From Raja brachyura (Eukaryota), in the NCBI GenBank assembly GCA_963514005.1, contig OY740807.1, positions 34,906,001-34,970,000 on the forward strand: a stretch of 64,000 nt of DNA, read 5' to 3'. Positions 1 to 64,000 of this stretch are shown here, one piece after another. The notes below the pieces were generated by a model that saw only the letters and a program-made list of their open reading frames with translations, was not told the origin of the DNA and ran no database searches. Position 1 is the stretch's first letter; each line of letters opens with the position of its first letter. The translations under genes and the position numbers were made by a program.

Positions 1-117
1 TTCCTGCTGCTGAACTCCACCTTGCTCATCTGGGCTTCCTGGCAGGATGCTACTGATAGTTTGCAATAGCTCTTCAATTTGTTCTTCTGTTAGTCTTTCC
101 TCGCTCTCTTCTACCAT
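1..117 (-). CDS. CRCP: CRCP exon 6 (last coding exon, runs off the left edge): MVEESEERLTEEQIEELLQTISSILPGSPDEQGGVQQQE...
   Basis: Acceptor ...tgctccag|ATG GTA GAA. The translation matches the recalled vertebrate CRCP/RPC9 C-terminal region (MVEESEERLTEEQIE). Phase 0, continuous with exon 5. Confidence 0.95.
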   Translation of the reverse strand, partial: MVEESEERLTEEQIEELLQTISSILPGSPDEQGGVQQQE

Positions 118-1876
118 CTGGAGCAGTAGAATATAAAATCTTTGTCAATTAAATTTATTTAATTTTGTTTTATTGGTTGATAGAATGTCAGCTACTTGTT
201 AGGAAGCATCTGCATGCTTTATTTTTCCAAAATCATGAGAGATTTACATCGGGTGAAACCTCTTGCCCAGAGTGGGGGAATCGAGAACCAGCGGATATAG
301 GTTTAAGGTGAGGGGGCGGGGGAGGGAGGGGGTAAGATTTAATAGGGACCTGAGAGGTAATTTTTTCACACAAAGAGTGGTGGGTGTATGGAACAAGCTG
401 CCAGAGAAGATAGTTGATGCTGGTACTATCGCAACTTTTAATTAACATTTAGACAGATACATGGGTAGGGTCGTTTTAGAGGTATCTGGGCCAAATGCAG
501 GCAGGTGGGACCTGTGTAGATGGGACATGAAAACCAGTGTGGGTAAGTGGGGCCAAAGGGCCTATTTCCACGCGAAAAGACCCTATGACTCTCATTGATT
601 GAATTATGATACAGCATGGAAACAGACCCTTCAGGCCACCAACTACACGGCGATCATCCAACACTCGCTCACATTAGTTCTACGTTATCCAATTTTTTCA
701 CGCACTCTACACATTAGGGGCAATGTACAGGGGTCAATTAACTTTCAAACCTGCATACTTTGGGGACTGGGGATAATCAGAGCACTTTTAATTTGTTGCT
801 AATTTTTTTTAGCTCTGATTTTCTGCAGTTTTGAAGGTGACTGATGAGACAAAAATATGTCTAAACTATAATAACTGCAGGATGCTAATCAGAACAATAT
901 CAATATATCAAAAACCAACCCCCCCCCCCCCCCCCCCCACTTTTGAAATTCGAAGATTGACTTGGTTTTATTTGAAAGTACTAAAGGTTAAGTCCGTTTT
1001 CTCCAGGTGTTCCGGTTTCCTCCCACACTCCAAAGGAGTGCAGGTTTGCAGGTGAATTGGCTTTGGTAAAAATTGGAAATTGTCCCGGGTGTGTAGGATA
1101 GTGTTTGTGTACGAGGATCGCTGGTCGGCATGGGCTCGGTGGGCATGTTTTTGCACTGTATCTCTAAACTAAGTTAAATCTAGGCTAAAGGTCAAAGCAA
1201 GCTAATGTCAGTGCACTGGAAAATACTGGAAGGTGATCAAATTTACAGATGGATCCTCTTGGCAAAAAATGGGCACCCTCAGCATCCTGTCAACTTCAGA
1301 GTATGGTGAGAAGATGATAGCAGAGTGCGTGGATGAATTTATGATGCCCAGTGAAGACTGGTCATTCAGGGTCAGGGACCTGTTTCTGCGCAGTACAATC
1401 TGTGGATTATCAAATAGATGAGCATAAATATATTTCATCTGAAAGGGGATAAAAATCAATAATCGAGTTGACAGGAGAGTGAAGGAAAGTGGTTTTAAGA
1501 AACGAACAGAAATCCAATAGTTGTGTGAACCACATGCAAAATTGACTTTTCTTCATAAAATCTATGGGTGGGCTGAAGAATTATGCGTGAGAGGGACTAA
1601 GACATCTATGGTGCATATGAGCTGATGAAGCTGAAAACAGATGTCAGGAGCAAATGTGAAATACACATGGGTGATGGTAGCAAAATAAGCCAAATGAATG
1701 GAATATTTCAATGTGATTTTGAGATAATGGAAAATGGATCTGTGTGGAATGTGTTCAAACTCAAAGCAGGTGCTGGGGAAGAAAATGTGGCTACAACAGT
1801 AATCCTTGACAAATGGACAAAAGTAAGGAAGAAAGATTAACACCGGTGCTGATAAGATAAAAGAGAGATCATGAGA

Positions 1877-2476
1877 GGCGGCACGGTGGCGCAGCGGTTG
1901 AGTTGCTGCCGGACAGCACCAGAGACTCGAGTTTGAACCTGGCTACAGTTGCTGTCTGCATGGAGTTTGTCCGTTCTCCCTGTGACTGTGTTGGTTTTCT
2001 CCGGGTGTTCCGTTTCCACCCACACTCCAAAGATGTACTGGTTTGTCGGTTAATTTGCTTGTAAAGTGTCAATTGTCCCTAATGTGTAGGATAGTGTTGG
2101 TGTACGGGGTGATCGCTGGTCAGCGTGGACTCGGTGGGCCGAAGGACCTGTCTCCGCGCTGTATAATTAGTTTAATCTAAACTAAACTAGAGATGCAGTA
2201 TGGAAACAGGCCCTTCAGCCCACTGAGTCCAAACTGACCACCTGATCACACTAGTTCTATGTTATCCCACTTTCTCATCCGCTCCCTGCACCTTAGGAGT
2301 CATTTTACGGAGAATAATTAACCTACAAATCCACTCATCCTTGGGATTTGGGCACACCCGGAGAAAACCCACGTGGTCACAGGAAGAACATGCAAACTCC
2401 ACACAGTTATCAAGACAGGATCGAACCTGGATCTCTGGTGCTGTGAGCTCTACCAGCTATGCTGCTGTACTGCCCT
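1877..2476. mobile_element. Two HE1/V-SINE-like tRNA-derived SINEs, tail-to-tail (+ 1877-~2188, - ~2188-2476)
   Basis: Head ggcggcacggtggcgcagcgg (A box) and gagtttgaacc (B box); core gttctccc.gtgac; CR1-like 3' end with (taaac)n tail. Confidence 0.8.
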
Positions 2477-3076
2477 ACTTCTATGGAAAAGAATGAAGCA
2501 TCTGGGATTTGTGGCTCATGAGTACATTAATTGATGTATTTATCATGAATTCATGTTCATAAAATTTAGGAGCAGAATTAGGCTATTCGACCCATCAAGT
2601 CTAGTCTACCATTCAATCATGGCGGATCTATCTTTCCCTCTCAACCCCATTCTCTGACACCTGTACCAATCAAGAATCTGTCTATATTTGCATTAAAAAT
2701 ATCCACTGACGGCCTCCACAGCATCTGTGGCTTTGAATTCCATAGATTCACCACCCTCTGACTAAATCTCCTTTGTAAAGATATGTCCTTATATTCTGAG
2801 GTTGTAGCATCTGGTCCCAAACACTCCCACTAATGAGAAATTCCTCCTCATCTCCTTTCTAAAGGCACGTGCTGCTATTGTGTGGCTGTAGCCTCTGGTC
2901 CTAGACTCTCCTACTAGTGGAAAGATCAGCTCCACTTCCACTCTATACAGGCCTTTCACTATTCGCTAGATTACTAGATTCACCAGATTAGCACAGTTTT
3001 AGGAAGACGATGGTGTGCCTTGCTCAGATTGATATGGCTTTGTACTTTTCCAATTTCTTGATGAAATAGAACCTAC

Positions 3077-3134
3077 CAACTGTATCTCCACCGCAGTCAA
3101 TGGTCTATGGTTCAACAACTGAAGCTTTTCTGCC
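3077..3134 (-). CDS. CRCP: CRCP exon 5 (58 nt): (K)AEKLQLLNHRPLTAVEIQL
   Basis: ccttcag|GGCAGAAAAG...ATACAGTTG|gtaggt; near-identical to human AEKLQLLNHRPVTAVEIQL; phase 2 to 0. Confidence 0.96.
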
Positions 3135-6100
3135 CTGAAGGATGAACAACAAAAATCAGTATTATGACAGAACTTACTCAGATTTTTAATAGTTCAAATA
3201 CTTCAATATTTAAATATAAAACAAAGAAGCCTTCATATTTCTTGTGAAGCAGATTCCTCAAAAATGTCTTGCTGGGAACTAGCTAGGGCGTATGTGGATA
3301 ATGTTAAAAGCATCTTCACGCTCAATAATCACATCAACATGACTCATTTTAAAAACTATACATGCACTTTCTTTCTGAAGCTGGATGAACATGTATCCCA
3401 TATATATCTTTACACACATGTATGTTATCTGTGAAATTATTTTGGTCACAAATTAAAAAGTGAAGAGCGGAAGAGTTCAAGAACTAAAGATGTTTTACAC
3501 ATAGATATGTGCAGAATTATATGGTGGAACAAGACAGTTATTCGAATGGGGAGAATTGCCCAGCTATGTCTCCTGTTCACAAAAAAAAATGGTCAAAACC
3601 AATCTGGCTAATTAATAGATTCACAAGGAACTGAAGATGCTGGAATCTTGCACAAAACACACAGGCTGGAGTAAACTCCGCGGGCCAGGCAGCATCTGTG
3701 GAGAGGAATAGTTTGGGAAAGTTTTGGGTCCGGATCCTTCTTCTGACCAATGGTTCCATTCCCTCCTTTTCACAGCTTTCCACAGTACTTCTTAACCTAA
3801 ACTTAAACCCTAAAACAGTACAAAACACAGAGTACTGGAGGATCTCAGCAGGTCAGACAGCATCTGAAATATTACAATATTCTGAATGCAAAATATTAAA
3901 TTCAATTTAACCAAATTAAAGAAAAACAGAACCCCCATATTACCTTCTCATTACCGCAATAAAACCTCCTCAAAATACCAATTTTATTACATGTGCTAAG
4001 ATTATCAGTTGGACACGCCAGTGTGGTACTGATTCTACTCTTTAAGGGTTAACATTTACATTAGATTTTACAGGTGCTTTCATTGGAGAAACAAGACTAA
4101 TGTTATGCAATTCTGATGTTATTACCTATCACCGTCTTACCTGGGTAAGAAGTTGATAGGTAATAAAATGGGGTAAAGGTTTAAGGACGAGTAGTTTATC
4201 AGGATGCTGCATGGATTCGGGGTTATTAGCTAGATGAGGAGGCTGGATGAATTTGGATTGTTAACTCTGGAACGCTGGACTTCTATCAGGGTAGACCTGA
4301 TATAAGTATATACATTTATGAGAGGGTAGTAAAAACATAAAGCGACTAGAGGGCACAGCTTTAAGGTGAGAGTGCAAAGTTTAAAGGAAAAGTGTGGGGA
4401 ATGTTTTTTTTATGCAGAAGGTGATGGGTGCCTGGAACGTGCCACTTGGGATGGTCATGGAAGCAGAGACGATAATGGCATTTCTTAGATAGGCACATGG
4501 ATATGCTGGGATTGGTGAGGTATGGATCATGTATAGGTAGATGAGATTAGTTTATCTTGGCATTATGTTCGGCACAGACATTGTGGGCAGAGGGGCCTGT
4601 TCCTCTGCCGTACTTTTCTATGTTCTATAACACAGAAAACACAGAAAACAGGTGCAGGAGTAGGCCATTCGGCCCTTCAAGACAGCACCACCATTCAATT
4701 TGATCATGGCTGATCATCCAAAATCAGTACCGCATTTCTGCTATTTCCCTATATCCCTTGATTCCATTAGCCCTGCGAGCTATATCTAACTCTCTCTTGA
4801 AAACATCCAGTGGATTGACCTCCACTGCCTTCTATGGCAGAGAATTCCACAGATTCACAATTCTCTGGGTGAAAATGTTTTTCTTCATCTCAGCCTACCC
4901 CTTATTCGTAATCTGTGACCCCTGGTTCTGGACTCCCCCAACATCGGGAAATTTTTTCCTGCACCTAGCCTGTCCAATCCCTTAATAATTTTATATGTTT
5001 CCTCCCAACATCGGGGGAGTCATGTTCTAATGACATCTATCCAAATAAGTTTCTGTGAGTTATGGCTGTTTGGGTTACAGAAAATCCCCCTTATAGAATT
5101 CACAAATCACAACTCCCAAAAGGATAAGATACAAAATAAAATTTGATCTCATGTGAATTTATGTGAAATCAAAAGTAAGTCAATCAATACAAAATTTCTT
5201 ATTTTTTAACTCTTATTTCTTGACCCCTGCATTATGGAAGAATTGTAAAACGGGCCTTCTTCTAAGAATACCAGACCCGTGTCACGTGAGCTTACCTGTA
5301 CTTTGGATAATTCATAGGACGACTTGGAAGAATCTGGGCTGGTTTTGTGTGCCTCAGCATTGCAAGAGGCACAGCTGAATTGCATTAATTAAGAGTTAAT
5401 AGCAGTCACAGACAACCCGAAATTTAAAGCCTTCCACATCATTCAGCTGCTGCAATGTTCAGCTGCAAGTCATCAGTATTCAGTAAATTATAGCCCCAGC
5501 CCTTACGGGGCCTTGCTGACACTGTGAAAACAATTTCAGCAAATCGTGCAACTTTACTGTGATTCAAATGGTCGGTATAAATGAATCATTATTAAAATTG
5601 CTGCCAAAAGTGTCTGAAACTGGTCTGCCTATCTCTGCTATTATCAAGCAACAATAAAGACAGTGTACAATTGAAGTACGGGAGGCAGAACATTCGGCAT
5701 AAGCAGAGACGATTCAGATTCAGCTGGCAAATGACGTGTTAGTCAAGCATGTCGCCATGTGGCAGTTCTTACTCAGAAAAAACCCCACAACAAATACTTT
5801 GTGCCTTTTGTCAAAATATCTCCTTGCTCCTTATGACTATAATTTGAACAGTTCTTTTAGAGGTTTGTTACGATGTCAACATTTCAGTGACACTTAACTT
5901 TCTGCAACTCTTGCTGAAATTATAATTTCTGGTGCCTGAGTTAACATTTTGTTTCCTCATGGTTCACTAATTAAATTTACATATCTATATGTACACTTTA
6001 AAGGGGGTCTACAGTATATTAAAGCATTGTTTCATGTAAGGATAGTAAATGGTGGACAGGAAGTTTACTGAAATTTCACAATAAAAGACTCAATGTACTC

Positions 6101-7279
6101 TGTTCACATATGCCAATCCCCTGTTATTTTTAACATTGCATACTGTACATCATAATCCACAGTTCAATATGGCACACTTTCAGAATGTCATACTTGCATT
6201 TTGCAGGGACTGAAGGTTAACTACTGCAGTGTAACCAAGTTGCATAATCACCCGTTGGTACAGGGTTCAACTGCACACAGGAGACATCACAGATCACATT
6301 TGGCTTAAAGAACCTCAAAACGATTTTCAATTTGCATTGCAATACATGATCATAGATAGAGTCAGTCATAGTGCACAGAAACGGGCCCTTCGGCCTAACT
6401 TTCCCACGTCGACCAAGATGCCCCATCTACACTATTCCCACCTGCCCGCAATTGGCGCATATCCCTCCAAACCTTGCCCATCCATGTACCGTCCAAATGT
6501 ACCTATCTCAACGGCCTCCTCTGGCAGCTCGTTCCATGTACTCATCACCCTCTGTGTGAAACAATTGCCCCTCAAGTTTTTAGTAAATATTTTCCCTCTC
6601 ACCATGTTAACATGCTCTTGATTCCCCTTCTCTGGGCAAGAGACTCTGTGCATCTATCCTATTTATTTCACTCACGATCTTATACACCTCTATAAGGTCA
6701 TCCATCAACCTCCTGCATTCCAAAGAATAGTCCTAGCTTGCCCAACCTCTCCCTATAGCTCAGGGCCTCAAGTCCTGGCAACTTTCTCGTCAACGTCACA
6801 CCCTGGCAACATCCTTCCAACGTTCTTAATAGAATGCTAAATGAAGACAGAGATCTAATCGTGTGATTTAAGGAGAAGATAAAATGTCAATATTTTTCAA
6901 ACTATTTTTATCGTAAAATTATTTCAGGCAGGACTAGTGTATGAAGAGTTTATAGGAATTTGTAACTTTTTTTTCCAGCCCCCTTCTTTCACAGGGGTTC
7001 ATGGAGGCTGTCACACGGCATCTGTCACCGACTGTGATTGTTAAGTGACAATTGAAAATAATGGGTTGTTGATTTGGAAAAACACCAGAACTAGCACTTA
7101 GTGGATGATGTGAGTCAGGCCATGAAATCATCATACTCTACCTTTCTTTTATGCCACCACAAACTCACACAATTGCCCCCTGATTCGAAACAATTTCCCA
7201 ATTTCCCTCCTGGGATAAATAAAGTTGTATCGTATCGTTAAGCCTTCTCTGACATTCATAAATATCAATCTGATGTTTT

Positions 7280-7780
7280 ATCTCACTACAGTTTCCAGCC
7301 GTGTCACTATACTTCGATCGGCAACGCAAACGCCCAGGAACAAAGGAGAGTGGTGGACACCGTCTGGTCCATCATGGGTCCCGATTTTCCCCACCGTCGA
7401 AGGGTTCTACACGAGATCCTGTCTCAGAAAAGCAGCCGAGACCTTCAAAGACCCACATCACCCTGGCCATGCTCTCATTTTGCTCCTACCATCGGGAAGA
7501 GGTACAGGAGCCTGAAAACCGTGACCACCAGGTTCAAGAACAGCATCTTCCCAACAACCATCAATCAGACTCTTGAACACTTTACAACAGAAACAACTGC
7601 AAATATGAATTTCTATGGACTGTATTTGATTGCACTGAAGACTGAAGTCTAGTAATAGGGCTATTAATGTATTGAATTTTTGAAGAAATTTATATTATCT
7701 ATGTGCAATGTAGTTACAAACCTGTTAAGTTGCTGCAAGTAATAATTTAATTGTTCCGTTTCGATACATAAGACAATTGT
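7280..7780 (+). mobile_element. Rex1/Babar-like LINE 3' fragment (others at ~25040-25560 +, 22610-22930 -, 42830-42990 -, 62700-63055 +)
   Basis: KDPHHPGH..LLPSGRRYRSL..TTRFKNS motif, also present in the 57590-58812 copy. Confidence 0.75.
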
Positions 7781-9429
7781 CATGATATTAAAATGATTGA
7801 ATAATTACCTTTTTGCTAGCAGACTAAACCAATCCATGTAATTTTCATAATCAATCAGTGGATTTGACACACTAACAATAGATACATTTATATGGTTTGA
7901 CTTTCCATCAAAATATCTCAAGCATTTCACACAATAAATAACTTTTGAAGTGCGGTGACTATTGTTACTTGTTTATGTTTGGCAGCCATTCTGATATCCG
8001 CCGGTCAAAAAACATGAAGATTACTTAAGCTCCATTTCGGGTGATTAATGTGCTTGTGCCTTGCATTCCAAATTGCACTTCACAACACATGAAAGACCCA
8101 AATCTGGCGTGAAGTCACACAGGCGGAAAAAAAACCTAAATCATTGTAGATGTATTCACAATTGTCAACATTCCTTTTAAACTTCGATCCAATGTGCTTC
8201 AACTGTGGCGATGGGCATCTTTACTTTACACAGCTTATTTATTTTTTGTGATATAATAAAATTGCTTCCTTATTTCTTTTAAATAGTCGTTTGTAATTGA
8301 CATTCTTGGCACTTTCAAATCAGATAAGCGCAATTGTGGAATGGTTCCAGCAAATGCAAAATAAAGCACAAATTGTGGTCATATTCCCATTTCAGATTGT
8401 TTATGTCAATTGGCTGCGATTTACTAAATTTGGGTTTCTCATCTAACGTTATGTAAATTGATTACTTTTAGAAACAGATCATTTAATTTAGGCCAAGATA
8501 TGTTATGGCGCACACAGTAATACATTTATGTTCCAGCCTTTATTTGATGGACTAAACAAAAAGGTGAAAATGTAAATTAAACTTTGATTCATTCAGGTAA
8601 TCGTATTTAGGCATTCCCTTTCTGGAAGGTTTCTGGCCATTTTTTAAATGCTATTGCCTGATTTAGGTCATAAGTCATAAGGTCATGTGATAGGAGCAGA
8701 ATTAGGTCATTCGGCCCATCAAGTCTATTCTGTCATTCAATCATGGCTGATCTATTTCTCCCTCCTAACCCTATTCTCCTGCCATCTCCCCATAAACCCT
8801 GACACCCGTACTAATCCAGTTTGTTTAAGTTGATTAAAGTTGTTTGAATTTTTTTCCCCCATGGAAATGATGTCCAAACTCTTAAATTCACAACAGTTGT
8901 TATGAATGGGCTTTATTCCAGTTGAGTGTCAAAAATAACTCGGTTAACATTCGAGTTTGCAGGGAACGCTTGGAGTAATATGGACCAGGACCAGGAACAG
9001 GCAAATGGGATCAACAAGGTCAGATAACTTGATCGGCATGGACGAACTGAGCCAACGGGCCTGTTTCTATGCTGTTTAACTCCATGACTCAATGCGCTCA
9101 TGTTATTTCTTCCAGAAGGTACAAAGCAAGTTCACAAGTTCTAGGAGTAGAATTCGGCCATTCGGCCCATTGAGTCTATGCTGCCATTCAATCATGGCTG
9201 ATCTCTGCCTCCTAATCCAATTTTCCTGCCTTCTACCCATAACCCTTGACACCCATTCTAATCAGGAATCTGCCTTAAAACTATCCACTGACTTGGCCTC
9301 CACGACCCTCTGCAGCAATGAGTTCCACAGCTTCAGAAGGACAGCTCAATAACATCTTCATAGCGAGACTATTGAGGATCTACAAATCCTTATATGCCAG
9401 TCTATATGACTGAAAGGGCATACATAAAC

Positions 9430-10900
9430 ACAACCTCCAATAAATACTTGCCCTTCATCTCAGGGGTTTCCGACGATGAGAAGAGTCTGACCAGCCACTG
9501 ACTCGGGATGAGTTGACAACTTCCATCCATTTCCTTGAGATAAATAATACCAAGGAAGTGATAGTTTATTGATCAAGATGTAGTTGGCTCTGTCGGTTGG
9601 CATGGGCTTTGACCTGCTGAAAGTGTGGAGAGCTAAGCCTCTAGCTGAGGGAGTGTTCAAAACCAGGAGGGTGAGCATCATTATCGTTATCTACAAGCAG
9701 AATGGAGAGGAAGGACATCGGAAACTGACCCATCTTATTTTTGAATGGGAATTACACGATTCTATCCAAAGTCATCGCCGATCGAGTCAGGTTTGTTATG
9801 GAGTAGGCCATTCATCCAGACCAGAACTGCTTTGCACTCGACAAAGAAACCCCTGACAGTAACTCAGCGGGACAGGCAGCATCTCTGGAGCATAGAAATA
9901 GGCAGCGTTTCATCCGAGACCCGTCATCCGTTCCTTCCCTCCAGAGATGCTGCCTGACCAGCTGAGCTACTCCGGCAATTTTGTGCCTATCTTCGGTGTA
10001 AGCCAGCATCTGCAGTTTCTTCTTACACAAACCTCTGTCAGATTTGCGTTGTTCGGGGATACTATTGTGCATGTGTGGGACAGATGTTGGCCATATCTGG
10101 CCAGTTTGGATCAGGAAGAGCCTTTGACAAAACCTGGACATGTTCTACAAAATAAAAGTTGGGGAAGGAATTAGCAATCAGATCCAACTGCTTTACGCAG
10201 ACATCAGTAATACCTTCCAAATTAACAGGCAGGGAATATCTAATCGGGAGTCAGGCAACACTGCCCACTCTCCTGTGTATTGTTTGTGTTTTAGCTTTTT
10301 AGTTTGGAGGTACAGAGAGGAAACAAGCCCTTAGCGCCACCGGACCCATGCTGACCATCTATAACGCATAAACTAGTTCTACGTTATCCCACGTTCGCAT
10401 CCTACACACCAGGGGAAATTTACAAAAGCCAATTAGCCTGCAAATCTGCACATTTTTGGAACGTGGCAGGAAACTGGAGCGCCCGGAGAAAACCCACGTG
10501 GTCATGGGGAGAACGTACAAACTCCATACAGACAGCAGCTGCAGTCTGGATTGAACCCGGGTCTCTGACGCTGTAAGGGAGCAGCTCTACCGCTGCGCCA
10601 CTGTGCATAACTATGCCCATTGTGTAATCCATCAGCAAGAACATGGATATAAAAGATGACAATGCCAGGCAGTGCAGGGTGCTCAGGTCAAAGTGTTTCT
10701 TACGTGGAACATGTCAAAGTCTTTTCCAAAGACCCACAATATCTACGAGGGTATCAACTGGTTTTAAGGGGATCAAAGTCGACAGCAGCAAGCACGAACA
10801 AGCACGTTCTCTTTGGCTCCGGAGTCTCCAACCAATCTCTTCACGTTCAGGTGCATCTACCTGAAGAAGCTGCTAATCTAGTTTGGAGAATCCAAGACGG
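9430..10900 (+). mobile_element. Decayed Tx1/L1-clade LINE ORF2 remnant, split by a Penelope-derived hairpin and a SINE
   Basis: Fragments IIIVIYKQNGE, FGDTIVHV...SLDQEEP and MPGS..QVKV resemble Tx1 RT motifs (ITLIYK, LRDTI..SLDQEKAFD). Confidence 0.6.
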
Positions 10901-11894
10901 ATAGCAACAATTGACCAGAGCAGATAACGACACTTAAAGCAACTAGGACTTCAAAGATGGCGTAAAAACCTGGCGATTCTTGTATATTATCTCAGTGGAC
11001 TATTTCTTTACACTTTGTACATAATCTAGGATTGTGCATATGTATAGTAATACTCTGCTGAACTGTATGGAAAAAACAAAAGTACTTCACTGCACTTCGG
11101 TACATGTGACAATAAAGAACCATGATTGAATGGCAGAGTGGACTTGATGGGCTGAATGGCCTAATTCTACTCCTATTCCTTATGACCTTATGGCCATTAA
11201 ACTATGGAGTGAAGGCGAGGCAGAAGTCAGAGAGTTTACCCCTGGATGTAAGAAATTCAATTCATTCTCGGTGCAGGGATATCACTGGCAAGACTGCCAT
11301 TTATTATTCACCCTTTGAAAGGTCCAGAGGTGAAGTCTGACCTGCTGAGTTACTCTAGCTTTTTGTGTCTATCTTTGAAAGATGAGTCTTGGTATGAAAT
11401 ACTTTTCATGTTAATGAATGGCTGTTACGCCACATCACAGACAAACTCATTGCTATGAACTGAAGTAATATATAGGCCAGCCCGGATAAAGGTTCCTTTC
11501 CAAATGAAACATGTGATGATCTGGTAGATTCATTTAATTTTTAGAGACAACAGGAATTTAGTTGAAAATTGAAAGAAATTAATTCAGGATTCAAACCTCT
11601 CTTCAGCAACTTTTCTCCAAGTAACTTTCCATGATTTAAGAGGGTGGGCCAACTGCCAAAAGGTAACTTTACACACTGCAAGCAAGATGACACCTCAGCA
11701 AACCAGACAAGCATTGGGACAAAGAAATTCCATCCCTGCAATACTTTTGTTCCTGTGAAATTCTCTGGCTCAGGTACAAATCTTTGATTTAAAATGTCAT
11801 GCGTTCAAATCTTGAGTTACTTAAGCAGCTCTTTTTTATAAAGAACACTTGCCACCTCCTCGGTGGCTCCCACTATCCCTCAACTCTCATGGAG

Positions 11895-12430
11895 TTATAG
11901 AGTGTTACAGTGTGGAAACAGGCCCTTCGGTCCAACATGTCCCAGCTACACTAGTCCCACCTGCTCGCACTTGGTCCATATCCCTCCAAACTTGTCCTAT
12001 CCATGGACCAGCTTGTTTCTTAAACATTGGGATAGTTCCAGCCCCAACTACCTCCTCTGGCAGCTCGTTCCATACACCCACCACCGCTTGTGTGAAAAAG
12101 TTACCCCTCAAATTCCTATTAAATCTTTTCGCCTTCATCTTGAACCTATGCCCTCTGGTCCTCTACTCCCCTACTGTGGGCAAGATTCGGGGCAAGACAT
12201 CTACCCGATCTATTCCTCTCATGATTTTATACACCTCTATAAGATCACCCCTCATTCTCCTGCGCTCCAAGGAATAGAGACCCAGCCTACTCAAACTCTT
12301 TCTCCAGATCTTTCCTATAACATGGTGCCCAGAACTGAACACAATACTCTAAATGCAGTCTCACCAACGTCTTATACAACTGCAACACGACAACCAAACT
12401 TCACTACTCTGACTGATGAAGGCTAATGTG
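11895..12430 (-). mobile_element. CR1 3' fragment (similar short fragments at ~262-600, 2550-2970, 4150-5000, 6350-6790, 18420-18850, 24350-24680, 26915-27365, 32010-32335, 42140-42460, 55420-55890)
   Basis: RGNFFTQ..VGVWNELP motif in ORF 11905..12138 and related ORFs. Confidence 0.8.
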
Positions 12431-13734
12431 CCAAAACATTGCCAAACATCTCTCAGTGGGGCTTTTGGAAGAGATATGAAACCATGAAATGTATAAAAGG
12501 GCTCAAACCACCACTTTAAGAAGAATGCCGTTGGCTTCTTGGCAATATTTGTTGCAAAAACAACATCACAAAACAGATATCATACAAGAATCTGCAGACA
12601 CTGGCATCTTGAGCAAAACGCAAAGTGCTGAAGGAACTCAGCGGGTCAGGCAGCATCTATGCAGAGAATGGACAGATGATGCTTCGGATCAGGACACTTC
12701 TTCAGTATTTTGCTCAAGATATCACTATTAGTGGAATCATGCTATATATACATTGGGCAATATTTTCTCCAAGATCTTCGGTTTCCTCCCACACTCCAAA
12801 GACGTACAGGTCTATAGGCTAATTGGCTTGGTGTGCGTGTAAATTGTCCCTAGTGTGTGTAGGATAGTGTTAATGTGCGGGGATCGCTGGTCAGTGTGGA
12901 CTCGGTGGGCCGAAGGGCCTGTTTCCACGCTGTTCTCTACACATCAAAAGTAGTTCAAAGGCAGCAGAACGCTTTGAGATGAACAAGATGCATTTGCCTA
13001 TGCTTCCTTGAAAAGGGATCCAACAGAAATGTATTATTATCTTGAGTTTGAAATAAAATTATCCCATGTACTTTAAAATACTATCTCGGCAGAGACACTC
13101 GCACATAATTGAACGAAAATAGATGCTTATTCAAAGAAGATGTCTTCAATCTATTTCATATTTGCATATAAATTAATATTCCTAAGGGAGGGAGGAAAAG
13201 CACTAAAATGGCAGCTGGAAACTAAAGACTGGAAGACATGCAAGGTCTAAATTATAACCAGCTGTTTATCCTGATATCTTTTCAATAATGGCGCTGTAAC
13301 ATGTAAACAATTAGATTGATTCTTTTGGTGAGAATATCCAACTAGTTTTATTTATATTACGCAGTTGTTAGCTAACTAAGTTTTCTAAATCATGCAATTT
13401 TAATACATTTGAATGTACAAGAACATCCATTTTCTCTTCTTTTTCAATTAAGTTTCTCCTTTCCTCTCCCCAGAAAGCTTTAAAGTCCATACTGAGTTAC
13501 AGTTTTATACGAAGCACCTTCTGTTATTTTAATGTAGAAACAAGGAACTGCAGGTTTTCAAAAGAAGATACAAAGTGCTGGAGTAACTCAGCGGGTCAGG
13601 CTGCATCGCTGGATAATATGGATAGAGGACGTTTTGGGTCAAGACCCTTCTTCAGATCGACTGCAAGGGGGTGTGGGGAGAGAGCCGGAAGAGTTTTTGT
13701 GAAAGTTTTCACTTTTTAAAATCCAGCTTTTTTA

Positions 13735-15750
13735 TAACCATATAACAATTACAGCACGGAAACAGGCCCTCTCGGCCCTTCCAGTCCGTGCCGAACATTT
13801 ATTTTCCCCTAGTCCCATCTACCTGCACTCAGACCATACCCCTCCATTCCCTTCCCGTCCATATACCTATCCACTTTACTTTTAAATGTTAAAATCGATC
13901 CTGCCTCCACCACTTCTGCTGGAAGCTCATTCCACACAGCCACCACTCTCTGAGTAAAGAAGTTCCCCCTCATGTTACCCCTAAACTTCTGTCCCTTAAT
14001 TCTCATGTCATGCCCTCTTGTTTGAATCTTCCCTACCCTCAATGGGAAAAGCTTATCCACGTCAACTCTGTCTATCCCTTTCATCATTTTAAAGACCTCA
14101 ATCAAGTCCCCCCTTAACCTTCTGCGCTCCAAAGAATAAAGACCTAACTTGTTCAACCTTTCTCTGTAACTTAGTTGCTGGAACCCAGGCAACATTCTAG
14201 TAAATCTCCTCTGTACTCTCTCTATTTTGTTGACATCCTTCCTATAATGAGGCGACCCAAATTGTACACCATACTCCAGAATTGGTCTCACCAATGCCTT
14301 GTACAATTTTAACATTACTTCCCTACTCCTATATTCAATGCTCTGATTTATAAAGGCCAGCACACCAAAAGCTTTCTTTACCACCCTATCTACATGCAAT
14401 TCCACCTTCAGGGAACTATGCAGTTATTCGTAGATCCCTCTGTTCCACAGCATTCCTCAATTCCCTACCATTTACCATGTACGTCCTATTTTGATTTGTC
14501 CTGCCAAGGTGTAGCACCTCACACTTATCAGCATTAAACTCCATCTGCCATCTTTCAGCCCACTCTTCCAAATGGCCCAAATCTCTCTGTAGACTTTGAA
14601 AATCTACTTCATTATCCACAACACCACCTTATTTAGTATCATCTGCATACTTACTTATCCAATTTTCCACCCTATCATCCAGATCATGACAAACAACAGT
14701 GGACCCAACACAAATCCCTGAGGCACCCCACTGGTCACCGGCTTCCAACCTGACAAACAGCCATCCACCATTACTCTCTGACATCTCCCATTTAGCCACT
14801 GTTGAATCCATCTTGCTAATCCGAGATTAATACCCAAAGATTGAACCTTCTTAACCAACCTTCCATGGGGAACCTTGTCAAAGGCCTTACTGAAATCCAT
14901 ATAGACAACATCCACTGCTTTACCCTCATCAATTTCCCTAGTAACCTCTTCAAAAAATTCAAGAAGGTTTGTCAAACATGACCTTCCAGGCACAAATCCA
15001 TGTTGACTGTTCCTGATCAGATCCAGATGCTTATATATATTATCTCTAAGTATCCTTTCCATTACTTTGCCCACCACTGACGTCAAACTAACAGGTCTAT
15101 AATTGCTAGGTTTATTCTTTGAACCCTTTTTAAACAATGGAACAACATGCGCAGTACGCCAATCCTCCGGCATTATTCCCGTTTCTAATGACATTTGAAA
15201 TATTTCTGTCATAGCTCCTGCTATTTCTACACTAACTTCCCTCAATGTCCTAGGGAATATCCTGTCAGGACCTGGAGACTTATCCACTTTTATATTTTTC
15301 AAAAGTGTCAGTACTTCCTCCTCTTTGAATCTCATAGTTTCCATAGCTACTCTACTTTTTTTCCCTTACCTCACAGAGTTCAATATCCTTCTCCTTGGTG
15401 AATACCGAAGAAAATAAATTGTTCAATATCTCCCCCATCTCTTTTGGCTCTGCAGATAGCTGTCCATTCTGGCTCACTAATGGTCCAATTTTATCCCTTG
15501 TCATCCTTTTGCTATTAATATAGCTGTAGAAACCCTTTGGATTTACTTTCACCTTTCTTGCCAAAGCAACCTCATATCTTCTTTTAGCCTTTCTAACTTC
15601 TTTCTTAAGATTCTTTTTACATTCTTTAAACTCCTCTAGCACCTCATTTACTCCATGCCTCCTATAATTATTGTAGATATCTCTCTTTTTTCGAAACATG
15701 TTCAATTTCCCTTGAAAACCATGGCTCTTTCCAATTTTTACTATTTCCTT
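13735..15750 (-). mobile_element. CR1-clade LINE (HER1-like), 5'-truncated ~2 kb, frameshifted ORF2
   Basis: ORFs 15352..15705, 14655..15344, 14416..14619 and 13809..14405 give KSPGPD, NYRPVSLTS, QHGF, DFSKAFDKV, GVPQG, YADDTK, LERRRLRGDL. Confidence 0.95.
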
Positions 15751-17205
15751 TATATGAGATTTATTGAGAATTTAATCAGTCATGATTCCCTAGCTGCCAT
15801 CATGTGTCTCCAAATCATTTGTCCACAACAGTGAATAGTTCATCCAAAAATACATCCGCTGCTTATTGGTTCTTTGGTATCCAAACTTACACGTAAAAAA
15901 TGGAAGAAGACACAACGTTCTGGAGTAACTTGGATGGATATGTGTGTATGGCAAAGTAGGCAAACTAGGCCAACTGTGAAGAAGCTCAGGTATTAGGTTA
16001 TATCATGGGAGAGGGGAACCCTCGTTCCCTAAAGAATGAAGGGAATGGGCACCCGACATTTTGGGTCAGGACCCTTCTTCAGACACGTGAGACATCGTAA
16101 ATAATTGACATGCCAATTAACACTATATAATCATCTGCATCAGAAATAAAAAGGCCACTTTGAAATAAATAAATAATGTGTAATTTAGTGAGATTGGACT
16201 CTAATTGGAGAAAACATTTTCTTTGAGCATCTGTTTCTCGCTGACTCAGGGTATACTGCATTGCTTATTTCAGCTAATTGACAAACCACAATACTCAATG
16301 CCAATCCTGGGTTCTTGCAGTACTGGGACTACATTCCACTTGGCATGGGTTCTGCTGAATTGTGATTATAAACTCACTGGATTTGAATCTGCTCTCAGCC
16401 CATGAAAGAAAGGCCAAAAGATCTCAGTCGATAGTGAGACAAAGCAGTCGGATATTCATTTCATAAAGACTACTACTCCTCAGTAGGAGCCATCCATGCA
16501 GATGTGCCATGGCCTAGAGGGGCACCGTGGGCAAAATCAGTCTGTTTTTTTAAAGAAATCCTGAACGTTTGGCAGGCAAAGAGGGCGATTCTGTTTGAAA
16601 CTTTGAACCACCGTCTCTTGACGTTACAGTTAGTTCTTTGGAAGATGGCCACTGCTGTTTCCAAAGCCAATGACCTGGGGCAAATCCAGAAGAATTATTC
16701 ATCTGGTACTGAAGACTTGGGTGAAGGGAGTCTTCCTTCAACACAGACTTTCTTTGCTCCATGTTGCACCACATGAGGAAATATTTCTTACTGGTGGACG
16801 TTGGTCCAGAACAAATAGACGAAGCAAGAGAGAAAGCAATAGCAAAGCAAGTTTGGATTTAGAGACACAAGGAATTGGAGATGCTGGTTCGCAAAATAAG
16901 ACACAAAGTGCTGGAGTAACTCAGCAGGTCAGGCTGCATCTCTTGAGAGCATGGATAGGTGACATTTTGGGTCAAGACCCTTCTTCAACTCGTATCCGCT
17001 TGCAAAAAAATCCACATCCTAGATGGAGTTTAATCGGAGCAAGTTTGAGGTGTTCCACGTTAGGGGGTCGAGTGTAAGGGGGAAAATATACAATTCACGG
17101 CAAGATCCTTAACATCACTGATGTACAAATAAATCTTGGGGTCCAAACCCCTGAAAGAGAAAATAGCTTGAAAAGCAACTATGACTCATTGAAACTGAAG
17201 AAGTA

Positions 17206-18233
17206 GCAATGTTACAAAATTTTGAGATTTAAAAAATCAAGTCTGCAATTTATCCCATCAGATAAAGCATAAAAAGAAGTTTAATTTGACACCTAATTTA
17301 CTTTCATATCTTCAGTATTAAGAAAGTTATGGCCATTTTCATACTCGGAAATTAGCATCTTGCTCCCCATTGCCTTTCAATTGACTTAACTCAAAAGCTG
17401 TGATCTGGAAAAGTTAAAAGCCCATACTTTCTTAAAAATTAAGAGAACTCAATGAAATTTTAAGTTATTATAGATTGAAGCATTCTGAAACAAATATTGA
17501 ACAATCTTACTTGGATTACCTGAAATTAAAGCATATAATTAGTTAGTTATCTAATTGTAGCTAATTACAAAATTCAATGAGTAGATCTAAACATTTATCC
17601 ATTTCTTAAGAAAAGATAAGCTTTTTTTAAATTGCCTAAGTGTCCAAATAACATTCACACAATAATCCACAATATAACATCATTTTTGAATCTCATTTTC
17701 ATGAATTTCTGCGTCAAATGGAAGGAATTTAGTGTTTGATTCCTGTAAATTAATGGCCATTTAAATCAACTAGCAAGTGGGTTTTAGTGGAATGCGGTGG
17801 ATTGGAACGTTGCGTTTGCGGTGAAGTCGGGAGGAAAAATACTGTTTGTTCATACATTTTTTTGGACCTCATTTCGCAACATAAAAATATTATTAAAGCC
17901 TCCCGAAAAACCAACTTTTAATATAAAAATAAACTATTTACCTTTTTTTCTCCCCTACGGAAAATCCTTCCGGTTGTTGGCGCTCACGGCTTTTGAAGGT
18001 GATTTTTTAATTACTCTAGTTAATAAATAATTTAGAGTAATTTAAAAATACCTTCATTGATGAAATGTCGGAGCGATTTTTCTTCCGCAACGAAATCGCC
18101 CGACATTCATCGATTTTCCAGGTCTGTTGAAAAACGGCACTTTAAGCCCGCCCCCCTCTGAAAGGCGCCAAAGTCGCGCACATGGGGAGCGGCAGAACTG
18201 CAGCGCCGCTAAAGGTAAGTTTTGCAACATACC
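17206..18233 (+). mobile_element. ~1-kb non-autonomous DNA transposon with imperfect 14-bp TIRs, flanked by TA
   Basis: Left GCAATGTTACAAAA, right (reverse complement) GGTATGTTGCAAAA, TA on both sides; a second copy lies inverted at 44617-45594. Confidence 0.75.
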
Positions 18234-19408
18234 TAGACGAAGGGTCCAAATCCAATACATTACCTATCAATGTTCTCCCCTTGCTTGACCCACTGAGTTA
18301 CTCCAAGTTTGCACTTAGGGTTGGTTTGCATCAGAAGGCAGGGAAAGAGATCCAAATAACAAAGTATTAGTGGTAACTTTGGTGTTCGCCATGCTGCAGT
18401 TGTCCAGGACTCTTAGAGAATGGAGCTGCTAGGCTTGTATACTCTGGAGTTTAGAAGGATGAGTGGGAATCTTATTGAAACATATAAGATTATTAAGGGT
18501 TTGGACACACTAGAGGCAGGAAACATGTTCACGATGTTGGGGGAGTCCAGAACCAGGGGCCACAGTTGAAGAATAAGCCATTTAGAATGGAGACGAGGAA
18601 ATACTTTTTCACACAGAGTTGTGAGTCTGTCATTGGAAATCTCTGTCTCAGAGGGCGGTGGAGGCCGGTTCTCTGGAAACTTTCTAGAGAGAGCAAGATA
18701 GGGCTCTTAAAGATAGCGGAGTCTGGGGATATAGGGAGAAGGCAGCAACGGGGTACTGATTGGGGATGATCAGCCATGATCACATTGAATGGCGGTGCTG
18801 GCTCGAAGGGCCGAATGGCCTACTCCTGCACCTATTGTCCATTGTTTATTTTCTATATCACCAACCCTTCGTGTTCAACATCCATGCTGTCACATTAGCA
18901 ACATTACATTGGGGAATGGTGACTATTTATGTGCTGGTCCCAGAAGAGGATTTACTAACATCCAATGCAATCACTCCATTCTTTTACCTGTGTTCGGCCT
19001 GATTGTATTTGGGTGTGGTATTTTCTGATTTGATTTGACAGCACACATACAAAAGCTTTTCCCTAATCTCGGCACACTGGGTGCATATTCCTCTCTTCAA
19101 CACACTAACCCAGGTTCCTGCACCACCATCTAACTTAGTGGAGCCCAGGTTCCTGTGTTCCCTATAACTCACCCAGGCACCAGTACACAGACCTCCTTTA
19201 AACTCACTGACGTTAGATAACAGAGTTTAAAGTGAGGAGGGGAAAAGATTTAATAGGAACCTGTGGGGCATCTTTTTCACACAAAGGGCGGTGGGTGCAT
19301 GGAACGAGTTACCAGAGGAGTTAGTTGAGGCAAATACTATCACAACATTTAAGACATTTGGAGAGGTCCATAGATAGGAAAGGTTTAGACGGATATGGGC
19401 CCCCACGT

Positions 19409-19548
19409 GGCGTGGGAGATTGCAACCTTCATGTGGTCCGCCCTGTTTCGACAAATGCAATCAACCTGGCGTGCACAATTAAATAAGATCAAATAGAACA
19501 AGTTGTCCTCCAACTTTAGGCTGTGCACGCCATAGGCAAGAAGAAGAA
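19409..19548 (+). mobile_element. Second copy of the HDV-ribozyme-headed short retroelement, inserted in a CR1 fragment
   Basis: TSD gggcccccacgt(gg) at 19397-19410 and 19549-19562; (GAA)n tail; same ribozyme fold with one P1 mismatch. Confidence 0.85.
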
Positions 19549-20259
19549 GGGCCCCCACGTGGGCAGGTGGGGCAGATGTGTAGATCAAGCATCTTGATCG
19601 GCATGGCCAAGCTGTATCTTTAAATTAAACATCAGAGCGGCTCGGTGGAGTGGCAGTAGAGCGGCTGGATACCTGGGTTCGATCCTGACGACGGGTGCTG
19701 CCTGTACGGAGTTAGTATGTTATTCCCGTGACCACGTGGGTTTTCTCCAGGTGCTCCAAACTCCTCCCACAATTCAAAGACGTACAGGATTGTAGGTTAA
19801 TTCGCTTGGGTAAAATTGTTAAATCGTCCCGAGTGCATGCAGGATAGTGAGAGGGGATGGGGATCGCTGGTCAGAGGCGACTCGGTGGGCCGAAGGGCCT
19901 GTTTCCATGCTGTGTCTCTGAACTAAACTAAAACTAAACTTCGAATATAATGCCTTTCAGAGACTTTTGAAGTAGTCTTGTGTTGGCTGACAGAAGAAGG
20001 ATAGCAGGTGTGTTTTACTAGAAGCACTTTTGCTGCGTCAATATTTTGGGCTAATCCCCTGATCCCCTCACACTGCTGAACCAGCTGCCCCCCCACACAC
20101 ATTTTCATGCAGGCATGGTGAAATAAGATGGTTGACTGAACACACTCCATCTGCCATGCTTTGTACATCCGAAACAGATGGCTGCAGAGTTGGAAACTTT
20201 ACTAATAAATGCGGCTTGCCAGAGTCTCACTCAGGAACGTAAATAAGAGAAAAAAAAAA

Positions 20260-20670
20260 AGCACAAGCTGCTGGAGTAACTCAGCAGGTCAGGTAGCATC
20301 TCTGGAGGACATGAGGAGCAAATGTTTGGGTTGCGACCCTTCTTCAGGCTGATTTTAGTTTGTGGAGGGGGTGGGGGGAGAAAGCTGGAAGAGAGGTGAG
20401 GGCAGGACAAAGCCCGGCAAGTGATAAGTGGACACAAAGTGCTGGAGAAACTCAGCGGATCAGGCAGCATCTCTGGAGAATAGTTCAATAGGAAACAGGA
20501 TGGGTGATGTTTCGGGTGGGGACCCTTCTTCAAACCCACCTCTGAAGAAGAGTCCCGACGCGAAACGTCACCCATCTTTTTTCTCCAGAAATGCTCCCTG
20601 ACCCGCTGAGTTACTCCTGCACTTTGTGTCTATCTTCGGTATACACTGGCATCTGCAGTTCCTCTCTACA
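20260..20670. repeat. Cluster of Penelope-derived inverted-repeat elements (similar arms at ~9840-10030, 22160-22365, 25625-25950, 33470-34340, 35485-35665, 36215-36490, 39110-39520, 41420-41685, 60630-60720)
   Basis: Recurrent tgctggagtaactcagcgggtcaggcagcatct arms and their reverse complements, with gacgtttcgggtcgagacccttcttcag cores. Confidence 0.7.
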
Positions 20671-21389
20671 CAAGTGATCGGTGGATACAGGTGAGGGGGA
20701 AGGGTTGCAGGATGGGCAGACAAATGTTAGGGGTAAAAAGAAGAAGAGAGGGTACCTGATAAGGAGGCATGGAGGGATATGGACCGGGGGAAGATAAGAG
20801 GTGTACTTTTGATATTCTAATCCCTGGTAATTATCGGAAAATAAATTGTGATTATATGCCGTTTTGCTGGCTTTTCCCAATATTCGTGCTGGACACACAC
20901 ACACACACACTGGAAAATTTGGCAGAGCAATTTAGGTACTAACACATCAGTCATGTGTTAAGTTTAGACCTGAAGGAAAGATCCAGATTCTTCGAAATGT
21001 CCAAACGGAATGTGCATTAACACAATTTTGCTTTTATGTCAGATTTTATGATGCATGCCTTCTGACCGGGGCCCTGCTTGAAGAAATAAGCTGCATACGT
21101 TATGGTTAAAACTGGTCTCTTTATATGCTGGACCTTTAACTAAGTAAATAACATGCCTCAGAGGAGTGGCTGCAACAGTGATTTCGGTGAGTGATGTTTG
21201 CTTCTTAATTTCCACAAACACACTGGAATCTTTGGATACTGAATTCTTTCATCTTAGTTGATGTAAACAAAAATGTGTTGCATCAAAGAGAGAAAATTGA
21301 TGTTGAAATGCGCAGTCCTTTTAGTTTTAGTTTCGTTTAGAGGTACAGCTCGGAAACCACCGGGTCCGCTCCGACCAGCACACTAACAC

Positions 21390-21443
21390 GGGGTGGAGGA
21401 TTGCAACCTTCACGTGGTCCGCCCTGTTTCGACTAATGCAATC
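21390..21443 (+). ncRNA. HDV-like self-cleaving ribozyme (predicted)
   Basis: P1 GGGGTGG/CCGCCCT with G1.U wobble, P2 GATTGCA/TGCAATC, P3 ACC/GGT, L3 TTCACGT, minimal TTCG-capped P4, J4/2 CTAA with putative catalytic C at 21433. Confidence 0.8.
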
Positions 21444-21531
21444 AACTCGACGTGCACAAATGGAAGATCAAATAGAACAAGTTGTCCAACAACTTTAGGC
21501 TGTGCACGCCACACGAAAGAACAAGTAGAAA
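21390..21531 (+). mobile_element. ~140-bp non-autonomous retroelement (Vingi/Ingi- or RTE-like) with a 5' HDV-like ribozyme and purine tail, inserted in a SINE
   Basis: 11-bp TSD cacactaacac (21379-21389 and 21532-21542); second copy at ~19409-19548; 3' end gctgtgcacgccacacgaaagaa... Confidence 0.85.
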
Positions 21532-24500
21532 CACACTAACACTGCTCTACACACACCAGGGACAATTTCCATTTATACCAAGCCAATTAGCCTACAAACC
21601 TGTACATCTTTGGAGTGGAAACCGGAGCTTCCCGGAGAAAACCCACGCAGGTTACGGGGATAACGCACAAAGTGCATAGAGATAGTACCCGTAGTCAGGA
21701 TTGAACCCGGGTCTCTGCCTCTGTGAGGCAGCAACTCTACCGCTGCGCCACCGTACCGCCCTCAGTTCCTGAAGAAATAACTAGAAAACCAAAACATTCA
21801 TCCTAACTGCCACAGATCATAAAGTTCACATATCAATTATGCTCTATATTGCAAAAAGTTAATTAAAGACTTCAAAGAAGTTAATATCACAACGTTTAAA
21901 AGGCATTTGGACAGGTGCATGGAGATGATAGGTTTAGAGTGATATTGTCCAAATGTGGGCAGATGGAACTAGTGTCGATGGGGGCATGCTGGTTAGCATG
22001 ACGAACGTTTCAACATTGTATAATGCTATGACTCTATAACTCTAAGTGCTATTAAACAAAAGTTAATATTGAGAAGCATAGCTGAGGTCAGGGGAGATAC
22101 CTAATGACTGGTAAAGGTTTTCTGGAGAATCTTAAAGAAAGGCAGGAAGAATGTCATAAAGGAGACACAAGAAACTGCGGATACTGGAATGTTGAGTAAA
22201 AACAAACTGCTGGAGGAACTTGGCGGGGCAGGCAGCATCTTTGGAGAGAATTTTGGGTTGGGACCCTTCTTCAGTCTGAAGAAGGGTCCCAAACCAAAAT
22301 GTTGTCTGTCCATTCCCTTTCAGATGCTGCCCAACCCGCTGAGTCTCCTCCAGCACTTTGTGTTTTGGGAGGGAAATTCCGGAGCTTGGGATTTTGCTAA
22401 TGGTGGACCAACCAAGTTTGTGGATGACAAGAGGGCAGGATTAGAGGAATAAAGCTTCAGTCTTCCAGTACTTGGTTGGAAGAATGTCAAACTCATTGAG
22501 TAGTGGACATCAGACATTGAGAACTTGAGAACTTAGTGATTTTGGTAGTATCAGGAGATGTGGCGGTGAGATGGAGTTCATTGCTGTCAAACCCCAAAAG
22601 TCAAAGTCAAACAAGCTTTATTGTCATTTAGAAATACATCGATATATGCAGTTCCAAACAAAATTCCGTTGCATTTGGCTCCCTGTGCAACACGATAATT
22701 AACAGAAGGATAACATGGATAAAATGGATTAAAAGGATAGAAGGATAAATAGACAATGGTGGCAGCCCATTACATGGCATTCAGGAGTCTGATGGCTCGT
22801 GGGAAGAAGCTGTTGCAGAACCTTGATGTTCTGCTCCTTATGCTACGATATCTTTTGCCCGAGGGCAGCAGAGTGAACAGTCCGTGATGGAGATGTGTGG
22901 GGTCTTTTATAATACTGCTGGCCTTAGACAGCAACGTTTGTCAGTACACGAATGGAAACCTGCACTGTGTTGCAGACAATGTCAGCGAGAGGCCATAAGG
23001 AGGAGCAAAGGCAGACAAAGACTTGGACAAAATAAACTTTTTATGAATAATACACCAAGAACTTCTTTGCACTACTTTTTCTTTCCTTTCATTTACAACT
23101 TTTAATTATTTTTCTTCACTCATTCCAGTATTGAAACTTTAACCTATAAATGATTCTACTGCCTTTAGCTGTGCAACTAAAAAAGTCCTATAATTAAATA
23201 GAAACAGAAAGGTGAAGCAGTCATGTACTTGCAGGATCCCATGGCTGGAAAATGTAGCTTATGCATAAAAAATTAAGTGCTCTAAGTAATGCAATCTGAT
23301 TTTTCTCCCCCCAAAAGCAAGAGTACATAAACACAGTTGTAACCAAGCACTCAACCGTTAGAATGTTTTATCTATTAGCAGAGTCAGATGTTTGATACCA
23401 AGTGCACACAAGGTTCCAAAGAAACAGCTTCAGAAATACTACTATGTTTTTGTTGAATTTTCTTGGGATTTTTCTTGGGGCTCGAGTTCCGTGATTTCAT
23501 CATGTTTTGCATGATTTATCAGTCACCTTGAGTATTGTCAGATGTGCCTTGACTGATTTACTTAACTTTTAACACACCTCCATTGACGTTCAATTTATGG
23601 CTACCTTCAAGACGTACTTAGATTTGTAATAAGTTGCCCGTTTCCACTACAGTGGGAGAGGTACGCACATTTTCCTGCAGCGCTTGTAAGACCTCCCGTT
23701 AGTTTGAAAGCACAGTTGAAGGCCCTGGCACTTTTAAGACTTACGGTGATTCCCTTCGAAGCTCCCAAGAGGTAGTTTTCGGGTTTGATGTTGGCAGGCC
23801 CGGCAGTTTCAAAACATTCCAAAGGCTCACAATAGACTTAAAGCGATAAAGATAAATAGTTTGTGGTCTGGGGCACCCAGGCAGTTTGGCAAATGAGATT
23901 TCACTGAACTGGTAGGAATTCAACCCAGGACTTGCTTTCCTAAAGCAGCTATTGCTGCAAAGACTAGTGCTATGTTTTGAATTTTGGAATTAAGCAGGCA
24001 CGATTTTTGCGTAATAGCATACCAAGCACAGTTTGCTTTGAAAATCCTGTGATTACCTCATGAAAATAATCAAAAAGCTTCCATGTTATAACACATTCAT
24101 TTTTATAAAATATATAGAGCAGAAAGTATAATCGTGTGTTTGGACTGAGAAGTTGGGTGGAAGACAGAGTGGACATTAGATAGAACAAAATCTGATAAAT
24201 TGCATGTCTAGCTCTGTTAACCGAAATAGAGTAAGGTGAAAATATTATTAAAACCCTTCATCATTTATCACCTGTAATGGAACATCATTTATCCCTATGT
24301 GCAATATCATGGTCACATACATAAAGAGCCACTTATAAGGCACACAAACAGTGAAAGGTATGGATGGAGTGGACGTGGAGAGGATGTTTCCACTAGTGGG
24401 AGAGTCTAGGTCTAGAGGTGATAGCCTCTGAATCAAAGGACGTTCCTTTAGGAAGGAGGGTGGTAAATCTGTGGAATGTTTTGTCACAGAAGGCTGTAGA

Positions 24501-27500
24501 GGCTGTCAATTGATACTTTTAAAGCAGAGATAGATAGATTCTTGATTAGTACAGGTGTCAGGGTTATGGGGAGAAGGCAGGAGAAGGGGGTAGGAGGGAG
24601 AGGTTGGTCAGCCATGATTGAAAGGTGCAGTAGACTTGATGGGCCGAATGGCCTAATACTGCTCCTATTACTTATGACCGCATGATAACGATATTAATGA
24701 TCTGTCATACCTTCTTCTGTCAATCATATATTTTACCAAAATTCTTTAATTACCATCTCTTCCACCACATCCAACAAACACAATTAATTTAGAATTATCC
24801 CTTAACAACAAAATTATGAAATTGGACTTCAGCTTCTTCAGGTAATAAGACTGATTCAAAGACTGATAATTCTGCACCCTCAATCAAGTCCTCATCAGTT
24901 AACCCATATTCCTCAGACATTAAGATGGTAAACATACAATTACACATTGTCAGGTTTCTTCCACCAAAAAACAATTCCTTTCCTCTCCTCTTCGCCTCTC
25001 CTATATCATTCATAGATATATTCACGAAAAAGGGCAGCCATGCTTCTACTCTCTTTGAGGTTTAAAGAGATTCAGAGTGTCAGCATTTACTCTTAACAAA
25101 CCTTTTGCGGATGCACTGTAGAAAGTATCCTAACTGACTGCAATGTGGCTGGCATGGGAATTCCAAAGCACAGGAACGCAAGAGGCTGCAGAGAGTGGAG
25201 GACTCAGCCCAGAACATCATGAACCCAGCCCTTCCCACCCTCAAAAGCAAACACATATGGCACTGCCTCAATGAGACGGCATCTATCACAAAGGATCCCC
25301 ACTATCTGAGCCATACCCTCTTCCCACTGCTACTGTCAGGCAGAAGGTACAGACACCTGCAGTCCCACACGACGAGGCTCAGGACGACAACCTCCCAACA
25401 ACCATCAGGTTCTTCAACCAACCTGCACAACCCTAATTCTACTTTGGCAACAGTACACTGTAGATTACTTCTTGCGCTAACATGGACTTCTTTTACAATT
25501 GTCTATTTTTGCACTGATGTCTTATGATTTTTGCCGCCTATTTGTTTTCACATCTTGTCTAATTTATGTGCAAATAATTCTCCTATATTTCCCATTTCCA
25601 ATAGATCCTAAATTGTAAATAAAAGACTGCAGATGCTGGTTTACAAACAAAGACACAAAGTGCTGGAGTAACTCAGCAGGTCAGGCAGAATCTCTGAACA
25701 TGGATTGGTGATGTTCTAGATCGGGACTTCAGACTGATCCTAAACAGTTGTTTTATTAATGTAGACAAAAATTGCTGGAGAAACTCAGCGGGTGAAGCAG
25801 CATCTACGGAGAGAAGAAACAGTCTGAGGAAGAGTCTTGACCTGAAACGTCACCTATTCCTTCTCTCCATAGATGCTGCCTCACCCGCTGAGTTTCTCCA
25901 GCATTTTTGGTCTACCTTCGATTGTTCCAGCATCTGCAGTTCTTTCTTAAACAATTGCCTTATTAAGCTATTTCAGATCACAGTTAAGAGCACCTATCAG
26001 TCTGCAGTCACGTATAGACCGATGTGACAGATTTTCAGTCCTACAGTATACCAGCAGAAGCAAAATGTTTTTTACAACAAACCAGTAATTGTTGCAGTTA
26101 CTAGTCTTTTATATCATGCATTGAATTATGTGCATATAAATTTCAGTTTTTGAATCTCCCCTTGGAATGTGTTTTAAGCATTTTTTTACAATAATCAGTA
26201 CACATCTCACAGTTGTAAGTTTTTATAACCCGATAATTTTATAAGCGGATAATTATAACAAATATTTTTCATGATTAACATATTTTCCATTTCCCAGTCG
26301 TTTGGATTCTTACATTGACCTACAAAGTTTTCTTAATTGGACAATATTTTCATGGCAAGGATCCTTAATTACTTTAATGACCTGCTGAGTCATTCCAGCA
26401 CTTCATGTCCTTTTTTTGTTAACCAGCATCTGCAGTTCCTTGTTTCTACATCCCCAATTAGAGCCAGAAAAGATTGAACATAAACAGATCAGTCAGCAAA
26501 GAATTACAAACTTATAGAGCATGAAGCAGCCAACAGACCCATTCAGCCCATTCCAGAATTTTGAGGAGCGTTATGGTATAATCCCCCACATACAATTCTT
26601 GTCCATAGCTCCATGTGTTCTCATTCCGAATTATTTCACTGAACAGCCTTCAGAATTACTTATGCAACTGTCATTAGCATTTCAGACTGAGTGCCATACA
26701 ACAAGAAAAATGGACCAAGAGAGAAAAGTTACCTCACATGGATTTACATTTTTAATTGAAGCTAGAAACTCGGCCAGTTCTGCCCCACTCATTGTCAGCT
26801 CCTTCCTCTTGTGTATTTAAAACTTCAGTCACTTTTCAATATGTATGATCCTTATGAACACATTCATTATTACTTCCAAGACATGAAATTTTTATTCCTG
26901 TGTTTTCCAGATCTTAGTTATAGAGACATGGAGTGATACAGCATGGAAACAGGCCCTTCGGCCCAACTTGCCAACATGTCCCAGCTACACTAGTTTGGCC
27001 CATATCCCTCCAAATCTGTCCTATCCATGTTCCTGTCTAACTATTTCTTAAATATTGTGATAGTTTCTGCCTCAACTACCTCCTCTGGCAGCTTGTTCCA
27101 TACCCCCACCACCCTTTGTGTGAAAACGACTCTCCGCAGATTCCTATTAAATCTTTTCCCTTTCACCTTAAACTATGTCCTCTGGTCCTCGATTCGCCTA
27201 CTCTGGGCAAGAGACTCTGTGCATCTACCCGATCTATTCCTCTCATGATTTTATATACCTGTATAAGATCACCCCTTATCTTCCTGCGCTCAAAGGAATA
27301 GAGTCCTAGCCTACGCAACCTCTCCCTAAAGCTCGGAACATCTAGTCCTGGCGACATCCTCGTAAAAATGTTATTCATTTTTTTTACCTTGTGGTGTTTA
27401 TAATTCCTTATTAATAACGGGGCAAGACATTACACAAAAACAGAAAAATAACAGACTGAATAATGGCAATACAAACAGAAAATTCAAGAAAATCACAGCA

Positions 27501-28603
27501 GATCAGACAATATATGTGAAAAGAGAAACAGTCACATTTTGGGGTCTGTGATCCTGCAGAACTATGTTCTTCAGAACAGAGACTTTCAAGTACTTTATAA
27601 TTTGCTTTTTGTTTTTTGATTTTAAAACCTACAAAGGTAATGGTCTGAATTATTTCCTCTGGTACTGAAATAACATTTCTGTGTATCTTGTATCTAACCA
27701 GCTTTAAGAATTGTCAGTTGCGATTTCTACGAATCTGTATTTATTTTATAGTGTACAAAGAGGCTCTTCAACCAGTTTGAAGAATACAATATCAGTCCGT
27801 TTTATTTTAAAAGGCCAAAAGGGCTGGTATCATTAATAATTAAGCAACATTCATCAACTATTTTTTTTTCGATAAATACACCTCCTCTTCCTTTTTGATT
27901 TTGTGACCATTCAACTTCCAATGGACTAAAATTATAAAAAGTATAAAATCAACACATAAAAATGCCCTTCAGAATTATTTATGTAACTGCACTTAGCATT
28001 TCAGACCTACACTATTTACCTACATTTGCATAAATGTAGTTTAATATACATGAAGAGAACACTTATCTCACTCTCCTCTCCCCACCCCACCGCCCTCTTC
28101 CCATCCCACTCCCGTGCGTCCCACCTGGACTTGCTCCTATTTCTCCCCTCCCCACCCCCTCCACCTACATTTCTTCCTCTATTTCACATTTCGCAACTCA
28201 TCATTTCTTCTGTCTCACACCTTCTGCCCTTTAATCCATGGCCTTTGTCCAAACATCTGCTCATCAAAAGACCCTCCTCACCTGCACACATCTATTACCT
28301 GTCAAGCTTTATCCTGCCCCTCCTCTCTTCCAGCTTTCTTTTTGTGCCTCATATTGTAGCAAAAAGTATTGAACAAGTGGTGGAATTTTTATGAAATGGT
28401 ATAATGTGTAATGCACAAGATTTCTCCCTCCTTTACATAAAATCGTTTTACAGGGTCCATTTCAGCAATCTCCAGGTTGGTTACTGCAAAATGCGTTAAT
28501 GAATCACGAGAAAATGTTTACGTAAAATAATTCCCAATCATGAGCGTGAATGCTCTTAGAACAATGGGCATGAACAGTGAGTGAAATAAATTAAGGCACT
28601 TAC

Positions 28604-28698
28604 TTGGTAAGTTTTTGTGGAACCATGGCCTTGAGAAATTTGGTTACAATTTCTGGAGTCTGATCCTTGCAGGGTGTTTTGGACAAATATTTAAGAGT
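28604..28698 (-). CDS. CRCP: CRCP exon 4 (95 nt): TLKYLSKTPCKDQTPEIVTKFLKAMVPQKLT(K)
   Basis: cccacag|ACTCTTAAA...CTTACCAA|gtaagt; lies inside ORF 28600..28803; homologous to human TLKYISKTPCRHQSPEIV. Confidence 0.96.
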
Positions 28699-30244
28699 CT
28701 GTGGGTGAAATGCAGGACTCTGGTTAATCTCTCTGGTAACCTCCATAATGAATGTTTCAATCCAAAATGCAACGTCGCTCACACTGCAGTCTGTTGTTTT
28801 CATGAAAATATATTATTTCCTTTATCTGTACACTGTGGATGGCTTGATTGTAATCATGTATTGTCTTTCTGCTGACTGGCTGGCATGCAACAAAAGATTT
28901 TCACTGTACCTCGGCCCACGTGACAATAAACTAAACTAAATATATAGATTTACTGGAGGTGGTCTTGGGGGGGGGGGGGGGTGGAGGATGCTCCTGAAAC
29001 TGCAGAGCATCTTGCACAATACAGCTCAGCCCCTCCATGACACACTGGCTATCAAACGGTATAACTCCTCCCTCTTCTGACGTGGGGTAGACTGATTCCC
29101 CTTCAGTCTACTCCTCCCGCCCCTGCTCGCTCTCCTACTCGCCATCTATGTTCATTTCCCACTTACAAACGGTTTGGGTCATAAGTGATAGGAGCAGAAT
29201 TAGGCCATTCGGCCCCTCAGGTCTTCTCCACCATTCAATCATGGCTGGGCTATCTCTCCTTGCTAACCCCATTCTCCTGCCTTCTCCCCATAACCTCTGT
29301 CACCCGTATTAATCAAGAATCTATCTAACTCTGCCTTAAATATATCCACTGACTTTGCCTTGTGTGGCAAAGAATTCCACAGATTCACCACCTTGAACAC
29401 TTCTCTGGAACGGAACTCTTCCGCAACCTGGGGACTTCTGTACTGGCATGGTAAATAGAGACAGGTTAGGAAAAGTAGTCAAATATCTGCTTCTTTTCAA
29501 AACCCTTTTAATAAAACCAAAATGTAATAATTCCTAAGAAATGCAGGTTTGTAGGTTAATTGGCTTCTGTAAATTGTCCCTAGTGTGTAGGATAGAATTA
29601 ATGCCGGTGATCGTTGGTCGGCGAGGAAAAGTGATTAAAAACACTGTTTCCACGCTGTATCTTCAAGCAAAAACTAAAATCGTAAGCCACGAATGCCAAA
29701 ATCAAAATTTATTATCCACAGGATACATGCATGGCCACCGACTAAAATGAAATTTTAGCATTTATCAATAAACGAATGTCATTTTCTATTTATAATGTCA
29801 TATTTTTGGTGCATTCTAATTGACTCCAAGCTATCTGCTAGTCAACTGCGTTCTATGGAAACCATCTTCAAAACTGCCTGGAGAAGGCAGGCAGAAGTAT
29901 TAACAGCGTGGTTTCCTAGGCAACATCATGTTCAATCTTGTGTGCATTTCTGCTGTTAACGGTGCACTGTTGCAAAGAAACTGCCAATAATTTTAATCAT
30001 CCTTTCATGGCAAAGGTACAATACCCAAGAAAAACAAGGCTGCTGAACCTCCAAAGGAATTTACGAGTCATAAAAAAGTGCTCCAGGCAATGTAAATCTT
30101 GGGATCTTTAGTAGATAGAAGTGTTTCTTTTTTTCTTTATGGTCAGATCAAAATTTAGGTTTTTGTGATAATATTAAGAAAATTGAAGTGTGCTTTCATT
30201 TAATTAAAAGCTGTTCATCACAAAAGGAAAAATTGTTTAAGATT

Positions 30245-30540
30245 TAATTTATCGATACGACGTGGAAGCAGGCCCTTCGGCCCACCAAGTCCGTGCCGGC
30301 CGCCGATCTCCGTACACTAACATTATCCTACACACACTCGGGACAATTTACAATTTTACCAAAGCCAATTAACCTATAAACCTGTACGCCTTTGGAGAAT
30401 GGAAGGAAACATGAGCACCAGGAGAAACCCACCCAAGTGAGAATGTACAAACTCCGTACAGACAGCACCCGTAGTCAGGATCGAACCCGTGTCTCTGGCG
30501 CTGTGAGGAAGCAACTGTACAGCTGCGCTACTGTGCCACC
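30245..30540 (-). mobile_element. HE1/V-SINE-like SINE (further copies at ~990-1175, 10290-10603, 12765-12940, 19636-19940, 21320-21762, 31540-31828, 37000-37300, 38060-38280, 38570-38897, 41703-41998, 49056-49351)
   Basis: Recurrent aggcccttcggcccaccgagtcc...gacagcacccgtagtcaggatcgaaccc...gcgccaccgtgccgcc. Confidence 0.8.
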
Positions 30541-32610
30541 CACTAATGACAATGCAGTACTGTTCCATGCTCGAGGAGGGACTTTTGATGGCAGATTTGA
30601 AGGAAAGGGGGAAATATTTGAACAAAGTAAAACCATCGACATCATCATCAACTCGCACAGGGATCAGGTTGGGATGTTGGAAGATCAGCAGATTAGTGAA
30701 ATATGGAAGTGGCCAGATGGGTCTTGTTTACAAAAGGAGCTTGAAGGCAGCATTAGATAAAGGAAAGAAGCTGGAAAAGAGTGCCAGATCAAAGCAGGGG
30801 CAAGAGGGTTATATTATGTTATGCTTGGCAGATGAGGGAGGGCAGAAGCTAAATGTAAAATTGTCACTAGTGTGTGTAGGGTAGTGTTAGTGTACGGGGA
30901 TCACTGGTCGGTGCGGACTCGGTGGGCTGAAGGGCCTGTTTCCACTCTGTATCTCAAAACTACACTAAACTAATTAAACTACTCCATACGTTGTATCCAT
31001 GCTCTACAGTGCAATAGTTTCCTCTACTCATTGAGCCTGTTGTTGGGTCTCCCCTTCCCCTGAGTAACTTGTATGGAAACATAACAAATCTCCTGTCAAT
31101 GTGAAGCTGAACTCACAATCATCTTTCTTTCCTTTCCCCTTAGAGCGTTGAGTCAGAGGCACAGAATAACCTTTATTCAGTACTGGGCATGAAGCACTCC
31201 AGACTGCACTGACATCTGTTCCCTTGTGCTCAGCTAACTTTTTGTTTTGAGTCAAATAAAAAGCAAGTTTTTCTTTGAAAGATTAACGCTTCAACCATCA
31301 GGCTATTAAACACTACAAACTCCAAAAGGGCTCCGAATTATATAGACTTATATACACTTTTGACTTTGCACTATTATTCTCTATTTTATTTGTCTGATTG
31401 TTTTTTTTAATATACTGAACTTTTATTTTCTCTATTATGGGTTTTACAGAGTACTATGTTTACATTTCTGTTATGCTGCTGCAAGGAAGAGTTTCATGGT
31501 TCCGTTTTGGGACATCTTGACTCTTGACTTTTGAGATACAGAGTGGAAATGCCCCACCGAGTCCACCCCGAACATCAATCCTGTACCCACTAGTTGCAGC
31601 TTTTGCATCCACTCCCTGCAGTCTGGCAACAATTTTAAAGAGGCCAATTAACCTAGAAACTCGCACGTCTTCGAGATGTGGCAGGAAACCGGAGCACCTG
31701 GAGGAAACCCACGTGGTTACAGGGAGAACATGCGAGGTCCGCACAAAGAGCACCCGAGGTCAGGATCGAACCTGGTTCTCTGGTGCTGTGTGGCAGCAGG
31801 TTCGCCATCTGCACCACTGTGCTGCCCTTGTGGCATAACTCTAATAACTGTAAAGCATTTATTTTTAATATATATAATTGATATAGTTGATTATGTAATG
31901 TAAATTATACTTGCATTACTTGGTCAGTGGAATGGAGGCACACACATATGGAAAGCAACAGAGAAGAGTCAGATGGAGGCAGAGGAAGACAGACAGGCAC
32001 AGACACATTAACATAAAAAGTAGGTGCAGGAGGTGGCCATTCAGCCCTTTGAGGATCATTCATTGTGATCATGGCTGATCATCCACAATCAGTAACCCAT
32101 GCCTGCCTTCTTCCCATATCCCTTGATTCCGCTAGCCCCTAGAGCTCTATCTAACTCTCTTTTAAATTAATCCAGTGAATTGGCCTCCACTGCCCTCTGT
32201 GGCAGAGAATTCCATAAATTCACAACTCTCTGGATGAAAAAGCTTTTTCTCATCTCAGTTTTAAATGGTCTCCCCTTTATTCTTAGACTGTGGCCCCTGG
32301 TTCTGGCCTCGCCCAACATTGGGAACATTTGTCCTGCAAAAGAGGGAGAGAGAATAAAGAGGGAGAGAAAATATTTTTTCTTTAAAGTTCTTCCATAATT
32401 TTGACTTTTGGGATGAAGAATAAAAGCCCAATAATTGACACCAAATCACATGTGCAGCTCCTAAAGACTTGTCATAAACCACGAAGGAATACTGAGGTAA
32501 CTCCTAAAAAGCATCACATTCGCCAAATAAATGTGGTCACCCAGCATTAAAGCTGCAAATGTTCAATAATGATTGCCAGATTTTCATTCGTTGAAGCTGA
32601 TGAAGTATAA

Positions 32611-33245
32611 AGAACCTTTCCCGCTTGGGCGTAATTTACGCGACATCATTTACGCGCGCATGGTGCGCATTATGCACGCATGGTGCGTGGTGATGTAGGC
32701 AGTGACGCGCGGCGCCCCAGGATTTTGGGATGTACAAAATCTGCGTGACACGCAAATGACTGCATAGACTCATAGACATGAACAAAGACTGCATAGACTC
32801 GGTTTTTACTCTCTAGAATTTAGGAGATTGAGAGGGGATCTTATAGAAACTTACAAAATTCTTAAGGGGTTGGACAGGCTAGATGCAGGAAGATTGTTCC
32901 CGATGTTGGGGAGGTCCAGGACAAGGGGTCACAGCTTAAGGATAAGGGGGAAATCCTTTAGGACCGAGATGAGAAGGACTTTTTTCACACAGAGAGTGGT
33001 GGGTCTCTGGAACTCTGTGCCACAGAGGGTAGTTGAGGCCAGTTCATTGGCTATATTTAAGAGGGAGTTAGATGTGGCCCTTGTGGCTCAGGGGATCAGA
33101 GGGTATGGAGAGAAGGCAGGTACGGGATACTGAGTTGGATGATCAGCCATGATCATATTGAATGGCGGTGCAGGCTCGAAGGGCCGAATGGCCTACTCCT
33201 GCACCTAATTTCTATGTTTCTATGACACCCAAGTGGGACAGGCCT
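32611..33245. mobile_element. PIF/Harbinger-like MITE interrupted by a CR1 3' fragment (~32761-33223)
   Basis: Termini agaacctttcccgcttggg and cccaagtgggacaggcct; TAA on both flanks (32608-32610, 33246-33248). Confidence 0.65.
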
Positions 33246-33292
33246 TAAGCCTTTGACAGCCCAATTGCTACACAGTGCCATATTCCACCTAC

Positions 33293-33391
33293 CTCGTACA
33301 TGATTGTGTTAAGATTCTGCTGACCAGCGCTATGCTTCTTATTCCCACTTTCTTTCCGTTGTTCCTTAAGATCATTCAGGAGTTTAAAGAC
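33293..33391 (-). CDS. CRCP: CRCP exon 3 (99 nt): VFKLLNDLKEQRKESGNKKHSAGQQNLNTIMYE
   Basis: ttgcag|GTCTTTAAA...TACGAG|gtaggt; lies inside ORF 33245..33448; matches human VFQLLTDLKEQRKESGKNKHSSGQQNLNTITYE. Confidence 0.97.
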
Positions 33392-35109
33392 CTGCAATTT
33401 GAGAAAGAAAAGTTGAAAGTTTATCAACAGGTGCTGAGTAAGAGCCAAGTTTCAAATATTAGGTACACGGACACACAGGGTGCCCGTACAGCTTGGAGGG
33501 TCAGGCAACATCTCAGGAGGACATGGAAAACAAACGTCACACAACAGGCATGATCCAGTTTGGAGAAGGGTCGTGACCTGAAACAACGTCTGTCCATTCC
33601 CTCCACAGATGCTGCCTGAACCATTGAGGTTCCTCCAGCACTTTGTGTTGTAGAAATAATTAAGTATCTCAGGAGAGCTCTTTCCACAGCGCATGCAAAT
33701 AATTATATTACAATTCTAAAAAAGATTAGAGAAAGGTCTCGACCCAAAACACACTGCTTCTCTCCAGCTTTTTGTGTCTATCTCCGACTCAAGGAACTGC
33801 AGGTGCTGGTTTGTGTCATCTTTCAGCTCATCTTATCCGTGAACAGAAATAAGAGAGAAAAAAAAAGACAAGGTGCTGGAGTAACCCAGCAGGTCAGGCA
33901 GAATCTCTGGAGAACATGGACAGATTATGTTTCTAGGTTGGGACGAAAGACTCTGCCCGACCCGATGAGCTACTCCAGGACTTTGTGTCATCTTTCAGCC
34001 CATCTTGTCCAGGAACAAACGTAAGAGAAAAAAAAAGACACAAGGTGCTGGAATGACTCGGTAGGTCAGGCAGCATCCCTGGAGGATGTGGATAGAAGAT
34101 GTTGCAGATCGGGACCATACTTTAGACTGATTGTAGTGGGGAGAGGGGGAGCTGGAAAAAGCTGGAAACGAGGTGGGGGTGGGACAGAGCCTGGCAAGTG
34201 ATAGGTGGATACAGACGAGTCTGATTGTTAGGTGGGTGGTCAAAGGCTAGAGACGAGGAGACAAAAGGGTGTCAGATAAGGAGAGAAGTGGAGTGGGATG
34301 TAAAGCCACAGGGAGGGATATAGATTGAAGGAGTGAAGGCAGAGGAGGGGAAATGGTGGAGAGATAGTAGCAGAAAAAGATTCTGAATGGCATTTGACTA
34401 AGAGTCAAGAATACCGCCACCCTGGGCAGGACTGTATTCGACCCACTGAACAGAATCATTCCATTTGTACGAGTGAACTCTATGCTGACCCATTACAGAA
34501 ACATAGAAAATAGGTGCAGGAGTAGGCCATTCGGCCCTTCGAGCCAGCACCACCATTCGATACGATCAAGGCTGATCATCCAGAATCAGTACCCCGTTTT
34601 GCTCTCTCCCCTGATTGCATTAGCTCTCAGAGCCACATCCAGCTCTCTCTTGAATACATTCAGTGAATTGGCCTCTACTGCCTTTAGTGGCAGAGAATTC
34701 CACATGTTCAAATAAAACCCCATTTTATCCATAACCACAATGACAGGAAGCAAAGGAAAGTGAAACTCTTCCATTCCTGTTGTTGTTATGTGATGTACAA
34801 ATGAAGGAGAGTTGACTTCCACACGTTGAATTAAATATACATTTTTAATATATTTAATTCAAATGTTAATTATATTGAATTATTTATTTGGCAAGCTTGC
34901 ATATTTCTAGACATAAAACCACAGGAAATGCATGTGGATTGTGGGGGTGTAGTTGATAATGGATTGAAAACAAATTTCTAATGAAGGGACCAAACCATAG
35001 ATTGCAATAAATTAAGACATTTCCTTACTGAGCTGGATTGTTAAATGTGTTATACATACTAATGTGTAATTAAAATGTAAAAACAAACAAAACAAAATCA
35101 CTATCTTAC

Positions 35110-35146
35110 CTCAAAATTACTGAGCATTGCAGCATTTGCATCTTTT
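35110..35146 (-). CDS. CRCP: CRCP exon 2 (37 nt): (V)KDANAAMLSNFE
   Basis: tattccag|AAAAGATGCA...TTTGAG|gtaaga; joined to exon 1 it gives MEVKDANAAMLSNFE (human MEVKDANSALLSNYE). Confidence 0.95.
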
Positions 35147-35699
35147 CTGGAATAGATAAGTTATATGTCAGCACATTTTTAGATTTTTTAAATTGCATTG
35201 CATAAAGAGTATACAACAATGGCCTGAGCCGAGCCTTGTTAGGAGTGGAACGGTAGAGGATGGTATTATGGAGGGAGATGTACGGTGGAATATCAGTGGG
35301 GCTTTCGGCTCAACGATTTGGGAGTAGTGTGGTTCAGATTTTTTTAGTTTAGAGATGCAGTGTGGATACAGGCCCTTCGGCCCACCAAGTCCACGCCGAC
35401 CAGCGATCCCCGCACACTAACACTATGGTACACGCACTAGGGACAATTTACCATTTACCAAGCCAATTAACCTACAACCCTGAAAATAGATACAAAAAGC
35501 TGGAGTAACTCAGCGGGACAGGCAGCATCTCTAGAGAGAAGGAATGGGTGGCGTTTGAAGTCTGAAAAAGGGTCCGGTCCCGACCCGAAACGTCAACCAT
35601 TCCTTCTCTCCAGAGGTGCTGCCTGTCTGGCCCGATGAGTTATTCCAGCATTTTGTGTCTATCCAACGTTCACTGTGTGATTAGAGGCTGGTGCGGACG

Positions 35700-36060
35700 T
35701 ACGTCAACGCTGAGAAACAAAGCTCCTGGAGCAGATGGCATTCCTGCTGAAGATCTCAACCTTGGCAGATAAACTCTCCTTGCAGACGTCAACAGTCTTA
35801 CTGCCCTCGTATGTGAAAGAGGACTAGCGTGTCAGGGGGTCTCTGAGACAACACAGTCAGGGCCGCCGAGAAGATAAATTTGGAAATAGCTCCTCTCAGG
35901 CCAATATCTCCAGCATCGTGGCTGCGATTCGCTTCAAAGTACAGGACGCATCTAACACATGTCCAGACACCTGACACACAACAGTCTATTTTCTCAGAGC
36001 TCAGAAATAGCTGCAAACAAGCAGCTTCAGGGTTGTTTTCAAAGAGACCTAACATCCTCA
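35700..36060 (+). mobile_element. RTE-like LINE remnant
   Basis: aaagctcctggagcagatggcattcctgctgaa encodes KAPGADGIPAE; the remainder is heavily decayed. Confidence 0.5.
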
Positions 36061-36789
36061 CTGACTCATAAAGTCATAAGTGACAGGAACAGAATTAGGC
36101 CATTCGGCCCATCAAGTCTAATCCGCCATTCAATCATGGCTGATTCATCTCTCCCTCCCAACTCCATTCTCCTGCCTTCTCCCCATAACCCGTACTAATC
36201 AATAGACTCATAGGGATGGACACAAAATGACGGAGTAACTCAGTGATACAGGCAGCATCTCTGAAGTGAAGGAATGTCCTTCTTTCCAGATGTTTAAGAA
36301 AGGACTGCAGATGATGGAGAAATTGAAGGTAGACAAAAATGCTGAAGGAACAGCAGGTGAGGCAGCATCGATGGAGCCAAGGAATAAGTGACGTTTCGGG
36401 TCGAGACCCTTCTCTCCAGAGATGCTGCCTGTCCCGGCATTTTGTGTCCATCTTCAGTTTAAACCAGCATCTGCAGTTCCTTCCTACACAAATCATAGGG
36501 TTCTTTGTCAAATTGGACATGAAGCTAGAGGAGGCTGAGAAACTCAATTTCACTCATCTATCACACACAGTAACGACTCAAAACAATGAATTAACGAAAT
36601 GCAGAACCTTGCAAAAAGATCCCACCCTTTCATTCTGTCCCGCACCACCTGCCGCAGACTATAAGTTCTGCCAAAGATAGACACCAAATGCTGGAGTAAC
36701 TCAGCGGGGCAGGCAGCATCTTGGGAGAACATGGATAGGTGACGTTGCAACTTGTACAAAATTGAACAATTGATCAAAAATGGAAACTC

Positions 36790-38050
36790 TAGTTTTCATA
36801 TTGGTGGCTGGTCTGGAAGGTTAGATCACATGGGATCCAGGGTGAGCTAATTAATTGGATACAAAATTGGCTTGATGGAAGGAGGTAGAGGGTGGTGTTG
36901 GAGGAGGTTTGTTATTTAGATTGGAGGCCCAGTGACCAGTGGTGTGGCACAATGAGTGAAGCTGGGACGTTCATCTATATGAATATTTGGATGATGATGA
37001 GGCAGCATGGTGGCGCAGCGGTAGAGTTGCTGTCTTACAGCAACAGAGGCCCGGGTTCGATCTTGACGAGGGGTGAAGCCCGTGAAAAGTTTGTACATTC
37101 TTCCTATGACAGGGTGGGTTTTCTCCGGGCGCTTCAGTTTCCACCCGCACTCCAGAGACGTACAGGTATGAAGATAAATTGGCTTGGTAAATGTAAAAAT
37201 TGTCCCTAGTGTGTATCGAAGAGTGTTAACATGCGGGGATCACTGGTCGGCGCGGACCCAGTGGGCCGAAGGGCCTGTTTCCCTAATGTATCTCTATACT
37301 CCCACATTTCCAAAGACGGGAGGTTTGTAGGTTAATTTGGTGTGGAGGGTAGAACTAGTGTACGGGTAATCATTGATCGGCGTGGACTCAGATAGGCCTG
37401 TTACCAGGTTTCCATCTCTAAGTTAAATTAAGCAATGCTGTTAACGTGATTAATAAATTTGTGGATTACACCAACATTCGTGGTGCAGTGGACAGCGAAC
37501 TAGGTTTTCTATAATTACAACTGGATCTACTAGATGAACTGGGCAAGTCAACCAAGGAACAGCAGATGGAATTCAACTCAAACAACTAGAAGGTGTTGCA
37601 TTTTGGCAAGTTAAACCAGGCAGGACTTACACGGTGAACGGTTGAACGGTGAAGAAGAGAGAGACCCAGGAATACAGGTACACAGTTCCCTGATAGTGTG
37701 AACACAAACAGATGGGGTGGTGAAGAAGTGAAATTTGGCACACATGCCCTCATTGATCGTGGTATTGAGCAACAGGAGCTGGGAATGTCTCGTTACAAGT
37801 CATTGGTGAGACCATATTTGGATAATAGTGCACAGTTCTGGTCGTACAGCAATATGAAGGATGTTGTTAAGCTTGAAAGGGTGCAGAGAAGATTCACGGG
37901 GATTCAGCCAGGATTTGAGGGTTTGAGCTATGAGAGTCTGGATAGAGTGTGACTTTTATCCCTGGAATGCAAGAGGTTAAGGGGTGACTTTATCGAGCTA
38001 TAGAAAAAATTGAGAGGTATAGATAAAAATGGATGATCACAGTCTTATTC
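36790..38050 (+). mobile_element. Degenerate CR1 LINE with nested SINE copies (~37000-37430)
   Basis: ORF 37698..37952 (YKSLVRPYL...LERVQRRFT) plus flanking CR1-like RT sequence. Confidence 0.75.
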
Positions 38051-39652
38051 TGAGGAAAAATACTCATCCACTCCCTTCACACTCGGGGCATAGGGACAAT
38101 TTTTTTTTAACCAAGCCCAATTAACCTACAAACCATGTGGGATGTGGGAGGAAACCGGAGCACCCGGAGGAGACCCATGCAGTCACAGGGAGAACGTGCA
38201 AACTCCACACAGACAGCATCTGGGATCAGGATCGAACCAAGTCTCTGGCACTGTAAGGCAGCAGTACTACTGTGCCACATTATTTGCGAGGGTAACAGTG
38301 TTGAACTAAGTGTTCAACAGACTGGACAATTCCATGAGCGACCACAGGAGCAGATATCACAAGATTTTGAGAGCAAATTTTAAAAATGTATTCTTTTAAG
38401 ATTTTTTTAAACATGCACCATGAAATAAACTTTTTGTTTGAATGAATAATTAAATATACAAATTTTACAATTAAATATATACATTTTCAAGTGAAATTGA
38501 TCGTAATTAAATAGAGAATAGCATATAGAGCAGTACAGCACAGGAACAGGCCCTTTGGCCCACTATGTTAAGTTTAGTTTAGTTTGGTTTCGAGATACAG
38601 CACACAAAGCAGGCACTTCGACCCACCGAGTCCGTGCCGACCAGCGATCCCTGCACATTAACACTACCTTGCACACTCTAAGAGTAATTTATATTTATAC
38701 CAAACAAATTAATCTACAGACCCGCACGTCTTTTGGAGTGTGGGAGGTAGCCGAAAATATTGGAGAAAACCCATGCGATCACAGGAAGAACGTACAAACT
38801 CCTAACAGACAGCACCTGTAGTCGGGATCAAACCCGGGTCTCTGGCGCAGCAGACACTGCAAGGCAGCAAATCTACTGCTGCGCCATCGTACCGCCCTGT
38901 CTGTCTACCTAAACTGGTCTCATCTGCCTGCACATGATCTGTGTCCCTCTATTCTTTGTTTGTTCATGTGTCTGTCTAAATGCCTCTTAAACATTGCTAT
39001 TGCATCCGCTTCTAACGACTCACCCGGCAGCCCGTTCTAGACACCTACCACACTTGTGCAAAACACTTGCCTCATGAATTTGCTTTAAACCTTCCCCCTC
39101 TCACCCTGAACAAGGAACTGCAGATGCTGGTTTACTAAAAAAAGGACACAAAGTGCTGGATTAACTCAGGGGGTCAGGCAGCATCTCTGGAGAATGCGGG
39201 TAGGTGACGTATCGGATTGGGCCCCTTTCTCAGGCTGATTGTGGAGGGGTGGGGGTGGTGGGGAGAAGGGAGCTGGGAGAGGGAAGAGGCAAGATAAAGT
39301 GTGGCAGGTGATAGATGAACAGGCGAGGGGGTTTCGATAGGCAGATGGTAGATAAAGGCCAGAGATAAAACGACAGAAGATGTGACACAAAAGGATTGAA
39401 GAGTTGCGAATTATGAAGTCAAAGAAGGGAATGCGGGATGAGGAAGAGGCAGAAGGAAATGAGTACGAGTCCAGGTGAAGCACAAGGGAGGAGGGATGGG
39501 TGGGAGGAGTGGGGGAGGAAGATTTACCATTTCAACCTTGGGGGAAAAGACCATGTCTACTCTATTTATGCCTCTCATAATTTAATGTATTTTCATCCAG
39601 TCACCCGTCAACCTCCGACGTTCCAGAGAAAACAATCCATGTTTGTCCAATT

Positions 39653-40898
39653 CAGGCACGTGCCGTCAGGGTAGGCAAGGTAGGCACTGCCCACCCTGAC
39701 TAAAATTATAACATAGTAATAACTAAATATAAATAATAAAGGCATGGGAGAATTATGCCTATGTGAGAGATCGATCTCTTAGGTAGGCATATTTCTCCGT
39801 GCCTTTCATCCGCAGCGCTTGTAACACGGAAGGTCTGTGCAGCCCACGTGCCATCAGCGCTGCTTGAAGCCGTCAGTTTCAATCGGGGCTGAAGGCAGCT
39901 GAAATTCTGCCTTTGCTGTACTGCGCATGCGCATCAGTCTACTGCACATGCGCAGTGCAAGTTTCTTGGTGGGGTTTTCAACTATGGTTTGTCGTGTACC
40001 AATGATGTGGTAAGTACATTTTGTGTTTATGTTTTTAAATACTGTATTTCCCGGGGGTGTGGGGGTGGGGGGAGAGCTCCTTTCACAGCGTTTGGGGAGT
40101 CTGGCAAAGGGGTAAAGTTGCGGGGAGGGCACGAATGTTATGAAGGAGGGGTCGGGAGCATCCACGTGCGACGCTCCTTGCACGGGGGCGTGGAATGCCA
40201 CTGCATTGAGGCCGGGGGGGGGGGAAGAGAGAGAAGTAGCTCGGGTGGCTGAGCGGCCGCCGGGCCGGACAGCGGAACCAGCCGCCACCTTAGCTCCTTC
40301 TGCCGGTCCCCGCTCACCTCTGGCAGCTCTCCGTCTAAAAACCTCTCTCCTGCCGCTCGCTGGCCTCACTCACGTCCTTAAATTCTGACAGCGCGATTGA
40401 GTTTACTCGGCTGTGGGAATTTAAGGATTTGCAGGACATGCCGAAGTCGGTGAACGGCAGGTGACAGGTGTTCCGACGGAAAGCACTGCCAAAGGTGAGT
40501 GGGCCGGCAGAAGGCGCTGAAGTGGCGGCCAGTTCTGCGGTCGGGTCCCGGTGGCCGCTCCCCGAGCTGCTTCTATCCCCAGCTACAGTGTGTGGCTTTG
40601 CGCCCGGAGAGCTGCGGTAGCCGTGAGTGAGTGAGTTACTGGCAGTATCCCCGACATCCTCCTTCTCAACACTCGTGCCCTCCCCACAACTTTACCCCTG
40701 GCACAGACTCTCCACACGCTGTGAAAGGAACTGTTCCCCCAATTGGTCTAGGACTAGGAAGCCTTGGGCAAATTGAAACGTCACTGTTTTTATTTATTTA
40801 TTTATTTCACGGAGAGAACAATCTGCGCATGCGCGGTTTAATTTTTTTTAAAGTGGACTGAGTGCCTACCCTGAGTAATTACTCACGGCAAGTGCCTG
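39653..40898. mobile_element. Non-autonomous hAT-like DNA transposon (1246 bp, CpG-rich)
   Basis: TIRs CAGGCACGTGCCGT(C)AG and CAGGCACTTGCCGT(G)AG; perfect 8-bp TSD GTCCAATT (39645-39652, 40899-40906); interrupts an antisense CR1 fragment; no transposase ORF. Confidence 0.88.
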
Positions 40899-41504
40899 GT
40901 CCAATTCCAACCTCTCCTTTTTGCTATTATTCTCTAATCTGGGTAACATCCTGGTAAAATATTGATCTTCCTGTAGCATACGTTACTATTTACGTTCCTA
41001 CGGTGTTCAGATATTATATTTAGCTGGAGTACAATGACTGATTATCTCCAGTCAATCGTTTAAGAAGGTATTGCAGATGCTGGAAAACTGAAGGTAGATA
41101 AAAATGTTGGAGCGATGGAATAGGTGACCACAGTCATCTTTCTCATATCTTGATACTAACAAGTGAATGATTTTCCAGTTAATGCCAGCAGATGGCGACT
41201 GAATTGTGCAGATCACTTATCTCTGTATTATATTATAACCCAGCATCCACCAAATAAAATGGTTTAAAGCGCTCAGCTGGTTCACTGATGTGTATTTTTG
41301 CATACGCATAGGCCAAAAAATATAATTGAAAACTCACTGGTAACAATAAAAGACTAATAATCACAACAGTCTGCATTTGTTTTCGCAGTAACAGCAGGAA
41401 CACAAGAAAATAAGGGCAGGCACAAAAAGCTGGAGTAACTCAACGGGACAGGCAGCATCTCTGGAGAGAAGGAATGGGTGACATTTCAGGTTGAGACCCT
41501 TCTT

Positions 41505-41547
41505 CCGTTTCCCACACAGGCACTTTAACCAACTAAGCCATGGAGCC
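41505..41547 (-). pseudogene. Degenerate 5' half of a tRNA-Thr-like sequence
   Basis: Minus strand GGCTCCATGGCTTAGTTGGTTAAAGTGCCTGT resembles recalled vertebrate tRNA-Thr (GGCTCCGTGGCTTAGCTGGTTAAAGCGCCTGT); anticodon loop altered, T-arm absent. Confidence 0.6.
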
Positions 41548-43222
41548 AGCCGTGAAGGAGAAGGGTCTCGACCCGAAACGTCACCATTCCTTCTCTCCAG
41601 AGATGCTGCCTGTCCCGCTGAGTTACTCCAGCATTTGTGTCTATCTTCAGTGTAAGCCAGCATCTGCAGTTCCTTCCTACACAAAATAAGATCAGGAGGA
41701 CTTTAGTTTAGCGATGCAGCAGGGAAACAGGCCGCTCGGCCCACTGAGTCCATGCCGACCATCGATCGGCCTGTTTTACGTAATCCCATTTTCTCTTCCC
41801 CTCCTTGCACGACAGGGGCAATTGACTGAGACTTACAAACCTGTACGAACTTGGGATGTGGGAGGATACCAGCAGACCTGGAGCAAACCCACGTGGTCAC
41901 AGGGAGAATGAGCAACCTCCACAAACAGAGCAGCCCAGGTCAGGATTGAACCCTGGTCTCTAGCGCTGTGAGGCAGCAGCACTACCAGCTGCATTACTGG
42001 CCCTTCACATCTGACCTGCCATTCAATATCATCATGGCATATCCCAGCTAGTCTCAACATCTCTTCTGTGCCAGTTCCCCATAACCCTCAATTCCTCAGT
42101 CGAATTACCAGCAACTACTGGAAACAAGTGACACATGGATCAATACAGCACAGGAGCAGATGTTTCAGCCCATAATGTCCATGCAAAACATGATACGAAG
42201 ATAAACTAATCTCTTCTGCCTGCATGTAATCCATATTCCTTCCTTTGCCTGCATATTCATGCACTTAGCGTAAAGTCTCTTAAACGCCACTATCTTAACT
42301 GCCTCCACCACCATCCCTGGCAGCGTGTTCCAGGTCCCCACTGCCCTCTGTGTAAAAAAACCTTCTTGCACATCTCCTTTAAACTTTGACCTTCTTGCAT
42401 AAAAGCTGCCACATCTTTGACATGAGCACTCGGGGAAAAATGTTCTGTCTATTCTCTGTCAACCTGCCGCCCTGTCATATCTATGCAAAGGTATAATTTG
42501 CAAAAGAAAGCATAAAAGTACATCATTATTTACTCCTGTTCCTAATCATGCCGACATTCCCACTAGGGAGTTTCCTGTCAGTAAAGTTCCTGTTTAGTCC
42601 GAAAGGCTTTCCAAATGTCAGTGAACTACTAACCACAAAGACTCTTTCTTCCACAAAGATCATTGTGTTCATGAATGCATTGCCTCAGACAACCTCAGCT
42701 GTACTATATGACGGCGTAATGGATGCACTTGATCCCAGATTATTCTAACAACTTGCATATCCACAGATGAACAGCAACATCTCAAAGCATCAACAAGAGA
42801 GCCACCACGCTGGGGGAAGTGAGAGGGTCCCCGATGAGGTAGATAGTAATTCAGCACTGCTCTCGAGATGTGATAGGATGGTTCTGTTGCCTGATAACAA
42901 CTGGGAAGAAACTGTTCCTGAATCTGGAGGCGTGTGTTTTCACACTTCTATACCTTTTGCCCGATGGGAGAGGGGAGAAGAGGGAGTGGAAAGCTCCCGG
43001 CGAGACGCTGCTGGGCCGTCCAAGAGTGGACCCAGCGGCAGGTGGCTGAGAATGGACTGTGGGAGTCCTGGAGGTCGATAGAGGACGGGGCCATGTGAGT
43101 CCTGAGAACAAAGAGTGACTTGACGGCCGAGAGAACTGAGAGGGACCATCGGGCCAGTAATTAAAATAGACACAAAATGCTGGAGTAACTCAGCGGGAGA
43201 GGCAACTACTCTGGTGTGAAGG

Positions 43223-43264
43223 AATGGGTGACGTTTCGGGTCGAGACCCTTCTTCAGACTCATT
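43223..43264 (-). ncRNA. Penelope-type minimal type I hammerhead ribozyme motif (predicted)
   Basis: Minus strand reads AATGAGT-CTGAAGA-A-GGGTC TC GACCC-GAAAC-GTC-ACCCATT: CUGANGA and GAAA core, 5-bp stem II, palindromic ACGU stem III, 6/7-bp stem I. Confidence 0.65.
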
Positions 43265-43415
43265 AATTAATACTTTTATTACTGTGATTAATACTTTTGT
43301 AACTCTGTTGGGGCCCTATACGTGGTGACTCTTTGCATACTTTGTGTATTGTAGACAAAACAAAGAACTTCACTGTATCTAGGTACATGTGACAATAAAG
43401 TGACATTGAACATAT

Positions 43416-44596
43416 GACTTTCAGAAGGTTTTCAACAAGGTCCCACATAAGAGATTAGTATACAAACTTAAAGCACATGGTATTGGGGGTTCAGTATTGA
43501 TGTGGATAGAGAACTGGCTGGCAAACAGGAAGCAAAGAGTAGGAGTAAACGGGTCCTTTTCAGAATGGCAGGCAGTGACTAGTGGGGTACCGCAAGGCTC
43601 AGTGCTGGGACGCCAGCTATTTAATATATATTAATGATTTGGACGAGGGAATTGAATACAACATCTCCAAGTTTGCGGATGACATGAAGATGGGGGGGGG
43701 TAGTGTTAGCTGTGAGGAGGATGCTAGGAGGCTGCAAGGTGACTTGGATAGGCTGGGTGAGTGGGAAAATGCATGGCAGATGCAGTATAATGTGGTTAAA
43801 TGTGAGGTTATCCACTTTGGTGGCAAAAACAGGAAAGTAGACTATTATCTGAATGGTGGTGGATTAGGAAAAGGGGAGATGCAACAAGACCTGGGTGTCA
43901 TGGTACACCAGTCATTAAAAGTAGGCCTGCAGGTGTAGCAGGCAGTGAAGAAAGCGAATGGTATGTTAGCATTCATAGCAAAAGGATTTGAGTGTAGGAG
44001 CAGGGAGGTTCTACTGCAGTTGTACAGGGTCTTGGTGAGACTACACCTGGAGTATTGCATACAGTTTTGTTCTCCAAATCTGAGGAAAGACATTCTTGCT
44101 GTAGAGGGAGTACAGAGAAGATTCACTAGACTGATTCCTGGGATGTCAGGACTTTCATATGAGGATAGACTCGGTTTGTACTCGCTAGAATTTAGAAGAT
44201 TGAGGGAGGATCTTATAGAAACTTACAAAATTCTTAAGGGGTTGGACAGGCTAGATGCAGGAAGATTGTTCCCGATGTTGGGGAAGTCCAGGACAAGGGG
44301 TCACATTTTAAGGATAAGGGGGAAATCTTTTAGGACCGAGATGAGAAAAACATTTTTCACACAGGGAGTGGTGAATCTGTGGAATTCTCTGCCACAGAAG
44401 GTAGTTGAGGCCAGTTCATTGGCTATATTTACGAGGGAGTTAGATGTGGCCCTTGTGGCTAAAGGGATCAGGGGGTAATGGAGAGAAGGCAGCTTCAGGA
44501 TACTGAGTTGAATGATCAGCCATGATCATATTGAATGGCGGTGCAGGCTCGAAGGACCGAATGGCCTACTCCTGCACCTATTTTCTATGTTTCTAT
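43416..44596 (+). mobile_element. CR1-clade LINE 3' fragment (RT C-terminus and 3'UTR) with ctatgttt tail
   Basis: ORFs 43582..43938 and 43945..44478 (YINDLD, KFADD, FTRLIPG, TRGH); close match to 32790-33223. Confidence 0.93.
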
Positions 44597-44616
44597 GAGA
44601 CCCTTCTTCAGACTCA

Positions 44617-45594
44617 TTTGGCGCCTTTCAGAGGGGGGCGGGTTTAAAATGCCGTTTTTCTCCAGACAGTTCAAGTCGATCCATCTCAGGGGATTTAGTC
44701 GCCAAAGAGAAATCGCTCCGACATTTGTTTTATGAAGGTATTTTTAAACTACACTAGATCATTTATTAGCTAGAGTAATTTAAAAATCATCTTCTAAAGC
44801 CATGAGCGCCGACAACGGGAAGGGTTTTACGTAGGGGAGAAAAGAAGCTACACAGTTTATTTTTACATTAAAACGTGGTTCTTACAAAACATTTAATCAC
44901 ATTTTCATGTTGTGAAATGGGGACAAAAAATATATACAAACCGGCAGTATTTTTCCTGCCAACTGTGGGTTAAATTCACCGCAAACCGCAACGTTGCAAT
45001 CCACCGCGTTCCACTAAAAGCCACTCGCAAGTTGTTTTAAATGGCCATTAATTTACAGGAATTAAACACTAAATTCCTTCCATCTGGCCTATAAATTCAT
45101 GAAAATGAGATTTAAAAATCATGTTATATTGTGAATTATTGTGTGAATGCTATTTGGACACTTAGGCAATTTAAAAATGTTTATCTTTTCTTAAGAAATG
45201 GATTGATGTTTCGATCTAGTAATTGAATTTTGTAATTAGCTACAATTAGGTAACTAACTAATGACATGCTTTAATTTCAGGTCATCCAAGTAAGATTGTT
45301 TCATATTTGTTTCAGAATGCTTCAATCCATAATAACTGAAAATTTCATTGAGTTCTCTTAATTTTTAAGAAAGTTATGGGCTTTTGACTGTCCTCGATCA
45401 CAGCTTTTGAGTTAAGTCAATGGAAAGGCAATGGGGAACAAGATGCTAATTTCCGAGTATGAAAATGGCCATAACCTTTTTAATACTGAAGATATGAAAG
45501 TGAATTAGGTGTCAAATTAAACTTCTTTTTATGCTTTATCTGATGGGGTAAATTGCAGACTTGATTTTTAAATCTCAAAATGTTGTAACATTGT
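44617..45594 (-). mobile_element. Second, inverted copy of the ~1-kb DNA element, lacking ~60 bp at one end
   Basis: Colinear reverse-complement match to 17206-18172 (e.g. aaatcaagtctgcaattta.cccatcagataaagc, cccctctgaaaggcgccaaa). Confidence 0.85.
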
Positions 45595-45789
45595 TAATCT
45601 ATGGGGCGAAGGAATTGGAAATAGGCAACATTTCGGGCCGAAACCTATTTCCTTCAAACCCTTGGGTTTCGTCCTGAAACGTTGCATATTTCCTTGCTGC
45701 TGCATCCCACTCAGTTTCTCCAGCATTTTTGTCTACCTAAGTATCATTGAACACTAGTATCTTTGATTTAAACACTCTAGACTCTTGGA

Positions 45790-46160
45790 CGTGGGGCGGA
45801 GGCGGCCGCCGGCCGGTGGGTGGCGCTGCCGCCGGAGATGGCGGACGGGCAACACCGTTACCGTGGGGACGGGCCGGGCCGGGCCGGGCCGGGCCTGGCC
45901 TACAACATGGAGCACGACGGCCCGAAGGGAGATTCGCATGGAAGCGCGGCCGAGGTGGCAGCTTCACACCGAGCGAGCGAGCGAGCGAGAGAGGAATCGG
46001 GGACTCGGGGAGATGCCGCTGGACCCGGACCCGGACCCGGACCCGCTCCAACCCCCGGACGAGCAGCGCTCACTTACACCTCCATCCCGCCCGGGCGCCG
46101 CCGACAAACCCTCCCGCCTGCCGCCTCCCCCCTCAACACACGTTCCGCCCTGCAGCCAGA
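45790..46160 (-). promoter_or_regulatory. CpG island: CRCP promoter, exon 1 and start of intron 1
   Basis: Abrupt GC- and CpG-rich block with GC boxes (ggggcgga), a YY1-like agatggcgg, an X-box-like gttaccgtggggac, short tandem repeats (GGGCC)4, (GCGA)n and (GGACCC)4, and the exon 1 donor. Confidence 0.85.
46078..46085 (-). CDS. CRCP: CRCP exon 1 coding part (ATGGAGGT, ME(V))
   Basis: gcgggATGGAGGT|gtaagt inside the CpG island; purine at -3 and G at +4; phase 2 fits exon 2. Confidence 0.92.
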
Positions 46161-46168
46161 CTCAGGAC

Positions 46169-46296
46169 CAAAGATACTTAGAGGAGCTCCTCTAGTATAT
46201 TTGCTCAGGACAAACTACAGACCAAAGATTATAGAGCTCCTCTAGTATCTTTGCTCAGGACAAACTACAGATTATAGAGCTCCTCTAGTATCTTTG
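46169..46296. mobile_element. Cluster of palindromic micro-elements CAAAGAT...GAGCTC...ATCTTTG with 8-bp TSDs upstream of the CRCP ATG
   Basis: 46169-46203 is a near-perfect 35-bp palindrome flanked by CTCAGGAC on both sides; 46223-46296 is flanked by CTACAGAC/CTACAAAC and contains an internal duplication. Confidence 0.75.
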
Positions 46297-46423
46297 CTAC
46301 AAACCACTTAAGTACTCTCGACTCTTGGATTACGAACTCGCAATCTCATCAGCTGTAACCTCCTAATTATCCCCAAACAGGCAGTAGTGTCAACATTTGC
46401 TGATCCAAGTATGTGATTACTTG

Positions 46424-46529
46424 GAGGTACATTAAAATGCTGGAGAAACTCAGCGGGTGAGGCAGCATCTGTGGAGCGAAGGAAATGGGCAACGTTTTGG
46501 GCCGAAACCCTTCTTCAGTCTCCCCGGGC
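46424..46529. mobile_element. Short Penelope-derived element with a degenerate hammerhead motif
   Basis: Perfect 14-bp TSD tatgtgattacttg at 46410-46423 and 46530-46543. Confidence 0.75.
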
Positions 46530-46779
46530 TATGTGATTACTTGTTCGTATGGCAGACGCTGTCGAGCAGCAGACCCGGTATTGAGATGCTACACTCTAGT
46601 TTAGCATAACTGGGCTGTATGTGGTTGACGTTGAGAGTCTGCGATTGTCCAGAGTTTTGAGCAGGAGAGAGACATTAGATTACCCAAATCAAAATTTTAT
46701 TGTTTTTGTTAACTTTGACGGTGCCAAGTCAGAAGAGTCTTCAATACCTGAACCACCTCACTTAATGTGACATTAGAGT

Positions 46780-47685
46780 CCATAGAAAAATAGAAAATAG
46801 GTGCAGGAGGAGGCCATTTGGCCCTTCGAGCCAGCACCGCCATTCATTGTGATCATGGCTGATCGTCCCCAATCAATAACCCGTGTCTGCCTTCGCCCCG
46901 TATCCCTTGACTCCACTAGCCCCAAGAGCTCTATCTAACTCTCTCTTATATCCATGATTTGGCCTCCACTGCCCTCTGTGGCAGGGAATTCCACAATTTC
47001 ACACCTCTCTGGGTGAAAACGTTTTTTCTCACCTCAGTCTTAAATGGCCTCCCTTTATTCTGTGACTGCCCCCTGGTTCTGGACTCGCCCAACATTGGGA
47101 ACATTTTTCCTGCATCTAGCTTGTCCAGTCCTTTTATAATTTTATATGTTTCTATAATATCTCCCCTCATCCTTCTAAACTCCAGTGAATACAAGCCCAG
47201 TCTTTTCAATCTTTTCACATATGATAGTCCCGCCATCCCAGGGATCAATCTCGACTTTCCATCTTACCAATTATAGACAATAAGTGCAGGAGTAGGCCAT
47301 TCGGCCCTTCAAGCCAGCACTGCCATTCAGTGTAATCATGGCTGATCAGCCCCAATCAGTTCCTCCCTTCTCCCCATATCCCCTGACTCCACTATCTTTA
47401 AGAGCCCTATCTAGCTCTCTCTTGAAAGTATCCAGAACTGGCCTCCACCAGCCTCTGAGGCAGAGAATTCCAGACTCACAACTCTCTGTGTGAAAAAGTG
47501 TTTCCTCATCTCCGTTCTAAATGGCTTACCCCTTATTCTTAAACTGTGGCCCCTGGTTCCGGACTCCCCCAACATCAGGAACATGTTTCCTGCCTCTCGC
47601 GTGTCCAAACCCTTAATAACCTTATATGTTTCAATCAGATTCCCTCGCATCCTTCTAAATTCCAGAGTATACAAGCCCAGCCGCT
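46780..47685 (-). mobile_element. Two tandem CR1 3' fragments in the USP32-CRCP intergenic gap
   Basis: ORFs 46946..47248 and 47411..47674 (LEFRRMRG...TRG); 3'UTR aggtgcaggagtaggccattcggcccttc. Confidence 0.85.
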
Positions 47686-49493
47686 TCTATGTTTATTTTG
47701 AACATGGGTTGCTGCATTTTGTTCTTCCAAGTTTTGGCCTGTATCTTCTACATTGTTGATGGTTTGAGGAACATAACTAATCATTCAAGGTAAATGCTAA
47801 GAATTACAGAACATGTATATCAAATTATCCAGTGTGTCTGTTTGTGCCTTTTCACCTCATATCCCTTTTACATGTGCTATTACTTTTATAGAGATATTCA
47901 GCCTTGTTTTGCTTTTATTACAATCTCATGTGGAACCGTGGTACAGCGTCTTTAAAAATCCATTGAGGTGTGCTTATTCCAGATGGGTTAATACAACACA
48001 GGTAACTAAGCAAGTAGGGGGAGTGCTTATATTGATTGGACAAGATTTTTAAAAAGTAGAATTAGTAATGTGTTAGTTTACAAAGTAAAATTAGGGATAT
48101 GTGGCAAAAAATATTGAGATGGAAGGATTTGCATCTGAATGAACAAAGCGCAAAATGATGCATCATCATTGGAAAAGTTAGCAGCATTTCATTCTCCAAG
48201 ACAGCTGCCTGTCTTGCTTTACATTTCCAGTGGTTAGTTTTTATTTTCAATTCCCAGCATCAGCAATTGTTTGATTTTGAAGGTTTAAGCTAGTTTTGCA
48301 GAGAGCATGAGTTTTGGAATGCATTGTATGGTCAGCCTCTAAAGATGCAAAGGATGGGAAGGTTACAAATGGCAAATTGTAAAACTGAGCCATAGGTATA
48401 TTGTAAAGAGACTCTTTTTGTACAGACTTTGAATAAACAAGATAGTCAAGGAGATAAAGCGAAAAAAAGCATACAGTAACACTAGGCAATCTGGTCACCA
48501 AATTATTTTCATGGGCCACGCCACATTGTTTTACAATGGGATAATCTTTCTCTGAATAGGTTGATTTGCACTCCAATGATTTTAAGATCATAACCTTCCA
48601 ATCCCCATGATAGCAGTAATGTTGATAGAGGGATCATTAACTTAGAAACAAGGCAATGTGAAGGTAGTATAACAATTATGAGGGTATAACAATTTAACAT
48701 GCTGAGTAAGGAAATTTGGAAATAGTAGCTTGAAGAATTAGTTCATACAATGCATCCAAGACACTAGACCAGAGGTCATTAGACTGTTGGGAACAAATAG
48801 GATGTTATTTACCCAAACTTTTCCAGCTTAATCAACTTTCTCACAACACAAATCCTGTAGGGAACAGTGACCACAGTAAAATATTGCATTAAGCATCAAA
48901 TATTATCTATCAAAATAGATGTGGTAACAGAATCCTCAGAAAATCCATAAGGTCAGGCTGAGTTGATGTAGATTTTTTCTTAAAAAGGGAAATTATGTTT
49001 TCTTAGGGGCATGTAATATATTTGATGACAAAAAGAAAAGGAGGGAAACCTATGATTAGTTTAGTTTAGAGATACAGTGTGGAAACAGGCCCTTTGGCCC
49101 ACTGAGTCCATGCCGACCAGCTATCCCAGTACACTAGCACTATCTTACTCATATGGGCAACTAACAATTTTTACCGAAGCCAATTAACCTAAAAACCTGT
49201 AAGCTTTTAGAGTGTGGGAGGAAACCAGAGCACCTGAAGAAAACCCATGCGGTCACGAGGAGAACATAAAACTCCGTACTGACAGAACCCGTGGTCAGGA
49301 TCAAACTCGGGTCTCTTGCACTGCAAAGCAGCAACTCTACCATTGTGCCACTCTTGGTGTTATATTTAGGTTTCAAAAAGGCTGTAGATAAAGTAAAATA
49401 CAACAAGCTTATTCCATAAAGTAAAGATTTATAGAATGGTAGTAATATTTTGTTATTACTAATTAATCAAGGGCAGTAAACAGTAGGAATAAT

Positions 49494-49739
49494 GTGAGGG
49501 AAGGATATACAGATGCTAGTTTACACCGAACATAGACCCAAAATGCTGGAGTAACTCAGCGGGTCAGGCAGCATCTCTGGAGAGAAGGAAAGGGTGACAT
49601 GTCGGGTTGAGATCCTTCTTCAGACTAGAAGTCAGGGGAGAGGGAAACTAGAGATATGAAAAGTTACAAAGAACAAATGTTTATTCTTTGTACCTTTTCT
49701 TATCTCTAATTTCCCTCTCGCCTGATTCTCAGTCTGAAG
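49494..49739. mobile_element. Penelope-derived element with an internal inverted repeat
   Basis: 15-bp TSD aacagt(a/g)ggaataat at 49479-49493 and 49740-49754; internal fold-back cttcagact...agtctgaag. Confidence 0.7.
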
Positions 49740-50279
49740 AACAGTGGGAATAATCTGTTCAACAGTTTGATTCATTGCTGATGAATCACCCTGGTAAAAC
49801 TGTGGTTAAATAATAACCCAGAATTTCCTGGAAGCCGGTAAGTACCCTAGTTCTTTCCCTCTTACTGCTCCTCGACCAAAAATAAAACGTTAAATATAAA
49901 TCTGAGCACAAAATGTCCAAATGAAAATATTAACCTTTAAGATGAGATGCAAGTTATCTACACTTGGATTGTAAAACATGGATTTAGTCCACATGCTAGT
50001 CTGTTAGTCAAAAATAGCATCTTCTTGTAAAGTTATGCAAATATTTAATAAAATCTTGTTTTTCATTATCAATCTCATTTTGTACAGCAGTAAATGCATT
50101 TTAAATGTGTTATGCATGTTATCGACTCCAGTGCATTAAACAACTGAGGGGTTCCAAATCTTTGCAAACAGACAACCATAAAAGATTTTGTGCATTTTGC
50201 CATTCAGCATTACAATTTAGCACAAATTTCAACATTCTCAATAACGGCTTCTTGCATTACCAATAAATTAGTTTTGGCG

Positions 50280-52340
50280 TTTATTCAAGTCACACATTCC
50301 AGCCACTGTATTTATTGACTTTTTTTTAATAGTTACAGATGAACAGGTTCACTCCATATACAATTACAAGTACAGTTTTTACAGCTTGTATTACAATACT
50401 TCACTGCCATATTTACAAAGCACTTATGTACATAAAAATCTTCCAATTCAGTGCAATGTCAATATTTTTACAAGAATTTACAAAATAAGATGTAATGTAG
50501 TTTCTCAGATAATTTAATAAATTCTTCAGTTATTAATGATTTAATTTAATAAAAAAGAATATTTTTCAACCATTATATCTATAACAGACTTGTAAGAACA
50601 CACAATAACAGCAGTAGATTGCACTACTTGCCCTTATTTCAGGATTGTGAGTGAGAGGATGGTTTAAAATACTCATTTCTCACACAATCATTCACTCAGG
50701 CATTTTGTTTTAAACTCATGTAGAACATAAAAAGAGGAACAATTCTGGAAACACAAATTAACGTAAAGCTGTTGATTTGTTCTTAACGATGTGCAGTGGT
50801 ACTTTTCCAGAAGTTTCAAAATACACTAAACTGTTTAATGTTAAGTGCACAAACTCTGCTGTGTAGATAAGCAAGGCATGATTAATTAGAATGCCAAGCA
50901 ATGAGGCAGAGTATTTCGCCATCAATCTTGAAGGAGGTTTAACTGTGCAACACTGACTAAAATGACAAAAAGAAATAAAACAAAGACACACATTACATTA
51001 CATTGTGTTTTCCAATGTTCCCCTTTAGCAGAGCTTAATTAGTAGTCTTTATACATATATATTTAAGACCATCAGAGTAGCTGTAGGATGTTGCAGGATA
51101 TCAATAAAAATCACATTGGGTGGGAATTGCAATCACCTCTAAAGGCAAAACACTGTTCAATCATAGTACCTAACTCTGGAAATCAAACTCTGTTCCAGTT
51201 TCGAATATAGCAAAATAGATCAGGAAATCGTGTGTTTCGGTGAACTAGGATTTGTTCATGCCAGAAAAAACTTCTGTCCAAAAATCCATTGATGTGTACT
51301 GAGGCTTTGCAGCTCAAGTAATGACACCAAGTTAAAAATCCAAACAGATGTTAAATTTAAACCAAGAATCAATTGTGTCCAAAATAATAGTAATGCAATG
51401 CAGGCCTAAACAAAATCATATTGTATTTAGCAGTGCTGAAAATGCAGGGAGATTTTGATGCAACAATATCAAACCTTCAAAATAAGGTTTCTTCAGGTTC
51501 ATTATAATGAAAATGAACAACCTAAAAATAGTTTAGGATATATTCATAATAAATATGAATTGTTAACAGTACAGAAACTGTCCAGACCGGTGTAGCATTA
51601 TCTGATTTACAAAATGTCATTTTAAGGGTCACAAGGGTCTATGTTCACACGAATCAGACAAAAATGTGGTAAATTCAAGAAACACAACCCAACTTAGCAT
51701 TACCTTTTTAAATTGATGCTGTGTAAATTCATTGTTAGTTTTATCAAGAGTTCAATTGGTTATGGCACATATGTTATCATTTTTCAGGATTTTACATTAA
51801 AAAATGTATTCTCCTGAATTTGTTTAAAATATTAATGTTCCTACTGCTCTGTAACATTAAAAATACAAGCTGAAGTAGTAGTTTAGAAAGGTAACAAATG
51901 TAAACTGTGTTTCATGAACTATTCACTCAAAATTCATTCGGGGAAAAAATAGTGTACATGGATAGTTATAACTCTGTTAGAATTAAAATGCTGTAGCCCA
52001 AGTTTTAGTACGTTTCAATTTCCTCCTGACATGCTACCATTCTGGTCTCGTCAACACAATGTATGAAACCCAAACACTTTAAGAAAAGGAGGTAGCAGAT
52101 CACATTGGCTACTGACACAAGTTGCAAAGAGCAACTAGAAAGAGAGAAAAAAAAAATCAGTATAACCATCTGTTTTCAACTTCTACGTGTTTTTCTTGTG
52201 CTTCATAATCACATAAAAGAATTTGCAGAAGCAGCATATTTTGAGCAGAAAACCTGTCCAACCCTGAAATTCTCAACTTGGAGTGTTTTGTTGCCAGTCT
52301 TTGAGCAAACACATGGCATCTGCTGAATGGAAGAACACAT
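50280..52340 (-). other. USP32: USP32 3'UTR (~2 kb) with polyadenylation signals
   Basis: Repeat-free AT-rich stretch after the stop codon; minus-strand AATAAA at 50311-50316 and 50280-50285, ATTAAA near 50325. The exact 3' end is inferred. Confidence 0.7.
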
Positions 52341-52514
52341 TCATTGCAGAATACAGTACTTTTTATAATCAGATTCAAAATCTTCATCCATACTACTAGT
52401 GTCTGCCATCTTCTTGCCTTCTGTCTTTGGCAGGAACTGTGCATAGTCCACACCTTGCTGCTCATAGAAAAGGATGTAGGCCGAGTCAGTATCAATTTCA
52501 TCAGGGTGTACCTC
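52341..52514 (-). CDS. USP32: USP32 last coding exon: EVHPDEIDTDSAYILFYEQ...DYKKYCILQ* (C-terminal CaaX-type motif CILQ)
   Basis: cttgcag|GAGGTACAC...CAA TGA; AYILFY box; ORF 52341..52541. Confidence 0.97.
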   Translation of the reverse strand, partial: EVHPDEIDTDSAYILFYEQQGVDYAQFLPKTEGKKMADTSSMDEDFESDYKKYCILQ

Positions 52515-53129
52515 CTGCAAGAGAGAGACAATTGGGTCCATTTAATGGCAGGCACAGGAATCAAAGCAAGATACATTTCTGAAAAATAAGGCAGGGTGAT
52601 CTTCCCTTCTAACAAAATATAAAGGGTCATATTATCCAATTAAGGCACTAATTATCAAAGCATGTGGTCCCTGGAAGTGAAGGTGAAAATTAGAGGACAG
52701 TCAGTAAATCCACCTCAACTTTCACCGTAGGTTCAGCTCAGTAGTTAGAAATTAAATTGTTATCCATTTATATTTGACAAAAGGTAGTGTATTCTAATAA
52801 AGACATCTTGGCTGTTTCCAAATGTCATTCCTCTGAAGTCCACCCACCTCCATGGCTTTTACCTTGAGCTTCATTGTGGTATTACAAAGCCTCACATTCC
52901 TGAACCACACCGAACCTCACTGCCCACATTCAATCACTAAGAGATACATTTAGATTTTACTAATTGGCCATGCTGAGAAAATTAGGGTCTAGTGTCATAT
53001 CTTGAGATAGCTGAGGTGAGTGATCTAAGGTGAGGTGAGTGAGCTAAGATACTTAAAACTATACAATGTTCATTCAAGTCGCAGCATTTAATTAAGATGT
53101 ACTGACACGATTCTGCTTCATAAACTTAC

Positions 53130-53222
53130 CTTACAGCTACTGTCATTGTAACAGTACCACTTTCCATTGGGGTTTTTGGCATATGTGACATAATGGCCTC
53201 CTCCCAAGATTCCCGAATGGCA
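53130..53222 (-). CDS. USP32: USP32 exon with catalytic His box: CHSGILGGGHYVTYAKNPNGKWYCYNDSSCK
   Basis: tttatcag|TGCCAT...TGTAAG|gtaagt; 93 nt; USP HxGxxxxGHY and W..YND motifs. Confidence 0.98.
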
Positions 53223-54783
53223 CTGATAAATGTGAAAAATAGTAAAACAGTTTAATTTTGTGGCCAACAGAATTTTAATTATTTTCAATTTATTATGTGC
53301 TATCCTTAATTCATTGCAAATGTCACAAATAATTATCTCACGAGAAATACCACTTGGAATATTCAGAAAGTGGAGTTAACAAAGAAACTAATGGCAACTG
53401 AATAACATTTTTATTTTTAGAGTCCTTATCTCTACTTAGGCTTTTAACATTTTGTGCAAAGGAGGAACATCCCCTTGGTAACATTTGTACTTTCCTACCA
53501 TGTAAGAGAAACACTGCAGAACTGAGATCATAAAGATGAAATTAATTGAAAATGAACATTACCGATGCCACTTATTCAGTAAAATAATTCAATTTCTCTT
53601 AAATTAATCTCCATGTTAACTTAAAAATATATTCTCTCCAATTAGAAACCTTTGAAAGGAAAATATCCTTCTTACTTTGTCGTGAAATCTGAATTTTTAT
53701 TCCTTGATTTTTCCTTTGTAACATAGAAAACAACCCAACTTAGGGAGTCTATCGTCAAAATTCAAATTCTCCATGTCTAGCAATACCCTTGAAAATTTCA
53801 AACATTTAAGAATTTCAGACTTCGATGGTACAAGATGGAGCCTAAAAGTGGCAGCTTTTCTGTACGGACTCAGTGTGGTCTATTAGTTTACCCAATTAAG
53901 TCATTGTTCCCTCAGTAGGATTACAACTTAGTGTGGTGATTAGAACCACACTATACTCTAGCTTTAGCATATATGATGTTTAAAATAGTTCCACCATTAA
54001 TTTCTTGCTTGCTGTCTATGCTTCAGCTAATAAAAGGGCAATATCCAGTCTCGGTCAACTCTGATTCAGTCTCCGTCAACTCTGATGGTATTCCCTTGAG
54101 GAAGCATTGCTTTCTCCAGCGTCCAGAAGCCTAACCAGTTAGGGATGCTAACATAATCTGCTTGACCCTACTGCTCTGTCTTGTAGTCACCCAGATGTTT
54201 GCAGAAGTTTCACTTTAACATTCCACACATTCCTTTAAAAAAGTTTTTAATCATGATCACATTCTTTTCCTATTCACTGAATATGAATTTGTCTTTTTGG
54301 ACAGTGCTTAGTTATGTTTTCTAAATGTGACAACCTCTTGAACTGGATACTGGATAATTGGGGGGGGGGGGAGATGCTCTGGACATTAGAAATATCAATT
54401 ACAGTTATGCAGAAACTTCACTTTTACTATGCAGTCGGGCAGGAAATACTGAATGCTGGTCAGTAAACTGCAGGTTAGTGGAGTTTATATTTCAACCCCG
54501 AATAACGTATATATTGGAGCTTCCTTCAGACAGTCCTGTGACAATCTACTTGTGGATCACTTCAAATGTTGTTCTTGTATTCAAGAATGTGATAGGTTAA
54601 CCAATTTCTAAATTGGGCAAATTCACCTTGCTGAACAAGGGAATGGAGTCGATGAAAAATACAATTAAAATAAAAAGAAATAACGTTAACTAATTTCAAA
54701 TCTCAGTTAATGCACTATACATTTTAATATTCAAAAACAACTTTGATTACTCCATGCAATTGACATAAAATGGCTCATCTTAC

Positions 54784-55253
54784 CGAGATTGCATATAAGT
54801 TATATAGAGGCTTCAAACGGACTGAATCTCTTTGGTCATCTGCAGATACATCTTCAATTGTGTTGCTTTCACACTCTCCATTAATAATACAACTTCCAAA
54901 TCCATTCTGCTGTTTGTTGTGACACACTCCATTGACTACAATCAATTCCGTGTTTGCAACAACCTCCGGCCTTACTCCCTCGTTGTCCCCCCCAGAGCAG
55001 TCTGCCGTATCAATATCATCTACGACTTGGTCCAAGTGGGCATTTCTGACATTCTTTATCTCTAATATCTGATCCACATTACAGTTAGTCTCTTTGCTTT
55101 CATCCAGGTTTTCTTTACTGTTTGAAAGTTTGTTCTTCCCAAGTTGGGGTAAGCGTAGTCGACCTCTGCTTTTTCCTTGTTTCGGGCTGTTTGTAGGGCT
55201 GTTGTTTTTGCTTGACGAATTATTCTGATTTTTTCTTCCTGAAGGTGGAGATG
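54784..55253 (-). CDS. USP32: USP32 long exon: (A)SPPSGRKNQ...GRLRLPQLGKNKLSNSKENL...LKPLYNLYAIS
   Basis: Inside ORF 54775..55365; donor TCG|gtaaga; acceptor caacttcag|CATCT (alternative at 55272); conserved GRLRLPQ and YNLYAIS. Confidence 0.92.
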
Positions 55254-56019
55254 CTGAAGTTGAAGACAAAAGCTGAAAATAAGCATTTACCCTACCACCA
55301 GCAAGTCCCTCTGGTTCATTAAAATATTTGATTACGAAAATTAACACAACCTGCTGAAATCGCAAGGCTAAATGAGTTATGTGACAATTGATTTCTACAG
55401 TAATCCTCCACTTTATTTACATTAGAACAGAACAAGTACAGGTTTTTCAGCCAATAATGTCTGTGCCGAACATGAATCAAAACCCACTCTTATATGCCTG
55501 CATATAATCCATAATCTCTCCTGCAAAACCATGTGCCTATCTAAAAGCCTCAAATGTCACCATCGTATCTGCCCCCACCACTCCCATTGGCAGCGTGTTC
55601 TATGCGCCCACCACTTTGTGTAAAATGCTTTCCTTGCTTATCATTAAACATTGCCCCGCTGACACTAAAACAATGCCATCTGGTTTTTGCTATTTCCATT
55701 CTGGGGAAAAAGGTTCCAACGGTCTACCCTATAGATGTCTCTCATAGAAAACAATCCAAGTCTGTCTAACCTCTCTTTGTAGCTAATACCCTCTAATCCG
55801 GGCCTCATTCTGCTAAACCTTCGCACCCGTTCCAAAGCGTTCATCTCCTTCCTGTATCGGAGCAAACATACTGCACGCTATATTCCAATTAACAAAAACG
55901 TTGATAGATTTTAAAAAAATTTAGAGATATCCAATTATAAGATAAACTGACATTCAAATAACAAACATGATCATAACATAAAACCAAACCATATGATAAA
56001 AATGACAAATGTCAAGTAC

Positions 56020-56266
56020 CTTTCAAATTTAAATTTCCTACGTTTACACCAGATTGTACTCCAAGACAGTCACCAGTTACCAATTCTTGGGTATTCCTCA
56101 AATCAGATTTCTTCAGTCCCACTTGTGCTGCCTGTTGCTCAGTCTGCTTCGAATCAAGGGGTACCAAAAAGGCACCAGGGTCAAAACCTTCCCGGGGGAA
56201 TTTAACAATCTTTTGCGATTTAATCCAGCGGCCATTAACAAACTGGAATCTTTTCAAGTGAATTAT
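56020..56266 (-). CDS. USP32: USP32 exon: IIHLKRFQFVNGRWIKSQKIVKFP...GNLNLK(A)
   Basis: ttgacag|ATAATTCAC; USP LKRF box; phase-1 donor AAAG|gtactt (an alternative phase-0 donor at 56042 is possible). Confidence 0.9.
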
Positions 56267-56617
56267 CTGTCAATAAATAAAATGCATAGAACCAGTTAGT
56301 TTATGTTTATTTTTAATTTATGAATTATTTTAGACCTAGGAACTTAAATTTTTTATTGCTCAAATTGAATACACTAAATTATCAATTTACTTTTACTTTG
56401 AAGCCCGAGTGATAATCGTAATAATAAAAATCAGTGCCTTTTCTGGTTCTCTGAACATCGTTTTGCATGCACCATTTACCAAATGATAATTTAAAATAAA
56501 ATTACATTATAGAAATCAAAGGCTTTGAACAAAATTACTTTTGCTTTTTATATATAGAGTACATGTTATTTAAGTCTGCCAGAGCTCAACAAAAGCAAGA
56601 TCGTTTATTCTCAGTAC

Positions 56618-56809
56618 CAAGATTGGTGGAAGCCTCCAGAGATCAAGTTTCTTTGTTGCCAGGCGATGAGTCTTGCATTTGGAGCAATAATACAGCTCGT
56701 CCTCGCCCAATTCCTCCTCGCTCGTGAAACCCCGGAGGCAGCTGTCCAAATTAATAGGCTCTGCTTGCGCTCGACGACTTTGCTCAACACTTTCATGCTC
56801 CTCACATAT
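56618..56809 (-). CDS. USP32: USP32 exon: ICEEHESVEQSRRAQAEPINLDSCL...YYCSKCKTHRLATKKLDLWRLPPIL
   Basis: tgtcag|ATATGT...ATCTTG|gtactg; 192 nt; contains the USP zinc-finger CxxC. Confidence 0.97.
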
Positions 56810-57010
56810 CTGACAATTAAAATGCATAATTAATCCTGGTCTCCATGCAGCATCTTTGCGCAACGTGGCTGCCTACGTGTATGTTGTGTTAGCACATGCA
56901 TTTTCTGTGTGGAGTTGTTAATTTAGACAAAGAAATACAAAACAAAATTAAAAATATGAAATAACGTCTACCACCACGTAAAATTGCTGCAGATTGAGTA
57001 AAATACTTAC

Positions 57011-57131
57011 CCTCTCTTGTGAAGTCTGATATCGGAGGTGTAAAGCAGTTGGATCCCAGTCAATGGCTATATAAGCATTCCCAACACTCGCTCTTTGATC
57101 GTTACATTCAATCTTGCACCCACGGCAAAAT
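57011..57131 (-). CDS. USP32: USP32 exon: (R)FCRGCKIECNDQRASVGNAYIAIDWDPTALHLRYQTSQER
   Basis: gctgtag|ATTTTGC...GAGAGG|gtaagt; 121 nt. Confidence 0.96.
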
Positions 57132-57589
57132 CTACAGCGGGACAAAAAGAGTACAAGCATTGTACAAATGAGGAAATATGATACTGGTGCCACTTCAATA
57201 AAAGATTCATGTAAATTAACAGCACAAATGTCTATGGATTATTAAATATTTTCCGTATTCTTTATTTTAACCAGCAAAAGACTTGGTACCTTTTTTAAAA
57301 ATTGCATGATTTTGTTCTTATTTTTTTATATTTTATTATCTCTTGCACATAATGGTAGACTGTTGGTTGTAAGCAATTCACCAATCTTGCTCCAAAGATA
57401 TTTAGTCACTTCAGTTCATTAAATTCATTCCGCAGATATCAGGGGTCCTACTGATGGGACAATGACTACTTAAAAATGACATTTTATCTGCTGAGCAGAT
57501 GTCATAGAAGGCTGGGGCTGCAGTCTATATTCTTTTTTTGTGAACGTATAAAATTAATTGACTGAACACTTGGCTAAGACCTTAATACC

Positions 57590-58812
57590 CACTTAAGACC
57601 CACTGTAGTTCGCCTACCGCCACAACAGATCAACGGTGGATGCAATCTCGCTGGCTCTCCACTCCGCTCTGGACCACTTAGACAACAAAAACTCATATGT
57701 CAGGCTGTTATTCATTGATTACAGCTCAGCATTTAATACAATCATCCCCTCCAAGCTGGTTACCAAACTCGCAGAACTGGGTCTCTGCGCACCCCTCTGC
57801 AATTGGATCCTCGACTTCCTCATTCACAGACCACAGACTGTTCGAATTGGTGGAAAGGTGTCAGCCTCGATAACAATCACACGGGAGCACCTCAAGGCTG
57901 CGTGCTCAGCCCCCTGCTCTATGCACTCTATACTCATGACTGCGTAGCCGGTCATAGTGCGAACTCCATCATTAAGATCGCTGACGACACCACTGTTGTG
58001 GGATGTATCACTGATGGGGACGAGTCAGAGTATAGAAGAGAAATCGACCGACTGACCAAATGGTGCCAGCACAATAACCTGGCCCTCAACACCAGCAAAA
58101 CCAAGGAACTGATTGTGGACTTCGGAAGAGGTAGGATGGGAACCCGCAGTCCCATTTATATCAACGGGTCGATGGTGGAAAGAGTCAAGAGCTTCCAATT
58201 CCTGGGAGTGCACATCTCTGAAGATCTCTCCTGCTCCGAGAACAATGATGTAATCATAATCAGCGCCTCTACTTCCTGAGAAGGTTACGGAGAGTCGGTT
58301 TGTCAAGGAGGACGCTCTCTAACGTCTACAGGTGCACAGTAGAGAGCATGATGACTGGTTGCATCGTGGCTTGGTTCGGCAACTTGACTCTGTCATCGAC
58401 TCTAACCTCCCTACCATTGAGGGGATCTATCGCAGTCGCTGCCTCAAAAAGGCTGGAAGCATCATCAAGGACCCACACCATCCTGGCCACACACTCATCT
58501 CAACACTACCTTCAGGTAGAAGGTACAGGAGCCTGAAGACTGCAATGTCCAGGTTCCGAAATAGCTACTTCCCCACATCCATCAGGCTATTAAACTCAAC
58601 TCAAACAAAACTCTGAACATTAATGGCCCATTATCTGTTTACTTGCACTTTGTTTATTTATTGATGTGTGTATATATTTATATAATGGTATATGGACACA
58701 CTGATCTGTTCTGTATTCATGCCTACTATATTTTGTTGTGCTGAAGCAAAGCAAGAATTTCATTGTCCTATCTGGGACACATGACAATAAACTCTCTTGA
58801 ATCTCTTGAATA
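57590..58812 (+). mobile_element. Rex1/Babar-clade LINE 3' fragment, antisense within a USP32 intron
   Basis: ORFs 57636..57947 and 57803..58279: [48 protein letters not shown]; tail tctcttgaa repeats. Confidence 0.9.
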
Positions 58813-58902
58813 CAATTATGTTTTTAATGATCATAAAACACTTGTTAATCTTGCAAGGTCATTGCAACTGACAAAAGGGAACTAGCCAAGTCTTGTCCTT
58901 AC

Positions 58903-58989
58903 CTGTACCATGAACACCACGAACAGGAATTTCCATCCTTATGAACAACTCGAAGAGTGAATGGATATTGATAACCCATACTGTCATCA
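58903..58989 (-). CDS. USP32: USP32 exon: (C)DDSMGYQYPFTLRVVHKDGNSCSWCSWY(R)
   Basis: ttctag|TGATGAC...TGGTACAG|gtaagg; 87 nt, phase 2 to 2. Confidence 0.95.
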
Positions 58990-60348
58990 CTAGAATATAG
59001 ATACACAAGATATTAACCTTACAAAAGGAAATACATCAAGTGGATTAAAAAGTTTACCTCATAAATTAAAAAATCAACAAGCAAGAATTCCTAAAGATGC
59101 ACCAGGAAAGAACATTAAAAAAAGAGTAACTAAATATCTGTGACCAAACATAAAATGGAACTGATTCTGTTAAAAATAATCGAGAGAATAGTTTACCCAA
59201 ATTGAACCTATAAGGACATTAAATAAGATTAAACAAACTGACATTTGTTGATGTACCTGCGCATCCTTAACTCCAAGTGCTTCAATTACAACAAGCAGAG
59301 CCCATTTTGACAAAGTGGCTAACAGCTTTCAGTCAGTGTGGGAATGAACTGGATCAAGATTTCGTCATTAATCTAGGCAGATATAACTGTCAATTTACAC
59401 ATCCTGGATCTCAAATTGTCCAGGAAAGTGTTTTTCTACCAACTTTGAATGAGGTATTCATGTCTAGTTTAGTTTGTCGTCAAGTGTACCGAGGTACAGT
59501 AAAAGGCTTATGTGGGCCAGGACAATAGGAAACTTTATGATTGTAGCACTGTTACTTCAGTCTCGATTATATGTCCATGTTTTTGAAGTTGGGCTTGTAT
59601 CACACTCTTCTGATTTCCAAGGAAGAGTCATAGAGTCATTCAGCACAGAAACAGGCCTTTCAGCCCAACTTGGCCATGCCGACAAAAGTTGATAACTTTG
59701 ACAATGATGAGGTTAATTGTATAGACTTTCCATTGCTTCTTGTTGGCCACAGCAAACTTGCCTAATTTTGTCGTGGTAGATGTCAATTTAAAAATTAATA
59801 TAAATCACAATGTAATTAGCAGAGATTCAATGGATGAGTTGGGGCAAAGTTGTACGACTATGACTGTTTGTGACTGCTTTGTTGGAGATCAATAATAACA
59901 GGACTGTTTTCTGCTAAATGCAAAATCCAGCCCCAAAATCTAGCAAAGGCCGAATCCTGAAGCTTTCTAAAATGGATTTTTGTGCCAATCACTTGTATTA
60001 TCATTTATTTTGCAGTAACATGCATTTAATGACAATGTAACAGTTCTATACAACATATTAACTTAGAAGTTAATGGAACACATTACAGCAAGGAAAATTG
60101 CACATGAATAATGTTTGCACAGCACTATTTATGCATAATTCTGAATTGATGCTTAATCCACCATGGAAGTCAAGCCTGCCAAACCTCCACAATCATTCCA
60201 GCACAACGTCATAGAATAAAATCCAATCTTATTAGAAATGCTCTTACACTGTAAATAGCATTTACATGCTCTGTGGTAAACTATATTAGAACTTGTATCA
60301 TATTTTATACACACTGTGGAATAAATATTAATTACTATCTGCACTGAC

Positions 60349-60533
60349 CAGTCTTGAGCATGGTTGCTGGCTTCTTGAGGTGGCAAAGGACTGGCAAGTC
60401 GTGAAACCTGTATCCATACAGCATCGTAGAGGTCCTTCTTGCGAGTATGTATGGTGCAGGGCACAATAAGTGGCATACCGAATAAACTGGGGCGATTTTT
60501 CTGAGAGGACAGAAAATACAATTCTGTTCTCAT
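60349..60533 (-). CDS. USP32: USP32 exon: MRTELYFLSSQKNRPSLFGMPLIVPC...PPQEASNHAQD(C)
   Basis: gcacag|ATGAGA...GACTG|gtcagt; 185 nt; highly conserved USP32/USP6 peptide. Confidence 0.96.
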
Positions 60534-61020
60534 CTGTGCAAAAGATAAATAAAGTATATTAGAAGCCATAATACTCATGAAACAAAGATCAAAAAGATTC
60601 CTGGGTACACAGATAATAAAAGGAATGGATACAAAATGTTGGATTAACTCAGTGGGTCAGGCAGCATCTCTGGAGAAAAGGAGTAGGTGACGTTTCAGGT
60701 CGAGACCCTTCGTCAGACTCTGAAAGAGTATTATTAACATCTTAGAGGGATGAACTGCACAAAACAATTCCTAGGTTTGTAATAGTCAGTCATATTTTGA
60801 CAATGATATAACCCCATGTCTAATTCTCATTTTCCATTCTCATTCTTTAAATACTCTCCATTACTTCAGCAAAGTCAAAAGCTGTGTTGTATAGACCAAC
60901 TCCATATTTTTACATTTAACTGTCATAATTTCTTTGATGTATATGAAAAATAGATTAGATTTAGAAATTATAATAAAGGTAATTTAAATTTTTAATAGCC
61001 ATTTTGAACCAATACATTAC

Positions 61021-61232
61021 CATTTTCCTGTGAACTGCAATAATGTATCCTATGAATGGACTGTCATTAAACCCTGGCAGGTGTCCATTGGGGAGCCCGT
61101 TGGAGATGCTCTTCTCATTGTCAGCTGGCACCTCTGTGCAGGGAATTCCATTCGGAATCAGGTTTGGCTTCATTGGATTTGCATTCGAAGACTGGTTATG
61201 CATTCCATTACCTGTTGGCACCTGGGAGGAAT
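61021..61232 (-). CDS. USP32: USP32 exon: (D)SSQVPTGNG...FNDSPFIGYIIAVHRKM
   Basis: Inside ORF 60961..61221; donor ATG|gtaatg. The phase-1 acceptor tttgtaag|AT was chosen to fit the upstream exon and is less certain. Confidence 0.88.
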
Positions 61233-61430
61233 CTTACAAATAGAAAAAAACTATGCTTTAATAAATAATGCAAAATGATTTCAAAATATTTTGTAGACAA
61301 ATATTATCTTGTGTTATTTATGTTTTATGGGACAATCAAAACTCCAACTACACAGGTCACCCCATCTCCCCCCGGCTCTGTCCCTTACATTTCAGTTGCA
61401 GAAGTCAGATCTGCTTTAACGAGAGTACAC

Positions 61431-61818
61431 AAAAGGCTGGAGAAACGCAGCGGGTGCAGCAGCATCTAAGGAGCGAAGGAGATAGGCGACGTTTCGGGTC
61501 GAGACCCTTCTTCAGACTGGTTAGGGATCAGGGAAACGAGAGATATAGACGGTGATGTGGAGAGATAAAGAACAATGAATGAAAGATATGCAAAAAAGTA
61601 TCGATGATAAAGGAAACAGGCCATTGTAAGCTGTTTGTAGTGTGAAAATGAGAAGCTAGTGCGACTTAGGTGGGGGAGAGATAGGGAGAGAGGGAATGCC
61701 AGGGCCCGAGGGCTGAGAGAGAGGTGGGAAGGGGAGGAGACAGCAAGGGTTAACAGAATTGAGAAAATTCAATGTCCCTCGATTCTCCAGCATCTGCAGT
61801 TCCTTCTTTAACACTTTG
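61431..61818. mobile_element. Penelope-derived non-autonomous element with an intact hammerhead motif (61488-61515, minus), inserted in a Rex1-like LINE fragment
   Basis: Flanking ~21-bp direct repeat tctgctttaacgag(a/g)gta(c/t)ac at 61410-61430 and 61819-61839; family arms gctggagaaac...gcagcatct. Confidence 0.7.
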
Positions 61819-62334
61819 TCTGCTTTAACGAGGGTATACTCTCAGAAAACATCTGGCCCAGATGGAGTCCCTGGACAGGTTCTGAAATCAACTTCAACTG
61901 GCCATATTCTTCGTCCTTAGTTTTATTCTCGCTCAATCTCCATTCTCAAAACACCATATTTCTCAACCTACCTTCACCAATAAACTCAGAGACCAACCTC
62001 AGTTCAATGGGGAATGGAAAAGATCATGCAGAAGCCAACCTATTAAAGTGAGTGAACCTAAGACTACATTAAATAATAATATGCCTGCTGAAATAATAGT
62101 GTGTTGTAAACCAGCATCAGCAGTCACACAACAAATGGACTCAATCAATTAAAGCTCTACTCTTGCCAAATGTAGTCATGAATAATCACCAATGCTCATA
62201 TTGCTAAGTGTCAGTCATGGTTTAACCACCAGAGGAGGCTGTCCATAAAAATTTATATCCATGATGGTGGCACCCAATATAACTCAAAAGATGAGCACTA
62301 GCGATTATTTGCAGCCTTCGGGACCACGATGAGA

Positions 62335-62432
62335 CCTCACTTCCATCCCCTCATCCGCACCCTCCCTCCATCTTCACATCCTTGCCCTCATCCCTCCCTC
62401 TCATCCTCCATCCCCGCCTCCCTCCATCCTCA
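62335..62432. repeat. Pyrimidine-rich low-complexity (CCATCC/CCTC-like) tract
   Basis: Visible directly in the sequence. Confidence 0.7.
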
Positions 62433-63255
62433 TTATTTGTAGCTCGAAGTGCAAATGGGGTAATCTATCTTAATCTATCTCAGTCTTCCGAGGCTCGATA
62501 TCTCAAAATATAGTCTTCAGCCAATTTGAGCCATTTCAAGATAAAGAAATGGCTCAGACTGTACACAGTATGTCTAGGTTTTGCCGTGCATGGGCATGTA
62601 ATATAAGTGCTGGCTGGCTCGAAGGGCCGAATGGCCTCCTCCTGCACCTATTTTCTATGTTTCTATAAGTGGATTTGCCGCAAATGGAAACTAATAATGT
62701 ACATAATCAAGGACGAGTCTCAACCCGATCACTCCCTCTTCTCCTCTCTCCCATCAGGAAAGAGGTACATAAGTGTGAAAAACACCTCCAGATTCAGTTT
62801 CTTCCCAGCTGTTATCAGGCAACTGAACCATCCTACCAACAATTAGAGAGTGGTCCTGAGCTACTATCTACCTCATTGAAGACCCTCGGAATATATTTAA
62901 TTGGACTTTATCTTGCACTAAACGTTATTCCATTTATCATGTATCCGTAACGGTGGGCGACTCAACTGTAATCATGAAGAGTCTTTCCGCTGACTGCTTA
63001 GATTGCAACAAAAAGCTTTTCCCTGAACCTCGGCACACATGATAATAAACTAAACCACTGCTGCCTATATGTTGGAGGGAAGGAGAACACTCGAATGTCA
63101 AATAACAATAGTTATATTAATTCAAACCTGCATAAAGTTGTAAGTTGCAGGATATGGAAACATTTTTCAGCATTTGCACTAACCCATATTTGCTTAATAC
63201 CTACAATTCATCCACTTGCACAACTACACCGACATGTAACTCAATGGACTATTAC

Positions 63256-63367
63256 CTGTCAGTACAGGAGAGGTGGCAGAAGTTGGTGATCCTGGAACAG
63301 GGATTTCAAAAGCACAAAGGTAACCATTTGCTGACAGCCGTACTTTCTGGTTATCCTGAGGAAAATT
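63256..63367 (-). CDS. USP32: USP32 exon: NFPQDNQKVRLSANGYLCAFEIPVPGSPTSATSPVLT(D)
   Basis: atatcag|AATTTTCCT...CTGACAG|gtaata; 112 nt, phase 0 to 1. Confidence 0.93.
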
Positions 63368-63777
63368 CTGATATAAAAAAAACAAAATTAATCATTGGAT
63401 ATGTTGTTGTTTGATTCACATTTCTATTAATTTTGACGACTGCCATTTTTTTAACTAGCAAAGACAGAAGTTGTGCATGTTCAATTAAAGTAATAATTGA
63501 ACATGCACAAATGAATTTGTAACTACTCTCCAGAATACACTTCTATGAAAGTGGAATTTATCCCATGAATTTCTCAAGTTGTCTTGCAATCAACTATAAT
63601 CAGTTGAAGGATGACATCCCAATTAGAGGTGCAAATTTTGAGAGGATTACATTAGGCACATTTAAATCTTAGTTTCAACTCATCAAGAAGCACAGACATT
63701 CTGTGAAGGAAATACACTACCAGTCTTTAGTGGAGCTGTACAATTGTATGACTGTTTCTGCCGAAGAGGATACTCAC

Positions 63778-63929
63778 TTTTATATTGGAACCATGAACCT
63801 CTCCCAGCAAGATCTGCTCCGATTTCTGTCCACACAAATCACTTAATTGTTTTTTTAAACCAGTATATTTCTCATCCACATTCAATCGTAAACCGTATCG
63901 GACTGGCGTTGAACCATCTAATTTGATAA
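63778..63929 (-). CDS. USP32: USP32 exon: (V)IKLDGSTPVRYGLRLNVDEKYTGLKKQLSDLCGQKSEQILLGEVHGSNIK
   Basis: tttcag|TTATCAAA...ATAAAA|gtgagt; 152 nt, phase 1 to 0; matches recalled vertebrate USP32. Confidence 0.93.
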
Positions 63930-64000
63930 CTGAAAAAGAGAAAATGGATTCTCATCACATCTGCATAACCTTTTGCCATTATTAAATAGTTAGCAGCATC

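Follow-up and report, generated by a model that had tools for sequence, protein, structure and literature searches.

Short palindromes with 8-bp target duplications upstream of CRCP in Raja brachyura resemble P-element excision footprints

Introduction

P-element footprints from fly experiments, vertebrate P-like elements that make 8-bp target duplications, and minisatellites seeded by transposons are all known. In the available sections of PMC7776569, the Drosophila P transposase is described as cutting at the element 3′ end and 17 bp inside on the opposite strand, a long staggered cut that distinguishes it from other cut-and-paste enzymes; it requires internal binding sites, generates 8-bp duplications, makes local hops, and favors promoters. 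Following excision, 17-nt tails stay at the donor site, and the end-joined products consist of the target duplication with partial tails (PMC2895639, sections available). Among the junctions in Table 1 of that study, for which the flies were repair mutants, 28 of the 63 that keep the duplication are 30–38 bp long (3 of 66, which delete past the duplication, are excluded), and an exact 17 + 17 blunt join appears in its Table 3. Excision by zebrafish THAP9 in cultured cells gives larger deletions than the fly transposase (PMC10983969), and the available text of that paper yielded no mapped cut position for zebrafish Pdre; in the parts of the literature examined, the cut position has been mapped for the fly enzyme only.

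Here we describe a cluster of short palindromes upstream of CRCP (RPC9) in a 64-kb stretch of the Raja brachyura genome (64,000 nt, hereafter the window), which a first-pass annotation had presented as mobile micro-transposons.

Results

The CRCP start codon lies at 46085 on the minus strand, placing the palindrome cluster 84–211 bp upstream (Table 1), in agreement with the 85–210 bp given in the first-pass annotation. A downstream exon matches human RPC9/CRCP with an E value of 6e-12, and the distance from the start codon suggests that the cluster lies in the CRCP promoter.

Table 1. Coordinates of the palindromic units, target duplications, and surrounding features in the window
Feature	Position	Strand	Remarks
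CRCP (RPC9) exon 1, coding part	46078..46085	-	GT donor next; presumed exon 1
CpG island	45780..46160		Spans exon 1, 73% GC; palindromic units at both edges
Possible third, broken scar	45737..45765	-	One exact 12-nt end and degenerate neighbor, intron 1; ended by TA-flanked repeat
Target duplication 1, left copy CTCAGGAC	46161..46168		6 of 8 letters as in the Drosophila P consensus GTCCGGAC
Unit A, 35-nt palindrome	46169..46203		Arms of 18 nt (one extra T) and 17 nt
50-bp repeat unit	46184..46233	+	Right part of A, duplication 1, spacer, duplication 2, and start of B
Target duplication 1, right copy CTCAGGAC	46204..46211		Perfect 8-bp match to left copy
Target duplication 2, left copy CTACAGAC	46215..46222		3 bp after duplication 1
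Unit B, 31-nt palindrome	46223..46253		Arms of 14 and 17 nt; gap-free 31-nt units at other loci
Duplicated flank	46254..46271		Repeats duplication 1, the spacer, and duplication 2 (7 letters)
Unit C	46272..46296		B-type unit short of its 6 initial letters (7 nt deleted between two AGA triplets)
Target duplication 2, right copy CTACAAAC	46297..46304		7 of 8 letters as in left copy

The 35-bp palindrome between 8-bp target duplications reported at first pass was borne out as unit A, which sits between perfect copies. The 17-nt right arm carries one mismatch, and once the extra base is removed, 32 of 34 positions pair with their mirror partner, equivalent to 17 + 17. Folded as single-stranded DNA, unit A reaches −7.3 kcal/mol (z −4.85), a stability matched by none of 200 shuffles. 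It possesses terminal inverted repeats with CA...TG ends, a trait of the P superfamily, and target duplications in the 7–8-bp range flank the units of the cluster, agreeing at eight of eight letters around A and at seven of eight around B/C (eight of eight in run X17, one of the four runs from related organisms introduced below). Unit A would represent the joined ends of an excised element.

A second unit had been placed at 46223–46296 with a duplication inside it; the tandem duplication stands, and the supposed single unit is really unit B, a copied flank of unit A, and a cut-down unit C. The 50-bp repeated block starts inside unit A, and at period 50 its copies agree in 37 of 38 letters. A Tandem Repeats Finder run at score 40 left the cluster unreported. 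In its simplest reading, the cluster comprises two insertions 3 bp apart, after which 50 bp were duplicated and 7 bp were lost. Each of two target 8-mers, separated by 3 bp, would have been duplicated, with A in the first and B in the second, and these near-identical scars may then have misaligned to produce a 50-bp tandem unit differing in copy number between species. The probable order of local events, and the resulting A–B–C arrangement, would follow from misalignment of the identical right arms of A and B and then a small deletion. In run X17, the left copy of duplication 2 is identical to the right copy, the orthologous contig carrying an A at 46220.

A tandem 50-bp unit with a copy number that differs between species is a minisatellite (variable-number tandem repeat) trait. 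Run X15 retains unit A and C-type sequence and skips the 51 letters of 46217–46267, and run X17 goes back 82 letters, adding a B-type unit and a perfect second duplication. An 80-nt contig of run X1, of period 50, has a depth of 204 vs 5.5 for the flank (37-fold) and overlaps the end of the promoter contig by 30 letters; in the matching stretch of the window, the first and last 30 letters differ at one place. Because of this overlap and the near-identical ends, we read X1 as containing a period-50 tandem array in the assembly graph. Separately, a 72-nt contig of run X17 that is not tied to the CRCP locus aligns to 46239–46298 at depth 118 with 11 differences and is possibly a second tandem array, with period 42, of a related unit.

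The window was scanned for perfect 8-bp direct repeats around 10-nt arms (up to two mismatches, 20–349 bp), which gave two matches, both from 46169, making unit A the sole such short unit in 64 kb; a relaxed scan added three weaker candidates without perfect duplications. The 12-nt right end (up to one mismatch) occurs four times in the window vs 0.37 expected, a count reached by none of 100 shuffles, and all four occurrences fall within 45754–46296, on either edge of a single CpG island. The impression at first pass that the motif is absent away from the promoter did not hold, given an exact 12-nt right end at 45754–45765 in intron 1, on the opposite edge of the same island, and a dispersed family outside the window. 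Alignment of the orthologous contig of run X1 begins exactly at 45766, beside the intron-1 end; 31 contig letters precede this point, and the site next to it in X1 may be empty or different.

No long element with the family ends was detected in the 64-kb window, and Pfam found no P, THAP, or hAT domain in any of its 105 reading frames of at least 90 aa, returning reverse transcriptase pieces. A scan with the 17-nt arm gave 5 viral and 40 metagenome matches, all 45 of which we treated as chance because none had the partner end with a matching duplication. The two-arm pattern had no match in the prokaryote genomes scanned, and Rfam returned four matches over 45500–46600, every one far under the gathering score.

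Several neighboring features were recorded. Near-identical 16-nt motifs in the same orientation lie at 45774–45789 and 46314–46329, each 8–17 bp from a right end; this pair (family D7) loosely resembles the family arm (11 of 14 letters) and may represent either a binding site or another family of ends. To judge from depth dips, run X15 is without ∼15 letters at ∼46327–46341, at the edge of the second motif. Three of the runs have no coverage over 46312–46432, which we do not count as a result. Two copies of an abundant repeat family, 45597–45740 and 46424–46529, stand on either side of the CpG island: the former is a truncated palindromic form that breaks the intron-1 end at a TA, and the latter has a 14-bp duplication (46410–46423 and 46530–46543). 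A 980-bp AT-rich repeat at 44617–45596 and 17204–18172 (87% identical, opposite orientation) has no obvious terminal inverted repeat and truncates the adjoining palindromic repeat. Farther into CRCP intron 1, 39653–40898 is a 1246-bp noncoding, hAT-like element with 14-bp terminal repeats starting CAGGCAC and a perfect 8-bp duplication, GTCCAATT; its presence explains the CpG-rich stretch at 39.7–41 kb.

Relatives were represented by public assemblies of 4 runs among 19 listed, one each from four related organisms; with orthologous loci in common, the runs are not independent of one another. Alignment was limited to contigs with at least 80% likeness to a 31–35-nt unit, a limit that excludes contigs having a single 17–19-nt arm in common and by which the query biases the size range of the family. 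The alignment tables examined comprised 12 of the 37 rows for indels, 24 of the 158 for loose ends, and 32 of the 2646 for pieces. Among the pieces listed, contigs of 368–1449 nt in all four runs match over only 38–45 letters, and among the rows listed, loose contig ends cluster at the unit boundaries (46220–46221 and 46253–46255). Summed depth over 46237–46261 was 278–475 vs 4.8–6.4 for the single-copy flank, which we read as tens of loci because depth is not copy number and two of the sums include short high-depth contigs. On these data the motif is a dispersed family whose copies have unrelated flanks; the target bias common to them is described below.

Family units are 31–38 nt long with fixed ends and a variable center, in at least seven lengths. 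Among the rows listed, indels relative to unit B sit at the center (46232–46239) and give lengths of 32, 33, 34, 36, 37, and 38 nt, and most depth aligned to unit A without the extra base, corresponding to 34 nt. Some centers recur at high depth, as would be expected of a mobile subfamily (for example, one of +5 at depth 54 in an X13 contig), and 31, 34, and 36 nt are recurrent size classes, some at high depth. Arms of 14–18 nt in the window and lengths of 31–38 nt elsewhere are a trait of P footprints, to be read with size-biased detection and slippage as an alternative in mind. The empty site that was expected of orthologous promoters failed to appear at unit A in any of the four runs, in which orthologous contigs cross the unit and leave no unexplained gap large enough for 43 bp to be missing.

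The right-end flank consensus (11 contigs per run) starts GTTCAAAC, GTCCAGAC, GTTCAAAC, and ATACGGAC in the four runs, a GT....AC preference, and the four rows agree with the P consensus GTCCGGAC at five, seven, five, and six of eight letters, hobo giving the same pattern. Among random sets, 1.8% show the T2, A7, C8 pattern. The P target motif is ATRGTCCGGACWAT (PMC2577343, as available), and hobo/Hermes-type hAT targets, GTTTAAAC and GTNCGNAC, share it (PMC3276498, as available). An 8-bp duplication with a T2/A7 preference is also a hAT trait, and by target motif P and hobo-type hAT are indistinguishable. Flank consensus sequences were 46% GC (195 of 420 letters, hand count, 14 rows), in rows that were selected, contain the target letters, and share loci across species; random window flanks had 33.5 ± 2.8% GC, with none of 500 as high as 46%. 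The eight rows adjoining the TA-flanked repeat have 25% GC (61 of 240), and a mix with about one-fifth CpG-island sequence gives 46%. Together with the cluster of ends at one CpG island, the GC-rich flanks offer only a hint of promoter targeting.

Discussion

The anatomy, dispersal, size range, target bias, and copy-number differences of the units are observed, and we consider the units to be excision footprints of a P-superfamily (THAP9-like) transposon with a probability a little above one-half (∼0.55). In the scheme that we infer, which extends to the parent element and its P identity, the stagger, the route of repair, and the sequence of events, a longer element would have inserted at an 8-bp GT....AC-type target on the CpG-island edge of CRCP, duplicating the target. 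It would then have excised by a long staggered cut that left single-stranded terminal-repeat tails of ∼17–20 nt at the donor site, and end joining would have fused these tails into a palindrome of 31–38 bp with fixed ends and a variable center. There may have been two such excisions, at sites 3 bp apart, and perhaps another in intron 1. By comparison, hAT excision leaves hairpin scars derived from the flank and is not known to leave terminal-repeat sequence in them. Because the center is self-complementary, 34 nt can be 17 + 17, 18 + 18 − 2, or 19 + 19 − 4, and for the same reason the tail length is not fixed at 17 but is allowed to be 17–20 nt. With a family size of perhaps tens to hundreds of copies, the occurrence of two or three events in 560 bp suggests a strong hotspot, as expected of P. 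Centers that have gained or lost short repeats could also be explained by slippage in one master palindrome. The units act like P excision footprints and are candidate members of the P superfamily, membership in which calls for a transposase. Longer repeats with similar ends may exist in skate genomes and were given zero weight in the probabilities stated here.

The first-pass annotation was right about a transposon origin, the 8-bp duplication, and P-like character; its headline of a mobile micro-transposon gives way to the footprint alternative that it had mentioned in brackets, which fits better. For the headline to hold, a hAT or an atypical P transposase would have to cut and paste the 31–36-bp palindrome itself, and slippage or hairpin-tip repair would have to alter the centers later, which we think unlikely. 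Such a miniature inverted-repeat element (MITE) would account for the perfect duplication around unit A, the recurrence of the 31-, 34-, and 36-nt classes, some at high depth, the hobo-like target motif, and the long parent not being seen, but the fly P transposase also depends on binding sites internal to the terminal repeats and makes its cut 17 nt within the element (PMC7776569), the Anopheles P-MITEs are 205 bp and up (PMC1562414), and the family has at least seven lengths in the size range of known P footprints. In units of 31–35 bp in total, there is no room past the arms for the subterminal sites and duplex core required in the fly, and this P-MITE trait is absent. We prefer the footprint because unit size and arm length agree with P excision junctions and because 17-nt staggered cuts would leave a 34-bp element without a duplex core, so that under P chemistry it would be a product rather than a substrate. 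Still more doubtful is the full form of the mobile reading, in which 31–36-bp palindromes would move intact with two terminal repeats only and no need of subterminal sites, home to CpG-island edges, seed promoter arrays, and rank among the smallest animal cut-and-paste elements.

An origin by extreme internal deletion of a longer element with 8-bp duplications (hAT or P), through aborted gap repair or inverted-repeat collapse and without a long stagger, likewise seems improbable to us. Products of aborted gap repair or collapse are expected across tens to hundreds of bases, whereas the listed variants are confined to 31–38 nt and include a symmetric 34-nt class; the query bias in the family size range weighs on the side of deletion here, as do a target motif that suits hobo-type hAT equally with P and the 1246-bp hAT-like element, with its 8-bp duplication, within CRCP. 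A source other than a transposon (local duplication, regulatory palindrome, or assembly artifact) has very little left in its favor: within the window the motif is confined to one CpG island, unit A is retained in all four runs, and the D7 motif pair sits beside both end clusters, but this reading is largely refuted by dispersed copies with unrelated flanks and a common target bias, by recovery of the CRCP locus in independent assemblies, and by the finding of no Rfam family at gathering score.

If the units are P excision footprints, then genome sequence alone would reveal how long a cut a vertebrate P-type transposase makes, which route germline repair takes, and which targets the enzyme prefers. 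For annotators, a palindrome of 30–38 bp between 8-bp duplications may be a scar rather than a MITE. If they are scars, the upstream region of a housekeeping gene has been rebuilt and a repeat array begun, a testable source of regulatory variation. More tentatively, and at odds somewhat short of even, the family may constitute a genome-wide natural record of the fly-type long staggered cut made by a vertebrate P-type transposase, marking open germline promoters.

Literature matches listed for the motif letters were all unrelated by title. Mosquito P ends start CAAAG or CAAGG. The available main text of PMC1562414 contains no such start. Nothing on footprints was found in the available part of PMC1592238, and the portion of the open literature covered contained no report of natural vertebrate P-type footprints or of this motif; the family is possibly already annotated as a short nonautonomous element.

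Among described systems, the Anopheles P-MITEs are likewise nonautonomous and P-type with an 8-bp duplication, but they are at least 205 bp long with ∼100 bp of parental ends, at least six times the size of the units here (PMC1562414). The zebrafish Pdre/THAP9 P-like elements share a vertebrate host, CA...TG ends, and 8-bp duplications with the present family, whereas the 13-bp terminal repeat of Pdre2 differs in sequence and the known derivatives are long, internally deleted copies (PMC10983969). Elements of the hobo/Hermes-type hAT group resemble it in their 8-bp duplication and GT....AC preference. As in transposon-derived minisatellites, an array has been seeded by transposon sequence and target duplications, but the repeat unit here consists of two adjacent scars with their duplications, and no such case was found in the available text of PMC9659126. 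The junctions left by Drosophila P excision are laboratory products of one locus, unlike these units, which are natural, shared between species, and dispersed in a vertebrate, with an unrelated end sequence and a parent that was not found. The likeness to those junctions extends to the 8-bp duplication, 14–19 nt retained per end, a variable center, a length of 30–38 bp, and CA...TG ends (PMC2895639), together with a target consensus similar to that of the family.
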